Positions 1-64,000 of a stretch of DNA of 64,000 nt are shown piece after piece. The notes under the pieces are model-generated. The model saw nothing but the letters and a program-made list of their open reading frames with translations. It had not been told where the DNA came from and made no database searches. The translations under genes and the position numbers were made by a program. This stretch comes from Octopus vulgaris. Taxonomy: Eukaryota. The stretch covers positions 72,106,001 to 72,170,000 of the forward strand of contig OX597824.1 of NCBI GenBank assembly GCA_951406725.2, written 5' to 3'. Numbering within the stretch: the first letter of the stretch is position 1; the number at the start of each line of letters is the position of its first letter.

Positions 1-175
1 CATGGCATTTTGCCAAAGGTTTCAGTCACTTGTCAACGCCTCCATGAGGCCCAATGTTTGAAGATCATGCTTCACCACTTCATCCCATGTCTTCCTAGCT
101 CTTACTCATCCATGTTTCCTCCACAGTTAAATATCAGCACTTCTTTACACAGCTATCCTCATCCATACACTCATA
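1..175 (-). mobile_element. RTE-clade LINE fragment (ORF C-terminus)
   Basis: Minus strand gives MDEDSCVKKC...RKTWDEVVKHDLQTLGLMEALTSD-NLW, typical of RTE C-termini. Confidence 0.6.
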
Positions 176-549
176 TCTGTACATATTTGGTGTCACTGTA
201 AAAATTAGGCCCTGGAGATCCTTTCCTGATAGCTTAGAATGAGAATTGAACTCACTGGTTATTCATTATTATTTTACCTAATTTTTCTGAATATAAGAGG
301 AATCAGTCTCACAGAGCTGTTCCCTCTCTGCGCTATACATCATCATCATAAGTAACTAAAAATTAGTCAATGTTTGTGTTGCTGCTCTTTGAAGTGACAG
401 GTATTTATTGCTTTGTGGTACCATATATATATATGTATGTGTGTGTATGTGTATAGTGACTGTGTGATTTTTTTGAAAGCTGTCTCTTTGGTGTTGATCA
501 AGATTACTCTGTATTAACAAACAGCATCAGTAACATATGCTTCACACTT

Positions 550-745
550 TTCTTTAAACCATATTTCTGCCTGGAAAATAATGAAGAATTTGATAAAATA
601 AATTTGCTATTTATTAAGCTGGTGTTTGGGGCAGAAATTAACATGAAATTTTGATGGGTGGTTTTAATTTTAGATCACTTTAAAATATGAAGTTTGCATC
701 ATTGCAGCACAAGTGGTTTAGGGTGGTTTGTTATCAGATGAGTTT
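550..745. mobile_element. Old copy of the piggyBac-type MITE family
   Basis: Diverged but colinear with the reverse complement of 38297-38517. Confidence 0.45.
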
Positions 746-842
746 GCAACATAGGATTATCTTATTACACTCATTTGTGGTCTGGCAAAAGGTAAAAAAG
801 AAAGTAAATAAAAAAAATTTCAGTACTTCCTTCAGTCTAGAT

Positions 843-1120
843 ATCCTTATACCTTGAGGGGGTGCCAGACACTGAAATTCTTCACTATCCTTATACCTAG
901 AGGAGGTATAGTTCCTTGTTATAGGTACCAGTCACTGAAATTCTTCGCTATCCTTATACCTCAAGGAGGTATAGTTCCTTGTTATAGGTACCAGACACTG
1001 AAATTCTTCACTATCCTTATACCTTGAGGAGGCATAGTTCCTTGCTATAGGTACCAGACACTGAAATTCTTCACTATCCTTATACCTTGCGGAGATATAG
1101 TTCCTTGCTATAGGTGCCAC
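843..1120. repeat. 63-bp minisatellite, ~4 copies
   Basis: cactgaaattcttcactatccttatacc... recurs at 870, 933, 996 and 1059. Confidence 0.95.
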
Positions 1121-1705
1121 TATCTGGTGGATCTCTTATGATTCACTCTGTACTCTCTTCAAATCTATGTGGCACATTAACCTCTCTTTCTTTAATTATC
1201 ATCATCATCATCATCAGTATGTGCCACTCTTGCCCTAGTAGGTATCCCCCTTTTCCAGGATTGCATTATTCCTCTGAATCTCATCTTTAGTACATTACCA
1301 GTGAAAGGATACAAGCCATCTCCCTGCCAATGCTAGTTTGGACCTTATCGACTCAGCTACAATTTGCATTTGTTTGATAAATTATCAATAACTAGAAAAG
1401 AGAGAGAGAAAAAATAAAACTGTGTGTTTGTGACTGGATATTGAAGAAAAATTGAAATTAATGATAAAAAAGGGGAGAAAATGAAATGAAACAGAATGTT
1501 GTATAAGTGAAATAAATAAAAATGAAAAATTATAAATATACAGAAGTGTGAAAGTAGTATAAAAGTACTTTAAAAAATTAAAATTTAATAAGACTGCATA
1601 CACTCATGCATGTGTGTTTAGAGAGACAAGAAGAGAAAGAGATAAAGAGGCTGGGAGAAGAGAAATAGAAAGCAATACAAGAGATGGAGAGAGAGAGAGA
1701 GAGAG

Positions 1706-1752
<47 letters not shown>

Positions 1753-2349
1753 TATATATATATACAGAGAGAGAAGCAAGGAGAGAGAAATATTAATAGG
1801 TTTTAAAATAGATTCTTCAAACTTAACTAACACCACACCATCATAATTGCTTCCATTGGTGTTATCATCATCATTTTTCTATGCTGACATTGATTGGCCA
1901 TTTAGGTGTGTATATATATATATAATATGTATGTATATATTTGCATTTTGTGTTGTGTGAATGTGTGTGCATATGTATGTACATACATATATTTAACATA
2001 TTGGAAAACTATTGGTGATTTGATATTCCTCACACACCCTGACCTAGATTCTCAAGATGGTACTGCAAGATTTCTTAAATGTAGAACAATTAAGAAACAC
2101 TATATGGGCAGACCACAAGGAATGGCTTTTTTTTCTTTTAATGTAGAATTACATTAAATTACTACAATTATTTCCCCAAAGCATTCATTTCCTCCCCAAA
2201 ATTGAAAATAAAAAACAGATTTGAAATTTTTTATTATTATCATTATTCACTAGTATGTTATTATTTAACACTAGGTCAGCCTTCATCAAACAGACCTTTG
2301 ATAAAAGGCATTCCATTTGCGACCATCTTGTCTTTATTTATTATTATAA

Positions 2350-2470
2350 AGGTGGCAAGTTGGCAGAATAATTGTTAGTGCATTTGACAAAGTGATTAAT
2401 GGCATTTCTTCCAGTTCTGAGTTCAACTTTTTTCATCCTTTGTGGTAGAGGGATAAAATAAGTTCTAGTT
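2350..2470 (+). mobile_element. SINE family B (tRNA-like head, Meta-domain-like core), degenerate
   Basis: ggtggcaagttggcagaat head, ttctgagttcaa, ttcatcctt...gataaaataagt core. Confidence 0.6.
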
Positions 2471-2490
2471 GAGCACCCCCGCCAAAAAAA

Positions 2491-2661
2491 GGCATTGGAG
2501 TGTGTGTGTGGTAAGTAGCTTGTTTACCAACCACATGGTTCCAGGTTCAGTCCCACTGCATGGCACCTTGAACAAGTGTCTTCTACTATAGCCTCAGGCC
2601 GACCAAAGCCTTGTGAATGGATTTGGTAGACGGAAACTGAAAGAAGCCTGTCGTATATATG

Positions 2662-2692
<31 letters not shown>

Positions 2693-2889
2693 CTGTGTTT
2701 GTTTCCTCAACATTGCTTGACAACCGATGCTGGTGTGTTTATGTCCCCATAAATTAGCGGTTCAGTAAAAGAGACCGATAGAATAAGTACTAGGCTTACA
2801 AAGAATAAGTCCTGGGGTCGATTTGCTTGACTAAAGGCGGTGCTCCAGCATGGCCACAGTCAAATAACTGAAACAAGTAAAAGAGTAAA
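2491..2889 (+). mobile_element. SINE family A, full length
   Basis: tRNA-like head (gtgtggtaag...ggttcagtccc), central (TA/TG)n and tail ggcggtgctccagcatggcc...ctgaaacaagtaaaagag. At least 8 copies in the window. Confidence 0.85.
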
Positions 2890-2911
2890 CGAGATAGAAA
2901 TATTATTATAA

Positions 2912-3348
2912 AGGTAGTAAGGTGGCAGAATCATTAGCATGCCAGATAATATGTTGAACAGCATTTTGTCTGGCTTTGTTCTGAGTTCAAATACTGCCAA
3001 GGTCAACCTTGCTTTTCATCTTTTTAGGGTTGATAAAAAAAATAGGTACAAGTTGAACACAGGGGTCAATATGATTGACTTCACTGATGTTCACCCTTCC
3101 CTCAAAATTACTGGCCTTGTGCTAAAATTAGAAAAGATTATTAAGGGGGTGAGCTGGTAGAGTTGTTAGCACACTGGACAAAATGCTTTGCAGCATTTCT
3201 TCTGATTTTATGTTTTCAAATTCTTCCAAAGTCAACTTTGCTTTCCATCCTTTCTGGATTGATAAAATAGGTACTTGTTGAATACTAGTGTCAATGTAAT
3301 CAACTTAACCTTTCCCCCAAATGTGCTGGCCAAAATTTGAAATCATCA
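2912..3348 (+). mobile_element. Two tandem SINE family B copies
   Basis: Head/core/tail repeated at ~2912-3140 and ~3143-3348, each ending in (ATT)n. Confidence 0.7.
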
Positions 3349-3617
3349 TTATTATTATTATTATTATTGATTTGACTCAGGTTCTGTTTTATTCCTGATA
3401 GGATTTATGCGGCTAGCGGGTTACTACCTGTAACCTTAAGTATCCACAAGCTTTCAATGGTCTTACAAATGTTTAAAACCCTTCTGATAATCTTTCCTGT
3501 CCCTAAGAGACAAACTTTCTGTAGGAGCTCTACTGGGCATTCTATTCCAATTTCCTTCAACCATTTGCCACAGTTCCCAATGAACCATTATTACAGGCAC
3601 AACGTTTACAGTTTTCA
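3349..3617 (-). mobile_element. R4/Dong-like (RLE) LINE 3' end
   Basis: Minus strand gives VPVI-GSLGTV..KWLKEIGIECPVELLQKVCLLGTGKIIRRVLN, followed by a short 3' UTR and a (TAA)n tail. Confidence 0.75.
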
Positions 3618-3627
3618 ATTATTATTA

Positions 3628-4097
3628 TTGAGTGAGAGAGCAGTGCATGCCATCAAAGTGACACTGGGGTAAAACATATGAAGCCCAGTATACCCATCAT
3701 GACTACGCGTCTGATAAGGGTACACTAGGCACATGCATCACAACCATATGTGCGTGACATGGTGATATCATGTCAAGATAAACAGCACATGACCTTGCAG
3801 ATGGGGCTCAGTTAGAATTTTCTTCAGGTCAAGTAACCCATCCCGCTCAAAAGGTCCCTGAATAAGGTTTGTTTAAGGATGATGAACAAAACACCCATGT
3901 TTCCAAGGGTGAATTATCTAATCCCCAAAGATTCCCTCTCAACACATGGCTATGATGCTCTCCCACTACTGTTTGTGATCAGAGGTACACATTTTGTCAG
4001 CCACTATGGGACATGCTCAACTGGTTATGGTCAAGCAACTGACAAGCAAATCTGTGGTATTGAGCAGAATATTTGCTGTAGCCCATCTTTTATACTA
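3628..4097. mobile_element. Unclassified ~470-bp interspersed element between (ATT)n tracts
   Basis: Compositionally distinct block bounded by attattatt on both sides; no ORF homology recognised. Confidence 0.35.
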
Positions 4098-4120
4098 GTA
4101 TTATTACTATTATTATTATT

Positions 4121-4530
4121 AAGGCGGCGAGCTGGCAGAATCATTAGCACACCGGGCGAAATGAGTAGCCATATTTCGTCTGTCGTTGCGTTCTGAGTTC
4201 AAATTCCGCCGAGGTCGACTTTGCCTTTCATCCTTTCGGGGTCGATAAATTAAGGACCAGTTACGCACTGGGGTTGATATAATCAACTTAATCTGGTTTG
4301 TCTGTCCTCGTTTGTCCCCTCTGTGTTTAGCCCCTTGTGGGTAGTAAAGAAATAGGTATTTTGTCTGTTGCTACGTTCTGAGTTCAAATTTTGCTGAAGT
4401 CGACTTTGCCTTTCATCCTTTTGGGGTCGATAAATTAAGTACCAGTGAAACACTGGGGTCAGTTGCATCGACTATTCCTCTCCCCCAAAGTTTCAAGGCT
4501 TTGTGCCTTCAGTAGAACGGATTATTATTA
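4121..4530 (+). mobile_element. SINE family B, dimeric (long tail plus second core)
   Basis: Core gcctttcatcctttcggggtcgataaattaag occurs twice, joined at gtaaagaaata|ggtatttt. Same structure as 8373-8760. Confidence 0.85.
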
Positions 4531-4889
4531 TTGTTATTATTATTAAGTTTATAAACATTCACATACATAAGGGGCCTCCTGCAATTCCCATCTATCAAAT
4601 TCACTTGAAAAGCATTGGTCAGCTTGGAGCTATAGTAGATGTTTCTCAAAGGTGCCAAGCAGTAGAACTGAACCATGTAATTATGAAGTAAATTTGTTAA
4701 TCACACATCTGTACCCATATATAATGTTGTGTGCTGGTGTAGTTTAACCCCAGGTTATCCTTGAACCAGCAGATCTTTGATCAAAAGCATGCTAACCACG
4801 ACCATCCATGTATTGATTTGTCGAAAGCTACTTTATTCAGTGTTCCTCTCCCTCTCTCCTTGTCTGAAAATTGACTTCAGTGTATTTCA

Positions 4890-6055
4890 ATTTTGTCGTG
4901 TATAAATATCTTTGTCTTCACGCTATTTGTACGTTCTCCTTACAACATTACTTTACGTATTTAAAATTTTTTGCACTCCGTCTATTTAAATACACTATTT
5001 ACATTTCTTCCTCTATCGAAAACCGTTGTGATATAGCCGATAAGCCTTCATTATTAATCACTGAGCAGTCATGCGTGACTGTGTGAGAGTGTATGCGTGT
5101 GTATCGTCACATTTGGTATGTGAATGTGTGTGTGTTTGTGCGCCTGTTACGTACGTTGTTAAACATACACACACATCTACACATACATATACATACGTGA
5201 TGAGAACTGCTGGAGATGAAACTCTTGACAAAAACAATTACGTGAAAGGTCCAAGTTATATAAAAATACACATCTATCATTCAATTAACAGTTCATAATT
5301 ATCGCAACAGTTGAAGGGTTGCGGGGTATTTACAATTTGCTTATATTTGGTTAAATTACACTGCATACAAAAATATAGACATACTACATACATACAACTG
5401 CTTACAAAAATAGAGATTTAATGTATATTTTGTTCTATGTTCATAATTTTTTGTTTAAAATATTGAAAAAAAACATTCCACCAAAGAAAAAAAAGTAATC
5501 TTTCTAGAAACACCTATAAAGCAAGGAGGAGTGCAAAAAACCGAAGGTGAAAGTCTCAAGAGATAAGAGACATGAAACTTTCGCATCATTAGCAAAGGCG
5601 TACTGCAGGACGTCAGATGGAGTCTCAATACAGAAGGGACATGACATTTTCCAAAGATCACCAAACGCATGCTGCAGCACGTCAAATACAGTTTCAATAG
5701 AGAAGGGTGAGGAAACTTTCTCAAGATCAGCAAAGGCATGCTGCAGCACTTAACGCGGAATCATTAAAACAACGTTTAGCACGTCGGATTACGCAGAGGT
5801 CCAATAGAATAGCTCTCAGAAATAGGCGACGTACAAATTCGTTCTTCACAACACCTGGAGCTGCTTTCAGATATGAAAACGATAATTCTGTTCGAATTGG
5901 TGTGCCATACTCAAGTTGCAAAGCCTTAAAATTTACTCCACAAACGTTTTGTCAATATTGCACTTTCTTGTCTCACCTGTTTCAACATAACTATAATACA
6001 CACACACACAAACTATGCCGTTTTAAAAACGAGCAACGCCGGGTATCTCTGCTAG
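4890..6055 (+). mobile_element. Helitron relic with N-terminal RepHel pseudogene segment
   Basis: 3' end cgagcaacgccgggtatctctgCTAG|t, shared with other Helitrons here. Carries 69-bp coding repeats and an AAFRY..VRIG..CKALKF motif. 5' boundary uncertain. Confidence 0.7.
5521..5940 (+). pseudogene. STPR-like 23-aa repeats plus degenerate Helitron N-terminal zinc-finger motif
   Basis: Frame-1 repeat units start at 5572, 5641 and 5710 (period 69 bp): ESQYRRDMTFSKDHQTHAAARQI / ..RRVRKLSQDQQRHAAALNA / ESLKQRLARR. Three in-frame stops. Confidence 0.65.
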
Positions 6056-6408
6056 TAAAAATTATAAATAACACGTGATCTTTCAACACGCTCACATCAG
6101 GATGAATTTTCTAAAGCCTTAAATTGGATTTTTTCGGTTTGGTTGCCAACGGCTCCAAATGAAAGTTTACCGAAATTTTTAAAATTTGGCACAATAATAC
6201 ACTCACCCAAACCGAATTGCTGGAGTTATTTCATTTTTTCCAGAAAAAATATTTTTAAAGAGTTGTAGAGGATTATAGCTTGATCATTTTCACTCAGTCA
6301 GAAAACAGGATTTAGAAGCTGTCATTTTGTGCGTGACTGCACATTTTGTCGTGTATGACTGCACACGTGTTATGTCTCCGGTAATTTTCTTTCATGTAAA
6401 TAAATGTT

Positions 6409-6936
6409 GGATCTTTTCCTTTTGAACGGCACTTTGTAACATAATTTGTAGGTAGCTAAAAAGTTTTAAACTTCGTATACTGGTAGAATGTGTTTATAAA
6501 ACATCATTTTTTCTTGGCTTTATTGAGAAAATTCTATATGTTGTAACATATTTCGTCTTTAATTTCGAGCATTTCGGCAATTTTAACCAATCGCTGGAGT
6601 CCATTTAGGTAAATAACATTCTGTGCATAATGAATATGTCCCTCCTTTAAGAAACAGATTGGGTTTATTTACATTTGTGAAGAAAAAAGATACCCTTCTC
6701 CCACCCTAACCCTAAATCTAAAATAGATTGAAATGCAATAGATCGATACTAGGGTTATAATTATGGGTGACAATTTCATACGACACCGCTACGGAAAATG
6801 GGATTTTTTTCTAGCGGTGTCAAATGAAAATGTCACCCATAATTATGGCCCTAGTATCGATCTATTGCATTTCAATCTATTTTAGATTTAGGGTTAGTTA
6901 GGGAAGGGTATCTTCCCGTTCAAAAGGAAAAGATCC
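6409..6936. mobile_element. MITE with GGATC TIRs and 8-bp TSD (Merlin-like), with internal foldback
   Basis: TIR ggatcttttccttttgaacgg / ccgttcaaaaggaaaagatcc; TSD taaatgtt/tgaatgtt; internal ~105-bp inverted repeat with ccctaa motifs. Confidence 0.85.
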
Positions 6937-8372
6937 TGAATGTTTGTTAATTTAAAAGATTTATCCAAAAAATCTTATTTAGCTGTTATTTTTAGCACAC
7001 CTCACTGCTGAAAAAAGAAACTATAATAGAAGGGAAGTTACTGGAGCTTGCTGCCATAATTACACAGAACGCAGCGTCAAATTTCTCAATATGTGCTTCC
7101 TCGAAGATCCAAGGAGGATTTTCAAAGACGGTTACTATGGCAACAGGCAAAAGAGTTCTTATGTTCCGCTCCTTACTATCGAAACAGCCATGAAAGTGTC
7201 AGTGGCTTACGATTGGCTGAAGTTACCAAAATTTTCAAACTTTAATTACTAATTCTTTATTTATTCATTTATAGTGAAAATTACTTTCACATCATTAATT
7301 AGCCTTACAAAAGTGTATCTTTACACTGAATATGAAATCATTTCGAACAGAAAATTGACGCTGATCGAGGAGACCCATTTCAGCCCTCACCATACTGCCT
7401 TTTTCCTATGTTCAAGGAACCCAAGAATGTATTATCCAAACTCTTTTTTTTTTTTTTTTTTTTAATACGGTAAGGTGTGATTTGAGGATCATTTGGCTGT
7501 TGTTTCGTGTAGGCCGAACTGCCACGTAGAGGCTCTATCGTTAGTTCGGACTCCTGTTATGCGTTGTAAGCGTGGTGATGTTTGTGTTAACTTTAGATAG
7601 TGTTGGGACTTTTAATACTAGCATTTAATTAGCCTGTTACGGTCAACTGAAGACGTCAGATCTACGCTAACATTCTCTCACCCACTTTGCCTCACAACAC
7701 CCCTGCCATCATCAGTGTCTTGCCGATTTCAAACTTTATAGCTTATCTAATTGTCACTCTATCTGTTTACCTCTCTCTCTCCTTATAGCTCACTCTCTAT
7801 TTGTTTCTCTCCTTGTAATTCTCTCTCACGCACGCACACACACACACTTCTACCAAGTTTATTGCCGATTTTTTTGTCTCTGACCAAAAAGATAATAAAG
7901 ATACAGTAAAAATACAAAACAATACCTAATCATTGTTTTTGTTTGCGCTAAATACGACTTTCGTTTGCCGTAATCCTTCCTCTCCACACCTTCCCCAAAC
8001 AACGAAGTTCAAGGAGTAAACAAAAATCACAAAAAAAAAAGGCGAAAAACAAACAACCACGACTAGCAAGCAATACATTATCTCTAATACATTTTTAGAG
8101 TTTGAGTATATGTTTATCGTGTGGCTAGTTGCCCAAATTGGACTGTTCAGGTGGTTTCTTTACAGAGACTTAATTGGCCTCAGATATTTCGTCTCCGGCT
8201 GACTGTCATCAGCCAGGAATTTCCCCCTCGCTGACTTTTCTCTGTTCGTAAACAAACAAGACACACCGTGTCATTTATTTCTTTTATTCGTTTTTTAGTA
8301 AAATGGCTTGTGTTTGGACGTAGACGTTGATAGACTCATACATACTGCCTATTGTGTGTGCGTGTGTGAACT

Positions 8373-8760
8373 CATGGAAGAATCGTTAGCACGCCGGAGG
8401 AAATGCTTAGCGTCGTCTGCCGCTACGTTCTGAGTTCAAATTCCGCCGAGGTTGACTTTGCCTTTCATCCTTTCGGGGTCGATAAATTAAGTACCAGTTA
8501 TGCACTGGGTTCGATATAATCGATTTAATCCGCTTGTCTGTCCTTGTTTGTCCTCTCTGTGTTTAGCCCCTTGTGGGTAATAAAGAAATAGGTATTTCGT
8601 CTGTCTTTACGTTCTGAGTTCAAATTCCGCCGAGGTCAACTTTACCTTTCATTCTTTCGGGGTCGATAAATTAAGTACTAGTTGCGTACTGGAGTCGATC
8701 TAGTCGACTGGCCCCCTCACCCCAAATTTCGGGCCTTGTGCCTAGAGTAGAAAAGGATAA
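8373..8760 (+). mobile_element. SINE family B, dimeric
   Basis: Same dimer structure as 4121-4530, with CpGs retained. Confidence 0.85.
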
Positions 8761-9167
8761 ATACTGCTTATATTTAGCAAGGCAGCGAGCTGGCAGAATC
8801 GTTAATACTAGAGAAAGTGTTTAGAAGGATTTCTTTTTATGTTCTGATCCCTTTCTGGCTTTGGGGGATCGATGCAAACGACTAGGCTTCTCCCTCCAAA
8901 ATAATAATGAAGAAAAAAAAATGGAAGAAAGAAAAATAGGCACGTCAATTTCCTGATTGGCACGCCTAACGAAAATGTAGGCGTGCCATTCAGAAAGTAA
9001 GGAGTGTGCTCACGACTGATTTATATTGTCGTTCGACCTGAGAGGAAAGAAAACAGCCTAGATTTCTCATATCTCACGTACTGTCTATGAAAAGAAACAC
9101 AAACAAAAAACAAGGATTCATTGCATGATATATAGTCTTAGATACGCTGTCAAAGGGGGGGGGGAAT

Positions 9168-9394
9168 ACAAACAACGGCAGTAATTTTATTCATCTGAAT
9201 ACACGTCATTGATTGGTTGAAATTACCGAAATAGGACTAATTTAACGTGAAATTACTTCGTAAATATAAGTTTTTCTCAAAAATGCTAAGAGTAAAAGAT
9301 GCTTTATATGACACATTCTACCAGTGTCCGAAGTTTGAAAGTGTTTAGTTACAAAAATTATTTTTTAAATCTGTTGGTCAAAAGGTAAAGATCC
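9168..9394. mobile_element. Solo right arm of the GGATC foldback MITE
   Basis: Near-identical to 25012-25240 and ends in caaaaggtaaagatcc. Confidence 0.85.
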
Positions 9395-9733
9395 TGTATT
9401 TGATCTTAGATCTGATGAATCAGGCTTTTTTTGGTGCTCAATAGCAAACCGTTTACATTTGCTGAACTAACAAATAACTTTAATTTTACTGACGCAATAC
9501 GACTGCGAAAGCTCGTTCATATTTTGTAATCATATATGAACGTAAAAAATATCAATGTTTCGAATTTATATAATTATTGTTCAAATCCAAAGAAAAATAG
9601 CTATTAAGAATAATTAAATTCAGTGATTTATTTTTTAAACTGAATATACTAATTTTTTGTGTCCCACTCACGTATTGTATATCTAATTAGCGATTCTCTT
9701 ATCACTATTTCAACAATGTCAGTGAAGTCTGTG

Positions 9734-9774
9734 CTTCGCTGATGAAGTATAATAAAACGGAGACATGTTTGAAG
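9734..9774 (+). ncRNA. Decayed minimal hammerhead motif (PLE-type)
   Basis: cttcg-CTGATGA-agtataataaaacg-GAGA-catg-TT-tgaag. Stem I cttcg/tgaag and palindromic ACATGT stem III are present; GAAA is changed to GAGA. Confidence 0.4.
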
Positions 9775-10211
9775 TTGTCTCCCGTACTTGCCGAACTGAT
9801 TAAAATATTAGTCGCATAAATATTTCTTATTAGAGTCTTTAAACTCTACATTAAATAAATATACTCACATTTAACTCAACTATTGCCTTTCTAGCTAATG
9901 GCGAATCTAATTCATTAAGCATAAGTAATTATGTAATGTATTTTGGTGGGAAAATGTTTCTGGTCTTTGTATTCAGTCAATGCGAAATTGGATTGTTTAC
10001 CTTCTTTGTGATAAACGTGAATTAAAAGCTTTTGATCTAAATATATGCACCCATGTGGCCAAGCAATTTAATTTAGTCTTCTTATCTGTGAGTGGTTAAA
10101 TATATTTTCTTTTTCTGTTCTTTCGTGATCTAGATCCAGGGCTTGATCCTGTAGTTCAGCAAATTGGGCGTCTTTATCATGTCGACGCAAACCTTGTGAG
10201 AGAGGTTAAAC

Positions 10212-10450
10212 CAATGGTTCTCTACTATTTTTTGCTTTTGGGTCCCTTTAATTCATATTTTACTCTATTGGATCTCCATAGCCATTCGATGTATATATTA
10301 AAAAAATCTTACTGTATTTTTATAGTAAAATATTATTAGGAATTGTATAATAAAAACTTTAAATAATTTGTGTATGGTATGAGGATTCATTGCACATATG
10401 GACCACCCCTCCTCATCAAGGGCCATACGGATCCCGGTTGAGAACCACTA
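10212..10450. mobile_element. hAT/Charlie-like MITE
   Basis: TIRs caatggttctc / gttgagaaccacta (CAGTGGTTCTCAAC type); degenerate 8-bp TSD. Confidence 0.6.
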
Positions 10451-11808
10451 AGTTAGAGAAACGTATGAGAACTGTGTTACTAACCTCACTCAGATAAAGT
10501 GTACTTGTAGATTTTAAGCAGCCAGCCTTGTTACAGTCATATGTATTCTGCTTGGGTGATGCGTTAAAGGTATAGAGATAAGGGATCCAATCTCTTTCAT
10601 CCATTTACTGTTAGTAGTAAATTTCAACAGTTGAACAACAAAACAAAGGAACCATGACGGGAGTTTCTCCGCGATGGCTCAACCTGCTAAAAATATCGGC
10701 TAAATCTTTCCCAAATCTCACTCTACCGTCATAAAAAAAAAAAACAACAAAAAAACGAAAAATGAATAATTGAATGATGTAGTCTTCGATACGTTTGAAA
10801 TACAAAGTTGGTTTTCTTTCGTTTTAAGTATGGTAATAGTCAAGCTTGTGCTAGCTGATTTCCTGATTCTCGGCAGTTTATTGTGTGTGTGTGTGTGTGC
10901 GTGTGTGTGTGTGTGTGTGAGAGGGATGGGTGTGTGAGTGTTTTCAGCAATCTCCAGCACATGAGAGACATTGCCAAATACATGAGCCGAGAAATCAGCT
11001 GGCACAAGTTGGACAATTGCCATCCTTAAAACGATAGAATGTCAGTAAATGAGATAAAATATACAAGTAATACAAGGTAGTCACAGTTGAAATACTCTTT
11101 TTTTTTTAATGATGGACATTTGTCTTTGATTTTATACAAGGACTCTGAGACCAGTGTGACGTAGTGGAGAAATTGTCTTCTGTCTAGAGACCTTCCCCGT
11201 ATGCTTGCGACAGAATGGACTCTGCTAAAATCACTCACTGACCGTGTAGTGCTGTTGAATTAAAGCAATGGATTAAATCAAACTGGTCGACCTTGCATTA
11301 AACATAATCACCAAAATGAAATGTAGACGAGGTTTTCCTTTTCTTTTCTTTCTTTCTTTATTTTTGCAGACTTTAAAATTAAGATCCACCGATTGACCCT
11401 GGATAAACATGTAAAATCATGAAACTGCGTGGCTCATTAATAATGTCGGCAATAAAAGAAATGAGGACCAACTGACCGACTTAACGGAACTCACGAATGT
11501 AATCCGTAAAGGCTGGAAAGGATAATTTAGTAACGATCGGCTCAATCTCACATATTTTTGGGAGGGACTATTGTATAATTCTAACGGCCCCAGAAAAATG
11601 AAAAGACAAAGTCGACCCTTAGCAGAATTTGATTAAGAACGTAAAGGAATGTAAATAAATACTGCATTTAGTCCGATGCTTTACCGATTTCTACCTGAAA
11701 TTTAGCGTTGTCATTAGAGCTGTCGGGCAGAATGCTTGGTAGTATTTGTTCCTACTTTGTGCTCTGAGTTCAAGTTTCGCTGAGGCCTTTTATCCTTTCA
11801 GAGTTAAG

Positions 11809-12576
11809 GGATCTTTTCGGTTTGAACGGCAGTTTTTTAAAATAATTTCCACGTAACTAAACACTTTTAAACTTCGTATACTGGTAGAATGTGTTTATAA
11901 AACATCTTTTTCTCTTGGCTTTATTGAGAAAATTCTATTGTGGAAGCGCAATGGCCCAGTGGTTAGGGCAGCGGACTCGCGGTCATAGGATCGCGGTTTG
12001 GATTCCCGGACCGGGCGTTGTGAGTGTTTATTGAGCGAAAACACCTGAGGCTCCGGCAGGGATGGTGGTGATCCCTGCTGTACTCTTTCACCACAACTTT
12101 CTCTCACTCTTACTTCCTGTTTCTGTTGTACCTGTATTTCAAAGGGCCGGCCTTGTCACTCTCTGTGTCACGCTGAATATCCCCGAGAACTACGTTAGGG
12201 GTACACGTGTCTGTGGAGTGCTCAGCCACTTACACGTTAATTTCACGAGTGCTTCCACACATTGAGAAAATTCTATAGTTTGTAAGATATTTGTTGTTTT
12301 TTTCTTCAATTTCTGCAATTTCAACCAATCACTGACGTCTATTGAGGTAAAAAAAACACATTCTGTGCCGTATGAATATGTCCCTCGTTTAAGAAACAGA
12401 TTGGGTTTACTTACATTTGTGAAGAAAAAAAGATACCTTCCCCCCACCCCTAACCCTAACCAACCCAAACCCTAAAACAGATTGAAATGCAATAGATCGA
12501 TACTAGGGTCATAATTATAGGTGACAACTTCATATGACACCGCTAGAAAGAACTGCCGTTCAAACCGAAATGATCC
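11809..12576. mobile_element. GGATC-TIR MITE with perfect 8-bp TSD, carrying a nested SINE
   Basis: TIR ggatcttttcggtttgaacggcagtt / aactgccgttcaaaccgaaatgatcc; TSD gagttaag at 11801-11808 and 12577-12584. Confidence 0.9.
11939..12260 (+). mobile_element. SINE family C (tRNA-derived), nested, 16-bp TSD
   Basis: Head gcgcaatggcccagtggttagggcagcggactcgcgg; TSD attgagaaaattctat at 11923-11938 and 12261-12276. Confidence 0.9.
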
Positions 12577-13068
12577 GAGTTAAGTACCAATCCAAGGCGG
12601 TGAATTGGCAGGACTGTAAAAACGTCTGATCAGATCTGCCTTGCAGTATTTGTTTCGGCCCTTTGCGTTCTGAGTTTAAATCCCGCTAGGGTGATCGACT
12701 TAACTCTTATCAACTAGCAACTTAGATAACTTTAGCGGAATTGCAAGCATTCGGGTCAGGCTTCTAGTTCTGATACGCTCTCCGCCTCCTCTTTCTACAC
12801 ACACGCACACATGCACTCACACACTTACACACGCACACACACACATTTTTGATTATATTAATTGTACTAGGTAAATAAAAGAAAGTGTGTATATGTACGT
12901 GTGTGTGTGTGTGAGAGAGAGAGAGTGAGGAGGTATTACAATATATAAATGCTGGCAGCATCCAAAAGCTGACTTGGTATAATTATTCATTGCTGTGTGC
13001 AGAGGATATAAAACCAGTATTAGTCTTTATTATTGTTTTAATTTATTTAGGTAGTTACTGACGAATAC

Positions 13069-13582
13069 TCTATATATATAAAACTGTAGTTGTGTGAGTG
13101 TCTGTCCCCTTCGATTTAGATTCCTAACTACTCCCACATTTTGCGGTGCAGTTTAACCAAATTCGGGTATCTTATAGTCGTGATTCATATCGAGCCCGTC
13201 TGGCTATTAGCGCGCGTCTACGATGAGTCTACGATTTTAAAAATAATTTAACATCATTTTTTATTCCATTTTAATGCATAATTTTTCGTGTGTCGATGGC
13301 GGCGGAGTTGGCGTCCACGCTCACAGCTGCACCTGTGTTGCTTATCCCCCTTCTTCCCTCCCTCGTGAAGCTGTGGGGAAGGGAGTGTAAGGAAATCAAC
13401 GTCGTAAAGCATTGTCAAGGAGACCAGCGTTCTTTTAGAACAACGACTTCATGGCTTGAAGACACCAAAACAGAAATGGCTAAGAAAGCCCGAATTGGCA
13501 TCTATAAGGGAGGTAACTCTCTAAAAATGCTTATATAGTTATTTCCCTTACAAATCCGAGCAACGCCGGGCGATACTGCTAG
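13069..13582 (+). mobile_element. Non-autonomous Helitron (family 2)
   Basis: Starts 5'-TCtatatatataaaactgtagttg and ends with 3' hairpin ccgagcaacgccggg plus CTAG|t. Confidence 0.8.
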
Positions 13583-14734
13583 TATTTAATATTTAGATGA
13601 ATAACAAAAATCATCCGACAAAATTTGAGACAAGCGAATGGAGTTACTTCCCTTTACATTCTCCCGTCCAAACCTTGCCGAGGTTTTCTTTAACAATAGG
13701 AATCGTTAAATAATCTTGATAAATAAGGCCCCTATGGTGTATTTTGTGTAAGAAGTGTGAATATTAAACCCGTTAGCTACTCAATAAATTTTATTTTTGA
13801 GTAACAATCCAAAACAAAGTCGTCTACTGCTTGATATGCACATGCCATAAGTAATAATTGTATGGAAAAAACATGCTTGCTCTGAATAGTTTACTCTCAA
13901 GTCAGCGGTTTTCCAGACATGGCCATCCCGTCTCTTCAGACATGACCACCCGTCTCTTCAGACATTTTATCTAAGACTGACTTATCTAATGCATCTCTAT
14001 TTCAGTTTTGTTTTGCTTTTTTTACCATCGTATAGAGCCTGCTGCTATTTTTACAAGATACCTTCCCGGAGAGGCTCCTTCGTGGGATAGTGTATTTCAA
14101 TAAAAAAAGGAAATAACAATCAATATAACAATATAATTAATAACAATCAATATAATTACAATCCATATTTAATTATAAATTGATTATCGTTTCGTCATCT
14201 TCTCAGTTTCTTCAAGTAGATACGTATACAATAAAGATGCAAGGGAGGCAATTCTTGCTATTTTCCTTGGTATTTTAATGATAGTGGATATGGTGAAGTC
14301 GTCAGTAGAGAAGATGGATAAGTTCATAGTGTTGTGTAAATAGAAATCTTGCGTTTCGGATGGTGCTGTTTCCTTCGATTGAGAGGGGTCAAATTTTAGG
14401 GCACAGCCTCGAAATATCAATGTTTCTATTTTCTTTATGAATTTCATTGTTTGCAACGCTGACCAGCACAAATTTCATTCTGCCATTTTTCTTGAAGTCA
14501 GCTGTAAAGTTTCAATAAGTTTTATAATACTACATCTAAGACTTTGCTGCGCTGATTTTAAATATTGTGATGTTTATATTTTGACTTTCAACTTTTAAGA
14601 TTACTATAAAAACAAAAGGAAAAAAAAAAAACTGATTATTAGTACAATGAAATATATTCTTAAAAAACTTCCCTGAAACAATTTATCTTACTTAGTAAAT
14701 GTGTAACTATTTGGTAAACCTGTTTTGATTTTGT

Positions 14735-15904
14735 ACGAGGGTTATACCGAAAGTAATGCAGCATGGGTCTGACTTTCGAATTAACTGACATAGGTCATTC
14801 AAATTACACATTCTTCCTCTCTTCAAAGGTTCTACTCAACATAGTTTCCATCACAAGTTATGCATTTGTTGAATAGCCATGCTATTGTTGAGACTGACAC
14901 TTCAATCCTCCTAAAAAAAATTGACATGTGCACTGTTGTACCCTCTTCTTTACAACTACTTTCATCTCCTCTCTGTCATCAAATCTTTGCTCCTGAAACT
15001 ATCTTTCAGTTAGATCAAAAAAGACTGAAATTGAGTATTATCATCATCATCGTGGTTTTAACGTCCGTTTTCCATGCTGGCATGGATTGGACAGTTTGAC
15101 TGAGGTCTGGAAAGCCAGTGGCTGCACCAGGCTCCAATCTGATCTGGTAATATTTCTACAGCTGGATGCCCTTCCTAACACCAACCACTCGAAGAGTGTA
15201 GTGGATGCTTTTTACATGCCACTGGCACAGGAGCCAATGAGGCAGGCCTGGCACCAATCACATTCGGATAGTGTTTCTTACGTGCCACTGACGTGGGAGC
15301 CAGTCGGGGGGCACTGACATTGACCACGTTCAGATGGTATTTTTTACATGCCATCGGTACAGGAGCCAGTCAGGGGGCACTGACATCGACCACATTTAGA
15401 TGATGCATTTTACATGCCACCTTCAATTCAGGTGTCAACTGACCATCCAATTTACACCCATTTTCTGCTACCCAAAGTCTTCTACTATGCATTGTGAGTA
15501 CAGTATAGTTGTGTGGCAATTTTATGGTTTTTACTCATATCTCCAAGAATTAGTTTATCCACTTGCTGGCAGTTCATGTTAGTGGTCACAGTTGATTGTC
15601 TCTCACTACATGCTTTGTCTGCAATGATAGTTTTTCTTTTTAAATTTATTCATCCATCTGTGCACATTGCTCTTGTCAGTGGTCTCATAACTGTAATCAA
15701 CCTTTAGCTTTCTCTGTGTGCCAAATAGCTTGTGCCTCTCCTTCATCAAGAACTTAATGACAGTATGTTGTTTCTACTTGCCTATTATTTTTCCTGCAAT
15801 GAACAGTAAGAGAAGTTACTACAAAGGAAGAGTTACTGTATGAACATGTGCAATAAAAAACAAAATAAAGTTATACCAACTTTTGCCTTACTTTTGGTAT
15901 ACTC
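14735..15904 (-). mobile_element. Internally deleted mariner relic
   Basis: TIR-like ta|cgagggttataccgaaagtaatgc and ccttacttttggtatactc. Minus-strand KQHTVIKFL..KSNVHRWMNKFK (N-term) and CITCDGNYVE (C-term). Confidence 0.6.
15040..15420 (-). mobile_element. SINE family G with internal ~60-bp tandem repeats
   Basis: Body gctggatgcccttcctaac on + and a (CAT)n tail; homologous to 25335-25752. Confidence 0.8.
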
Positions 15905-16085
15905 TTTTACTTGTTTCAGTCATTTGACTGTGGCCATGTTGGAGCACCACCTTTAGTCGAGCACATCGACCCCAAGACTTATTCTTTGTACACCTAGTAC
16001 TTATTCTATCTGTCTATTTTGCCAAACCAGCATCGGTTGTCAAGCGATGTTGGGGGGACTGACACACAAACATATACACACACAT

Positions 16086-16133
<48 letters not shown>

Positions 16134-16293
16134 CGGGCTTCTTTCAGTTTCCCTCTACCAAATCCACTCACAAGGCTTTGGTCGGCCCGAGGCTATAGTA
16201 GAAAACACTTGCCCAAGGTGCCATGCAGTGGGACTGAACCCAGAACCATGTAGTTTGTAAGCAAGCTACTTACCACACAGCCACTCCTACGCC
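15901..16293 (-). mobile_element. SINE family A, full length
   Basis: Reverse complement of 2491-2889. Confidence 0.85.
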
Positions 16294-17249
16294 TTTAGCT
16301 CCCGTGTTTTCAATTACTTTGTTAGTACTCTATTACTGAAAAGATCATCAGCTTTTTGTTTTGCATTTTCCCTTCTAATGGAATTTGCTGTTGGAGAGAA
16401 AGCATGTATGTGTGTGTGTGTAGTGCACTTGAGTACTGTATACAATAAACTCATTATTATTATTATTATTATTATTATAAGTGATAAAATATTTAAATGT
16501 TTTCTGTTTGAAATCTTGCCTCAGCCTATGTATATATCTACAGATGCATAGCTAATCTTGACATATGGGGGCTTCAATGTTACATTTCGTTGGGATAAGA
16601 TAAGCAGCAAATTTTTAATTAATGGGTAGCCCTGATCAACACCAAAAATAAAATGTATAAAAATTCTTTGACTTGCCTTTTTTTCTTCTATCCATTCATT
16701 TTCTCCACATGCTATTCCTGAGTAGGGTCTGGGAATGAAGTCCTCAGGCACCAATCATCATTAGATTTTCTGGCTGTATTCCCAAGCATGACCAACTGAG
16801 ATTATGAATGTTATACAACCATTTCATTCTTGGTCTACTCCTAGGCCTTCTGCTAGTTGACTTGGCTTGAAGAATCTTTCTTGTGGTCCTTTTCTGAGGC
16901 ATTTTAACTTTGTTTGTACTGACCTCTTGGTATGAAGTAGTGGCTCAATCTGGAGAGACTCCATGATCTCTGAGTTTAGCATTTTTTTTTTCTTTTTTGA
17001 GCTTCCAAATTCTTCAGTATTTGGCACATATTTTACAGCCATTCAATGTTCTCTTCAATTCTACTTGCTACAGAAGCCACTTCTCTCACCATCTATTGCT
17101 GGGTGCCAATATCACCTGACCTCTATGCAAAATACTGTCTAATCATTCCCCCATTGACTGCTAAACTGCATCATTCCTCTAAATCATATCTTTTTACTGC
17201 TCTTTCCTGCCTCCAAACCATCTTACAAATAATAACTCTGAGCACCTTT

Positions 17250-17590
17250 TCAAACTCCACCCGTGGACATATTTACAAAGTCAGAAAACAGCACAGCTCC
17301 CATGACTTTAGGAAACATTTTTTTCACACTAAGAGTTGCTGAAGTATGGAACAAACTGCCGGCATCAGTTGTTAGTTGTTGGAGCACTGCATCCTTCAAA
17401 ACTTCCATGCTTCCTGAGATTCGCCAATACTACACCTGATTATCTCTCCTCCATACACACACAAGCATGTATCTGACTCATACACTGTTCGCTTTCCAGA
17501 CATTTGTACATTACTGCATATACTTTATACGCACTTTCTGACAAGTTGTTGTGCACCTGAGCACTGTATACAATAATTTCATTATATTAT
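17250..17590 (+). mobile_element. CR1-group LINE 3' end
   Basis: TRGHIYKVRKQHSSHDFRKHFF-LRVAEVWNKLPASVVS..STASFK followed by a 3' UTR. Its tail (gtgcacctgagcactgtatacaataa) recurs at 16421-16478. Confidence 0.8.
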
Positions 17591-17620
17591 ATATCATATT
17601 CTGAAACAGTTCACATTTAA

Positions 17621-17830
17621 TTCTTTAACATTCAGATTTTTATGTCAAATGTAATGTTTATTTATTCACATTATCTTGAATTAATCATGCATTATCTTGT
17701 AGCTTCAAGATTTTCATGATGTGGTTGTTTATTTTTTAGAGTGACAATGTGAGAGGCCAGATCTGGTCAGTTTGGACATAAAACAGGTAGAATACCTGGG
17801 CTGGACATGGCCAGCTCAAATGCTAAAGGG
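17621..17830. mobile_element. piggyBac-type MITE
   Basis: TTAA flanks; ends ttctttaacatt / aatgctaaaggg. Confidence 0.65.
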
Positions 17831-18169
17831 TTAAGCACTGTCTGCATTTATCCTGGACCACTGATCTAGATGGAATAGGAAGATTGTTATTGTCACTTCT
17901 CTTTTCTTTTCAAATCGACCACAATGAGAAATGAAATATAAGAAAAAAATGTTTAAAGAATGATAAAAACCTCACAGAAAACCCCAAACTGTGTTATGGT
18001 AAAAACTAGTCAAATACTTAAAGCTGACCTAGAAATTTAACATGTCACAGACTATTCAGATCTTCACTGTTTATCTCACTATTTAATCTCCTGTTAATCT
18101 TTGGTTTAACGAGTAACAACTTGTCATATTGATTTTCAAGAACTAAATTTATTCTGTATCAAAATAATT

Positions 18170-18300
18170 GAGCAGTTAACATATGAGGATTGTCTGATGG
18201 TTAACATACTAGGATTGTCAGTCGTTAGCACATTAAGCTTTCAAGATTGAGTCATTAGCACATTGAACTACCATGATTGTCGAAATGGTTAACACATTGA
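18170..18300. repeat. Degenerate minisatellite
   Basis: gttaacat/gttagcacatt...gattgtc motif recurs about 5 times. Confidence 0.5.
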
Positions 18301-18333
18301 TCCTTTAGCATTCAGTTTATTCTTTCAAATGTA

Positions 18334-18901
18334 GGAGCACTCCGTCGGTTACGATGACGAGGGTCCCAGCTGATATGATCAATGGAGCAGCTTGCTCGTG
18401 AAATTAACGTGCAAGTGGCTGAGCACTCAACAGACACGTGTACCCCTAACGTAGTTCTCAAGGAGATTCAGCGTGACACAGAGTGTGACAAGGCCGGCCC
18501 TTTGAAATACAGGTACAACTCATTTTTGCCAGCTGAGTGGACTGGAGCAACATGAAATAAAGTGTCTTGCTCAAAGACACAATGTGTCACCGGGAATTGA
18601 ACTCACGACCAAAGCCTTGTGAGTGGATTTGGTGGATGGAAACTGCAAGAAGCCTGTCACATATATATATATATATATGTGTGTGTGTGCGTTTGTATGC
18701 CTGTGTTTGTGCCCCCAATATCGCTTGACAACCGATGCTGGTGTGTTTACGTCCCCGTAACTTAGCAGTTCGGCAAAAGAGACCGATAGAATACTAGGCT
18801 TACAAAGAATAAGTCCTGGGGTCGATTTGATGAACTGAAGGCGGTGCTCCAGCATGGCTGCAGTCAAATGACTGAAACAAGTAAAAGAGTAAAAGAGTAA
18901 A
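18334..18901. mobile_element. Chimera: SINE with D head and C tail (minus) fused to the 3' part of SINE A (plus)
   Basis: 18334-18517 matches the family C tail, 18515-18610 matches the head at 37582-37680, and 18607-18901 matches family A. Confidence 0.75.
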
Positions 18902-19654
18902 GAGGTAGAAGAAATGCCATTTATCATTTTGTCTGGCTTAGTAACAATTTTGCCAGATCACCACCCTGCACTCTTGTATAATGATGATTCTGATATGAGA
19001 ATATAGCTGCAAATTCCCTGAGAGAGCAGTGTCAATTAAACCCATCCCAGTACTTGATATATCTTTATATTACTGTGTACTAGACAAAATGTCAATTAGA
19101 GCCATGTACTTTTCATCTCTCTATGGTCAACAAAATAAAGAACCAGTCAAGAACTGGGGTCAGTATAATCAACTACAGCCCTCCCCAAATATTTGTGGCC
19201 TCATGCCAGTGTAACAAATCAATATTGATGACTGGGTAGATGAAAGACAAAAGTTGACTGTGGTGGGTTTTGAACTCGTGATGACATGTAACAAAAATAC
19301 CATAAGGCATTTTGACTGTCACTCTACCAAATCTGCCATCTCATCACATATATAATGATGGTGATTAATGAAATGATAGTAATATATTACGGTCAAAAAT
19401 ATTTTCCCATTTCATTACAAAAGGCTGAATTTATTTTAAAAAAAAATCAATATGAACATCTGAGTAAAGCTTCAGATATTTTGATAAAGAATGTCAAACT
19501 TATTCATTCAGTTTATTATTGTTGTTACGTTTTTTTAATACATATTTGTCATGCTCTTTTGTTATGAGGGTGGAGACACACCCTCTGTGTCTGTGGGACT
19601 TGGATCTTTAAATCTTCTCACACAAAATACACATGTTCACCACAAAATCTCAAG

Positions 19655-19877
19655 ATGCATGTGTGTGTATAGACACCTGTGTATATGCATATGCATGTGT
19701 GTGTGTGTGTATGTATATATATATATATATATGTATTATATATGTATATACACAGGGTTGTATGTGTGTGTGTGCGTGTGAGTATATATATGTGTGTATA
19801 TATGTGTGTGTGTGCATATATATGTGTGTATATATGTGTGTGTGTGCATATATATGTGTGTGTGTGTATATATATAC

Positions 19878-19908
<31 letters not shown>

Positions 19909-19985
19909 CGTGTGTATATATATGTATGTGTGTATATGTATGTGTGTGTATATGATACATACATATGCGTATATGTACATATGCA
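19655..19985. repeat. Compound (TA)n/(TG)n microsatellite
   Basis: Direct inspection; many similar tracts occur throughout the window. Confidence 0.95.
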
Positions 19986-21114
19986 TAAAATCTTTGCAAT
20001 ATCATATGATAATAGAATGGGTACCAAAGAAATTGAGAAGTACAGTAATGTCTTGATATAAGAGTCAACTTGTTCCCGGAGACTACTTGTAAAGTGAAAA
20101 CTTGTAAAGCAGAGCAATGTTATAAGTCATAATTCGTTCCTGGAAAAGTATTTTACCTGTAAAATTTAAAATACTCATAAATAAATGGCAATAAAACAAC
20201 AGTGGAATGTAAAGAATATTTTATTTCAGTAAAAAGAATGTCAAGATCATTTATGATAAAAAATATTATTATAATTGTTTTCTGGATCACTTTCACTTGC
20301 ACTAGACACGCGCATATCATCACCTGTAGGCGTGATTGCCAATTCACAAGTACTCATAGACGGATTTGTAGATTTCTTTTTAAAAAACAAGTCTAGATTT
20401 GTTTGCTTAGAATTATGAAGGCGGCGAGCTGGCAGAAACGTTAGCATGCTGGGTGAAATGCTAAGCAGTATTATGTCTGCTATTACGTATCTGTTTTGTG
20501 GCAAGATAATTGTACTTGTTCTCTATCAACTTGTTCCGTTCAATACCTATCGTAAAGCCACTACCACCCTCTCATACACCCCTTCCCACTTAGTTGCTGT
20601 AGCTTTGTTTTTTCCTTTTCTCCCTGTTCTTATTCAGTCTTACAAGTTACTCAGCAATCTCACTAGTGCTGGTGGCAAAAAATACACTTAGCCTTGGGAA
20701 GGGCATTTCAGCCATAGAAATCTTGCTAAAGTTTACACTAATAATCTGTGCAGCCCTGAGGCTCAGCATGCTATCAAATCATCCAACTCCTACCACTGTA
20801 GAAAACATGCATTAAATAATGATGATGATAATAGAATATAGATGAATATATAACAAAACGGAAACCCAAAATAAAGGAAGGATAAATCACATAGAGGGAT
20901 TCAGGAAACTCCATAAATAACTCAAAAACAAGTGCCTTCTTCCTGCTCTTGTTGCTTAGGCTCCAGCTGTATTGTTAGGACCTTTTAATCATACTGATTT
21001 TAGTACTCTCACTCACCTTCCATAAAATCTGCTGGAGAGAAGTATCTTGCTCTCTGTCCCTGCCTTCATTTTTAAATTGCATTTAAAGAACTTAATGAGA
21101 TCTTAAACTAAAAA

Positions 21115-21843
21115 GGGAAACTCTTGATTAGGACAACCTGAGAGAAGCTATTGATTGATTGGGACTTAGCCTCAGAAGAGAAGCTCTCCCTGAGGGCTTG
21201 GCCTATGGGTAATTCTTGGTGAAGGCTTGGCCTGAGAGGAGAAGCTCTTGATGAGGTTTCAGCCTGAGAGAAGCTCTTGACAAGGTCTTGGTTTGAGAGG
21301 AGAGGCTCTCGATGAGGTCTCGGCACGGGAGGAGAAGCTCTCGATGAGGTCTCGGCATGGGAGGAGAAGCTCTTGATGAGGTCTTGGCCCGGGAGGAGAA
21401 GCTCTCAACGAGGTCTCGGTCCAGGAGGGGAAGCTCTGGACGAAGTCTCGGCCTGGGCAGGGAAGCTCTTGACAAGGTCTTGGCCCGGGCGGGGAAGATC
21501 TCGACGAGGTCTTGGCCTGTGTGGGGAAGCTCTTGACCTGTGTGGGGAAGCTCTTGACGAGGTCTCGGCCTAGGGAGCGAAGCTCTGGACAAAGTCTTGG
21601 CCCAGGCGGGAAAGCTCTCGACAAGGTCTCGGCCCAGGAAAGGAAGCTCTGAATGAGGTCTCGGCCCAGGAAGGGAAGCTCTCGACGAGGTCTCGGCCCA
21701 GGCGGGAAAGCTCTCGACAAGGTCTTGGCCCGAGCGGGGAAGCTCTTGACGAGGTCTCGGCCCGGGTGGGGAAGCTCTTGAAAAGGTCTCGGGCCGGGCA
21801 GGGAAGCTCTCGACGAGGTCTCAACCTGGGCGGGAAAGCTCCC
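21115..21843. repeat. GC-rich 32-bp minisatellite, ~22 copies
   Basis: Unit gaagctctcgacgaggtctcggcccgggcggg repeated contiguously with no spacers. Confidence 0.95.
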
Positions 21844-22336
21844 AGACCATCATCACTCACATCCTCAACCAACATTCTACTGCAGGTGTTTTCAAAATGA
21901 AGTAGGTGAAACCATAGCAATGTATTTGCTACCACCATTTGAACTCAGAGTACAGAGAGCTGGAATGAATAGTGCAAGGCATTCTGTTATTCTAATACCT
22001 CTTCCAGCTCATAACTACATAATTAAATGAATGAATATGTGTAAATGTAAATATTAATAGAAATGAGTTTAATAGGCCAGAAAATTATAATATTACCATA
22101 TATGAAACCAGCATTATGAAAATAATTGAAAGAAGCCAAAAAACAAAAAAAAAAACAAAACTTAATGACGCTTTAACTTAGAGAGGTATTATGGTAAATC
22201 ATTTGATATCCTGCTGACTGGGTTCATTTATTTCTCAACAATGTGGATCTGGGACTGTCATATCTGAGTTTCAATGAATGTACTTCATCTTTTATTTTAG
22301 TCATTGTTTAGATATTACCTCACCATGAACATATCA

Positions 22337-22815
22337 GGAGTGGCTGTGTGGTAAGAAGCTTGCTTCCCAACTCCATGGTTCTAAGTTCAGTCCCACTGTG
22401 TAGCACCTTGGGCAAGTGTCCTCTACTCTAGCGTTGGGCCAATCAAAAGTCTTGGGAGTGGATTTGGTGGACAGAAACTGAAAGAGGCCCATCATATATG
22501 TATGTACGTATGTACATATATATATGTATGTATATATATATATATGTATATTCTTTTACTTGTTTCAGTCATTTAACTGTGGCTATACCACACAGCCACA
22601 CACACATATATATATATATATATAGATATATATATATATATGCATGTGTTGGTTTGTTTACATCCCCATAATTTATCAGTTCAACAGAAGGAAACTGGTA
22701 GAATAAATATCAGGCTTTAAGAAAAAAAAGTATTAGGGTTGATTCATTCGGCTAAAAGTTCTTCGAGGTGGTGCCCCAACATGGCCACAATCTAATGACC
22801 GAAAGAGATAAAAGA
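22337..22815 (+). mobile_element. SINE family A (older), with an inverted tail fragment inside
   Basis: Head ggagtggctgtgtggtaagaagc; the internal ttcttttacttgtttcagtcattt is a minus-strand tail piece. Confidence 0.7.
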
Positions 22816-23173
22816 TATCACATGAATCTTAGTAGAATGTATGCAATAATTTTTGTTGGAGAGATACTTTACATAACATTGGTAGGAAGTGAGATTCCTG
22901 GAGACAATGTACAGTGTGTTGTGTGTGTGTATAATTGTTCTTAAAAAATCCATGAGTCAGAAAAGACAAGTGCACATATATTAGCTAATGTAGTGGGCAT
23001 ATTATTCCTTTCATCCTTTTCCGATGATTGCTGGGCTTATCTCAACTCCTGGTATGAAACTGATTGGTAAAGTGACTTATATGAGAATAAAACATAAACT
23101 GAATGTGATAGTTTGATATTTATATGTAATGTTTGTATTTATAAATAAAAGGAATCTCCTTTTATAATTTCAG

Positions 23174-23243
23174 GTTGCTCAACTGTCTCAAACCAAGTTC
23201 TGTTAAGAAAATTAACCGATTCCCAACACCATTGGCTGGACTG
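23174..23243 (+). CDS. LIMCH1: Internal coding exon of an LMO7/LIMCH1-family gene (calponin-homology domain)
   Basis: Acceptor tttataatttcag and donor CTG|gtagga; 70 nt, phase 2 to phase 0. Encodes LLNCLKPSSVKKINRFPTPLAGL, matching the CH-domain motif [23 protein letters not shown] of LIMCH1/LMO7 (from memory). Flanking exons were not found in the window. LIMCH1 versus LMO7 cannot be resolved. Confidence 0.85.
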
Positions 23244-23454
23244 GTAGGAATATTTTCATATTGCATATTTTCTGTACTTACTGTTTGCCATATACTTGTG
23301 TCTACTTAGCTATGGTAACCTCCTAGAAAACTGTTTTCTAAAGGGCGACAACAGGCGTTTAACTTTATCAGCCCTTCTCTGGCAGACCAATGACCAAAGT
23401 TACTCTATCTGTAACTATCCCAGCTTTTATTTCACCAATATCTAAGACTATATG

Positions 23455-23722
23455 AATCATTGTCTCTTGTGAAAGGTAGGAGAGTCCAGTTTGCTGAACA
23501 TTGTTGTAGAGCTGAAAACGAGGCAATTTCTCCTCTTCTCCTCTGGAAGCCAGCTACTCGCAATACCAGAGGGTGCACACTCTCCTACCCTGATGTAATC
23601 CCCTGGGATACAGGCATCCAGCAACAGGACCTCCGTAATGCTATGATGGACCGTGAAGTCTGGCGTAGCATGGTAAATTCCATTGTCTCGACCACGGTCG
23701 AACAATGATGATGATGATGATG
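23455..23722 (+). mobile_element. RTE-clade LINE 3' end
   Basis: RRVQFAEHCCRA..LLLWKP..RG..LSYPDVI..DTG..DLRNAMMDREVWR with a (GAT)n tail; second copy at 46811-47100. Confidence 0.8.
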
Positions 23723-24308
23723 TCTCTTTTTTTTTTAATAGTGCATTGTAAATTGAGGATTATTATAGCTCCCGTTTTTAGCACATTAAATGATGTTGCA
23801 GAGGCTCCAATACTGTATAGGCTCAAAATATATTTTCAGTGCTCAGGGGTCAAAATTTTATGCCTGATTTGTGCTACTGTTGTAGTTGATGATAGAGATA
23901 AAAGCATGGCATAGCATGAGGAAGTATTTACCTGTAACTGTAGGAGTGATATAATGCCTAATAATAATATAAGCATAATGTATAGTGTATGTAGCTATGT
24001 GAAAATAAAGGTGTGGTGTAACGTATGTAAGCAGTTATCTGACAACCTGACAACTTAGGTGTAGTATAATGTATGTGATTAATTAAATGACAACCTAAGT
24101 GCCTGTGTGGCTGAGAAGTTTATTTCCCACCCACGCTGTTCCAGGTTTGGTCCCACTTTGTGACACTGGGCAAGTGTCTTCTACTATATAGCTCTAGGCC
24201 TACGAAGGCTTTGTGAGTGGATCTGGTTGATGGAAACTGAAAGAAGCCCATCATACATATACACATACACGTGTGTGTATATGTGTGTGTGTTTGTGTGT
24301 GTGTGTGT

Positions 24309-24350
<42 letters not shown>

Positions 24351-24591
24351 CCTCTGACTTGTCAGATCCTGTCAAACCATCCAACCTGTGCCAGCATGGA
24401 ATATTTGTGAAATGATAACAATGTGTACTGTTACTGTGTATTACTGTCTTCTTGTCTTGGTATCATCACGTGGTAGTTGTAAACAAGTGACACTGTTATA
24501 CAACCGGTGACCTTCATTTCTCATCTGTGAAAACATGTTTGGCCATAAAAAAATATTATCAGGAAGGACATCTAATCATAGAAAAAATCTG

Positions 24592-25240
24592 GGATCTTTA
24601 CCTTTTGACCTACAGATTTAAAAAATAATTTTTTGTAACTAAACACTTTCAAACTTCGGACACTGGTAGAATGTGTCATATAAAATATCTTTTCCTCTTA
24701 GCATTTTTGAGAAAAACTTATATTTAGGAAGTTATTTCACGTTAAAGTTGTCCTATTTTGGTGGTTTCAACCAATCAATGACATGTTTTCAGCTGAATAA
24801 AATTACTGCTGTTGTTTGTCAACAAGAACTTTCGGCGATGTATATTTCGTTTGTCACTGTTATTTATGACAACCCTAACCCTAAAACCCTAACCCGAACA
24901 CCCTAACCCTAAAACCCTAACCCTAAAACCTTAAAGCTAAAACCAGTACAAATGCATGAACGATGTCATAAATAACAGTGACAAACGAAATATACACTGC
25001 TGAGGGTTGTTGACAAACAATGGCAGTAATTTTATTCAGCTGAATACATGTCACTGATTGGTTGAAATTACCGAAATAGGACAAATTTAACATGAAATAA
25101 CTTCCTAAATATAAGTTTTTCTCAAAAATATTAAGAGTAAAAGATATTTTATATGACACATTCTACCAGTGTCCAAAGTTTGAAAGTGTTCAGTTACAAA
25201 AAATTATTTTTTAAATCTGTCGATCAAAAGGTAAAGATCC
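24592..25240. mobile_element. Foldback MITE (GGATC TIR, ~280-bp arms, 8-bp TSD) with central telomere-like repeats
   Basis: Arms 24592-24871 and 24964-25240 are reverse complements. TSD aaaatctg at 24584-24591 and 25241-25248. Centre (aaccct/aaaaccct)n. Confidence 0.92.
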
Positions 25241-25334
25241 AAAATCTGTCTCAATGAATTCTGTGTGACCCATGCAAGCATGGAAAAGTGGGCGATAATA
25301 TGATGACAACAATGATGATGAGGGTAGTTGTTAC

Positions 25335-25752
25335 CAGCATCGCCTTACTGGCACTTGTGCCCCGTGCTAGTAGGGTGCTAAGAGCACCATCTGAGCGTGA
25401 TCGTTGCCAAAGCGGCTAACTGGCTCTGTGCCGGTGGCACGTAAAAAGCACCATTCAAGCATGATCATTACCAGTGTCGCCTTACTGGCACCTGTGCCGG
25501 TGGCATGTGTAAAAAGCTTCGAGTGAGGTTGTTGCCAGTACCGCCTGACTGGCCCCCATGCTGGTGGCATGTAAAAGCACCCACTACACTCTCGGAGTGG
25601 TTGGCATTAGGAAGGGCATCCAGCTGTAGAAACTCTGCCATATCAAGATTGGAGCCTGGTGCAGTCATCTGGTTCGCCAACCCTCAGTCAAAATCGTCCA
25701 ACCCATGCTGGCATGGAAAGCGGACGTTAAACGACGATGATGATGATGATGA
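25335..25752 (+). mobile_element. SINE family G with tandem 5' repeats
   Basis: gtgccggtggcacgtaaaaagcacc repeats, ggttggcattaggaagggcatccagctgtagaaac body and (GAT)n tail. Confidence 0.8.
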
Positions 25753-26450
25753 TTTTGTGACTGTAAGGCATGTATTCATTTATAAGGAATGTGTATGTGT
25801 TTGCATTAATTTTGTAATTCTGTATTTGTCCTTATTTGGTAAGTGCATATATGCGTAGGTATACAGGTGTATATGTGTGGGCGTAGCATAAAGAATGTAG
25901 GTATATATGTGTGTGTGTGTGTTTGAAAATTATACATGTACATTTGTATAATTTTGTGCATTGTTTGTGCTTATTTTGTTAGTGTATAAATGTGTGTGTT
26001 GTTTTTGTTCAGTTTTCATTATGTTTTAATTTGATATTTGTACTTTGTGTATGTTTATATATATGTATATGCATATACATATATACAAATTATCCTGGTA
26101 CATTGGCTCATATCTGTGTGTGTGTGTATATCTGTATGAGTGCATGTGTGTGATTGGGTATATCATGTTTATATGTGTATATTTATGTGGAGTGGGGGGG
26201 GCTATGTATTTACATGTATCCGTGTGTTTTGTGTACGAGTTTGAGTGTATCCATGAATGTATGCATGTGTGTGTGTGTGTGTGTGTGTGTGTGGGGATTT
26301 GTGTGTATCTGTCCATGAATGTGCACATATGAGAGTGTGTGTGTGTGTAAATAATGAACAAAGTCAGCTGACATAAGGAAATAAATCACACCTCTTTAGA
26401 AACTGGTTTTACTATTTTTAATTAGTGCTCGTGTTTCACATGGCCACACA

Positions 26451-26494
<44 letters not shown>

Positions 26495-26660
26495 CACACT
26501 CTCTCTCTCTTTCTCTCTCTCACTGAGATTCACTAGTGCTCATAAAAATACTTGTATTTACACATGAAACAGGGTGAGGGAAAGGAGAGAGTGATATATT
26601 TGTGTGTATGTGTGCAAATAAAAATACACTTGTGTTTCTGTGTTACTTCTGTCACATCAT

Positions 26661-26694
<34 letters not shown>

Positions 26695-27482
26695 TGTGTG
26701 TGTGTGCATATGTATTATATGAATACTTGTGCATATATATATATATATATATATACATAGATGTACATGTGTGTACGAATGAGATTGTGTGCACCTTATG
26801 TGCACAGAAATATAACTTATATATATACACTTATGTGTGTGTGTATCTATACATGTCTACACACACACACACATGCTTGTATGTATACTTGTGTTTATAT
26901 ATTTATATATGAATGTGTGTATACATCTGTAAGTAAATATTTTTATGATCTCTGATGCTAATGTGTACAAATTCATGTGCACTAGTCTTGCTAAGTTTAT
27001 AAGTATTTCTAGCTATTCAAATGTAAATTTGTACATTTACCTGCCCAACCATACCTGTTCAACTATATATGAAATTACTCACGTATGTGGTTATCTTTGT
27101 CATTATCATCGTTTTGCATTTATTTTCTATGCTGGCATGGATTGGTCAGGCTGTCATGATCCAGGTGAATTCCTGTTCAGAGTTATTGCATTTATAGATG
27201 GATTAAAGGAGCATGTCTTACATATGTCTTACTTAATTTGGTATGGGTTTTTATGGCTTAATACCCTTCCTAATGCTGGCCATTATATAGTATGAACATG
27301 ATGCATTTCATTGTGGCACCAGCATTGTTTTCATTTATTTACATCACTACATAGATCTCTGCCTAACTTTTCACACACAGTGCTCAAAAGTTTTTTCAAG
27401 CATTTCAGTCATCTACATAATTCAGTGATTCAAGCATGTGCTGCTTAGAAGGTTTTTTTTTTAAAAGAACATAAAGATAAGC

Positions 27483-27942
27483 TACAAGCTACAGTAACAT
27501 CCGCCGTTAGTGGTTAGCCATATTTAGATGGCAAATATACTTCACATTGTTGTGCAGTAACTGTTTATACCTTGTTCAGAGATTTGTTATTGCTTGTATA
27601 CACTTTTTCGAGATCAGTAACGAAAAGTTACTGGAAAAAGGATATATGTATTCGCATTGGGACACCTTCGCATCGAAGACCGGTAAATGTCATGCACTGA
27701 TAACGGGTAAATATCCAGAAACCCGGGTCCGTGTGTATCACGTCAGGTCGACGATGGGAAGGATGGCTTCCATTTGCAAATGCCGATAGGGCACAGAAAG
27801 TGTGTCAATAGCCAGCTGGAGAAGATGTTCTGGGGCTACAAGCTGCAGTAACATCCACCGTTAGTGGTTAGCCATATTTAGATGGCAAATATACTTCACA
27901 TTGTCGTGCAGTTACTGTTTATACCTCGTTCAGAGATTTATT
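27483..27942 (+). mobile_element. Retrozyme-like insertion: ~1.3 copies of a 354-nt unit with a hammerhead motif
   Basis: 110-bp direct repeats at 27481-27590 and 27835-27944 (6 mismatches, period 354). TSD ataaagataagc at 27471-27482 and 27943-27954. Internal hammerhead-like core. Confidence 0.7.
27691..27735 (+). ncRNA. Type I minimal hammerhead ribozyme motif (core variant, possibly inactivated)
   Basis: catgca-CTGATAA-c-gggta-aa-tatcc-a-GAAA-ccc-ggg-TC^-cgtgtg. Stem II gggta/tatcc, palindromic stem III ACCCGGGT, GUC cleavage triplet ending at 27729. G8 of the CUGANGA core is A in this copy. Confidence 0.6.
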
Positions 27943-28247
27943 ATAAAGATAAGCATTTTCTTCATAATATTTCAAAATGTATTCAAACAACAGATATTTG
28001 AAGGAGAAACTAGTTTGATTTATCAGCTGAGTCATTGGTAACATGTAACTTGAGTAGTGAAATTATGAGTCTTTCAGTTACAATATATGAAAGAATGCTC
28101 TACTCCTATGCATGCATGTATGCACATGAATGTATGTACTTGTGTCTATGTATATACCTATGTGTATGTATATACCTATGTGTATCATCATTATTTAACA
28201 TCCATTTTCCATGTTGGCATGAGTTGGACTGTTGGTGTATCTATAAC

Positions 28248-28279
<32 letters not shown>

Positions 28280-28303
28280 CTATATATATATTCACATTAG
28301 ATG

Positions 28304-28442
28304 CAGTGTACATTTAAACACATGAGAAATCCACTCATGGGATTCAACACGCTAGAAAGAACAGCTAGGTTCTATAAACACAAAATTAGGGATAAAATTC
28401 GACAGGAATGTTGCTGGATTTCTCGTGTTTAAATCTACACTG
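28304..28442. mobile_element. Small Tc1-like MITE
   Basis: ~30-bp TIRs cagtgtacatttaaacacatgagaaatcca / tggatttctcgtgtttaaatctacactg; TA on the right, TG on the left. Confidence 0.65.
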
Positions 28443-28671
28443 TATCTTATGACTAATACATAGTCTTTTGGACTAAATTTTTACACGTTAGACCACTGGA
28501 AATGTAAATTTTAATTAATTTCTATTTCCCTTTGATATGATTATATATTCACATCTGTATATTTGTGTGTGTGTGTGTGTGTAATGGATAAAAACTTGTT
28601 AAGTCTGAAACAGTGTGAAAGGAAATGCAGAAGTAAAGACAGGATGACAGTTGAAGTTTTACTTTATATTT

Positions 28672-28710
28672 CTTAAATATTTTGAGGTTAGGACCCCCTT
28701 CATTAGGATG
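28672..28710 (-). ncRNA. Decayed hammerhead motif in the Penelope 3' (pLTR) region
   Basis: Minus strand reads catc-CTAATGA-a-gggg-gtcctaa-cctc-AAAA-tattta, the PLE-type hammerhead layout with two G>A core changes, directly downstream of the PLE ORF. Confidence 0.4.
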
Positions 28711-28779
28711 TGTAGAAATGTGAGGTATGTAGGTGAGGGTAGTGACATTCACAGACTGGTATTACAACAACCAGTCTGT

Positions 28780-29880
28780 TTTGTGTAGTTCTTGTCTATT
28801 GTTTAATGCTGGTTTCAGCTTATCAGTTTGGATAGCCTCCTTAATTTAAAGGTTGTTTGTGTTACATTCTATGCTTCTAATATATACTGTAATATCCTGT
28901 GAATTGCAGATCACCTCATATGCTACATGGGCTCTCAAGAACGTTTTAAAGTTGTCAATGGCTTAATTGGACAGTGAGCACCTAACAATGCTGTTTGTGG
29001 TATGATTTCTGGATAAGGCGGCGAGCTGGCAGAAACGTTAGCACACCGGGCGAAATGCATAGCCGTATTTCGACTGCCATTACATTCTGAGTTCAAATTC
29101 CACCGAGGTTGACTTTGCCTTTCATACTTTCAGAGTCGATTAAATAAGTACCAGTTGTGCACTAGGATCGATATAATCGACTTAATCTGTTTGTTTGTCC
29201 TCTCTGTGTTTAGCCCCTTGTGGGTAGTAAAGAAATAGGTATGATTTCTGGACAAATTTCCTCAGCGATGAACCTGAATGCACTATTCATATGTTTAGTT
29301 CCACCTTGTGAATTGCATGATGAAATTGCAGAAGCGGTTCTGTTGTTGAAGTAGGGAAGTTTTTAGAAGCACATATTAGTCTTGGGAGTACAGGCCTTTT
29401 TATGAAGTTTGTTAATTTTAGTATTGTTTATAAGTTGCTGTTTGGTAAAAGATAGTGAATAGCTGTTGTTTAGTAGGATCTTCTGGAACCATTTGGTTTT
29501 GACAGCTTTCTCAATTACTTTGCTGCACCTGTTGTTTATGTGTGAGATTTCATTTTATATGTAGGTGGCTCTAGTTATGGTGAACAAGGCTTGATTTGTA
29601 TTGCACAAGCAGGTTCCTACTAGTTGCTTTCTTGTGGAACTTGATGTAAACCTGAGTTGGAAATTGAGCAGGGAAAAGGCTCCAGACTGGTCAGGGTGCT
29701 TGATCAAGAAATCCATGTGTTTTTTGGTGTTGCCGAATTTCTGGTATATGACGGTGGCCTCCACTCAGGAGGATATAAGTATTAGGATATCATTCACATG
29801 CCTGAAGCAGCTACAGGACCTTGTGTTCCAGTTGATCTATATATGTGATGGCCAGTTTATAGTATGTGTTACATACTATG
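28780..29880 (-). pseudogene. Decayed Penelope-like element (RT plus GIY-YIG endonuclease C-terminus)
   Basis: Minus-strand fragments LAITYIDQLEHKV...FRHVNDILIL (RYVDD-like), ...NEISHINNRCS...FQKILLNNSY and IKEAIQTDKLKPALNNRQE. Many stops and frameshifts; interrupted by a SINE. Confidence 0.75.
29014..29237 (+). mobile_element. SINE family B long-tail monomer inserted in the Penelope relic
   Basis: TSD ggtatgatttctgga at 28999-29013 and 29238-29252. Confidence 0.9.
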
Positions 29881-30669
29881 ATGGTTAATAATTCTCAAAT
29901 ATCTGAGGATGTAAAACCAAAACAGTGAAAGTTGGTGAGAGGAGGAGAATCAAGAAGAGGAAAGAGTGGCAGAAAAGGAAAGATGTGATGTAGTCAGTTA
30001 AAATGTTGACAGTTGGAATTGTGAACATGGATGTAAAGCTCACTTTACCTGGACACCTACCTAAATTGCAAAAGTGAAATTTTCTGATCATGCCCACATG
30101 AAAGGAAATATGTAATTGGATACTAGTGGAATGCTTCATGATTATAAATGTCAGAGCTTCAATTACCAGTACTTCTCAAAACTGCAATGCTTGCCACACT
30201 TTATTATATATTAACATGCACACAAACATATATGCATATATAGCCACATGTGATTTTAAAATTCGATGTCCACCCCTTCTCCTCCTTCCTTCCTGCACTT
30301 TGCAGGCAGGCAGTTAGACCTCACACAGTGAAGGCATGCTCACTTTTGTGTAAGGTGCATAACTCTTGATGAATTTCCCTCTGAACTTCTCCCACAGGAT
30401 TTTCTGTTCTATTCTTTCCACAGCACCCACAAACTAGACATAACACTGGCTGATCTTCAGTAGTGAAACTTGTCACATCAGCCCTTCTGATGAGCACCAT
30501 TTTAGGTTTTCCCTAACTTTTGTACGAAAGTGATTGCTAAAACCGACAGAAATAGATCTATAATTCTGTATAATTTTATAAATGTGTGTCTGTGTGTGTA
30601 GTCCAGATTTTCCATACTCCATTCCATAACTCTTGTTTCATAATATATATATATATATATATGTACACG

Positions 30670-30727
<58 letters not shown>

Positions 30728-30789
30728 AAATAAAAATGACCCAAGAAGATAGCTCAAGTGGACAGAGGCTTGTATTTGAAGAAAACCAC

Positions 30790-31080
30790 ATAAAGGTGGT
30801 TAGGCTGTTGCACTCACGATCGAGAGATAGTGATTTCAGTTCCTAGATTGGGTGGTTCATTGTGTTTTTGAGCAAAACACTGCATCTTATGTTGCTCTGT
30901 GATCAATTTGACACCTGATATGTGGTACACTGTGCACCTGTTTAGGCAATATCGATTTAATGGTGGGAGTGAGCCAATGTACAGCACATAGATTTATTCA
31001 CTATAAACAAATTATTTCTGCAGGTTGGTCAGCAAAAACTGAACATTTCTACATTGTTTTTGATGGGAGATTCCATCATA
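30790..31080 (+). mobile_element. SINE with D-like head and a distinct tail
   Basis: Homologous to the minus-strand copy at 61452-61752. Confidence 0.6.
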
Positions 31081-31185
31081 GATATACATATAAAGCTCTG
31101 CCTCTCTTTTTCACCCTCTCATATGTTCATATATGTATATATACATACAAAAGTATATATACATATATATACATATATATATATA

Positions 31186-31621
31186 TTGCTCGGGTTTGTT
31201 TTTTAGTTGCGCTTAAAACGGCAGACTTTGATGTCGCGTTAACAAAGTTTTGACATAGTTTCAATCTTTTTTGAAAAGTAAAAATTTTGCATTATGTAGC
31301 TAGTTATTCTCTTTCAGTGAACATTTTTCTGGTTGAAATACACCGAAAAATGCGACACAGCAGTCAAAAAATCATAAAATATAAGGATTTTCATAGAAAA
31401 AAAATCACCTTTTTGATGTAAATAATTTTTGGTGTTAACATGGTCCGATTTTAATTTTGTCTTCTACAGAAGGAAGAGCAAGCCTTCTTCTATCATATTC
31501 TCAATTTTGGTCAACTTGCGCTGGAGGGTCTCGGAGGAGATAGTGTTAGTTGAAGGCTACCAAACCTGCCACACACACACACACACACACACAGAGACAA
31601 CTTCAGCTTTATATATATAGA
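31186..31621 (-). mobile_element. Non-autonomous Helitron family 1 (3' end clipped)
   Basis: Homologous to 32258-32647, 39441-39837 and 56624-57002. Confidence 0.85.
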
Positions 31622-32257
31622 TATGTGTTTGTGTTTGTTGGACTTAGAACAGATGTCTTATGAGTTGCTACTCAGTTTTGTGTTTCCCATCACCAAGCAA
31701 CTGATGATAATCCAGTTGCAGTAACATGTAGAATTGGAATGTTCTTCTGTGAAGACTAATAAGCAGATATGATTTAAGTAATTAAATGAAATATATATAC
31801 AAAAGCTATAAAAAAAAAATAGAGAGCTCAATAGACCAAAGCAAACATAAGTAGACTGTATTGTGGTTGTGGTATTTGTATATATTGTTATGTATAGATT
31901 TTTTGTGTAGTGTAAGGTGTGAAAAATCCTGAAGCTTTCTTGTATGTTCACATTGCTTTGGAGTACGTGGGAGTATTGTTTTGTAAAAATAATAGCATAT
32001 CGTGTTTGGCTGGGATGTGTGGTGAAGCATGGTCCATAAAGCAGAGAAAAGCAATAATACGATATTAGATAATAATGATGTAGTAATATAATGATTGTAA
32101 TGGTGATATAATATAATTATGAAATAGTTGAATGTTAAGTGAAATATATGTTACAGATAATAAAAGATAGGGCTGGAAGTGTGAAATGAAATGAAGTTGC
32201 CTTAGAGGGAAAAATAAAATAATAAAAAGATGAGGAAAATCTCAGTGTAACATTAAA

Positions 32258-32647
32258 TCTATATATAAAAAGCTGAAGTTGTCTGTGTGTGGCAGGTTTG
32301 GTAGCCTTCAACTAACACTATCTCCTCCGAGACCCTGCGGCGCATGTTGACCAAAATTGAGAGTATGATATAAGAAGGCTTGCTCTTCATTCCGTAGAAG
32401 ATAAAATTCAAATTGGACCATGTTAACACCAAAAATTATTTACATCAAAAAGATGCTTTTCTTCTATGAAAATCCCTATTTTTTACGATTTTTTGACTGC
32501 TGTGTCGCTAATTTTTCGGTGTATTTCAACCAGAAAATGTTCACTTAAAGAGAATAACAAGCTACATAATGCAAAATTTTTACTTCTCAAAAATTCCAAT
32601 TCTAAAGGGTCAAAACAAACCTGAGCAATGCCGGGCAATACTGCTAG
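32258..32647 (+). mobile_element. Non-autonomous Helitron family 1, complete
   Basis: A|TCtatatataaaaagctgaag...cctgagcaatgccgggcaatactgCTAG|T: TC/CTAG ends, 3' hairpin, A|T target and no TSD. Confidence 0.9.
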
Positions 32648-32879
32648 TATATCTATAAAGTTATTAAATGAACTTTGAAAAGGTTTTGAGTGAGGAATAA
32701 TGCAAGTTTTAGTATATTTACTTTCAAATTGGCCCACACACATCTGTGTGTATACACACACACACACACACATTGTGTGATAAAGAAGACAAGTGTCTTC
32801 TAGTATAGTCTTGTTGCCTCAAACCAATCAATACTTAAATTTGATGGATGAAAGCTGTACAAATCCTATCGTGTGTGTG

Positions 32880-33238
32880 TATTCTCTTATATGTTTCAGT
32901 CCAATGACTGTGGCCATGCTGGAACATCACCATTGTAATCATCTTTCCACTTTCCACCTTTGTTGGAGCGGCTTCTGGTGAAGGATGGAGTTCGATGCTA
33001 CTGCCCTTTTTGAGTTTCTTGCTTAGATATTGGCTCATCCGGGATCTCGGCAAGCCAGAGGTCAAGTTCACGGTTTGAAACGTCTACATCCACTCCATGA
33101 AGACTCCTCAGATGCTACAGCAGACAGTTAAATAGCTGTGGGCCCTTGAAACCCAAGCTATTGCAGTACGTTGTCCTTGCCCAAGATGAAGCAGTCGGCA
33201 CAATGGGGACAGCACAGTGACGTCCTGTTCGTGAACTG
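32880..33238 (-). mobile_element. CR1-group LINE 3' end sharing its tail with SINE A
   Basis: RTGRHCAVP..YCNSLGFKGPQLFNCL..LRSLHGVDVD..ELDLWLAEIPDEP..ASNSILHQ; tail ccagcatggccacagtcattggactgaaaca. Confidence 0.8.
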
Positions 33239-33352
33239 ATATAGCTCTTTATATATGTGTGTGTTTTATCAATCTCTTGCTGAGCTGTTATATAAGAAAG
33301 ATGTAAATGAATTACCTGTTGTCAAGCAGCATGGAGACAAATAACAGCATCT

Positions 33353-33411
<59 letters not shown>

Positions 33412-33679
33412 TATATATGACAGGCTTCCATACAGTTTCTGTCTGCCTTACTAACTCACAATGCACTAAATGATCTAGGGCTATAGTGAATGATACTTGC
33501 CCAAGATGCTGACGGTGGGGCTGAATCCAAAACTATGTGGCTGAAAAATGAACTCCTTGACCTTAGAACCATCAAACCATGCCAATGTAAAATATCTGTT
33601 ATTTGGTTGGTTAGTTATTGGTTGTTAAAATTTATAGCACCATCCAACCTATATCAGTATAAGAAAATGTACTGGTTGA

Positions 33680-33882
33680 TATTCTTTTACTTGTTTTATT
33701 TGACTGCAGCCATGCTGGAGCACAGCCTTTAGTCAAACAAATCGACCCCAGGACTTATTCTTTGTAATCCTAATTCTTATTCTATTGGTCTCTTTTGTCA
33801 AACCGCTAAGTTACAGGGACATAAACACCCCAAAATTGGTTGTCAAGCGATGGTGGGGGGGGGGGGACAAACACACAAACAT

Positions 33883-33940
<58 letters not shown>

Positions 33941-34091
33941 CAGGCTTCTTTCAGTTTCCGTCTACCAAATCCATTCAGAAGGCTTTGGTCAGTCTGAGGC
34001 TATAGTAGAAGACACTTGCCCAAGGTGTCACACAGTGGGACTGAACCCAGAACCATGTGGTTGGCAAGCAATCTACTTACCACACAGCCAC
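33680..34091 (-). mobile_element. SINE family A
   Basis: Reverse complement of 2491-2889. Confidence 0.85.
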
Positions 34092-34447
34092 CATCCAACT
34101 CATGACAGCATAAGGAAATGTGTTGGGTCATTGTATAAATTTATAACACCATCCAACCCATTTTAGCATAAGAAAATGAGCTGGTTGGGAATATAAATTC
34201 GTCATCATCTCACTCACATTGGCAAGAAAATCATTAAAAAATAAATGGTAAAAATGAAACTAATAGTGGTGAACTTGTAAATGGTGTGACGTTTATGAGT
34301 CATCGTATAAACTTTATTTCTTCTTTGTTAGAAAATAGGTTTGGCATTTCTGTTGATTCTATTAATTTAATCAAAGTTTGAAAGTGACATTTTGTATTTT
34401 AATTGCAGAGGAACAGGATCAAATTTTAGCAAGTTGATGCAAGTTTA

Positions 34448-35585
34448 ATAATAATAATAATAATAATTTTCAAATTTTGGCACAAGGTCAGTGATTTTAG
34501 TGCTCAGCTGGTACTTTATTTTATTGACCCTGAAACAATGAAAGGCAAAGTCGACCTCAGTCCAATTTGAATTCAGCCTGAAGAAATGCTGCTAAGCATT
34601 TTGTCCAATGTGTTACCAATTCTTCTACTAGCCTGTCACCTTAATAATAATAATAATAATAATAATTAATAATAATAATGATTTTGGTTTCTGATTTAGG
34701 CATAAGGCCTGTTCATTTTTGAGAAGAGGAAGTTAGTCGCTACCATCAATCTCAGTATCACCTGACTGATATTTTGTTGATTCCTGAAAGAATGAAAGAC
34801 AAAGTTGATCTTAGAGAAATTTGAACTTTGAATGTAAAAAGCTGGAACAAATACCACATATCACTTTTACAATGCTCTAATGATTTTGCCATATAATAAT
34901 AATAATAATAATGATAATAATAATAATAATAATAATAATAATGGTCCTTTCTGCTATAGGCACAAAACCTGAAATTTTGGAAGAGGTTTATAGTTGATTG
35001 CTTGATCAGTACTTATTCCACATTCACCCTGAAAGGATGAAAGACAGTGTTGGCCTTGGTGGGATTTGAATCCAGAACATAAAGATAGACAAAATGCCCC
35101 TAAGCATTTTTTTTTTTATTGTGCTAATGGTTTTGCCAGCTCATTGCCTTAACAATAATAATAATAATAATAATAATAATCCTTTCTACTGAAGGCCCAA
35201 GGCCTGAAATTTTGTGGGAGAGGCTAGTCGATTATATCAACCCCAATACATAACTGGTACTTATTTCATTGACACTGAAAGGATGAAAGGCAAAGTCAAC
35301 CTTGAAATTTAAACTCAGAACATGAAGAAGGATGAAATACCACTTAGCATTTCACCCAATGCGTTAACAACTCTGCCAGCTCACCACCTTAATAGTAATA
35401 ATAATAATAATAATAATAATCCTTTCTACTGTAGGCACAAGGCCTGAAATTTTGGGGGAGGGGGCCAGTTGCAAGGATGAAAGGCAAAGCTGACTTCGGC
35501 AGAATTTGAACTCAGAACATAGCAGCAGACAAAATACCACGAAGCAATTCGCCCGGTGTGCCAACAATTCTGCCAGTTTGCCACC

Positions 35586-35622
<37 letters not shown>
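34448..35622 (-). mobile_element. Head-to-tail array of five SINE B copies separated by (AAT)n
   Basis: Core atgaaaggcaaagtc..gaatttgaactcagaac recurs at ~34540, 34792, 35037, 35283 and 35477. Confidence 0.85.
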
Positions 35623-35626
<4 letters not shown>

Positions 35627-36648
35627 GATGATGATGATGTTTCTAATTCTGAAACAAAACTAGGTTACGAACTAGTTTCTGTTTCACAGCATTGATGACA
35701 TGATGATTGTTATGACACTGATAATGATGGTCATACTGATGATGATGATCTAAATCCAGTCTCTCTTGTACTGCTGTGTTTTCGTCCATTATTGGTTTAT
35801 TGTTAATCGGTGAATGTCACCATAACAACTGGGATTTTTGATGTGCACTAAGAACCAGGCTTCCACATATGTGAACAAAACAGTGGGTTGGTGTGAAGGG
35901 ACAGCCACAAATGGGGAGAAGAGCATGATAGATGACCATTGTGTTCACTCAGTTACTTAATAACTACCACCACCACCACCATCACCACCACCAGCGCCAG
36001 CACCACCACCACCACCACCATCATTACCACCGTCTGTACTATTTATACACGGTGCTAATCCACATATTAAACCTTTTTTTTTTTCACCAAGACTTAGTAG
36101 TGGCTTGGTTTGACATTTGTTATATTTATTTAGAATATGATTTGTATTTACAAATCATTGTTATTTTATCCCCATCCTCAGTTCATATTCTCTCTTATGC
36201 TCAATTTCTTGTACCTTGAAAGTATTCTCTGACACTTCATCTTCAACAGCTCTATCTTCTTTTCAGCTGCTCCTCACCACCACCACCACCACCACACACC
36301 TATATAATAAAGCAGGGTAGCTGTGGTAATTGTGTATGTCTTCCATAGCAAGATGGCTATGCCTGTCCCTCTATCTTACTTTAGCCTCTCAATATCCTAC
36401 ACAAAGCCATCTTCCCTCCACTACAACTGCATTCAGTTGAAAGAGCTTGCAAGTTACTTGGCAACCTTCACTTGCACTGGCAATCAGGAAACAAAAGGCA
36501 CCCTGTACAATAAAGTAAAAGGCATTCAGAAGAAAATCCAGCCATAGAAACCATGCCAAAGCAAATATTGGGTTTTGATGCAGTCTTTGGACTAGTTGAA
36601 TCCTATCAGATGTCCAACTCATGCCAGCATGTAAAACATATGTAAAAT

Positions 36649-36877
36649 ATATTTCTTTACTGCCCACAAGGGGCTAAACATAGAGGGGACAAACAAAGAC
36701 AGACAGAGGGAGTAAGCCGATTACATCGACCCCAGTGCGAAACTGGTACTTTATTTATCGACCCCGAAAGGATGAAAGGTAAAGTTGACCTCGGCGGAAT
36801 TTGAACTCAGAACGTAACGACAAACGAAATACCGCTAAGCATTTCACCCAGTGCGCTAACGTTTCTGCCAGCTTGCC
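36649..36877 (-). mobile_element. SINE family B long-tail monomer, inserted in a G-type tail
   Basis: Flanked by tgtaaaata on both sides (TSD). Confidence 0.85.
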
Positions 36878-37391
36878 TGTAAAATAATGATGATATGGCC
36901 TTGTTGTGTCAGTGTAAAATATTAGGCTATGTGAATGTGATAAAAATCAGAGTTTTTAAAAAAAATTCTTGTACTTTTTTAGTTGTCTATAGGGATGGAA
37001 TCTTAAGATCCTTATAAAGGTGATGAAACTCAGAATCAACAATTTGGGGTTGTCACAGACAAAAATGGAGAAATAATAATAAATTTCTTTATAGCTTTTT
37101 CAAAAATAAGAATTTCCTCCATCAGAATAAAGATGAATTCTAGGAAAGAAAATTTTGCACAGCTAAAGAAGAAAATAAGGATAATTAGAAAAGTTTTCTT
37201 CAAAATTAAGTGTGGTGGTGGTGATGGTGTTATAAGCAACAGACTCAACACAATACTCATCTATCTCACTCTTCTCTCCTTCCAAGATTGTTTCTATAAA
37301 CCAGCCCACTGTCTTGGGAAGCTTGTGGAAGTTTGATCAATCACCCAGTTGTTATTGAGGCTTTCACTCATAAATAATTTCTATATAATAG

Positions 37392-37730
37392 GAGGAGACC
37401 CCCTTCGGTCATGAATGACCATGGGATTGCACCTAGAAAGTTACCCTCTGAGGCACAAGTCTGCACAAAGTTGTTTGTAGAAGGCTAGCAGTCGCCCATG
37501 CATACCAGCCTCCCCTCTCCACACCACCGATGTTATCCAAGGTAAAGGCAAAGGCCGATACAGCTTGGCACCATTGATGTCACAACTCATTTCTACAGCT
37601 GAGTTAACTGGAGCAACGTAAAACAAAGTGTCTTGCTCAAGAACACAACACACAGCCCGGTCCGGGAATCGAACTCACAACCTCACAATCGTAAGCCCTA
37701 CACTCTAACCACTAAGCCATGCACCTTCAC
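37392..37730 (-). mobile_element. SINE family D (tRNA head plus unique tail)
   Basis: Minus-strand head gtgaaggtgcatggcttagtggttagagtg...gagttcgattccc contains A- and B-box-like motifs. Confidence 0.8.
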
Positions 37731-37834
37731 AATTTCTATATAATAATGGTTGATTGGCTGATGCGCACTTATCATGCACAGGAATTGCAAGATGAGTGCA
37801 CATACTATGCTTCATGGCAAGCAATGAGTAAAGG

Positions 37835-37874
<40 letters not shown>

Positions 37875-38296
37875 GAGAGAGAAAGAACTATAGAGAAAAT
37901 AGAGGAAGTGGGAGAGGAGAAGTCTCCAAGAATATAGCATCCGATATGGCCTGGTTCAGCACAGTAACAATGACAAACAAAAGCCTTGAACAACAATAGT
38001 AGAAACTCATGGAATGGATACATAAATCTCATGTTTCTTGTGTTTATACCTTGAGATGTTTTGTGCCCATGTCATATGTTGAAAGTTACTTGGCAGTAAC
38101 CAGGAAGCCTGGTGTATGTACTGAGAAGGTGACCTTGAAATACTTATATTAGAAACAAAACATGGCAGAAACAGTAGAAGCTCTGTTGTTTAGATTTGGC
38201 TATTTGTCTTTCTGAAGTTGAGCCAAGAAGTGCCACTCAAGTAATGGGTTTGATAATTTTTACACCATTCTTTGATAATGTAAGGTTCTACATTAA

Positions 38297-38517
38297 CCCT
38301 TTCATTACTAACCCGGCTGAAACCGGCTCTGGATCTGTAGTACAAATGTCTCGTTTTCATAAGTTTTGAATTAAAATCTTTCACCAAACCTTAATCACAA
38401 TTAATGTTCCTAACACTAGCTTAATGATAACTAAGTTATTTTACTAAATTCGTTGTTATATTTAAAATAATTGAGAGAAAAACAGAGAATCTCAAAATAA
38501 ATACAGTAATGAAAGGG
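38297..38517. mobile_element. piggyBac-type MITE
   Basis: TTAA|ccctttcattact...agtaatgaaaggg|TTAA. Confidence 0.9.
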
Positions 38518-39440
38518 TTAATGTAACAGACCATTATTATCAAGGCAGCAAGCTGGCATGGTCAGTAGAGCTTCAGACGAAATGCCTTGTAGTATTTGTT
38601 ACAACCCTTTACATTTTGAGTTCAAATCCTACCAAGATCAACTTTGCCTGTCATCCTTCTGGGGTTGATAAAATAAATTACTAGTCTAGTACTGGGGTTG
38701 ATATAATTAACTAGTTCTCTGTCCTTGTGCCTAAATTAGAAGCAATTATTATTATCCTATTTTTGTATGTTTTTACCCATAATGCCCTATTTTATCTCTC
38801 TCATACTTTCACCTCTTTTTCTTCTTTCTTTGATTCTCTTGATTTTCTTCTTCACTACATTATTCTTTCTTAGTTTTCCTCTTTTTCTCTTTTCTTGCTC
38901 TCTTGCTTTTCTGTTCTTTTTCTTCTCACAGATCTTTACCATTTATATTTATCATTCAGTCTGCCCCCCCCCAGCTCTCTCTCTCTCACACACACTACTA
39001 CTTGTTCACAAACTTTCTCACCACCACCACCGCCACCACTATCTTCATTCCGCCTCCATTACCAACACTTTACTCACACTGTTTTTACCTGGATATTCAC
39101 ACAGATCACCAAGTACAATTGTTTAGCATTAAACTTTAATATATGAAGTTTTCCCCAAACCGACTTTTGAACTGGCCAACTCCACTTCTGTTTCTCTCTT
39201 ATCTTTGTTTGATCAGCTGTGGCCAGCTGTACTGTACAGTAGAGTACAGCATTACACAGCAATAAGCTTGCACAGTATAGATTCGTAATACTTTCTTCCA
39301 AACTGTGAGATCTTGCACCTTTGTAAGAAATTAATATTTGAAAGCACATGGACAGTGGGTAGGCAGACTTAGTAGATGGTTAGTCATCTTTCCTTGCCTT
39401 CTTGTTACTATTTTGATCAGGATTTTATTTTAATTGTTTA

Positions 39441-39837
39441 CTAGCAGTATCGCCCGGCGTTGCTCGGGTTTGTTTCGACCTTTTAGAATTGGAATTTTTG
39501 AAAAGTAAAGATTTTGCATTATGTAGCTTGTTATTCTCTTTAAGTGAACATTTTTCTGGTTGAAATACACTGAAAAATGGCCACACAGCAGTAAAAAAAA
39601 TCATAAAAAATAGGGATTTTCATAGAAAAAAAGCACCTTTTTGATGTAAATAATTTTTGGTGTTAACATGGTTCGATTTGAATTTTTCCTTCTACGGAAG
39701 GAAGAGCAAGCCTTCTTCTATTATACTTTCAATTTTGGTCAACTTGCATCGCAGGGTCTTGGAGGTGATAGTGTTAGTTGAAGGCTACCAAACCTGCCAC
39801 ACGCACATAGACAACTTCAGCTTTATATATAGAGAGA
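39441..39837 (-). mobile_element. Non-autonomous Helitron family 1, complete
   Basis: a|ctagcagtatcgcccggcgttgctcggg...tatatagagaga|t. Confidence 0.9.
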
Positions 39838-40569
39838 TTTATAGGAGGAAGGACAGTGTTTGTGATTCTTGACTTTTCCCAAGGTCTCTGAGACGTCTTC
39901 AGACCAGGAAACAGGCTTAAAAGGCAAGGCTTGTAATTGACAAGACTTCACAAATGATACCCAAGGGACAGGTTGTAGTGTTAAACAGGGTGACAGATAA
40001 AGTCTATCCACTAAGAACATGAAATCCCTTGACAGGCTTCCACATGATTTCTATGTACCAAATTTCAGTAACAAGGCTTTGGTTACAGCAGAAGACATAT
40101 GCCCAAGATGCTGCAGAGAAGGTTTGAACTCAAAACTATGGAGTTGTGAAGAAAACTGCTTAAACTCACAGTCATGACTATTATCCCCTTTTATATTCTA
40201 AATTCAAATTTTGCCTGGGTTAACTTTGCCTTTTGTTTTTGAAAGGTTCATAAAATAAGCTCCAGTAAAGTAGTTGACAAAAATTGACTTTCTGCTCCCC
40301 ACTGTTTATGAATGGCCTTTGTTAGAAATCTATGGATTAGCAGAATCATTATAGTGATGGACAAACTGCTTTGTAATATTTGTTCTGACTCCTCATGTTC
40401 TGTGTTCAAATCCTGTCAAAGTCAACTTTGCCTTTCTCTGGTCAATTGAAGAAGCAACCAAGTACTGTAGTTGATTTAATCAACTAACTCTTTCCCACTA
40501 AATCTAAAACTATTTTTTTGTTAAAAACAATTATATCATCGTCATCATCATTATTTTCTTTTGGCCTTT

Positions 40570-40831
40570 TACCAGGTTGAGTCAAAAGTTTTTTTTTTGT
40601 ATTTTAAGCTTTAATTAATACTCTTTTACTCTTTTCAGTCATTTGACTGTGGCCATGCTGGAGCACTGCCTTTAGTCGAGCAAATCGACCCCAGGACTTA
40701 TTCTTTGGAAGCCTAGTACTTATTCTATCAGTCTCTTTTGCTGAACCGCTAAGTTACGGGGATGTAAACACACCAGCATTGGTTGTCAAGTGATGTTGGG
40801 GGGACAAACACAGACACACATACACACACAT

Positions 40832-40880
<49 letters not shown>

Positions 40881-41340
40881 TACGATGGGCTTTCAGTTTC
40901 TGTCTACCAAATCCACTCACAAGGCTTTGGTCAGCCTGAGGCTATAGTAGAAAACACTTGCCCAAGGTGCCACACACTGGGACTGAACCTGGAACTATGC
41001 CTAGTTCAAACAAATTACATACACAAAGCATTTATTCATAATAATATATCCCATCATATTTTATTGTCTGTTGCCATCATTGTGCCAGAAGTTCAGTTCC
41101 ACAGCTATGCTATTTTGGTTAGTTTAGAGGCAAAAAACTTGCTGCATCCATTTTCAAGCTTGTCTACATTGAACTGCCATCCATGCAGGAAATGAGGCAT
41201 GACTCTGAAAAGGTGGTAATCTGATGGTGCAAAGTCTGGACAGTATGCAAGATGAGGCAGCATTTCTTGGGCATCATGTTCTTCAAGCTTGCTCTTGGTC
41301 ACATTGGCAGTGTGTTCTGGGACACTGTGATGCTGTAGGA
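40570..41340 (-). pseudogene. Mariner transposase relic interrupted by SINE A (40619-40999)
   Basis: LPHLAYCPDFAPSDYHLFRVMPHFLHG (HPPYSPDLAPSDYHLF motif); TIR-like taccaggttgagtcaaaag. Confidence 0.75.
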
Positions 41341-41406
41341 GTGTGTGTCATTGATTGATCAATGCCAAATAAACAGGCTTTCAAAGCATCGTATATATAT
41401 ATATAA

Positions 41407-41787
41407 GAGAAGCACTCCGTCGGTTCAGACGACGAGGGTTCCGGTTGATCCGAATCAATGGAACAGCCTGCTCGTGAAATTAACGTGTAAGTGGCCGAGC
41501 ACTCCACAGACACGTGTACCCTTAACGTAGTTCTCGGGGATATTCAGCGTGACACAGAGATTGACAAGGCCGGCCCTTTGAAATACAGGTACAACGGAAA
41601 CAGGAAGTAAGAGTGAGAGAAAGTTGTGGTGAAAGAGTACAGCAGGGATCACCACCATCCCTGCCAGAGCCTCGTGGAGCTTTAGGTGTTTTCGCTCAAT
41701 AAACACTCACAACGCCCGGTCTGGGAATCGAAACCGCGATCCTACGACCGCGAGTCCGCTGCCCTAACCACTGGGCCATTGCGCCTC

Positions 41788-41790
<3 letters not shown>
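41407..41790 (-). mobile_element. SINE family C, full length, young
   Basis: Near-identical to 11939-12260 plus a 3' stem-loop region; lies in (TA)n. Confidence 0.9.
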
Positions 41791-41835
<45 letters not shown>

Positions 41836-41845
<10 letters not shown>

Positions 41846-42060
41846 ATTTGTGTGCCTGTGTTTGTCCCCCCAACATCTCTTGACAACCAATGGTGGTGTG
41901 TTTATGTCCCCGTAACTTAGCGTTTCGGCAAAAGAGACCGATAGAATAAGTACTAGGCTTCCAAAGAATAAGTCCCGTGGTCGATTTGCTCGACTAAAGG
42001 CAGTGCTCCAGCATGGCCACAGTAAAATTACTGAAACAAGTAAAAGAGAAAAAAAGAGTA
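41836..42060 (+). mobile_element. SINE family A 3' half
   Basis: Matches 2690-2889. Confidence 0.8.
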
Positions 42061-42624
42061 GCATTCTTCTACCTGATGAATTATACATTTTAAAATATAA
42101 CCTATCCTGTTGGATAGGTGGTATTAGAATGTACACTGAAATATGTAACCACCATCACCTCCTCCTCCTACTCTTTAAATGCTTTGGAGAAGACATCATT
42201 GTCACAAAATTCTATTTAGATTTACTGATAAATCTGAAGCTTTGTGTTTGCATACATACACAAAACAACAGCTTTATACTCCACCACCTGAGCTCATTTC
42301 CTATCAGGCTGCATTTATGAGTCTTACATTTTGAGTAAATAGTCCATAAACACCAGTAATGCAACAGGGCATGTTCACTGACATTCAACCCTGCCCTATT
42401 TTCGAAATTAGCTCTGTGTCTGGGTTATCCCCGCCCTCAACGTTGATTTCTGTTGACTTGATAAGACACAAGGTTAAATTTTGTTACAAACGGTATAATA
42501 GGTTGGATGATTTTTGCTCTACCAATATATTTACTAGTGCTGTTTTAGTTTGTTTTATTGACCTAGTCAAGTAATGAAAGACAAAATTGAATACAATGAG
42601 ATTTGGTCTCAAGCTATAGAGTTA

Positions 42625-43012
42625 ATTTCTTTATTACCCATAAGGGTTTACACAGACGGGGACGATACAACATGATTTGGGGTCATGTGAATGAAATGGA
42701 ATTATTTACAATGAAATCGAATGAATTACAAGAATACGCGAACAAAAAGGGACATGTGAAGTCAAAAAAACAGGATAGCCGACCCCATGAGCCCTGTTAT
42801 TTTAACTGAAACCTGTTGGTGAGTGATCATGGCGTGTTCATGCAAGGTCTTTCACACCTAGCATCCGTGCAACACGCATCCATCTCTTTTTTAATACAGA
42901 CTCTCACAGACACATTTTCTCTTGCCCCACCTTCCTTTTCAGATGGAACTTAAAAAAGTTCGTTAGGGCGGTGCCAGAGATCATGTTGTCTGTCATTGTA
43001 CTTTTCACTCTA
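42625..43012 (-). mobile_element. Tx1/L1-like LINE 3' end sharing its tail with long-form SINE B
   Basis: SGTALTNFFKFHLKRKVGQEKMCL..LKKRWMRVAR; tail gtccccgtctgtgtaaacccttatgggtaataaagaaat; TSD-like tagagtta/tagagtga. Confidence 0.6.
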
Positions 43013-44251
43013 GTAGAGTGAAGCAACTAAATGTTGCAAGAGGTTTAGTGCAGTACCCTCCTTTGCTTTTCTGTGCTCTCCTTTTTCTATGCTAACTCAC
43101 TGCTCTACTATTGATATCTGATATTGACACAAGGCCACAAATATATAAGAATGTCGGGGGAGCTTCGTTGTTTCACTGTGGTATCAGATAATCAATCAAA
43201 ACTATTGAAAAGGTTGCAAGATGCAACGAAAATTTTAGGACAATAAAAATAAGAAAAACGTGGAAATTTTACCGGTGAGTGTGTTACATAATAAGGCACA
43301 AAAAAAAAATGACTCTCCCCAGACACAATAGAATATGCTTCAACGCACGAACTCATATAAAGAATCTTGCAAACCAAATCCAAAAACGAAAGATAATGAA
43401 TCATTCTCTATCTATTGGAATTTTCATGATCAGTTGTGGACACCTGTGGCTAGATAATTAGTTCTAGCTGTTGGTGGTAACTTGAATACCTATACCATGT
43501 AGGAATTTGAACTCAGAATGCAAAGAGCTAAAAGGTATTTTGTTTAACATTCTAACAAATGTCAAGTACTTTACCTTGAACTGGTGATGTTGTTCCTCAT
43601 CTTCAAAAGAATGAACAGTAAAGTTGAGTTTGGCAGGATTTGAACTCAGAAAGCTGAGAACTAGAACAAATATTGCAAGGTTTTGTATCTGATGGTCTAA
43701 CAATTCTGCCAATTTGATGAAAGGAAGGGGAATTGTGGTTTTAATTTCCTCCCATTACATTATTAGTTCTGCTGTAGTCTTTCAGCAAGATCAATGTCCT
43801 AGTTCTTGCAGAAGATTAGTTTGGAACTCAAACAACTGAAGAAATCTTCTAGGAAGGACAGCCATTGCAGCTGAGGCCAGATCAATAGATTGCAGATGGA
43901 AACCTTCAGCAAGTGAAGGCTAATTTAGTTCTCACTGCTCCACTCAGGGGACACATATATACTAAGAGATGAAACTCTCATGACTCTGAAATATCTGCTG
44001 AAGTTACAGGAGGATGCTCAACAATGGGAATTCTTTGGTCAGCACCAAAAGTTGGAGCTTGCACCATTCTTAAGTAGCTACTGCAAAGTTTCTCTGATGA
44101 TTTTTTTTCACCAATTGCCCCAGATGGTAGAAAGTCCGGATTAAAACTTAGAATGTAAATGGGTGTGACTAAACTTTGCAAATCATCTAGTACAGTATTT
44201 TACCATTTCTGTTACATCTGTCATTGATTTTTAATATTAGCAGTCCCTAAT

Positions 44252-44698
44252 ATTGGTTTCAAATTTTGGCACAAGGCCAGCAATTTCAGGGGAGGGTGTA
44301 AGTTGATTACATCAACTCCAGTGATCAACTAGTACTTATTTCATTGACTCCTAAAGGATGAAAGGCAAAGTCAGCCTTGGCTGAATTTGAACTCTGACCA
44401 TAAAGACAGATGAAATACTGTTAAGCATTTTGTCTGGTGTGCTAACAATTTTATCAGCTTGCTGCCTTAAAACTCCCTAATATTGGTTTCCAATTTTTGC
44501 ACAAGGCCAGTAATTTCAAAGGAAGGGGTAAGTCGACTGCAATGACCCCTAGTGCTCTACTGGAATTTATTCTATCAACTCCAAAAGGATGAAAGGCAAA
44601 GTTGACTTCAACGGAATTTGAACTCAGACCATAAAGACAGACAATGCTGCTAAGCATTTTGTCCAGTGCACTGACAATTCTGCCAGCTCACTGCCTTA
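44252..44698 (-). mobile_element. Two tandem SINE B copies
   Basis: Repeated units, each preceded by ccctaatattggtt. Confidence 0.8.
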
Positions 44699-44884
44699 GA
44701 AGTTCCTAATATTTTTGTCTGTGGTTTCACTGATTCTACTGTGGAGTGTCCTTCACTGATTTAATGATAGCCAATTATGGTTTCTTGCTGTAGAATAAAA
44801 CAAGAAATTTGGAAATTTGTAAGTTGGTGTAAAGGATTAAAGTGAATCTGGATGTATTACTGGTATATATTTTATACTGAGGGT

Positions 44885-45215
44885 AGAAAGGGGGTAGATA
44901 ATGAATATAGTCAATTGAAGTGGATGGATGTAGTTGATTGAAAAGGGGTGGATATAGGTGATCAAAAGAGCAGGTAGAGTTGATTGAACGAATGGGTATC
45001 ATTGATTGAAGCAGGGTAGGTGCAACCGATTGAAGAAGGTGGGTATAATAGATTGAAAAGGGATAGGTTTTAATTGATTGAAAGGAGTTGTTGATTGCAG
45101 TTGATTGAAAGGGGTGGATGTAGAGGATTGAAGGATGGTTATAGGCAACTGAAGGGGTGGGTATAGTTGAGTAAAGCTTATTGAGATGGGGTAGATGTAG
45201 ATGATTGAAGTAGTG
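44885..45215. repeat. Degenerate ~25-30-bp minisatellite
   Basis: gttgattgaaaggggtgga motif recurs more than 8 times. Confidence 0.75.
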
Positions 45216-46179
45216 GGTAGAGTTGTTTGAACAGAATTTGAACTCTGGTTGTGATGGAATACAACTAAATAACTGCTGGACATTTTACTGTTGCAGTCAA
45301 CCATTTCCCCACAAGACTGTATCTGGTACTTATTATCGTTTCTCAGTCTATTTCAAAACCACAATTCTTGTTATCTATATAAAAAGTAAAATCAAGAGAG
45401 AAAGAAAAGTTAAAATTATTGCTTAGAATCTATCAGAAATGACAGATACATGTGCACCCATACACATACATGCACACACTAACACTTACATATATACCTA
45501 CCTACCTACACACACACACACATACACACACACATACATACATACATACATACATACATGTATATATATTGATATTTAGCAGAAGTAACAGAGTGACTCA
45601 AGGGCTGAGAATTTTGTGTGTTCACACTTATCATAAGTGCTAACACATGAAACCTATATATATACATTTACACACACGTGCACACACACACGTGCACACA
45701 CACACATACAGAGAATCATAGCCAAAGGTGTAAAGAATAACAGAAGCAACTAGAGCAACAATACAAACAGTTTAGAAACAATCAACAATGGCAGAATTAG
45801 AATCTTTGAGTTGTTGTTGTTGTAATCTTGCTGTGTCAATAATTAATTCATGGTCGCAGGTCTGGGCATGTATTATGGACGAGACAATATTTAGATATTT
45901 ACTTCTCTGTATCGATATTCAACTAATCAGTGTAACCACGAGATGTTGGGAAATGCTCATTAGTGGTTGTTGCTAATTGAAAAAAATTAATGCCCTGTGA
46001 ATGATTGGGTCACTGAGGGTCACCCTGTTGAAGATCATTCCATTTTTGGATTGGAGTTAGGGAGAGTGTAGGTGGGGGTTGTTACTGAAATAAATGCTGG
46101 GGTTGATTTAATAAACTATACTTTATGCCACTCAAATTTGTGGTTATATTTTTAACTTAGCAGACATTCCTCCTCCTCC

Positions 46180-46400
46180 TCATCATCATCGTTTAACATC
46201 TGCTTTTCATGCTAGCTTGTGTTGGACAATTTGACTGAGGTCTGGCGAACCAGATGGCTGCACCAGGCTCCAATCTGATCTGGCAGGGTTTCTACAGCTG
46301 GATGCCCTTCCTAACACCAACCACTCCGAAAGTGTAGTGGGTGCTTTTATGTGCCACCGGCATGAGGGCCAGTCAGGCGGTACTGGCAACGGCCACGCTC
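46180..46400 (-). mobile_element. SINE family G
   Basis: Homologous to 25500-25752; further copies at 49620-49812, 50790-51025 and 56430-56587. Confidence 0.8.
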
Positions 46401-46810
46401 TATTATTATGAGAAATTTCCAAATTTTGTTAATATATTTATAGGTAGTGAGCTGGCAGACTCATTAGGTGCTGGTAAGATGCTTAGCAGCTTTTCATCCA
46501 TCTCTGAGTTCAAATTCCACTACGGTTGGCTTTGCCTTTCATCCTTTCAGGGTCAGTAAAATAAGTACCAGTTGAACATTGGGCTCTCTTCCAGAACTGC
46601 TGGCCTTGTGCCAAAATTTGAAACCAATATATTTATGTCTTCAAATTTAATGAGGAGATGTGACAAGATGCATCCTCAATTTTTAAAGGATTCCTCCTAA
46701 AGAACATGATTTTTTTGCAGTGGAATTTTTTTCCAGCTTTCTGACATTCTGAGTTTAGATACTGTCAAAGTTGACTTTGCCTTTTATTCTTTTGAATTTG
46801 ACAAAATAAG

Positions 46811-47100
46811 TCATCATCATCATTGTTCAACTGTGGTTGAGACAATGGAATTTACTATGTTACGCCATCATAGCATTACGGAGGTCCTGTTGCTGGATGC
46901 CTGTATCCCTGGAGATTACATCAGGGTAGGAGAGTGTGCGCCCTCTGGTATCGCGAGCAGATGACTTCCAGAGGAGAAGAGTAGGAATTACCTCGTTTTC
47001 AGCTCTACAAAAATGTCCAGCAAATTGGACTCTTTTACCTTTCACAAGAGATGATACAGGTGGTAGTTTCCCATATTTGGTTGGATGGTGCTTCCTTGAG
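46811..47100 (-). mobile_element. RTE-clade LINE 3' end
   Basis: LVKGKRVQFAGHFCRAENEVIPTLLLWKS..RGRTLSYPDVISRDTGIQQQDLRNAMM. Confidence 0.8.
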
Positions 47101-48232
47101 AGAAGTACTGGGGTCGATGAATCAACTTGCTCCCTCCCCTTAAAATTGCTGCCTGCCACTTTGAGATGAGGGTGGAGAGAACTAGTTCTACTACTGGAAG
47201 GTGAGTGAGATTGGCAATATGGCTTGAATCAATTGGATCTTCTTTTAACATGCTCCTGTAGGCCAGAGAATATGGCTGAGCAAGGGCACTGCTCTAAACA
47301 TTGAATAATCTGGGTTCTATGGAGTTGCTTGGTTAGTGCCCTGCTGTTTCCTTTTGAGACACTTCATTTCTTTTCATATTGTCATTTTTTGTACTTGATA
47401 CCATATAAACCCACACATGTTTTGTAATCTGTCCTTGTAATGTTCCCTTGATCCATTGCCCTTGTGCCAAATAACCAATTATTGTTATTAATTATTATAG
47501 TATTTACCCATTTCTGGAAAAGATTGGGAAAAGTTGTTGCGTACACATACATTTTTGTATATAAGTGTGTGTTGTATTTATGTATGTGTACGTATAGTCT
47601 CCTTTATTTTCTCTCACGAGTTATATATCTCTTTGCTTTTATTTCTGTCTTGTTTTCTCTTACTTTTTTGTTCTATTATTAATTACAGATACACATAACC
47701 TACACCCCACCACACACACAGGCATACATTCACTCACAAATAAATTCTGTTTTTTACAGTTTTTTCCTTCTCCCTCTCTCCCTCACACATACAAATACAC
47801 AGAATATTTTTTGTGGTTATGAAGCTTAATCCCCAACTGTGGTTTTAAGTACAGTCACACTGTGCGGCACCATGGGTATTTGTCTTCTACTATAGCTTTG
47901 GGTCTACAAAAGCTTTCTAAGTGGATTTGATAGACAGAAACTGAAAGAAGCCCCTCACACACACACACAGACTATATGTGTGGTGTTTGTGTTGGAATTA
48001 ATGTTCAGCACCACTTCATTTAACGCACTACTAAAATTAACATAAAACTCTAACCAGTTCAATCTAAAAGGATATTACAGGGAAGACCCTGAAGAAATTG
48101 CACTGGTATTATAGCAAAGTTGAAATTGCAACAGTAACTAACCAATGTAGTGGAAACACATGTAGGTTAATATTAAGCTGTATTTTAATCAAAATGTAAA
48201 TTAAAATTCATGAAATGCTACTTCATCATACT

Positions 48233-48271
<39 letters not shown>

Positions 48272-48274
<3 letters not shown>

Positions 48275-49170
48275 GTTATCCCATAAATAATGCAGTTTTT
48301 TTATACTTCTTTTTCTTTTCAATATTAAGATAAACCAAGTTCTTTTTCAGTCTTCATTTTCTACAATGCTCTCTCATCTATCTGGTAGGCTTGTAAGGTC
48401 CCTCTTCCAAAATTCACTTGCCCATGAAGAAAAATACTCCTCGAGTACTGTTCTGACCTCATCTACAGAATTCATATTCTTTCCATCCAAATGATTTTGA
48501 AGACTGCGGGATTAATAATAATCAGATGGGGCAATATCCAGCAATTATGGTGGGTGGGGCAGTGTTTCCCATTCAGACTGCTCTAGCCTTGGAAATGTCA
48601 TCCTCACTGTATGTAGCCAAGCATTATCCTGATAGAACACCTTTTGTCTTGAACACACCCATTCTCTGCGTGTGATTAGACTTGGAGAGTTTGTGAGGAA
48701 CCAATTGACCCAATTTGCTGACTTTTCTGATAGCACATCAGTGTCAATGAATGGGTGAATGACCAAATCCAAGCTTCTCTCCTAGTTCTTCAACAGTTAT
48801 GATGAGATTTTGTTCCACCAGGGTTTGCAGGACATCCTCATCAAGCTGTAGTTTTCAGCTTGGAATTTCTGGAACCACCATTGACACTGTCTTACACTTA
48901 TTGTCTTATTCCCATGTACTGCATTAATATTCCTAACACTTTCCGTTGCGTTTATTGAACTCATAAAGCAAAATTTGCTGAATATGCTCCTTTGTCACTT
49001 CCATTATAGCTTTGAAAAAATAACTGTTAAAATCGACAGCACACTTCAAAAAAGACAAGGCAAAAGTACTACCTGCTTTTATAGCAAGTCCATGCAGGTA
49101 GTTTATCCCTTACCCCTCCAACTTTTAGTTCATGCAATTGAAAAACCCACATTATTCATGGGATAACCCT
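48272..49170 (-). mobile_element. Internally deleted mariner element with TIRs
   Basis: TIRs gggttatcccataaataatg / cattattcatgggataaccc in TA context. MEVTKEHIQQILLYEFNK (N-term); QDNA..H..WETLPHPP..DIAPSDY..RSLQNHLDGK (catalytic region). Confidence 0.85.
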
Positions 49171-50367
49171 ATATGTGTGTGTATATGTAGTATATGCATG
49201 TATGTTTGCGAATTTATGTGTATCTTTGTCTAAGACATCATATGATAGTTGTAAATGAGCATCATTGTCATACCAGCACAGTCATTTGCTTTCAGTCTTC
49301 TGTGAAAATCATGTCTAGGTATGGGAAAATATTACCTTGGTTGGAAACAGGTGGTAGGAAGGGTACCCAACTGTTGAATATCTTCTTCAATAAATTCTAT
49401 CTGAGCTATGCAAACATGAGAAAGTGGATATTAAATAATGGTGGTGACGAAACAATATATAGCTGGTTATGGCATATAACTCAGAATGTTACCATCGGTT
49501 TCAAGGTGAATATTGCCACTATGCCATAACCAGTAATATATTGTTTGATGATGTATAAAATATATCTCTATTACCTATATAGAGAGTGCTTTTATTTCTG
49601 GCTTATATTCATCTAAGTGACCAGTGCTGGTGCCACATGAAAGGCAACCAGTACTACACTCTGTGGAGTGGTTGGTATTAGGAAGAGCATCCAGCCTTAG
49701 AAACCATGTCAGAATGCACAATGGAGCCTGCTGCAGCCCCTGGCCTTACCAGCTCCAGTCAAATCATCAACCCATGCCAGCATGGAAAATGGATGTTAAA
49801 TGATGATGATGACAATATATATATAGTAGATCAGGATTCAAGTGAATCAGGCACTTAAATGGGAATGCACCAGGAAATTGGTAAAAATTGTATGCCTTTA
49901 TAACTTGCATTTGGAAATGAAACATGTCTGATGGGAAATAAATAATGCCAAAAGAATTTTTCCAGTATCTTGTCTTGATATGTAATCACTCTGTAACAAC
50001 TTTTTCAGCACTTATGCATGCATCATGAAAATATAACGGCTACATAAAACTTTGGAGTCCTGGAATATGCAGACGTGCTTCATGAAACAGTTTGGATTAA
50101 AAACTCAACATCACACGCATGCACGCACGCACGCACGCGCACGCACACACACACACACACACACACACTATGATGGGTTTAGTTCACTGGTGACCTAAAC
50201 GAATAGGTACGCTGTGTAAGTTCTATAATTGGTCATCCATTGGGTTCCAAGTTCACAGCTGAGGCTGGAGCTAGGGATCCATAGTAGGCTTCCAAGTTAG
50301 CAGGTGTGTATTAGAGGAAAAAGTACATCTAATTTCCTCCTGCCTTGGTTTTGTTGTCCTTTTCCCC

Positions 50368-50411
<44 letters not shown>

Positions 50412-50420
50412 GTGTGTATA

Positions 50421-50453
<33 letters not shown>

Positions 50454-51026
50454 GGTAAGGTCCAAGGATCACAATATAGGATGTTAGTAAGCTTTGAGCA
50501 ATCTGTAGAAAGTATAAAAAACAACTTTCTCGAATTATAGTGGTTTATTGACTTAGAAGGTTGTAAATTTTTCCAGTATTGAAGTCCAGTAAGCTGATAA
50601 AAGTTATTTTATTGTTCACAGTTAGTAACTGAGGTTGCTGTGTATGCAAATAAAAATCCGAAATTAGCGAATGGATTAGATAAAATCCAGGCTACATGTT
50701 TCATAGCTAGCAGAACCTCAGAAGCAGTAATAACTCAAACAAGGGGTCATCTGCTAGCTACTTGTTGGGCCAAAGATACCTTAATCAGTATCATCATCAT
50801 CGTTTAACGTCAGTTCTCCATGCTAGCATGGGTTGGATGGTTCGACCGGGGATCTGGAAAGCCAGAAGGCTGCACTAGGCTCCAGTCTGATCTGGCAGTG
50901 TTTTTACAGCTTGATGCCCTTCCTAACACCAACGACTCCGTGAGTGTAGTGGGTGCTTTTTACGTGCCAGGCAAGGCTGGCAATGGCCACGATCGGATTG
51001 GTGCATTTTACGTGCCACCGGCACAT

Positions 51027-51325
51027 GCGCCCTTTTCAAGCCTAGCTAGGCTCATGGGCCCGGTTTCCGTGGCGTATGTGCCCCCCCCCCCCAGCTGGAT
51101 GGGATGCCAGTCCATTGCAGCGTTACTCAAGAAACAGGAAGAGAGAGTGAGAGAAAGTTGGGGCGAAAGAGTACAACAGGTGTCGCCACCACCCCCTGCC
51201 GGAGCCTCGTGGAGCTTTAGGTGTTTTCACTCAATAAACACACACAACGCCTGATCTGGGAATTGAAACTGCGATCCTCCAACTGCGAGTCCGCTGCCCT
51301 AACCACTGGACCATTGCGCCTCCAC
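51027..51325 (-). mobile_element. SINE with C head and a V-domain-like tail
   Basis: C head (51130-51325) joined to ctgcaatggactggcatcccatccag...gaaaccggg. Confidence 0.75.
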
Positions 51326-51434
51326 ACACTATATATATATATTGTGTGTATGTATGTATGTGTGTATTACCTATCTTTATCTGTTTCATAGTCCATTGTT
51401 TCTTATATTTAATCTTTAACACCACACTCCTCCT

Positions 51435-51472
<38 letters not shown>

Positions 51473-51693
51473 GTCTCTCAGATATTTCCTTGATACTGTA
51501 TGAGATAGAAGCTAAAGACTATCTGTCTCTCTTTCACTCTGTCCCTCTCTTTATATTTATCTTCCACTCTGTTTGAAACTTGTTTCTCCCTCTCTCTTAT
51601 CTTCTCTGTTTCAATGAATATTGCTTTTTTTCTTGCTTACACTCTACACTCCCTTCTACTGTCCTGTCCACACCCATTATTATTATCATTATT

Positions 51694-51738
<45 letters not shown>

Positions 51739-53115
51739 TATTGATCAGTCTGCTTAGTTATAGCTGCTTGTTTGACTGGTGTCTTCTATACAAACTAAGG
51801 CTTTTCATCTTCTTTTTCCTTCTCCTTTCCCTTTCACTACCATTGACTCTGCCACCACTGTCTACTATGACAGTAACTGTACCACCACCACCGTTGCTAC
51901 CACTTCTCGGAGGTTGCCTGACAGGCTAGAAATAGCAGGTAAATTTCTCAAATTGCACCCTATTGTTTTAAGTAATGACATGTTAGATAATGTAGCCCCA
52001 AAGCATATGCATAGAATATGTAGAATACGAAGGAGGGGTCATGGAAGGAACACATTTGCTCATGGGTTGTCTTGATAATGTTAAAGTAAGAGTCAAACAA
52101 CAAAGATATGAATCCCACCTTCCCTACAACCACTGAGAAGGAGCTAATGGGAAATTCTGTGGCCCTTGAGTCTTTCTGAATGGCACACCAATGGAAAAAC
52201 TACCTTGAATTTTTGGGTTTTTTTTTTTTTTTTTCAGTAAGGGTGGTCTATCTGATGATGAGCTAAATCTCATGCAGCCCATTTATCATAAAAGATTGCT
52301 CATGCCTACTCATTGTGGTCACTCAGCCTTGCAGAAGTAGCGGCCAAAATTCTTCAAATCGCACTCTGTCATCTGAAAAAGACATAACAAAAAGAAAGGA
52401 TTCGTGAACTAATGTAGACTTAGATACACAAAGAACGACCGGCTTGTTATGGTTGAAGTGTTTTTGATCATAGGTTTACTCGTTGAGGGCCAACCCGGGG
52501 CTGTATGACAACAACAATCACCACGACCACCTTGATAGTAGTTATACGATTATCACTTGCATTATGATTATTGTAACCCTACCACCTCTCCCACCATATA
52601 ACGACACCTCTCCTCTTGCTGTGTTACTAGTAACAACCCCACCCCTCTGACTGTGAACAATCCCCACCATAATACTGGTAACAACGTCCCGTACACCATG
52701 TTACTAGTAATAGCAGCATTTAGCCGGCGTTTACTAGCCTGCCTACCTACCTATCTATCTCCCTTCTGAAGGCTAGGCCCGGCAGTACCATATCACAACA
52801 ACAACTGTACACTACCAACTGTGATTGCTACTGCCGTTGTCTAGCTGTGTGCAATTATATACACACACACATTAAAAAATATAACCTCTCTCTCCCTTTC
52901 TTGTTCTCTCTCTCTCTCTATATATATATATATTTCTATGTACGTATACACCCACATATGCATATATAAATACATACACAAAGTTTGTCATTGCATTGTT
53001 AGTATTTAAAACATTTTACTTTGTGAGAGACCAATAAGTGTTGCTATAGTCCAATACACACACACACACACACGCGTATAAATAGATACTAAAATTCATA
53101 AACGCACAAAGACGT

Positions 53116-53164
<49 letters not shown>

Positions 53165-55318
53165 TTATAAATATATATTTATATATATATACATATATAT
53201 ACATATACTGCACATACATTTAGATGTATCTTGAAGATGTATTTAAGGAGTTCAATCTATCTTAGAGTGTTGGTTTCTTAAATACCTGATATTCTTAAAT
53301 AGCAACAAGTGCAACACCTACAACAAAGCTCTTTGGAAGATTTATATACCTTATTTTATTCCTCTTCTTTTTTGGGTTTTTCTCATGTGCAAGCTTTTAC
53401 AGCACTCCAAGTTTTCCTGTTCAAATCTTGACAGGTTACTTACTGCTAATATATATATATAAATACATAAACACACATATAAATCCACCAAGAACAGGAT
53501 TTTTTTTTTACCATACTTCAAGGTTATTATTTTACTGAATTTTTTCTTTGTCTCTTTTATTGGTTTTTCTTTTTAAACCATAAAGCAAGCCCACTTTCTA
53601 AAATATTACAGCAGGTTTATTATTATCATTATTATTGTTAGAAAAAAAAAGTTGAAAAAATGAAAAAAATGTTTTAATAATTTTGCAGCTTTATTGCTAT
53701 ATGTATAAACCATAAGCATATACAGTCTTTGACAGGATAAACATAACTGGTTTGTTTGAAAAAGTAAGCACATATTTGGATATAAGTAATACAATTTTAC
53801 TGGGAGGAAATCACATCAACCACTTGATTGAAGTTCAGAATCTTTATTTTTCTTTTTCCCTTTTTTTAAAAAAAAAATGTTTTAATATAAAACAGGAATA
53901 TGTAATCAGGATAAGCTGCAGCCTTTCACTTGTAAAAATAAACCAAACTCAATTGGATTTACTGGATGTATTCTCACTGGTTTATTGAAGAAAAAGTTCC
54001 TGTCTTAATTAATCGGACAACTTTATTTTACATGTGAAAAAATTTTCAAGTAAACAATCTTGCTTTTTACTTTGTGTTGAATATTCGATAATTTGGAATA
54101 ATCAATTGAACAGATTACCTTCCTCCTCTCATTTGCTGTGAAATATAATCCTTCTTCGTATTGTGACTGAAGACAAGAAAAAGGAAAAACAAAAAAACAA
54201 ACACATGAATAAAAAGCTTCCTGTTTTGACCATATGGGCCTGAGCCACACTACAGTCCAAAGAAAAACCTGGAATGAATTAACAAACACTTATTGCTCGA
54301 ATCATAAACAAACTGAAGGACCTAATCAACAGTGCTGCTATCAACACCATTATTATTACTGTGGCTAATAATAATAATAATGATAATAATAATATAACCA
54401 GCCTCGTAAATTGGATATGAAATTTATATAAAAAAGAAAAGAAGCATTTGTTTTATTTGGATATAGAAGCAGGAAGGTTTTTAGCATTTTTGTATTATTA
54501 TTATTGATGATATATTGGCATTTCTTATTTTGAGAGATAATTTCCTTACATTTAGGTATGAATAATACCAAATAATATTTCAGGTAAGCTTCACTGCCCA
54601 CCCTTTCGTTACCTGTCTTTGATCACTTAACCTCTGCCCTATGGGAGCAGGGGTCAGAATCTACATTGTTGTGTTTATGTTCAGTCAAATGTAGAATTAC
54701 CTTGTTTTTATTTCGCTCTCCCTCTATCTGTCTCTCTCTCTCCTTTCTCTCTCATACACACGAACACAAAATAACCCCTGGCTTTCAGCCAAGGAAGCCT
54801 GTAGTTTTTAACATTTCTCATTCCAACGTCTGTCTCATTCAGACATCTCTTCCTTGTTGCCAGTCCATTTTTCACTACCTTTGTCTTCTATCTTTGTATT
54901 GCTGATTAGCCCCAGATCAGCCTTGGCTACTAAAGATAACCTACGATCACAGGTGTTCCAGCCAGGAACATCCAATATACATTTTTCTTAGCATAGTTTG
55001 TCCAGGACTAGATTACGAAATCTATCTGTATTTTTTTCTTTTGTATTAAAGACAGTAAATTATTCTTTGAGTAAGATTTAGCTATTATTTCTAGCACGTT
55101 GCACAACCATATCAACATTGCTTTGTTATCTTTATTACCACCATCTTCTTCAGTTGCACCAGTAAACTATGTCATTGAGTGTGTGTATATATGTATATGT
55201 GTTTCTATAGTTTCTGTCTGTCTCATTGTCTTCACACGCATACACCCATGCAAACACACACACACCTAAGACCTGTTTTCTGTCTGTCTGCCTATCCAGC
55301 TGACTTGCTGTCATTTAG

Positions 55319-55369
55319 GAGAAGACACTGAACACCTCTCCCCATTCTGACTTAACAGGTATAGAACAG
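55319..55369 (+). CDS. Candidate small cassette exon (51 nt)
   Basis: ctgac branch-like motif, tgtcatttag acceptor and strong CAG|gtaagg donor. Open in phase 0/0 (EKTLNTSPHSDLTGIEQ). No recognised homology. Confidence 0.3.
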
Positions 55370-55406
55370 GTAAGGACACAGCAGAGGTAGAACATGTTTG
55401 TGTGTG

Positions 55407-55444
<38 letters not shown>

Positions 55445-55455
55445 GTACGTATATA

Positions 55456-55500
<45 letters not shown>

Positions 55501-55707
55501 CGTGTGTTATATTTATTTATAGATATCTAGGAAGTACGTATGTATATATATATTGTATGTGTGTGTGTGTATATATGTATGTATAATTTTTAACCATTAC
55601 CATCATTATCACATATTGATTAAGGTATCTTGGAAAAATATGCATGCATATAGATTCTTACAATGTCAAATCATATATTTGTATGTATATGTATGAGTGT
55701 GTGTATG

Positions 55708-55756
<49 letters not shown>

Positions 55757-56584
55757 GTATACATACACACACACATACAGACACGTAAATGTATATTTGT
55801 GTGTGTGTGTGTGTAATCAGAAGTGACAAAGTGACTCAATAGCCAAGAGTTTTGTGTATTGGTACTTACCAAACTGATAAGTGTATTTATATGTATATAT
55901 ATATTTTTTGTGTGTGTTTTATATGTATGTGGTTATGTGCATATGTTTGTATTTATGCCTGTGTATATCTATGTATGAGATACTTATGCTAAATTATATA
56001 CACATACACACATTTGCACAGTATTTTCTAAATGTAATATAGTAAGTAGTAAAACCTCAAAGTACCTGAGATAGTCCCTTTAATTTGAAGACACAAACTC
56101 CCTATAGCATTGTTGAAATGTAAAGAAGAAAAAACTCAATAAGCACATACAAAAACTTCTACAATATCGGCTGATCAAATTTTTGGAAACAGCTTTTCTT
56201 TATCTTAAAATTGCCAACACCCTTAAACTAAGTTTTTGTCTTCAAATTGCAGGGATAAAATTAAAGTTTTTCCACTTACTGTATTTTAAGATTCTAGCAT
56301 ATGAACAGATTACCTTCATACATACATACATACATACACATACTTCCTATATACCATGTGGAATGATAGCTTAAAGTATTTTTCACTTTTTCCCTCTACA
56401 CATACATATAATAAATACATACATATATACACTCGCGGAGTGTTTGGCGTTAGGAAGGGCATCCAGCTGTAGAAACACTGCCAGACCAGACTGGAGCCTG
56501 GGGCAGCCCCTGGCTCCCCAGACCCCTGTCGAAACCGTCCAACCCGTGCTAGCGCGGAAAACGGACGTTAAACGTTGATGATGA

Positions 56585-56623
<39 letters not shown>

Positions 56624-56624
<1 letters not shown>

Positions 56625-57002
56625 TACCAGTATCGCCCGGCATTGCTCGGTTTTGTTTCGACCCATTAGAATTGGAATTTTTGAAAAGTAAAAATTTTGC
56701 ATTATGTAGCTTGTTATTCTCTTTAAGTGAACATTTTTCTGGTTGAAATACACTGAAAAATCAGTCAAAAAATCATAAAAAACTAGGGATTTTCATAGAA
56801 AAAAAGCACCTGTTTGATGTAAATAATTTTTGGTGTTAACATGGTCCGATTTGAATTTTTTCTTCTATGAAATGAAGAGCAAGGCTTCTTCTATTATACT
56901 CTCAATTTTGGTCAACTTACACCACAGGGTCTCGGAGGAGATAGTGTTAGTTGAAGGCTACCAAACCTGCCATTCACAGACAACTTCAGCTTTATATATA
57001 GA
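56624..57002 (-). mobile_element. Non-autonomous Helitron family 1
   Basis: Homologous to 39441-39837; terminal CTAG mutated. Confidence 0.85.
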
Positions 57003-59228
57003 TGTGTGTGTGTGTGTGTGTGTGTGTAGTTATTTATGAGGGATTATCAACCTGGGAAAAATACTTTATAAGCTCTCTTAATACGCCAGGCTAATAATAT
57101 TTTTTAGATTAGTAAAGAACTCAGCATATTCTTGTGGCAGGGTCCGAGGTTATAGTTCACCATTCTTTATTGTAACTCCATGGTTGTATTCCCAGTTATG
57201 CTGGTCTTTAATGTCCACTTTTCCATGTTTCCATGGATCAGATGAGATTCATTGAAGCAGATCTTCTATGGCTGGATGCTCTTCCTGTTGCCAACCCTTA
57301 CCTGCTTCCAAGCAAGACAATATTTCCCCCTAGTTGATCGAATATAAACAGCAGAATGGCTAGACACGTTGTTATGAGATTTCAAACAAATGACACCATT
57401 TGTATAATGGTGGTGCTTGTTTACAACTAGCATGCTGTGTCAAGACATGCACTCGCATACAGGCATGCACCTGCATACAGGCACATGCTCGCATACAGAC
57501 ATGCATATTCACATATAATATGCACACATTCACTCACATGTACACACACACGCACACTCACACATGCAGACACGTACTCAAATGCAAACTTGCTCATACT
57601 CACATGCAAACACACACTCACTCAAATGCTGACACACACATACTTACATACAGACTCATGCATTCACACACACACTTGCATACAGACACAAATTCATATA
57701 CAACACACACAATCTAGACACATGCACACATGCACATAGTCGCATACACACACATTCTCATAAACACACTCTCTCATGTACATACATATTCATAAATGAT
57801 GAGCCTTTTTCAGTGTTTCTATTCTAAAACTGGGATACACATTGTGTGTGTGTGTTTGTGCATGCATGCATGTGTACATTAATTTTATGCCCATCCTTTT
57901 TGCCATGCTGGCATGGATTAGAAGAATACATATTGTTTAAGCATTGTTTTATAACTAGGTGCCCTTCCTGCCACTAATCTTTTCATGTTTTTCTATCAAA
58001 AAATTTTCGTTACACTCCACCTTAAATGATTTGTTAGCAGAGAAGTGATAACAGAATACTGCTATGGTTCAGCAATTTCTCATGTGGTTGCTGGATGTAA
58101 ACCTTCACACAGACACACATGCATGCACTCCCCCACCACACACACACACAGAATGGGCTTTGAGTAGTTTCCATCTAATAAATTCACTTGCCCAAGGTAC
58201 TGTGCTGTGGGACTGAAACTCAAATTACTACTTAGTTGCAAAGTAACCCCACAGCTATGGCTGCATGAGTGTGTGTGTGTATGCATCTGATATCCACACA
58301 CACACACAAAATATTCCATGTGATAAAGGAAAAAAAAAAATGAAAGAATGACTGACTCAAACTTAGATCTGATTCTTCCATTGTCCAAATTTTCCTTGGT
58401 TGCTATTTCCAACCATTATTTTGTCACATCAATAAATACTATTTCATTGCGCATAGATTATAACCTGATAAATATTTCATTTTTTCATCAGTATTCATTT
58501 TCATATATAAGAAATGTGCTGGCAATGGCCTGGAGGTGGAGGCAGGTCTACTGAGGGGCATTTACTCCATGGAAAAACCTAGTAGCATCATTTACAGTTT
58601 CTTACACACTTTTATTATGTAATATGGTATCTAGGAGGATGTTATTCTAAGTTGGTGTTTCCAGTTCACAGCATGACTGTACAAGTAATATATTGAACAC
58701 TTGAACTTTTACACATGTATAGCCATGAATTGACACCTACAACAACCCACGCACCCCTTCTCTCCAACCCTCCGCCATGACACCCCCTCAGTCTCTCCTA
58801 CCATTCCTCCAACCCTTACCTTACTCTTCCTCAAATGTACACTCCCCCTCTCTTTTTGTCTGTTTTCTCTACAGTAAGACACTTTGCCATGAAGAGGCAT
58901 TACCTTACTTGGAAGCAGGCGATGGTTGGCAACAAGAAGGGCCTGCTTCAGCAAATTCCATCTGATCCATGCAAGCATGGAAAAGTGGACATTAAAGTGC
59001 ATGTGTGTAATTGTGTTGAAGTGAATGTGCATGTGTGCCTGCATGTGCATGTGCCTTGATTGTGTGTGTTGTATATGAATTTGCGTCTGTATGCAAGTGT
59101 GTGAGTGAATGCATGAGTCTATGTAAGTATGTGTGTGTCAGCATTTGAGTGAGTGTGAGTATGAGCAAGTTTGCATTTGAGTGTGTGTCTGCATATGTGT
59201 GTGTGTGTGTGTGTGCATGTGAGTGAAT

Positions 59229-59468
59229 GGCGAAAGCGATGTGGTGGACAGCGAAAAACCTGGCTGATGACAGTCAAGGCTGATCTGGAACCCAACCTAG
59301 GCCCCCATGTCTACAGTGTTTGCCGCTGGAATAGCGAGTGGTTGGAGATCACGCGGTCGTTAGCCTCAAATCGCCAGGCCTGGTTGGCGTTTGTGAGAGA
59401 TGCAGCATTGAGGATGAATGAAGCCAACTCAACTCATCCCGAGTGAATGCTGTCTCAAGACAAGACAC
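59229..59468 (+). mobile_element. RTE-clade LINE 3' end (second family)
   Basis: RKRCGGQRKTWLMTVKADLE..GP..RWNSEW..LASNRQAWLAFVRDA..STHPE followed by a (caaga)n tail. Confidence 0.75.
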
Positions 59469-60649
59469 CACTCTCATAAGAAATTACAATTTGGATGATT
59501 CCATTTTCCACAATACACTCCATAACAGCTTCTTTCACTCAACTATTTCCTATGCTGCCCATACTCACTGGCTTCCCAGTATTTCTACTTGAATTGCTTG
59601 TTCCTCCTTTTTCAATATGGCTAATTTCATTTGGATATCGTATATCATTTGCATTTGTTATCCTAGCAAGATATCCGTTTGCCCTGTTTCATTCCCAGTC
59701 CAGGTCAATGTTTTGTACCACACCTATTACTTCTTTCATCTTCAGGTTAGTCTCTGCTACTGCAACAACAACAATGGTAACACCAAAAACTAGACCTACT
59801 GACTGCCATAGTATCATATGATAATAGACTCTGAACACCTTCCCTACATAATGTTATAGGCAACTGGAATTTTGCACTATGCAACCCAGTTTCTGTAAAG
59901 TATGATAGGAGACCGAGCCACTCCCATAGGAAGTTGCTGGCATATTTTTCTGTTTTTACCACTCTTATGAACAGTATTTCCTTCATTTGGAGTGGCTAAA
60001 GTCATACTGACAACACCTCAAGTCAGATGTCCTCCGTCAAGTTGCAGGAGTCAGTAGCAGAGAGTTCCTGTCTCAACTTGGTCATAGTGTCAGTATCATT
60101 CATGGTACCTTTTAAAGATATTGTGTATATATAGCCAAGGCTCTTACATATAATAATATTACTCCAGTCACAAATCTGATCTGTGGTTCACAGCAGGATG
60201 CTTCATAAAAAGCTCCTGATATCATCTGTTGGCTAGATATTTTTCTCCTCATCTGTCTCAACATGTATGTCAGAATTTCTTTGAACCTATCTCTAGCATA
60301 AGGATCTTTCAGTTTCCATACATTACTTCTCCAGATTATCTTCTGACTTGGGTTCCATTTAGTTCTTATGCTAATGTCACTAAACACCAGTCTACATTGA
60401 GTGGTACATTATTTAAAAAAAAACATAGAATTTATATTCACTAGGAACACAATTACAAATACTATCTGACTGACATGTTTACCTATTTGTTAGATAATCA
60501 GCTGGCTGATCAGATTCCTGAAATTTGTATTGCAGATGGTTAGGTCAAATTCGCAATTTATCCAGTACAACCCTGAAACAAGTAAATAGTATTTTCCTAA
60601 ACAATAGATCCACTTATTTTTGTTAGTGACTTATTCACAAATATACCAA

Positions 60650-61108
60650 CACCAGCACCCCTGAGGGTAATATTCTCTGGGAATGCCTAAAAGCCCTTTT
60701 CAGTTATTTACTTTGAATTGATATTATCTCATATCTGATTAGCCTATTATTACATAACATACTTCACGATTTTAGTATACATATCTTATTAGTATTTCCT
60801 CCTATGTTCTGTATACCCTGGGAATGCATTAAAGCCCTTTTCGGGGCTACTTTATTTGAATTCTTACTATCGGGTAACTAATTTTATGTTATTACATAAC
60901 TGACTTCACAATTTGGGTATTCATAACTTATTGGGAATTCGTGAAAAACAAGATCCTGTGTAATAGTTTGGTATACTCTGTAAATGCACAAAAACCATTT
61001 TAAGGGCTTCATACTTTGTATTGTTGTTATTGGATTAGTGAAAAAATTATGAGAATGGAGCCAAGGGATAAGCCCTACTTTCCCAGGAAATACAGGGTAC
61101 GTCAGCTA

Positions 61109-61109
<1 letters not shown>
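60650..61109 (+). mobile_element. Old Helitron-like element with internal ~141-bp tandem repeats
   Basis: ctgggaatgc..aaagcccttttc at 60677 and 60818; 3' end cccaggaaatacagggtacgtcagCTAG|t. Confidence 0.45.
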
Positions 61110-61158
<49 letters not shown>

Positions 61159-62136
61159 TTACTATTATGTTAAACTGTCATGTGTCCAAATTTGGCCAAA
61201 TGCATCTTTTTCAATATTTATTTTTGCTTGCAATAGTCACTTCTTTTGGTCAAATTATTGTATCTGCTTCAGATGCCAAGATATCAAAAATTTTTTTTCG
61301 TTTTCTGAAGAAGCAATGCTTTAGGCTTACAACACTTTTACATAATAGCAACAATATATATATTTGTATATTTGTTGTTTATCTCATAAGAATTTATAAA
61401 CTTTGAAGAAAACATGGAATAATTCTTTTTTGGAATTGATTCTTAATGAACATATGATGGACTCTGCAATTGAAGATGATGTATAGTGTTCGACTTTTAC
61501 CAAATGACCGGCACAAATGATTTCTTTATAGTGATCAAATGTATGTGCTGTTCATTAGCTCACTCCCTCTATCAAATTAGCATTACCTGAACAGGTGCAC
61601 AGTGTACCACGCATCAGGTGTTGAAATGATCGCAGAGCGGTGTGAGATGAAGTGTTTTGCTCAAGAACAAAACACCAATTGTTCTAGGAATTGAAGCCCT
61701 GATCTTGCGATCATGAGTGCAACACCCCGACCACTAGTCCATGCATCCTCACTTAATGAACATGTAACAGTATAAATAATATCATGTACTTTGAGAACCA
61801 ATTCCAATAAAGAATTATTCCATATTCTCTCAAAAGCTTAGAAATTCTTACAATATCAACAACATATAATTCCTGCTGATAAGAATACTGGTTCTAAAAT
61901 GGACAAATTCGATAGATTGATTTGTTACAATGGTAGAACACCTGTCATGTCTTTCAGGAGATGTGGGTTTGAGTCTCATGGGCTGCTTCAACTTTTTCTA
62001 TCCAAAAAGGGTTTTTCAATCCAATTATTTACATACATACTATTATTTATAACTTTATATGTACTTTGGGAACCAGTTCCAAAAAAGAAATGTGTGTGTG
62101 TATATGTATGTGTATATATATATATAGAGAGAGAGA

Positions 62137-62507
62137 GGAAGCGCAATGGCCCAGTGGTTAGGGTAGCAGACTCATGGTCATGGGATTGCGGTTTCGATTC
62201 CCAGACTGGGCGTTGTGAGTGTTTATTGAGCGAAAACACTTAAAGCTTCACAGGCTCCGGTAGTGGGTGGTGGCAGACCCTGCTGTACTCTTTTACCACA
62301 ACTTTCTCTCACTCTTTCTTCCTGTTGTACCTGTATTTTAAAGAGCCAGCCTTGTTGCACTCTGTGTCACACTGAATCTCCCTGAGAACTACGTTAAGAG
62401 TGCACATGTCTATGGAGTGCTCAGCTACTTGCACATTAATTTCATGAGCAGGCTGTTCCATTGATCAAATCAGTTGGAACCCTTGTCGTCATAACTGACA
62501 GAGTGCC
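62137..62507 (+). mobile_element. SINE family C (older)
   Basis: Colinear with the reverse complement of 41407-41790, with CpG decay. Confidence 0.85.
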
Positions 62508-62510
62508 ATG

Positions 62511-62546
<36 letters not shown>

Positions 62547-62619
62547 CACACAGCCTCCATTGCTTCCACTAATTTTATTTTCAATTTACCATGCATGCAT
62601 AAATGTTCAGGTCCTCTCC

Positions 62620-63300
62620 AACACCGTGTAATGCCAATCAGTATAGTCCTTCATCATGTCCTTTGTGAAGTGCAATGTCTTGAAATTAGTCTTCACTTCA
62701 TCATTCCAAGTTTTTCTCAGTGTCTCTCATCCACAGGTTCCATTCACTTTCTATGTATGACATTTGTATAGTTGTCCTCCTCCATATACATCATTTATCT
62801 GTATCAGTGCAGTCTTTTCTACATATTACATTCAGTTCTTCTTATGATCAGTTTTTCTTTCAGCTCATTTGTTCTCTTGTCGTTCATGTACATCATACTA
62901 CACATTCAGCAAATTACGCTTGCTTCATTTCTCTTCAGTCATCACATTTGCTGCATTCAAAGTTCATGTTTCATGAACATCCAGTATCACACATCGTACA
63001 CAAACATCACACAATCTACCCTCCACTTTGCTGGAAAAGCTTTTGTTGCTAGCAGAATAATAACTATCTGTACTTTTTCTATTTTCCACCATGACTACTG
63101 TGCTTTCAGATCATCCCTTCTACTGCTAGTTATGTCACCTAGGTAACAAAAACAGTCAACCATATGTAGAGCCCTCCAGGCACTTGATAGAATCTATGAA
63201 TCTATTTTTCTTGAGTCCTCAGTGCTTATTGTTCTGGTGTATCTTCTGTGTATGTAGCCTGCTTTCTCTGTTAACCTGCCTGTGATCCTACTACATCCCA
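62620..63300 (-). mobile_element. Degenerate RTE-like LINE fragment
   Basis: Minus-strand remnants resembling FCYLGD and RKTW..EVKT motifs; heavily decayed. Confidence 0.45.
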
Positions 63301-63675
63301 TACATCCATATTATACTGGGTACCTCATATGGACTTCCTACTTTATTTCTATATATCAAACATGGCCACCACTGCCACCACCACCACCACCACCACTTAA
63401 CAACTGGTGCCGATGTGTTTATGTCCCTGTAACTTAGTGGATCAGCAAAATGGACTTTTGAAAAATAAGTACTGGAGTTGATACATTTGACTAAAAATTC
63501 CTCAAGGCAGTGCTCCAGCATAGCCACAGTCTAATGACTGAAATAAGTAAAAGATAAAGATGGATAGATAGATATATGGATGGACAGACGGACAGATATT
63601 TGTGGATTAATAAGACCTTGTTAATCCACAAATAAACCCAATTTTTGATACTAGGTTTTGTGTGTATATGTGTGT

Positions 63676-63985
63676 ATATCACGTGATCACGTGACCGACC
63701 AGACCATCAGATGTTGTTACACATCGCTGGTCACAATGCGTTCGCATTGTTTTAGCCTTTTGAATGATGCCACCCTGCTGGCTAAGCGAGCAGGCCAACA
63801 GAAGAAAGAGTGGGAGAAAGAGTGGTGAAAGAGTACAGCAGGGATCACCACCCCCTGCCGGAGCCTCGTGGAGCTTTTAAGTGTTTTCGCTCAATAAACA
63901 CACACAACGCCCAGTCTGGGGATCGAAACCGCGATCCTCTGACCGCGAGTTCGCTGCCCTAACCACTGGGCCATTGCACCTCCAC
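63676..63985 (-). mobile_element. SINE with C head and a third tail type
   Basis: C head 63800-63985 joined to a tail ending ggtcggtcacgtgatcacgtgat. Confidence 0.8.
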
Positions 63986-64000
63986 GTGTGTGTATATATG

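What the first reader, a model, noticed from the sequence alone, without database searches (positions are those of the whole stretch)
27471..27954. Retrozyme-like insertion: 1.3 turns of a 354-nt structured unit with a hammerhead, bounded by a 12-bp TSD
Seen: 110-bp terminal redundancy (27481-27590 vs 27835-27944, 6 mismatches), so the insert is a circular permutation longer than one 354-nt unit. TSD ataaagataagc. Type I hammerhead layout at 27691-27735 with palindromic stem III ACCCGGGT and a GUC site. Further hairpins: cagtaac/gttactg inside ctttttc/gaaaaag, gccat/atggc, cttcg/cgaag, ggcaca/tgtgtc, and gatgtt..aacatc, which only closes across the unit junction. No ORF, no tRNA head, no poly-A. 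Known: metazoan non-LTR retrozymes and Penelope pLTRs carry minimal type I hammerheads with palindromic stem III that cleave as dimers, and retrozymes accumulate as small circular RNAs. Inference: this is the genomic footprint of a circular RNA reverse-transcribed more than once around and inserted by target-primed RT, possibly an uncatalogued cephalopod retrozyme family. The G8>A change suggests this copy is inactive.
Basis: partly seen in the sequence, partly recalled or inferred. Interest (0 to 1): 0.85.

Follow-up and report, generated by a model that had tools for sequence, protein, structure and literature searches.

The report
Penelope-driven mini hammerhead retroelement copy
This is one decayed copy of a 357-base, protein-free jumping element that carries a hammerhead ribozyme motif and occurs at least hundreds of times in this genome; its copies end at two fixed points and often sit as mirror-image pairs, so it was likely copied and inserted by a Penelope retrotransposon enzyme, possibly from a circular RNA.

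Summary
Observation confirmed: 110-bp redundancy with 6 mismatches, 12-bp TSD, type I hammerhead layout, G8>A. The insert belongs to a dispersed family (875 exact hits of one 35-mer). The usual unit is 357 nt. Most copies keep the hammerhead core (54 of 78), and the stem III palindrome covaries. Copies are not random permutations. 109 of 119 3' ends fall at two sites about 45 nt apart, while 5' ends are scattered. Inverted two-arm insertions pair one site with the other (59 of 75; same site twice, 2). TSDs peak at 12 bp in AT-rich DNA. This is the Penelope 'tail' signature of internal reverse-transcription starts, so a Penelope enzyme acting in trans is the likely mobiliser. No sequence-linked partner was found. 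A circular template is plausible (about 45%): arms reach 2.2 turns, no arrays or fixed 5' end were seen, and copying runs through the cleavage site. It is not shown: some turns are chimeric, and RNA reads, probably from another species, looked like read-through. Two sister families share the design. Verdict: new member of a known kind. The scan earlier noted similar mini-Penelope insertions in a shark genome (not checked here).

The parts
27471..27482 (+). Left target-site duplication ATAAAGATAAGC (last GC shared with the element's 5' truncation point)
   Evidence: family TSD mode 12 bp
27481..27944 (+). Whole one-arm insertion: 1.3 turns of the unit, 5' end an arbitrary truncation, 3' end at site S2
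27481..27834 (+). One unit (354 nt here, 357 nt in most copies)
27517..27532 (+). Hairpin GCCAT...ATGGC, about 15 nt upstream of site S1; GCCAC/GTGGC in the other subfamily; a GCCA...TGGC hairpin is kept in both sister families
27604..27640 (+). Nested hairpin CTTTTTC / CAGTAAC-GAAAA-GTTACTG / GAAAAAG; the loop reads GAAAA or its reverse complement TTTTC between subfamilies
27683..27741 (+). Type I hammerhead motif: extended stem I, core CTGATAA (G8>A at 27702), 4-bp stem II on a C-A mismatch, palindromic stem III ACCCGGGT, predicted cut after C27729; predicted inactive in this copy
27835..27944 (+). Terminal redundancy (second turn, unit positions 1-110)
27900..27902 (+). Site S1 (unit 66-68): first preferred 3' end of the family, inferred reverse-transcription start
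27903..27944 (+). 'Tail' between S1 and S2; S2 (unit about 107-120) is this copy's 3' end and the second inferred start site
   Evidence: tail defined in PMC11167929 and PMC8557442
27943..27954 (+). Right target-site duplication (first AT shared with the element's 3' end)

Best explanation
The insert is a dead copy of a non-autonomous 357-nt hammerhead retroelement that was likely mobilised by a Penelope-like (PLE) reverse transcriptase-endonuclease, and its RNA template was possibly a circle. Shown: dispersed family; two fixed 3' ends about 45 nt apart; scattered 5' ends; inverted two-arm insertions with one arm ending at each site; about 12-bp duplications in AT-rich targets; both arms nearly always of the same variant type; arms up to 2.2 turns that pass the hammerhead cut site without a pile-up. 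Inferred: the enzyme, probably a dimer, nicks both target strands about 12 bp apart. It primes cDNA inside the RNA at S1 from one nick and at S2 from the other. Both cDNAs usually stop early and are joined head to head. Where only one survives, a one-arm copy like this one results; here synthesis from S2 ran 464 nt, which produces the 110-bp redundancy. Inferred with about 45% odds: rare two-hammerhead loci give dimeric transcripts that self-cleave through the palindromic stem III and are circularised, and the enzyme runs round that circle. The confidence figure is for the identity and the PLE-type insertion, not for the circle.
For: Copy number: 875 exact 35-mer hits and 140 exact intact-core hits, reversed-pattern controls 0. 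Ends: 109 of 119 3' ends in the set anchored at unit 5-39 lie in unit 59-74 (54) or 100-123 (55). Of 75 two-arm insertions: S1+S2 59, S1+S1 2, S2+S2 0, other 14. Non-simple TSD >=8 bp: 27 of 75 two-arm and 13 of 97 one-arm elements, against 6 of 600 mismatched flank pairs; 15 of 40 are 12 bp. Microsatellite within 30 nt of an end: 96 of 172, control 282 of 1720. Arm junctions overlap by short shared sequence in 40 of 75. Arms differ at 32 of 433 diagnostic sites against 47% for random pairs. Some S2 arms are short or do not overlap the S1 arm (for example L125, L140, L166), so neither arm is a fold-back copy of the other. Autonomous RT+GIY-YIG elements in this genome show the same two ends, inverted arms and (TA)n targets. 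Hammerhead: 94.9% of cells pair against 25-65% for slid controls; stem III has double changes in 10 and 9 of 24 copies; 74 of 114 stem III hexamers are palindromes. For a circle: only 3 of 48 arms at risk end in the bin holding the cut site; longest arms 762-775 nt with scattered 5' ends and no array of 3 or more units; successive turns share rare variants at 0.28 per 100 sites, arms at 0.27, same-type pairs at 0.06; three homologous families keep a 353-362-nt period; mussel retrozymes of 350-390 nt are abundant circles (PMC7229834, section read).
Against: No autonomous PLE with a matching terminal repeat was found in 62 stretches around GIY-YIG hits. A by-eye likeness to the tail of the 781-aa PLE failed its shuffle test (103-384 of 500). 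Against a single circle: successive turns differ at 104 of 788 diagnostic sites against 53 of 787 for arms, and some are plainly chimeric (L297, 8 of 10 sites; also L018, L026, L028), so those templates held two different units, or switching or conversion occurred. Shared rare variants would also be expected from young linear tandem sources. In the anole PLE, hammerhead cleavage is not needed and uncut RNA is the main substrate (PMC11167929). Three raw RNA runs, probably from another species (97% of laid reads under 90% alike in X21), gave 107-237 reads per 12 million. They lay on both strands, 80-92% ran on into unlike sequence, and no start or end piled up; that looks like read-through, not an abundant circle. 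The array search scored only 40 of 5128 candidates. Rfam sees no hammerhead, and stem II rests on a C-A mismatch.
Confidence: 0.8

Rival explanations
1. Same element and same PLE enzyme, but the template is a linear uncut RNA: read from a partial-tandem or unseen array locus, or extended by template jumps between RNA molecules. The hammerhead is then incidental to copying.
For: Chimeric turns, with twice the diagnostic mismatch seen between arms; cleavage-independent copying in PMC11167929; no circle signal in the RNA laid; autonomous multi-kb PLEs also keep hammerheads and form partial tandems.
Against: No array of 3 or more units in about 212 elements held; no pile-up of long arms at one 5' position, as a fixed transcription start would give; no linkage break or damage at the cut site, as end-to-end jumps between cleaved monomers would give.
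Confidence: 0.45
2. The copies are 5'-truncated terminal-repeat stumps (solo pLTRs) of an autonomous Penelope element that was not found.
For: The ends, tail, inversion and targets are those of PLE stumps; only 150 of 6136 GIY-YIG candidates were scored.
Against: Arms that run past one unit continue into the same unit again, up to 2.2 turns, never into an ORF. Flanks shared between loci were Tx1/L1-type LINE or other repeats.
Confidence: 0.1
3. One reading: a circular RNA primed at arbitrary points and inserted by a generic target-primed reverse transcriptase.
For: Terminal redundancy, TSD, hammerhead, varied 5' ends.
Against: 3' ends at two sites in 109 of 119; strict S1+S2 pairing; no poly-A.
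Confidence: 0.04
4. An ordinary TRIM/LTR derivative or a tRNA-type SINE.
For: Direct terminal repeats and a TSD in this one copy.
Against: No fixed 5' end, redundancy of varying length, inverted arms, TSDs near 12 bp, no tRNA head.
Confidence: 0.02

Closest known systems
EN+ Penelope-like element insertions with pLTR, inverted 5' copy and tail (Frangieh 2024 PMC11167929; Craig 2021 PMC8557442; Arkhipova 2013 PMC3846280)
   Same: Two internal start sites that define a tail, tail at one end only, inverted arm, partial tandem, TSD of 8-15 bp, AT-rich and (TA)n targets, hammerhead with palindromic stem III upstream of the start sites.
   Different: No ORF; the whole element is a 357-nt unit. The tail is about 45 nt against the 30-40 reported. 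No partner with shared sequence was found. The near-strict S1+S2 pairing is counted here.
Metazoan non-LTR retrozymes (Cervera and de la Pena 2020 PMC7229834; Li, Clavereau, Pollet 2026 bioRxiv 10.64898/2026.07.22.740005)
   Same: Protein-free 170-400-nt unit with a type I hammerhead, long TSDs, co-occurrence with PLEs; the mussel units are 350-390 nt; the 2026 preprint argues that such elements are non-autonomous PLE derivatives.
   Different: Here the copies are mostly under one unit, dispersed and often inverted, not dimer-to-multimer arrays. Circular RNA and cleavage are not shown. The PLE link here comes from insertion ends rather than from a tree of pLTRs.
Non-autonomous Chlamys elements such as MRC1 (PMC8557442, passage read)
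   Same: ORF-less PLE dependants that form pLTR-like redundancy.
   Different: The paper reports canonical hammerheads absent from most Chlamys elements, and those dependants generally share their 3' end with an autonomous family.

Membership tests
Type I hammerhead (metazoan minimal form) | Core CUGANGA, GAAA, NUH in the family | tested here: met
   54 of 78 segments not selected on the core carry it intact
Type I hammerhead (metazoan minimal form) | Intact core in the window copy | tested here: not met
   G8>A at 27702 with C3 unchanged; A at 27696 breaks the first stem I pair
Type I hammerhead (metazoan minimal form) | Three stems; weak palindromic stem III | tested here: met
   94.9% of cells paired; stem III double changes CCCGGG/CTGCAG/CTCGAG. 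The double changes reflect a few subfamily events, not many independent ones.
Type I hammerhead (metazoan minimal form) | Match to an Rfam hammerhead model | tested here: not met
   No hit at E<=10 for this copy or for an intact copy
Type I hammerhead (metazoan minimal form) | Self-cleavage | not testable with these tools
   Needs in vitro transcription; only 1 of 9 Xenopus dimers cleaved in the 2026 preprint
EN+ Penelope-type insertion | Two 3' ends separated by a tail, tail on one end | tested here: met
   109 of 119 ends; S1+S2 in 59 of 75 two-arm insertions
EN+ Penelope-type insertion | Inverted 5'-truncated arm and partial tandem | tested here: met
   44 of 75 anchored elements are two-armed
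EN+ Penelope-type insertion | TSD and AT-rich or microsatellite target | tested here: met
Autonomous Penelope element | RT plus GIY-YIG ORF | tested here: not met
   No ORF in the unit or colinear with it
Non-autonomous PLE derivative | Sequence shared with the pLTR of an autonomous PLE | tested here: inconclusive
   None in 62 stretches; only 150 of 6136 GIY-YIG candidates scored
Metazoan non-LTR retrozyme | Short ORF-less unit with type I hammerhead and TSD over 4 bp | tested here: met
Metazoan non-LTR retrozyme | Tandem dimers to multimers with a hammerhead in each unit | tested here: inconclusive
   9 of 30 loci from a search aimed at long copies span two colinear hammerhead regions (core letters displayed for only two of them); none read from the pattern-anchored sets; no array of 3 or more units
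Metazoan non-LTR retrozyme | Abundant circular RNA | tested here: inconclusive
   Raw reads were probably from another species, with unknown selection; low, both strands, no pile-ups
TRIM/LTR element or tRNA SINE | Fixed ends on both sides, or a tRNA head and A-tail | tested here: not met
   PBS/PPT not searched

The most novel reading that the evidence does not exclude
A lineage of 355-nt hammerhead RNA circles (at least three sister families) is copied directly by a Penelope enzyme dimer. The dimer needs no RNA 3' end: it starts at two internal sites, one per target nick, and can run more than twice round the circle. The covarying stem III palindrome may act as a like-with-like RNA dimer key that loads both subunits with the same variant. 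This would explain how animal retrozyme circles return to the genome.
Probability: 0.35. Interest if true: 0.75.

Novelty: new member of a known kind. Interest (0 to 1): 0.45.

Why it matters
How animal retrozymes are reverse-transcribed and inserted is proposed but not shown, and the function of Penelope hammerheads is open. This family ties a retrozyme-like unit to the Penelope tail mechanism through its insertion ends. It gives counted rules: one arm per start site, a 12-bp stagger, the same variant on both arms, and read-through of the cut site. A very young sister family (97-99% identical copies) and intact 781-aa PLE frames in the same genome make the circle-versus-linear question testable. 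The single copy in the window is an ordinary dead insertion.

Tried and rejected
Rfam: no hammerhead hit. Partner search: flanks shared among the first 100 loci were segmental copies, Tx1/L1-type LINE frames (zf-RVT, zf-CCHC) or other repeats. 62 stretches around GIY-YIG hits gave only independent neighbouring insertions (L202, L217, L221, L275). The tail likeness to the 781-aa PLE was rejected by shuffles. A Pfam accession recalled from memory was not in the library. Cleaved linear monomers as template: rejected as the main route, since there is no 5' pile-up and no linkage break at the cut site. Fold-back origin of the second arm: rejected by non-nested arms. Junction-closing hairpin as evidence for a circle: rejected. 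One search used a structure string that was one column off; one search replaces it. One search was inflated by a minisatellite in L018 and by flank-contaminated sites; replace it. Run search: no RNA holder listed. Reads that 'go back' across the unit junction are not evidence for a circle, because the same junction exists in DNA. Rows dropped: 11 of 183 loci. Nine were duplicates; L087 and L167 were dropped by mistake and would add one two-arm 'other' and one one-arm S2. 20 duplicate loci were dropped. Literature searches listed no paper describing this family; repeat databases (Repbase, Dfam) and the supplements of PMC13282606, PMC8557442 and the 2026 preprint were not seen and may hold it under another name.

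Full report
Observation. The described features are at the stated places: a 110-nt direct repeat 354 nt apart with 6 mismatches, the 12-mer ATAAAGATAAGC on both sides, and a type I hammerhead layout at 27691-27735. The unit folds better than 100 of 100 shuffles. It has no tRNA gene and no ATG frame over 47 aa. Rfam gives no hammerhead hit.

Family. The window lies in a 2.8-Gb genome of 227 contigs; the organism was not determined. The insert has 4218 first-look candidates. A 35-mer has 875 exact hits and an intact-core 34-mer has 140, both with 0 for the reversed control. Copies carry a median 3.4% rare letters, so the true number of segments is likely in the thousands (inference). The usual unit is 357 nt; this copy lacks 3 nt and is a mosaic of two subfamily types. 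I analysed 172 elements in three sets: best hits to the insert, hammerhead-anchored, and anchored at unit 5-39. 40 more were added later (212). The pattern-anchored sets favour young copies, and the best-hit sets favour long and mosaic ones.

Ends. In the set anchored at unit 5-39, 109 of 119 3' ends fall at unit 59-74 (S1, peak 66-68) or 100-123 (S2), while 5' ends are spread over the whole unit. 75 of 172 elements have two arms pointing outwards. Their ends are S1+S2 in 59, S1+S1 in 2, S2+S2 in 0 and unclassed in 14. Non-simple duplications of 8 bp or more flank 40 of 172 elements, against 6 of 600 control pairs; 38 more lie in simple repeats and cannot be judged. The commonest length is 12 bp, in 15 of 40. 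Microsatellites lie within 30 nt of an end in 96 of 172, against 282 of 1720. The window copy is a one-arm S2 insertion.

Comparison with Penelope. Frangieh et al. (PMC11167929; parts 1-2 of 4 read) show that the anole PLE protein nicks both strands at AT-rich DNA, is predicted to be a dimer, and starts reverse transcription at two internal RNA sites whose interval is the genomic tail; hammerhead cleavage was not needed. Craig et al. (PMC8557442; passages) and Arkhipova et al. (PMC3846280; passages) describe the inverted 5' copy, the tail at one end, TSDs and the (TA)n bias. This genome holds RT+GIY-YIG elements, many with an open 781-aa frame, and two such families show the same two-end pattern. 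No sequence link to the present unit was found in 62 stretches, and a tail likeness seen by eye failed a shuffle test. PLE mobilisation is therefore inferred from the insertion anatomy, not from a partner.

Two arms. Terminal segments of the two arms differ at 32 of 433 diagnostic sites, against 47% in random pairs. Short or non-overlapping S2 arms exclude fold-back copying. Both arms are thus best read as separately primed on the same RNA variant, one from each nick, and joined at short shared sequence (overlap in 40 of 75).

Hammerhead. The core is intact in 54 of 78 segments not selected on it, and G8 is kept in 74 of 82. On 24 copies the three stems pair in 94.9% of cells, against 25-65% when slid. 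Stem III changes as a palindrome (CCCGGG 31, CTGCAG 38, CTCGAG 5 of 114), which fits the dimer-active form described in PMC4209133 (passages); these are a few subfamily events. Monomer folds of three intact copies take an alternative form that hides stem II. The window copy has G8>A and a broken first stem I pair and is predicted inactive; the role of the C3-G8 pair is described in PMC11167929.

Circle or line. For a circle: only 3 of 48 arms at risk end in the 20-nt bin with the cut site. A search aimed at long copies found arms up to 775 nt (2.2 turns) with scattered 5' ends, nine loci spanning two hammerhead regions and no array of three units (40 of 5128 candidates scored). Successive turns share rare variants as often as arms do. 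Linkage does not break at the cut site. Mussel retrozymes of the same size are abundant circles (PMC7229834; one section and passages). Against: turns mismatch at 13% of diagnostic sites versus 7% for arms, and several are clear chimeras. The RNA laid, probably from another species and of unknown selection, was sparse, on both strands and truncated like the genomic copies. I put the circle at about 45%, linear tandem or jumping templates at about 45%, and the rest at 10%.

Sister families. Two homologous families were found beside PLE loci. One has a period of about 353 nt and copies about 92% alike to the query. The other has a period of 360-362 nt, copies 97-98% alike, and arms to about 2.6 turns. 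Both have a hammerhead-like motif with a palindromic stem III, inverted arms and two ends. The young one has a U3/A8 core with ACATGT, the same core as the 781-aa PLE, which is a lead only.

Novelty. The 2026 preprint of Li, Clavereau and Pollet (parts 1-3 of 5 read) already argues that animal retrozymes are non-autonomous PLE derivatives, mainly in vertebrates and from pLTR trees. Six literature searches listed no description of this family, and an octopus repeat annotation (PMC13282606; passages) does not mention ribozymes in its main text. Supplements and repeat databases were not seen. Verdict: new member of a known kind, interest 0.45; its value lies in the counted insertion rules and a testable circle hypothesis.

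Noticed in passing
L246-L265 (query L202:20-265): Young sister family, 360-362-nt unit, 97-98% identical copies, 3014 candidates, hammerhead-like core UUGAUAA...GAAACAUGU (U3/A8), same two-end and inverted-arm pattern; best target for RNA tests.
   Followed up: partly
L226-L245 (query L221:195-345): Second sister family, about 353-nt period, 1384 candidates, stem III palindrome ATCGCGAT; shares the GCCA...TGGC hairpin before S1 and a CTC...GAG hairpin before S2.
   Followed up: partly
L214:430-5672, L215, L216, L222: Young autonomous PLE with a 781-aa RT+GIY-YIG frame preceded by a separate 359-aa open frame, 456-bp pLTRs 99% identical, U3/A8 hammerhead-like motif and a tail of about 40 nt; many intact frames.
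   Followed up: partly
window 27615-27633 and family unit 142-146: The hairpin loop reads GAAAA in one subfamily and its reverse complement TTTTC in another, which suggests a micro-inversion of the loop.
   Followed up: no
L018 (G000:C23:42842943-42843745): A 50-bp minisatellite of about 16 copies grown from the hammerhead half (unit 192-245) inside a two-arm insertion.
   Followed up: no
L017/L045 and L066/L097: Copies that share 1.2-1.4 kb of flank with Tx1/L1-type LINE frames; nested insertions that were later duplicated or carried along.
   Followed up: partly
window 21206-21849 (- strand): Two overlapping stop-free frames of about 200 aa with a repeated proline/arginine-rich motif, probably a GC-rich tandem repeat.
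   Followed up: no
window 28295-28321 / 28425-28451: 27-bp inverted repeat (89% complementary) 103 nt apart, possibly a small MITE.
   Followed up: no
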